Source: a virus
Taxonomy: Duplodnaviria > Heunggongvirae > Uroviricota > Caudoviricetes
Direction: 5' to 3' (one strand)
Virus record (IMG/VR): IMGVR_UViG_2695420653_000001
DNA length: 5,440 bases
In this document: positions 1 through 5,440 of the stretch, piece after piece
Numbering within the stretch: the stretch's first letter is position 1
How the letters are laid out: each line of letters opens with the position of its first letter
The notes under the pieces: model-generated
Database searches by the model: none
Told to the model about the DNA's origin: nothing
The model's input: the letters and a program-made list of their open reading frames with translations, nothing else
Position numbers and translations under genes: made by a program

Positions 1-97
1 CCTGTGGCTTTTCGTCGTACTGTTCCGGCATGTTGTTGGCGATCCGACGCATCTGCTCACGGTCAAAGTTAACCATCTGTGCGGCGATGTTTTTCAT
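1..97 (-). CDS. P: Replication protein P (DnaB helicase loader), N-terminal fragment only; gene continues beyond window start
   Basis: Reverse strand from ATG (rc of 95..97) reads MKNIAAQMVNFDREQMRRIANNMPEQYDEKPQ, recognised as the lambda P N-terminus; ATG overlaps the O stop in an ATGA arrangement (94..97). Confidence 0.9.
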   Translation of the reverse strand, partial: MKNIAAQMVNFDREQMRRIANNMPEQYDEKPQ

Positions 98-993
98 AAA
101 TCCACCCCGTAAATCCAGTCAGTGTTTGTCAGGTCGAGTTTTGGTTTGCTGGCTGTCACGCCTGCCTGTTGCTTGTTACGGTTGATTTCGAGCTGGGTCC
201 ACTTGTCGCGGAGTTTGGCCGGACTCAGCACGTTACCGGACCAGAAGTTGTCCTGGCATGCCCAGCGGAACAGCACGCACATGTCGCGGTGGTTACGTCC
301 GTCACGTTCACGCATCAGGCGGATATCGTTAGCCCACCCTGCAAAATTCGGTTTTCTGGCTGATGGCGCGATGGTTTTCACCATGTCAAACATCCACTCT
401 GCGGCGGTCAGGTCTTCTGCTGTCCCCCACTTGCTGCCGCTCTGAATTGCAGCATCCGGTTTCACCACAGAAAGGTCGTTTTCTGGCTGGTCAGAGGATT
501 CGCCAGAATTCTCTGACGAATAATCTTTTCTTTTTTCTTTTGTAATAGTGTCTTTTGTGTCCCCCTGTTTTGAGGGATAGCAATCCCCCAATTTGAGGGA
601 TGTTTTATCCCTCGTTTTAGGGGATTTTCCCTCGTTTTGAGGGATGCACCATTCTGAGATGTTTTTGTTTGGTCCAAACATGCCGCCTTGCTGCTTGATA
701 ATATTCATTCTGACGAGTTCTAACTTGGCTTCATTGCACCGTTTGACAGGTAACTTTGTAATCTCGCTAAGTTGAGAATCGGTGATTCTGTCCATTGGTT
801 TATTCCACCCATAGGTTTTACGCAGAATGGCAAGCAGCACTTTAAACTGTCGCTTGGTCAGATCTGCGCCCGAATAAGCCTCAAGCAGCATATTTGATAG
901 TCTGGCGTAACCATCATCGAGATCTGCCACATTACGCTCCTGTCCGGCAAAGTTACCTCTGCCGAAGTTGAGTATTTTTGCTGTATTTGTCAT
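94..993 (-). CDS. O: Replication initiator protein O (lambda-type)
   Basis: 299-aa ORF in provided track; MTNTAKILNFGRGNF... to ...TDWIYGVDL matches remembered lambda O; AGGAG Shine-Dalgarno upstream of ATG (rc of ~999..1003); origin iterons embedded mid-gene. Confidence 0.96.
   Translation of the reverse strand: MTNTAKILNFGRGNFAGQERNVADLDDGYARLSNMLLEAYSGADLTKRQFKVLLAILRKTYGWNKPMDRITDSQLSEITKLPVKRCNEAKLELVRMNIIKQQGGMFGPNKNISEWCIPQNEGKSPKTRDKTSLKLGDCYPSKQGDTKDTITKEKRKDYSSENSGESSDQPENDLSVVKPDAAIQSGSKWGTAEDLTAAEWMFDMVKTIAPSARKPNFAGWANDIRLMRERDGRNHRDMCVLFRWACQDNFWSGNVLSPAKLRDKWTQLEINRNKQQAGVTASKPKLDLTNTDWIYGVDL
515..645. other. ori-lambda: AT-rich unwinding region (about 515..560) plus O-binding iterons (561..645), embedded in the O coding sequence
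   Basis: A/T-rich tract aataatcttttcttttttcttttgtaatagtg adjacent to four 18-bp repeats; arrangement and sequence match remembered ori-lambda in reverse complement. Confidence 0.9.
561..645. repeat. Four 18-bp iterons (O protein binding sites), each an imperfect palindrome of form TCCC-N-TTTTGAGGGAT
   Basis: Copies at 561..578 ccccctgttttgagggat, 584..601 tcccccaatttgagggat, 608..625 tccctcgttttaggggat, 628..645 tccctcgttttgagggat. Confidence 0.92.
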
Positions 994-1003
994 AATGACT
1001 CCT
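968..1003 (+). promoter_or_regulatory. Candidate Po promoter for oop RNA (-35 ttgagt 968..973, -10 cataat 991..996, 17-bp spacer)
   Basis: Hexamers read by eye at appropriate distance upstream of the oop 5-prime end; overlaps O start codon region on opposite strand. Confidence 0.5.
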
Positions 1004-1080
1004 GTTGATAGATCCAGTAATGACCTCAGAACTCCATCTGGATTTGTTCAGAACGCTCGGTTGCCGCCGGGCGTTTTTTA
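1004..1080 (+). ncRNA. oop: oop antisense RNA (about 77 nt), complementary to the 3-prime end of cII
   Basis: Sequence gttgatagatccagtaatgacctcagaactccatctggatttgttcagaacgctcggttgccgccgggcgttttttatt matches remembered lambda OOP RNA; ends in an intrinsic terminator. Confidence 0.8.
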
Positions 1081-1319
1081 TTGGTGAGAATCGCAGCAAC
1101 TTGTCGCGCCAATCGAGCCATGTCGTCGTCAACGACACCCCATTCAAGAACAGCAAGCAGCATTGAGAACTTTGGAATCCAGTCCCTCTTCCACCTGCTG
1201 ATCTGCGACTTATCAACTCCCACAGCTTCCGCTGTCTTCTCAGTTCCAAGCATTGCGATTTTGTTAAGCAACGCACTCTCGATTCGTAGAGCCTCGTTGC
1301 GTTTGTTTGCACGAACCAT
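1026..1319 (-). CDS. cII: Transcriptional activator CII (lambda-type), 97 aa
   Basis: Reverse strand ATG at rc of 1317..1319 gives MVRANKRNEALRIESALLNKIAMLGTEKTAEAVGVDKSQISRWKRDWIPKF...; SD AAGGA upstream; the provided ORF (1026..1379) is longer only because of an upstream in-frame ATG. Confidence 0.96.
   Translation of the reverse strand: MVRANKRNEALRIESALLNKIAMLGTEKTAEAVGVDKSQISRWKRDWIPKFSMLLAVLEWGVVDDDMARLARQVAAILTNKKRPAATERSEQIQMEF
1055..1080 (+). terminator. Intrinsic terminator of oop RNA
   Basis: Stem gctcgg (1055..1060) / ccgggc (1067..1072) with 6-nt loop, followed by T6 run 1074..1079. Confidence 0.8.
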
Positions 1320-1336
1320 ATGTAAGTATTTCCTTA
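1297..1336 (+). promoter_or_regulatory. pRE (repressor-establishment promoter) with CII binding site TTGC-N6-TTGC
   Basis: ttgcgtttgtttgc at 1297..1310 on + strand (canonical CII recognition repeat), -10-like aagtat at 1324..1329; lies antisense within the cII 5-prime end as in lambda. Confidence 0.65.
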
Positions 1337-1398
1337 GATAACAATTGATTGAATGTATGCAAATAAATGCATACACCATAGGTGTGGTTTAATTGGAT
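1330..1398 (-). terminator. Approximate tR1 region (Rho-dependent terminator between nutR and cII)
   Basis: Positional inference from lambda organisation; contains palindrome tgtatgcatttatttgcataca; exact termination sites not determinable by eye. Confidence 0.35.
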
Positions 1399-1430
1399 GC
1401 CCTTTTTCAGGGCGGGGATGTGTAAGAGCG
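1399..1430 (-). promoter_or_regulatory. nutR: nutR N-utilisation site: boxA CGCTCTTA (rc of 1423..1430), boxB hairpin GCCCTGAAAAAGGGC (rc of 1399..1413)
   Basis: Reverse strand reads cgctcttacacatccccgccctgaaaaagggc immediately downstream of cro stop. Confidence 0.9.
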
Positions 1431-1438
1431 GGAATGTC

Positions 1439-2791
<1,353 letters not shown>

Positions 2792-2841
2792 TCCCCACCT
2801 CAATCTCAATAACCAAAAAACAAACTATTTTCCGTTTAAAA

Positions 2842-2909
2842 ACAATGGAGTTTGTTTTGCACACCTCTTTTTACAATATTTCTTGTTTACAACATACAAT
2901 CTTTCTTGT
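2842..2909. promoter_or_regulatory. 434-type left operator: OL3 2842..2855, OL2 2873..2886, OL1 2896..2909
   Basis: acaatggagtttgt, acaatatttcttgt, acaatctttcttgt, all ACAA-N6-TTGT 14-mers, immediately upstream of the N leader. Confidence 0.88.
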
Positions 2910-2921
2910 AATTTTAAACCA
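2886..2921 (+). promoter_or_regulatory. pL promoter (candidate -35 tttaca 2886..2891, -10 taattt 2909..2914, transcript start near 2921)
   Basis: Leader beginning atcagcaggacgcactgacc at 2921 matches the remembered 5-prime end of the lambda pL transcript; hexamers overlap OL1/OL2. Confidence 0.65.
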
Positions 2922-2953
2922 TCAGCAGGACGCACTGACCACCATGAAGGTGA

Positions 2954-2984
2954 TGCTCTTAAAAATTAAGCCCTGAAGAAGGGC
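2954..2984 (+). promoter_or_regulatory. nutL: nutL: boxA-like tgctctta (2954..2961) and boxB hairpin gccctgaagaagggc (2970..2984)
   Basis: tgctcttaaaaattaagccctgaagaagggc in the N leader, the same layout as lambda nutL. Confidence 0.88.
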
Positions 2985-3142
2985 AGCATTCAAAGCAGAA
3001 GGCTTTGGGGTGTGTGATACGAAACGAAGCATTGGCCGGAAGTGCGATTCCGGATTAGCTGCCAATGTGCCAATCGCGGGGGGTTTTCGTTCAGGACTAC
3101 AACTGCCACACACCACCAAAGCTAACTGACAGGAGAATCCAG

Positions 3143-3466
3143 ATGGATGCACAAACACGCCGCCGCGAACGTCGCGCAGAGAAACAGGCTCAATGGAAAG
3201 CAGCAAATCCCCTGTTGGTTGGGGTAAGCGCAAAACCAGTTAACCGCCCTATTCTCTCGCTGAATCGCAAACCGAAATCACGAGTAGAAAGCGCACTAAA
3301 TCCGATAGACCTTACAGTGCTGGCTGAATACCACGAACAGATTGAAAGCAACCTGCAACGTATTGAGCGCAAGAATCAGCGCACATGGTACAGCAAGCCT
3401 GGCGAACGCGGCATAACATGCAGTGGACGCCAGAAAATTAAGGGAAAATCGATTCCTCTTACCTAA
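3143..3466 (+). CDS. N: Antitermination protein N (lambda-type), 107 aa
   Basis: ATG 3143 with AGGAG 7 nt upstream; MDAQTRRRERRAEKQAQWKAANPLLVGVSAKPVNRPILSLNRKPKSRVESALNPIDLTVLAEYHEQ... with the arginine-rich boxB-binding motif at the N-terminus; 222-nt leader from pL. Confidence 0.96.
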   Translation: MDAQTRRRERRAEKQAQWKAANPLLVGVSAKPVNRPILSLNRKPKSRVESALNPIDLTVLAEYHEQIESNLQRIERKNQRTWYSKPGERGITCSGRQKIKGKSIPLT

Positions 3467-4021
3467 TTACTTAGATATTGGCCTTGGCTTTATCTCAATA
3501 TTATATGGATCATAGCTGGCAACTAATTCAGTCCAGTAAATATCCTCAATAGGGAATAATATATGCTTCCCGTTCCATCGGGAAAAAGTTTTGTTCAACA
3601 CACCAAGCTCAATCAACTCACTAATGTATGGGAATTGTTTTGATGTAACCACATACTTCCTGCCTTCATTAAGGGCTGCGCACAAAACCATAGATTGCTC
3701 TTCTGTAAGGTTTTGAATTACTGATCGCACTTTATCGTTTTGCATCTTAATGCGTTTTCTTAGCTTAAATCGCTTATATCTGGCGCTGGCAATAGCTGAT
3801 AATCGATGCACATTAATTGCTAGCGAAAATGCAAGAGCAAAGACGAAAACATGCCACACATGAGGAATACCGATTCTCTCATTAACATATTCAGGCCAGT
3901 TATCTGGGCTTAAAAGCAGAAGTCCAACCCAGATAACGATCATATACATGGTTCTCTCCAGAGGTTCATTACTGAACACTCGTCCGAGAATAACGAGTGG
4001 ATCCATTTCTATACTCATCAA
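3467..4021 (-). CDS. sieB: Superinfection exclusion protein SieB-like membrane protein, convergent with N
   Basis: 184-codon ORF whose stop abuts the N stop (cctaatta); two hydrophobic segments (MYMIVIWVGLLLL, VWHVFVFALAFSLAINV); matches remembered lambda sieB; first codon of the track ORF is TTG (rc of 4019..4021), first ATG is rc of 4016..4018, so the true start is ambiguous by one codon. Confidence 0.82.
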   Translation of the reverse strand: MMSIEMDPLVILGRVFSNEPLERTMYMIVIWVGLLLLSPDNWPEYVNERIGIPHVWHVFVFALAFSLAINVHRLSAIASARYKRFKLRKRIKMQNDKVRSVIQNLTEEQSMVLCAALNEGRKYVVTSKQFPYISELIELGVLNKTFSRWNGKHILFPIEDIYWTELVASYDPYNIEIKPRPISK

Positions 4022-4145
4022 ACTGTAGGGGTTGTAATAGTTTATCCGATTTCTCGCTGTAGGGGTACACGAGAACCACCGAGCCTGATGTGGTTAAAAG
4101 ACAGGCACAATCTTTACTACCGCAATCCACTATTTAAGGTGATAT

Positions 4146-4232
4146 ATGGAAGAAGAATTTGAAGAGTTCGAAGAGCATCCTCAGGATGTGATGGAACAAT
4201 ACCAGGACTATCCGTATGACTACGACTATTGA
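4146..4232 (+). CDS. Small acidic protein orf28 (28 aa)
   Basis: ATG 4146 preceded by AGGTGA; MEEEFEEFEEHPQDVMEQYQDYPYDYDY; 3-prime end overlaps the ral start; matches position and size of lambda orf28. Confidence 0.7.
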   Translation: MEEEFEEFEEHPQDVMEQYQDYPYDYDY

Positions 4233-4416
4233 TAAAAATCAATGGTGTGGACAATTCAAGCGATGCAATGGATGCAAGCTGCAATCGGAATGCATGGTTA
4301 AGCCTGAAGAAATGTTTCCTGTAATGGAAGACGGGAAATATGTCGATAAATGGGCAATACGAACGACGGCAATGATTGCCAGAGAACTTGGTAAACAGAA
4401 CAACAAAGCTGCCTGA
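4216..4416 (+). CDS. ral: Restriction alleviation protein Ral (66 aa)
   Basis: MTTTIDKNQWCGQFKRCNGCKLQSECMVKPEEMFPVMEDGKYVDKWAIRTTAMIARELGKQNNKAA recognised as lambda Ral. Confidence 0.9.
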   Translation: MTTTIDKNQWCGQFKRCNGCKLQSECMVKPEEMFPVMEDGKYVDKWAIRTTAMIARELGKQNNKAA

Positions 4417-4552
4417 TAGTGGCCTTTATTTTTGGCATAAATAACAGAATAAACACTGCACTGTGTATTCATTCCAACGAGTGAATACACGGAGCAATGT
4501 CGCTCGTAACTAAACAGGAGCCGACTTGTTCTGATTATTGGAAATCTTCTTT

Positions 4553-4578
4553 GCCCTCCAGTGTGAGGGCGATTTTTT
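4553..4578 (+). terminator. Candidate intrinsic terminator in the pL operon between ral and ea10
   Basis: Stem gccctc (4553..4558) / gagggc (4565..4570), 6-nt loop, then T6 run (4573..4578). Confidence 0.45.
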
Positions 4579-4598
4579 ATCTATGAGGATATGAATAG

Positions 4599-5168
4599 AT
4601 GTCAAACATCAAAAAATACATCATTGATTACGACTGGAAAGCATCAATAGAAATTGAAATCGACCATGACGTAATGACAGAGGAAAAACTTCACCAGATT
4701 AATAATTTCTGGTCAGACTCTGAATACCGACTCAATAAACACGGCTCTGTATTAAATGCTGTATTAATCATGCTGGCGCAACATGCTCTGCTTATAGCAA
4801 TTTCAAGCGACTTAAATGCATATGGTGTTGTGTGTGAGTTCGACTGGAATGATGGAAATGGTCAGGAAGGATGGCCTCCAATGGATGGTAGCGAAGGAAT
4901 AAGAATTACCGATATCGATACATCAGGAATATTTGATTCAGATGATATGACTATCAAAGCCGACTCGAGGCGTTTTTCGTTATGTATAAATAAGGAGCAC
5001 ACCATGCAATATGCCATTGCAGGGTGGCCTGTTGCTGGCTGCCCTTCCGAATCTTTACTTGAACGAATCACCCGTAAATTACGTGACGGATGGAAACGCC
5101 TTATCGACATACTTAATCAGCCAGGAGTCCCAAAAAATGGATCAAACACTTATGGCTATCCAGACTAA
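4599..5168 (+). CDS. ea10: Ea10-like early protein; in this sequence the frame continues without a stop into cIII (189-codon ORF)
   Basis: ATG 4599 with GAGGA 9 nt upstream and in-frame TAG immediately before; MSNIKKYIIDYDWKASIEIEIDHDVMTEEKLHQINNFWSD... recognised as lambda Ea10; no in-frame stop before the cIII stop at 5166..5168. Confidence 0.8.
   Translation: MSNIKKYIIDYDWKASIEIEIDHDVMTEEKLHQINNFWSDSEYRLNKHGSVLNAVLIMLAQHALLIAISSDLNAYGVVCEFDWNDGNGQEGWPPMDGSEGIRITDIDTSGIFDSDDMTIKADSRRFSLCINKEHTMQYAIAGWPVAGCPSESLLERITRKLRDGWKRLIDILNQPGVPKNGSNTYGYPD
5004..5168 (+). CDS. cIII: CIII protein (FtsH/HflB inhibitor stabilising CII), 54 aa
   Basis: ATG 5004 with strong SD TAAGGAG (4991..4997); [54 protein letters not shown] matches remembered lambda CIII. 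Confidence 0.92.
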   Translation: MQYAIAGWPVAGCPSESLLERITRKLRDGWKRLIDILNQPGVPKNGSNTYGYPD

Positions 5169-5388
5169 ATTCACTATCGCCACTTTTATTGGCGATGAAA
5201 AGATGTTTCGTGAGGCCGTCGACGCTTATAAAAAATGGATATTAATACTGAAACTGAGATCAAGCAAAAGCATTCACTACCCCCCCCTTCCCTGTTTTCC
5301 TAATCAGCCCGGCATTTCGCGGGCGATATTTTCACAGCTATTTCAGGAGTTCAGCCATGAACGCTTATTACATTCAGGATCGTCTTGA
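5137..5388 (+). CDS. kil: Kil (host cell-division inhibitor) homolog; ORF here is 83 codons because the position of the expected stop reads TAC
   Basis: ATG 5137 overlapping the cIII 3-prime end; [47 protein letters not shown] then continues YPPLPCF...; lambda Kil as I recall is 47 aa, which would end at 5280. Confidence 0.75.
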
Positions 5389-5440
5389 GGCTCAGAGCTG
5401 GGCGCGTCACTACCAGCAGATCGCCCGTGAAGAGAAAGAG
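5357..5440 (+). CDS. gam: Gam (RecBCD inhibitor), N-terminal part of the short form; continues past window end
   Basis: ATG 5357 gives [28 protein letters not shown], the remembered start of the 98-aa Gam short form; the long-form ATG at 5235 is in a different frame here and hits a stop at 5301..5303. Confidence 0.8.

Follow-up and report, generated by a model that had tools for sequence, protein, structure and literature searches.

The window and its closest relatives

The window is the whole stretch of 5,440 nucleotides analysed here (IMG/VR record IMGVR_UViG_2695420653_000001). The gene order on its plus strand is that of the leftward early region of a lambdoid phage, with the following genes around the locus of interest.

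Minus strand: O and cII
Plus strand, in this order: 434-type cro and cI, N, ral, ea10, cIII, kil and the start of gam
Minus strand, between N and ral: sieB
1758–2390: cI of the 434-type immunity region, 210 aa

The N and O genes are lambda-type and lie beside the 434-type immunity region. The STEC711 prophage (NZ_CP041416 3135386–3147646; L005), an imm434-type prophage of a goat isolate of E. coli that sits at the lambda attachment site and adjoins ybhC, has 0 mismatches to positions 1–4962 of the window over 4,962 bp. Three other loci from other E. coli and metagenome assemblies (L010, L011 and L014) are the same as the window on either side of a junction between positions 4962 and 4963 over the covered stretch 2173–5440, and this junction is the sole difference. 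Such identity to natural prophages outside the junction argues for a generally accurate sequence and a natural lineage. The closest record in the phage collection that spans the whole window is Chlobot (PP925838), with about 99.3% identity outside a 36-bp gap. Laboratory lambda imm434 or a vector has been rejected as the source, because there are 76 differences from OM418626 besides the 36-bp gap, and the wild prophages identical to the window provide further evidence against it. Judging from these comparisons of sequence, the source is a wild imm434-type lambdoid phage or prophage of E. coli.

The fused ea10–cIII frame

An initial annotation, made from the letters alone, described a single ORF of 189 codons running from the ATG at 4599 to the cIII stop codon at 5166–5168. 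The ORF listing contains this frame, and the XhoI site, the cIII Shine–Dalgarno (SD) sequence, the cIII start codon and the stop codon all lie in the window where that annotation placed them.

4551–4578: strong intrinsic terminator TTGCCCTCCAGTGTGAGGGCGA with T-run, between ral and ea10, intact (tL2a)
4585–4601, plus strand: ea10 ribosome-binding site GAGGA (4585–4589) and start codon ATG (4599), from the sequence
4599–5168, plus strand: fused frame of 189 codons in the ORF listing, Ea10–linker–CIII, predicted 21.4 kDa
4599–4961, plus strand: Ea10 codons 1–121 (DUF2528), protein identical to lambda Ea10
4962–4963, plus strand: deletion junction G/A, from the alignments and from comparison with the STEC711 prophage and L007–L014
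4962–5003, plus strand: linker DSRRFSLCINKEHT, 14 codons, the former cIII 5' leader, now translated
4963–4980, plus strand: hairpin remnant, consisting of the 3' arm GAGGCGTT and a T-run, which no longer scores as a terminator
4964–4969: XhoI site CTCGAG, inside the linker
4991–5049, plus strand: lambda cIII thermoregulator RNA (Rfam RF01804), 88.5 bits against a gathering score of 50, model positions 1–59 of 59
4992–4997: cIII SD sequence AAGGAG, inside the linker
5004–5168, plus strand: cIII coding sequence, 54 codons plus stop codon (5166–5168), in frame with ea10

In the alignment, the ATG at 4599 coincides with the lambda ea10 start at 33904. The product consists, in order, of residues 1–121 of Ea10, a D at residue 122 in place of A or V, SRRFSLCINKEHT translated from the former leader, and residues 1–54 of CIII, with RFSLCINK and EHTMQYAIAGWPVAGCPSESLLER as the junction peptides. 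A Pfam search of the fused product matches both DUF2528 and Lambda_CIII. Since two real genes are joined in frame, the long ORF is not a product of chance. An AlphaFold2 (AF2) model of the fusion shows three parts, namely an Ea10 domain, a disordered linker and a CIII helix, and the linker residues 125–151 have no predicted structure (pLDDT <50). The model suggests that the fusion is made of two independent modules.

The Ea10 module matches PF10800 (DUF2528) over residues 16–119 with 159.7 bits against a cut-off of 22, covering the whole profile, and is modelled confidently, with a pLDDT of about 90 over residues 1–110. Ea10 homologues (n = 92) are mostly 104–131 aa long and none of the 92 contains CIII; in the window, Ea10 does not end with its own stop codon as a stand-alone protein of about 120–125 aa, and 67 further codons follow. 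A Foldseek search of the Ea10 domain model against PDB structures gave no significant match (best E = 3). Old annotations of Ea10 carry the name 'ssb', and nothing in this analysis supports a known fold or a known function. Ea10 is an abundantly made pL protein (PMC3961180).

The CIII module matches PF02061 with 102 bits against a cut-off of 25.7, and 54 of its 54 residues are identical to lambda CIII. The AF2 model places a helix at fusion residues 151–172, corresponding to CIII residues 16–37, with a confidence over the CIII part of only 55–65. RF01804, the Rfam model that serves here to delimit the cIII control region, is matched at full length, indicating that the cis-control element of cIII translation is intact. 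This element now lies wholly within the ORF starting at 4599 and not in an untranslated leader. As had been noted at the outset, cIII keeps its own SD sequence; both AAGGAG at 4992–4997 and the ATG at 5004 are as in lambda.

The 36-bp deletion

From lambda coordinates, the initial annotation proposed that 36 bp (12 codons) are absent in frame from the window and that this absence removes the ea10 stop codon. These coordinates agree with the records: NC_001416 gives ea10 at 33536–33904 and cIII at 33299–33463, with the starts of kil at 33330, gam at 33232 and ral at 34287; the N start at 35360 agrees with the OM418626 annotation of lambda imm434, and the XhoI site at 33498 with the position of CTCGAG in the NC_001416 locus. 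Likewise, the distance from the ea10 start to the cIII start is 405 bp in the window and 441 bp in lambda. The alignment to lambda that it called for contains exactly one 36-bp gap, and the size, place and effect of the absence are as proposed. In a multiple alignment with lambda, Chlobot and two E. coli prophages, the single 36-bp gap in the window falls between 4962 and 4963.

The absent bases read CCTGAGTGCGGTTTTACCGCATACCAATAACGCTTC in lambda. They comprise the last two bases of ea10 codon 122 followed by the TGA stop codon, a small hairpin GCGG..CCGC, and AACGCTTC, which is the 5' arm of a terminator-like hairpin; when folded, the missing segment thus forms one stable hairpin and half of another. 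In lambda (NC_001416 33463–33538), ea10 and cIII share one frame with a lone TGA between them and no further stop codon. Since the ea10 TGA lies inside the missing segment and no other in-frame stop codon precedes the cIII ATG, the 36-bp loss suffices for the fusion. The lambda frame is thus not itself open into cIII at the same length, a finding that would have contradicted the proposal, because lambda ea10 ends at this TGA. Programmed read-through of a conserved UGA has been rejected, as the relatives end ea10 with either TGA or TAA.

Terminators in and upstream of the spacer

A terminator scan identifies in lambda a terminator at 33512–33493, with an 8-pair stem AACGCTTCACTCGAGGCGTT followed by TTTCGTT. 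The same scan of the window finds no site at the ea10–cIII spacer, because the 5' arm is lost; the hairpin remnant folds to a 3-bp stem only. We take the spacer terminator of lambda (near 33494) to be tL2b of the tL2 cluster in the pL operon; the tL2 terminators were reportedly described by Luk and Szybalski in 1983 and by Daniels et al. in 1983, and a search of the literature on tL2b found nothing useful. N-modified transcription from pL ignores such terminators, and so the loss of the spacer terminator should matter only for N-independent transcription.

The Hfq-dependent lambda sRNA PreS/LPR1 has its 3' end at the upstream terminator tL2a (bioRxiv 2024.10.31.621285). Loss of this sRNA has been rejected as an effect of the deletion, because the sRNA lies between ral and ea10 and its terminator at 4551–4578 is intact.

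The kil allele downstream

The kil gene of the window (5137–5388) has lost its stop codon at 5278–5290, where lambda reads CACTAACCCCCTTT and the window reads CACTACCCCCCCCTTCCC. As a result, the Kil frame of the window encodes 83 aa where lambda encodes 47 aa, and it extends past the gam start at 5357. Unlike the ea10 deletion, this allele is common, with an identical 83-aa product recorded in at least 57 blocks of assemblies. The kil gene of STEC711, a RefSeq pseudogene, is a near-identical stop-loss variant with C9T in place of the C8TT of the window. Disruption of the kil stop codon abolishes Kil activity (Haeusser et al. 2014), and kil is dispensable for plaque formation, as are ea10 and cIII (PMC10695390).

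Rarity of the junction

A 40-mer centred on the junction, which seeds a megablast match only where the junction itself exists, has no match in 5,426 complete E. coli genomes or 50,697 phage records, and a junction 30-mer has none in IMG/VR, the GTDB species representatives or the JGI metagenome contigs. At the protein level, the exact 189-aa product has no record among 153 billion gene positions, DUF2528 and CIII do not occur together in one protein among about 5.8 billion protein clusters, and no homologue of the fused protein exceeds 72% query coverage or carries both Pfam domains. The alignments of the best matches listed are all split in two by 36 (once 35) additional bases, both among the phages, with 195 records at a query coverage of at least 80%, and among the E. 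coli genomes, with 1,362 such records. In wild imm434-type relatives the 36 bp are present, with Ea10 (122 aa) and CIII (54 aa) as two separate proteins, and the eight loci that carry the unusual kil allele of the window all (8/8) have a separate 122-aa Ea10 and 54-aa CIII.

Since the junction and its product are unmatched in all collections searched, the fusion allele is, as far as these collections reach, private to the source of the window. Besides a real deletion and an artefact, the initial annotation offered natural lambdoid variation as an explanation. In the sense of a shared polymorphism, this is excluded for the searched collections, because every relative carries the 36 bp and none carries the junction.

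One ENA protein (P0048, 191 aa) has likewise lost the ea10 stop codon and reads in the same frame into the cIII leader, with the stop codon lost by a point change (TGA>TGG) in P0048 and by a deletion in the window. Its contig is only 1,153 bp long and its CIII part is frameshifted, and so P0048 is probably a noisy sequence. The case illustrates that ea10 and cIII are kept apart by one stop codon, any loss of which fuses the genes. In another lambdoid lineage, a Logan contig encodes a 107-aa protein (P0087) in which a CIII homologue forms the C-terminal part of a longer ORF, with 60 unrelated N-terminal residues in frame upstream of it. This layout could be due to the start chosen by the gene caller or to another in-frame upstream ORF.

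Origin of the deletion

The best explanation, which we regard as likely, is that a private 36-bp deletion occurred in frame at the ea10/cIII boundary as a neutral or mildly consequential one-off and not as an evolved feature. At the ends of the deletion, GCCG-TCTGAG...GCTTC-TCTCGAG is the sequence of the closest relatives and GCCGACTCGAG that of the window. Joining the TCT repeats of these relatives by a deletion would yield GCCGTCTCGAG, unlike the sequence of the window; the junction has no microhomology, and position 4963 shows a T>A change relative to the closest relatives. These features leave two possibilities, either a complex event combining the deletion with T>A or a deletion in an unsampled parent with ACTCGAG. 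The ACTCGAG allele is common, being present in lambda, Chlobot, L007 and a prophage of a pig isolate. Slippage between ACT repeats of a hypothetical parent GCCGACTGAG has been rejected, as no such parent is present in complete E. coli genomes (best match 99%) or in IMG/VR.

An assembly, sequencing or cloning artefact is an unlikely but serious alternative. It supposes that the source has the 36 bp and that a polymerase or an assembler skipped the hairpin-rich spacer, and it is in agreement with an allele that is matched nowhere else and with a missing segment made of one hairpin and half of another, structures that are prone to skipping. In addition, the differences from STEC711 are clustered in the last 480 bp or so, and one of them falls in a C8 homopolymer. 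However, the rest of the window, including the C8TT run, is base-perfect against independent assemblies, which argues against a generally error-prone sequence. Furthermore, a clean loss of 36 bp is atypical of short-read or homopolymer error, and the loss is in frame with both flanks intact.

The same clustering bears on a second alternative. The only substitutions relative to the STEC711 prophage are at 4963 and 5288, both to the right of the deletion and both in the lambda state, so that 0 of 4,962 positions differ on the left and 2 of 477 on the right (Fisher p = 0.008); one of these two differences is removed by L010, L011 and L014. The two substitutions could indicate that a recombination boundary lies at the junction or close to it. 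In an illegitimate recombination, an imm434/STEC711-type phage would have contributed the left side and a phage with the ACTCGAG allele the right side, joined 36 bp out of register. The left side is indeed that of the STEC711-type prophages, whose right side reads TCTCGAG where the window has A at 4963, and positions 4963–5440 are identical (478/478) to the phage L007, whose immunity region differs. However, L009–L014 are equally identical from 4964 on (477/477), and so the whole argument comes down to one base. A simple deletion in a parent with the common A allele fits equally well, and the joint has no microhomology. We therefore consider such a recombination very improbable.

The least probable alternative, which we also consider very improbable, is a selected innovation that put an FtsH inhibitor under the strong, unregulated translation signals of ea10 and so produced a lysogeny-biased phage: the loss is in frame with both modules intact, CIII tolerates fusion and the dose of CIII controls the lysis–lysogeny decision, but one-third of random deletions are expected to be in frame, the allele is a singleton among thousands of relatives, and the DUF2528–CIII architecture occurs 0 times in 5.8 billion protein clusters.

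Proposed consequences of the fusion

If the private deletion is real, ribosomes that start at ea10 during transcription from pL would read through the 14 former leader codons into cIII. The product of this read-on would be a protein of 21.4 kDa in which a disordered linker connects a folded Ea10 domain to the amphipathic helix of CIII. Internal initiation at the cIII ATG at 5004 could still yield the free 54-aa CIII protein, and the upstream ribosomes could either aid this initiation, if they open the closed structure, or hinder it, if they block the site. Because elongating ribosomes would now cross the thermosensor, its control would be at least partly bypassed in the fusion allele. RNase III controls cIII initiation, and this control would also be bypassed by the fusion.

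The activity of CIII requires residues 14–37, which are also sufficient for it (Kobiler et al. 2007, PMC1838920). In addition, His6-CIII inhibits FtsH in vitro, and CIII–GFP retains FtsH-dependent toxicity (PMC1838920). Since residues 14–37 are sufficient and both of these constructs are active, the fusion would probably still inhibit FtsH. A 3-fold increase in CIII translation strongly favours lysogeny, and overproduction of CIII is bacteriostatic (PMC1838920). Because Ea10 is abundantly made, the fusion could supply more CIII activity, and this would tilt the phage toward lysogeny and make induction more toxic. It seems improbable, however, that the deletion is real and also that an abundant fusion acts as an FtsH inhibitor escaping both thermosensor and RNase III control in a lysogeny-biased natural phage. 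If this were true, the fusion would provide a 'Rosetta-stone' hint that the uncharacterised Ea10 protein belongs to the same FtsH/CII pathway as CIII.

The pL promoter is repressed in the lysogen. Since pL is silent there and ea10 and cIII are dispensable, the change would be tolerated and is likely to be neutral or mild, and its single occurrence provides no evidence of selection. The fusion allele is of little importance, since it is one isolated allele, not recorded before, and affects two lambda genes that are both dispensable. If real, it is a natural construct for asking whether CIII still functions with a large partner attached at its N terminus, and it would present a lysis–lysogeny decision in which cIII is driven from the strong ea10 start, bypassing its own site controlled by temperature and structure. 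Because a single stop codon separates the lambda ea10 and cIII frames, gene callers and annotators should expect occasional fused gene calls at ea10/cIII.

Comparison with known systems

The genes, their order and their strand in the lambda ea10–cIII interval (NC_001416 33299–33904) and in imm434-type prophages are as in the window. The STEC711-type prophages have DNA flanks identical to those of the window, whereas the window alone lacks the 36 bp and fuses ea10 and cIII.

The tor mutations of lambda are point changes that shift the structure of cIII mRNA. One named allele that overproduces cIII is tor864 (bioRxiv 2024.10.31.621285). The direction of the phenotype could agree between tor864-type alleles and the window allele, namely more CIII activity and a bias toward lysogeny. 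Unlike the tor mutations, the window allele leaves the cIII mRNA structure intact and adds translation from upstream.

As in the engineered His6-CIII and CIII–GFP proteins, CIII is joined in the window fusion to another polypeptide with its amphipathic helix 14–37 intact. In contrast to these constructs, the partner in the window is a 135-residue N-terminal segment of Ea10 plus linker that would have arisen from a spontaneous deletion.

Follow-up and report, generated by a model that had tools for sequence, protein, structure and literature searches.

A C8 run at the kil-gam junction of a wild lambdoid prophage as a rare allele of a polymorphic C/T tract

In phage lambda, kil encodes a 47-residue division inhibitor directed at FtsZ/ZipA, and the gene stops at codon 48. 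The active helix-turn-helix core of Kil comprises residues 4-38, an RSSK motif near the C-terminus is widely conserved, and deletion of the C-terminal 11 residues leaves activity, truncations and N-terminal tags being tolerated (PMC11762379). The Kil forms assayed in the literature are the 47-residue form, truncations and HK629 Kil (PMC11762379, PMC3961180); we found no published experiment on extended forms of 54 or 83 residues. Downstream, gam, the gene for a host-nuclease inhibitor, specifies two isoforms, GamL (138 residues) and GamS (98 residues), which presumably arise from two start sites and are both active when expressed (PMC5218532, PMC11610958). GamS, residues 41-138, is the form present in the structure of the complex with RecBCD (PMC5218532). 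A natural allele giving a 54-residue Kil, with the tract C6-TT-CCC or C6-TTT-CC at the end of kil, occurs in E. coli 14EC007, phage PhiR11_1 and many Stx and other lambdoid prophages. It shares with the locus described here the replacement of the kil stop TAA by TAC and identical flanks, and its C6-TT-CCC subtype also shares a T to C change. The C6 alleles keep the length of lambda, so that the TAA in TCCTAATC ends kil seven residues later and the long gam frame remains uninterrupted. The present locus has two more C.

The stretch analysed, 5,440 nucleotides long and referred to as the window, is on the evidence of its ORF content and its alignments to annotated records the early-left/immunity region of a wild imm434-type lambdoid prophage of E. 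coli, with the lambda map reversed. Its features are as follows.

Minus strand: O, cII and cro (window gene content)
Plus strand: 434-type cI, then a 134-residue gene downstream of it, N, ral, ea10, cIII, kil and the start of gam
Minus strand: sieB
5137-5388, plus strand: kil ORF of 83 codons by translation, from ATG 5137 to the stop TGA at 5386-5388
5235-5303, plus strand: remnant of the lambda-type long gam (GamL) frame, from ATG 5235 through 22 codons to TAA 5301-5303
5278-5280, plus strand: position of the lambda kil stop, kil codon 48, which reads TAC (Tyr) where lambda has TAA
5280-5292, plus strand: polymorphic C/T tract C8-TT-CCC, by alignment the natural C6-TT-CCC allele plus CC
5307-5334, plus strand: terminator-like hairpin found by scanning, GCCCG-GCATTTCG-CGGGC (stem-loop 5307-5324) with a T-rich tail, 19 nt downstream of the tract
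5345-5349, plus strand: short gam Shine-Dalgarno sequence AGGAG, 7 nt before the ATG
5357-5440, plus strand: start of gam, 98-residue short form (GamS), continuing past the window end

Alignment reveals 76 differing sites between the window and laboratory lambda imm434 and 42 between the window and phage Chlobot, which rules out both as its identity. The prophage of E. coli STEC711 (NZ_CP041416), located at the lambda attachment site adjoining ybhC, is essentially identical to the window; beyond a 36-nt block it differs at one base only. The Logan contig SRR7468973_252 (L139) shows no difference from the window outside that block. Both relatives have the window's tract length, two nucleotides above that of lambda, and both keep the 36 nt that the window lacks, but the STEC711 tract reads C9-T where that of the window reads C8-TT.

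At the 3' end of kil, lambda (NC_001416), lambda imm434 and Chlobot read CACTA-A-CCCCC-TTT-CCTG, compared to CACTA-CCCCCCCC-TT-CCCTG in the window. Relative to lambda, the window thus carries an A to C change in the third base of the stop codon, an additional CC and a T to C change. An earlier note on this DNA had proposed the TAA to TAC change and a net gain of two nucleotides relative to lambda and had called for an alignment to the lambda reference; that base-by-base alignment agrees on both points, and the lambda sequence given in the note proved right. The positions that it gave for the C8 run, the TAC codon, the end of kil, the ATG at 5235, the TAA at 5301-5303 and the ATG at 5357 are each reproduced from the sequence. 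Translation and alignment likewise uphold its description of a kil frame that has lost its stop and runs open to 5388, of an interrupted 138-codon gam frame with the two gam starts 122 nt apart instead of the 120 nt of lambda, and of a short gam start that is intact, with ATG at 5357.

We consider it very probable that the C8 run is a heritable allele of the polymorphic C/T tract at the end of kil, and that it is a near-neutral length variant within a spacer unconstrained as coding sequence. In the window, kil is read for 83 codons, and not 47 or 54, through the spacer, the hairpin and the gam ribosome-binding site, and the lambda-style 138-codon gam frame is cut to 22 codons. Gam would be made as the 98-residue short form from ATG 5357 behind AGGAG, as in relatives that have no in-frame long start, and Kil activity would be retained, with the added tail largely disordered.

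The tract is variable among natural lambdoid phages. A survey of IMG/VR, comprising a sample of 120 lambdoid loci matched by their flanks, contains 10 tract alleles. Seven of these loci are one base shorter than lambda. The kil TAA is replaced by TAC in 21 of the 120. Judged by the contigs that carry the 54-residue Kil, about 1000 or more, an allele with TAC at the stop position is common in nature. The allele CACTA-C6-TT-CCCTG has both substitutions of the window but the length of lambda. It is found in PhiR11_1, in E. coli 14EC007, in other complete genomes and in 5 of the 120 IMG/VR loci, and over 91 nt a 2-nt gap is the sole difference between these records and the window. A gain of CC is therefore the simplest origin, and the comparison indicates that the C8 run most likely arose from this allele, which was already without the lambda TAA. 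The step itself would be a slipped-strand gain of CC in the C6 run of a common natural allele, an origin that we infer from the alignments. The run at 5280-5287 is the sole C8 in the window; shuffling predicts 0.09 such runs, and at least one appeared in 12 of 200 shuffles, so the run is not significant by composition alone. What is mildly unusual about it is explained by descent from an existing C5 or C6 tract. The C9-T of STEC711 is one transition away from the window allele; at positions 6029-6061 of that locus (L006) the tract reads C9-T-CCC, with the same total length as C8-TT-CCC. The 83-residue Kil variant of STEC711, which contains PPPP, occurs on that single contig only.

A homopolymer run of this kind may also arise from an error of sequencing or assembly, in which case the true run would be shorter and kil and long gam would be arranged as in lambda or the C6 allele. 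C8 runs are error-prone on some platforms, and the 36-nt deletion unique to the window could hint at imperfect assembly. Alleles of C7 or longer are absent from IMG/VR, GTDB representatives and JGI metagenomes in scans with exact and variable-gap patterns; phage records contain no exact match to the tract allele of the window; and among complete RefSeq E. coli genomes none has the exact C8-TT, the only allele of the same length being the C9-T of STEC711. A 44-nt megablast query centred on the tract gave no match in E. coli genomes, probably because of low-complexity masking. The empty pattern scans first suggested a private or erroneous variant, a view overturned by an exact-protein look-up, in which the 83-residue Kil is on record under several accessions in NCBI, ENA and Logan. 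The look-up returned 57 index blocks, from which 24 contigs were read, so that the exact protein is present on at least 24 public contigs.

The nucleotide sequence of the tract was then compared at 15 fetched loci bearing this exact protein, drawn from NCBI isolate assemblies (e.g. GCA_002971475.1 and GCA_013065785.1), Logan assemblies of SRA runs and ENA metagenome assemblies. All 15 have the identical tract CACTA-C8-TT-CCCTG. Over the 3 kb downstream the carriers show 27-67 mismatches to one another and lose collinearity at differing points; their immunity/N modules differ, and so does the cargo that follows (DndB, Dam). By these comparisons the carriers are diverged, differently recombined prophages and represent more than one clone. 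The variant is thus not limited to one assembly, and separate homopolymer errors would not converge on an identical +2 state in independent assemblies, which argues that the C8 run is a genuine and heritable allele. The allele is rare. The complete-genome record of STEC711, with its tract of the same +2 length, also speaks against an error. We regard a sequencing or assembly error as very unlikely. The earlier note had called homopolymer error a strong alternative, an estimate that does not survive the 15 identical tracts, one of them (L139) in a sequence that otherwise matches the window outside the 36-nt block. The genes are known ones, and public databases already contain the variant. Since the long gam frame that it breaks is lacking in about half of wild relatives anyway, the C8 variant is ordinary natural variation. 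The frame break is neither a defect nor an error, and a comparison with lambda is no ground for 'repairing' it or for marking a pseudogene in the annotation.

Residues 1-47 of the window Kil are exactly those of lambda Kil, including the core (residues 4-38) and the RSSK motif, and the gene has the same Shine-Dalgarno sequence, ATG and cIII-overlapping position as in lambda. The TAC codon and the 2-nt shift then add a 36-residue tail that is encoded by the kil-gam spacer together with the initial 32 nt of gam and so overlaps the gam start. The Pfam family Lambda_Kil (PF06301) matches residues 2-32 of the 83-residue protein with 70.5 bits (cut-off 27.6), and the helix-turn-helix core is intact. 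Most members of the family end at or near codon 47, with 47 or 54 residues, whereas the window protein has 83. In an AF2 single-sequence model, helices at residues 3-18 and 21-41 have pLDDT values of 83-86; in the tail pLDDT drops from 68 to 40, and the only helix, at residues 62-74, is of low confidence. The model, itself weak evidence, suggests that the tail is probably largely unstructured or disordered. Since residues 1-47 are unchanged and the added tail is probably unstructured, Kil with its 36-residue tail probably keeps its FtsZ/ZipA-directed activity.

Tails of several lengths are present in public data, and Kil accordingly carries variable C-termini, in forms of 47, 54, 73-74 and 82-83 residues. 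The 54-residue form is on about 1000 or more contigs, and the forms of 73-74 and of 82-83 residues are on tens of contigs. Forms of 82 residues enter the same tail frame through different indels, which implies several separate entries into this frame, with no clear sign that selection favours or opposes it.

Loss of function offers another reading of the long kil frame: the +2 allele would inactivate kil and turn it into a pseudogene of a domesticated prophage, a change perhaps favoured by the toxicity of Kil on induction. Annotation by PGAP is inconsistent on this point. It flags kil as incomplete, a pseudogene, in STEC711, but names the 83-residue product Kil in several other records, and the exact protein stands in public records as 'host cell division inhibitory peptide Kil'. 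The tail, 36 residues of spacer-derived sequence with a low-confidence model, would be compatible with decay, but the 47 canonical residues, the kil Shine-Dalgarno sequence and the ATG are all intact, and the tolerance of Kil to truncations and N-terminal tags (PMC11762379) also counts against inactivation. In the carriers, cIII, gam, bet, exo and int are intact, which indicates that there is no general decay. One statement in the literature would fit inactivation, namely that disruption of the kil stop codon abolishes Kil activity (PMC3961180). The statement is ambiguous: it cites the figure for a start-codon mutant, and for that reason 'stop codon' is probably a slip. Were it meant literally, the 83-residue Kil could be inactive, and the statement would bear on all natural kil alleles that lack the stop. 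Altogether we judge decay of kil unlikely.

The window cannot produce GamL by normal translation. The GamL ATG and the first 15 codons are present, but the two gam starts are out of register and a stop lies between them, and no Shine-Dalgarno sequence precedes the ATG at 5235, where the upstream sequence is GCTTATAAAAA. In contrast, the start, Shine-Dalgarno sequence and N-terminus of GamS are conserved with lambda, 27 of the 28 visible residues being identical. In L139, where the gene is complete, the 98-residue Gam with its own Shine-Dalgarno sequence matches the Pfam family Gam (PF06064) over positions 1-98 of 98 with 212.8 bits; the profile itself has 98 positions and thus describes the short form only, end to end.

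The same separation of a conserved short gene from a variable extension is seen across the wild relatives. At 118 IMG/VR loci the long and short starts lie 120 nt apart in 64 cases, 121 nt in 49 and 119 nt in 5, so that 54 of the 118 lambdoid loci have the long gam frame out of register, through indels unrelated to the one described here; GamL is likewise not makeable in roughly half of wild relatives. Behind the +1 spacing is an unrelated inserted T close to the gam Shine-Dalgarno sequence, for example in Chlobot and Stx phages. PhiR11_1 has another +1: the AAAA run immediately before the tract is longer by one A (AAGCAAAAAGC). Together with TAC, this extra A yields an in-frame Kil-Gam ORF of 171 codons at positions 1008-1523 of its locus (L004, PV340547), and the PhiR11_1 record annotates a still longer 'Gam' of 642 nt.

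Sequence diversity was computed over 74 distinct IMG/VR sequences. As a fraction of columns, substitution density is highest in the spacer, from the kil stop to the short gam ATG (0.244), compared to 0.122-0.140 in kil and 0.209 in gamS. The spacer also has three separate indel columns with lengths that are not multiples of 3, and the counts of changes by codon position show no clear third-position bias in the long-gam frame (5/5/8), compared to 17/15/30 in gamS. The short gam AGGAG is conserved in nearly all of the 74 sequences. Taken together, the data on spacing, diversity, the Pfam profile and the Shine-Dalgarno sequence indicate that the 40-codon extension of lambda gam behaves as a non-coding spacer in the wild population and that its breakage is commonplace. 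The survey provides a population-level argument that the 98-residue Gam is the conserved unit and that the 138-codon lambda annotation is not a conserved structure. With 54 of 118 loci out of register and the TAC allele common, the 47-residue Kil and 138-codon gam of lambda are one state of a polymorphic spacer rather than a conserved design. The damage to a lambda gene structure implied in the earlier note was overstated on the same two counts.

The hairpin at 5307-5324 lies within the extended kil frame. It is called at the same site in L139, it is the single element predicted consistently in RNA folds of three alleles, and in the C8 allele it is translated within the Kil tail. Ribosomes on kil would cross both the hairpin and the gam ribosome-binding site and stop 32 nt inside gam. 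Since pL is reported to give poor expression of Kil (PMC3961180), we expect little effect of Kil-tail translation on gam. Sequence variation at the hairpin hints that its RNA stem is under selection. The two terminator-like hairpins may correspond to the tL2 terminator cluster, whose positions a literature search did not yield, and we do not claim this assignment. In Chlobot (L001, about 6841-6858) the hairpin has a compensatory C to T change in the 5' arm with G to A in the 3' arm, which keeps one pair. Many IMG/VR loci have C to T changes in the hairpin that preserve a G-U pair, while a few alleles (GGAC) break a pair.

The tract could also serve as a regulatory or recoding device: a phase-variable C-run, a C_CCC_CCU -1 frameshift site that restores a GamL-like protein, or a coupling of kil to gam. 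There is a formal X_XXY_YYZ heptamer, C_CCC_CCU, at 5282-5288 in the long-gam frame (CUA CCC CCC CCU), and a -1 shift there enters the open gam frame. However, no Shine-Dalgarno sequence precedes ATG 5235, the hairpin begins 19 nt after the heptamer rather than 5-9 nt downstream, the heptamer is missing from the relatives, and in about half of them unrelated indels at other places interrupt the long gam frame; we reject a programmed -1 frameshift on these grounds. Tract length does vary among lambdoids, as a switch would require, but C8-TT is invariant in the 15 diverged carriers and STEC711 differs by a substitution and not in length, so the tract does not behave as a contingency locus and a phase-variable tract is rejected as well. 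Coupling would fit the overlap of the Kil tail ORF with the hairpin and with the gam Shine-Dalgarno sequence and ATG. RNA folding of the tract region for the three alleles gives nothing significant beyond the hairpin (z -1.4 to -1.9) and assigns the C-run no pairing role, which weighs against any device of this sort. We hold such a device to be extremely improbable. There is also very little likelihood that the C8 allele is functional in the broader sense, with -1 slippage giving a GamL-like protein or with translation of the Kil tail altering Gam output or Kil potency; if it were, the balance of kil and gam in wild lambdoid prophages would be adjusted through the length of the tract.

Upstream of kil, a 36-nt in-frame deletion unique to the window lies at 4962/4963. 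Either a genuine private deletion or a fault of assembly could account for it. It is absent from the phage, plasmid and complete E. coli records searched, none of the contigs with the 125-residue ORF version has it, and the Ea10-CIII fusion protein that results is absent from a collection of 15 billion protein sequences. The deletion removes the ea10 TGA, so that ea10 and cIII form one in-frame ORF at 4599-5168, of 189 residues, in which Pfam recognises DUF2528 and Lambda_CIII. A small GC hairpin is lost as well, and so is the 5' arm of an 8-bp terminator-like stem. All relatives have this stem, AACGCTTC-TCTC-GAGGCGTT, with a T-run behind it; the scan calls it in the intact L139 but not in the window. 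The cIII thermoregulator (Rfam Lambda_thermo, RF01804), at 4991-5049 on the plus strand with 88.5 bits, is the sole Rfam match in the window; it is intact about 28 nt downstream of the deletion junction, as are the cIII Shine-Dalgarno sequence and ATG.
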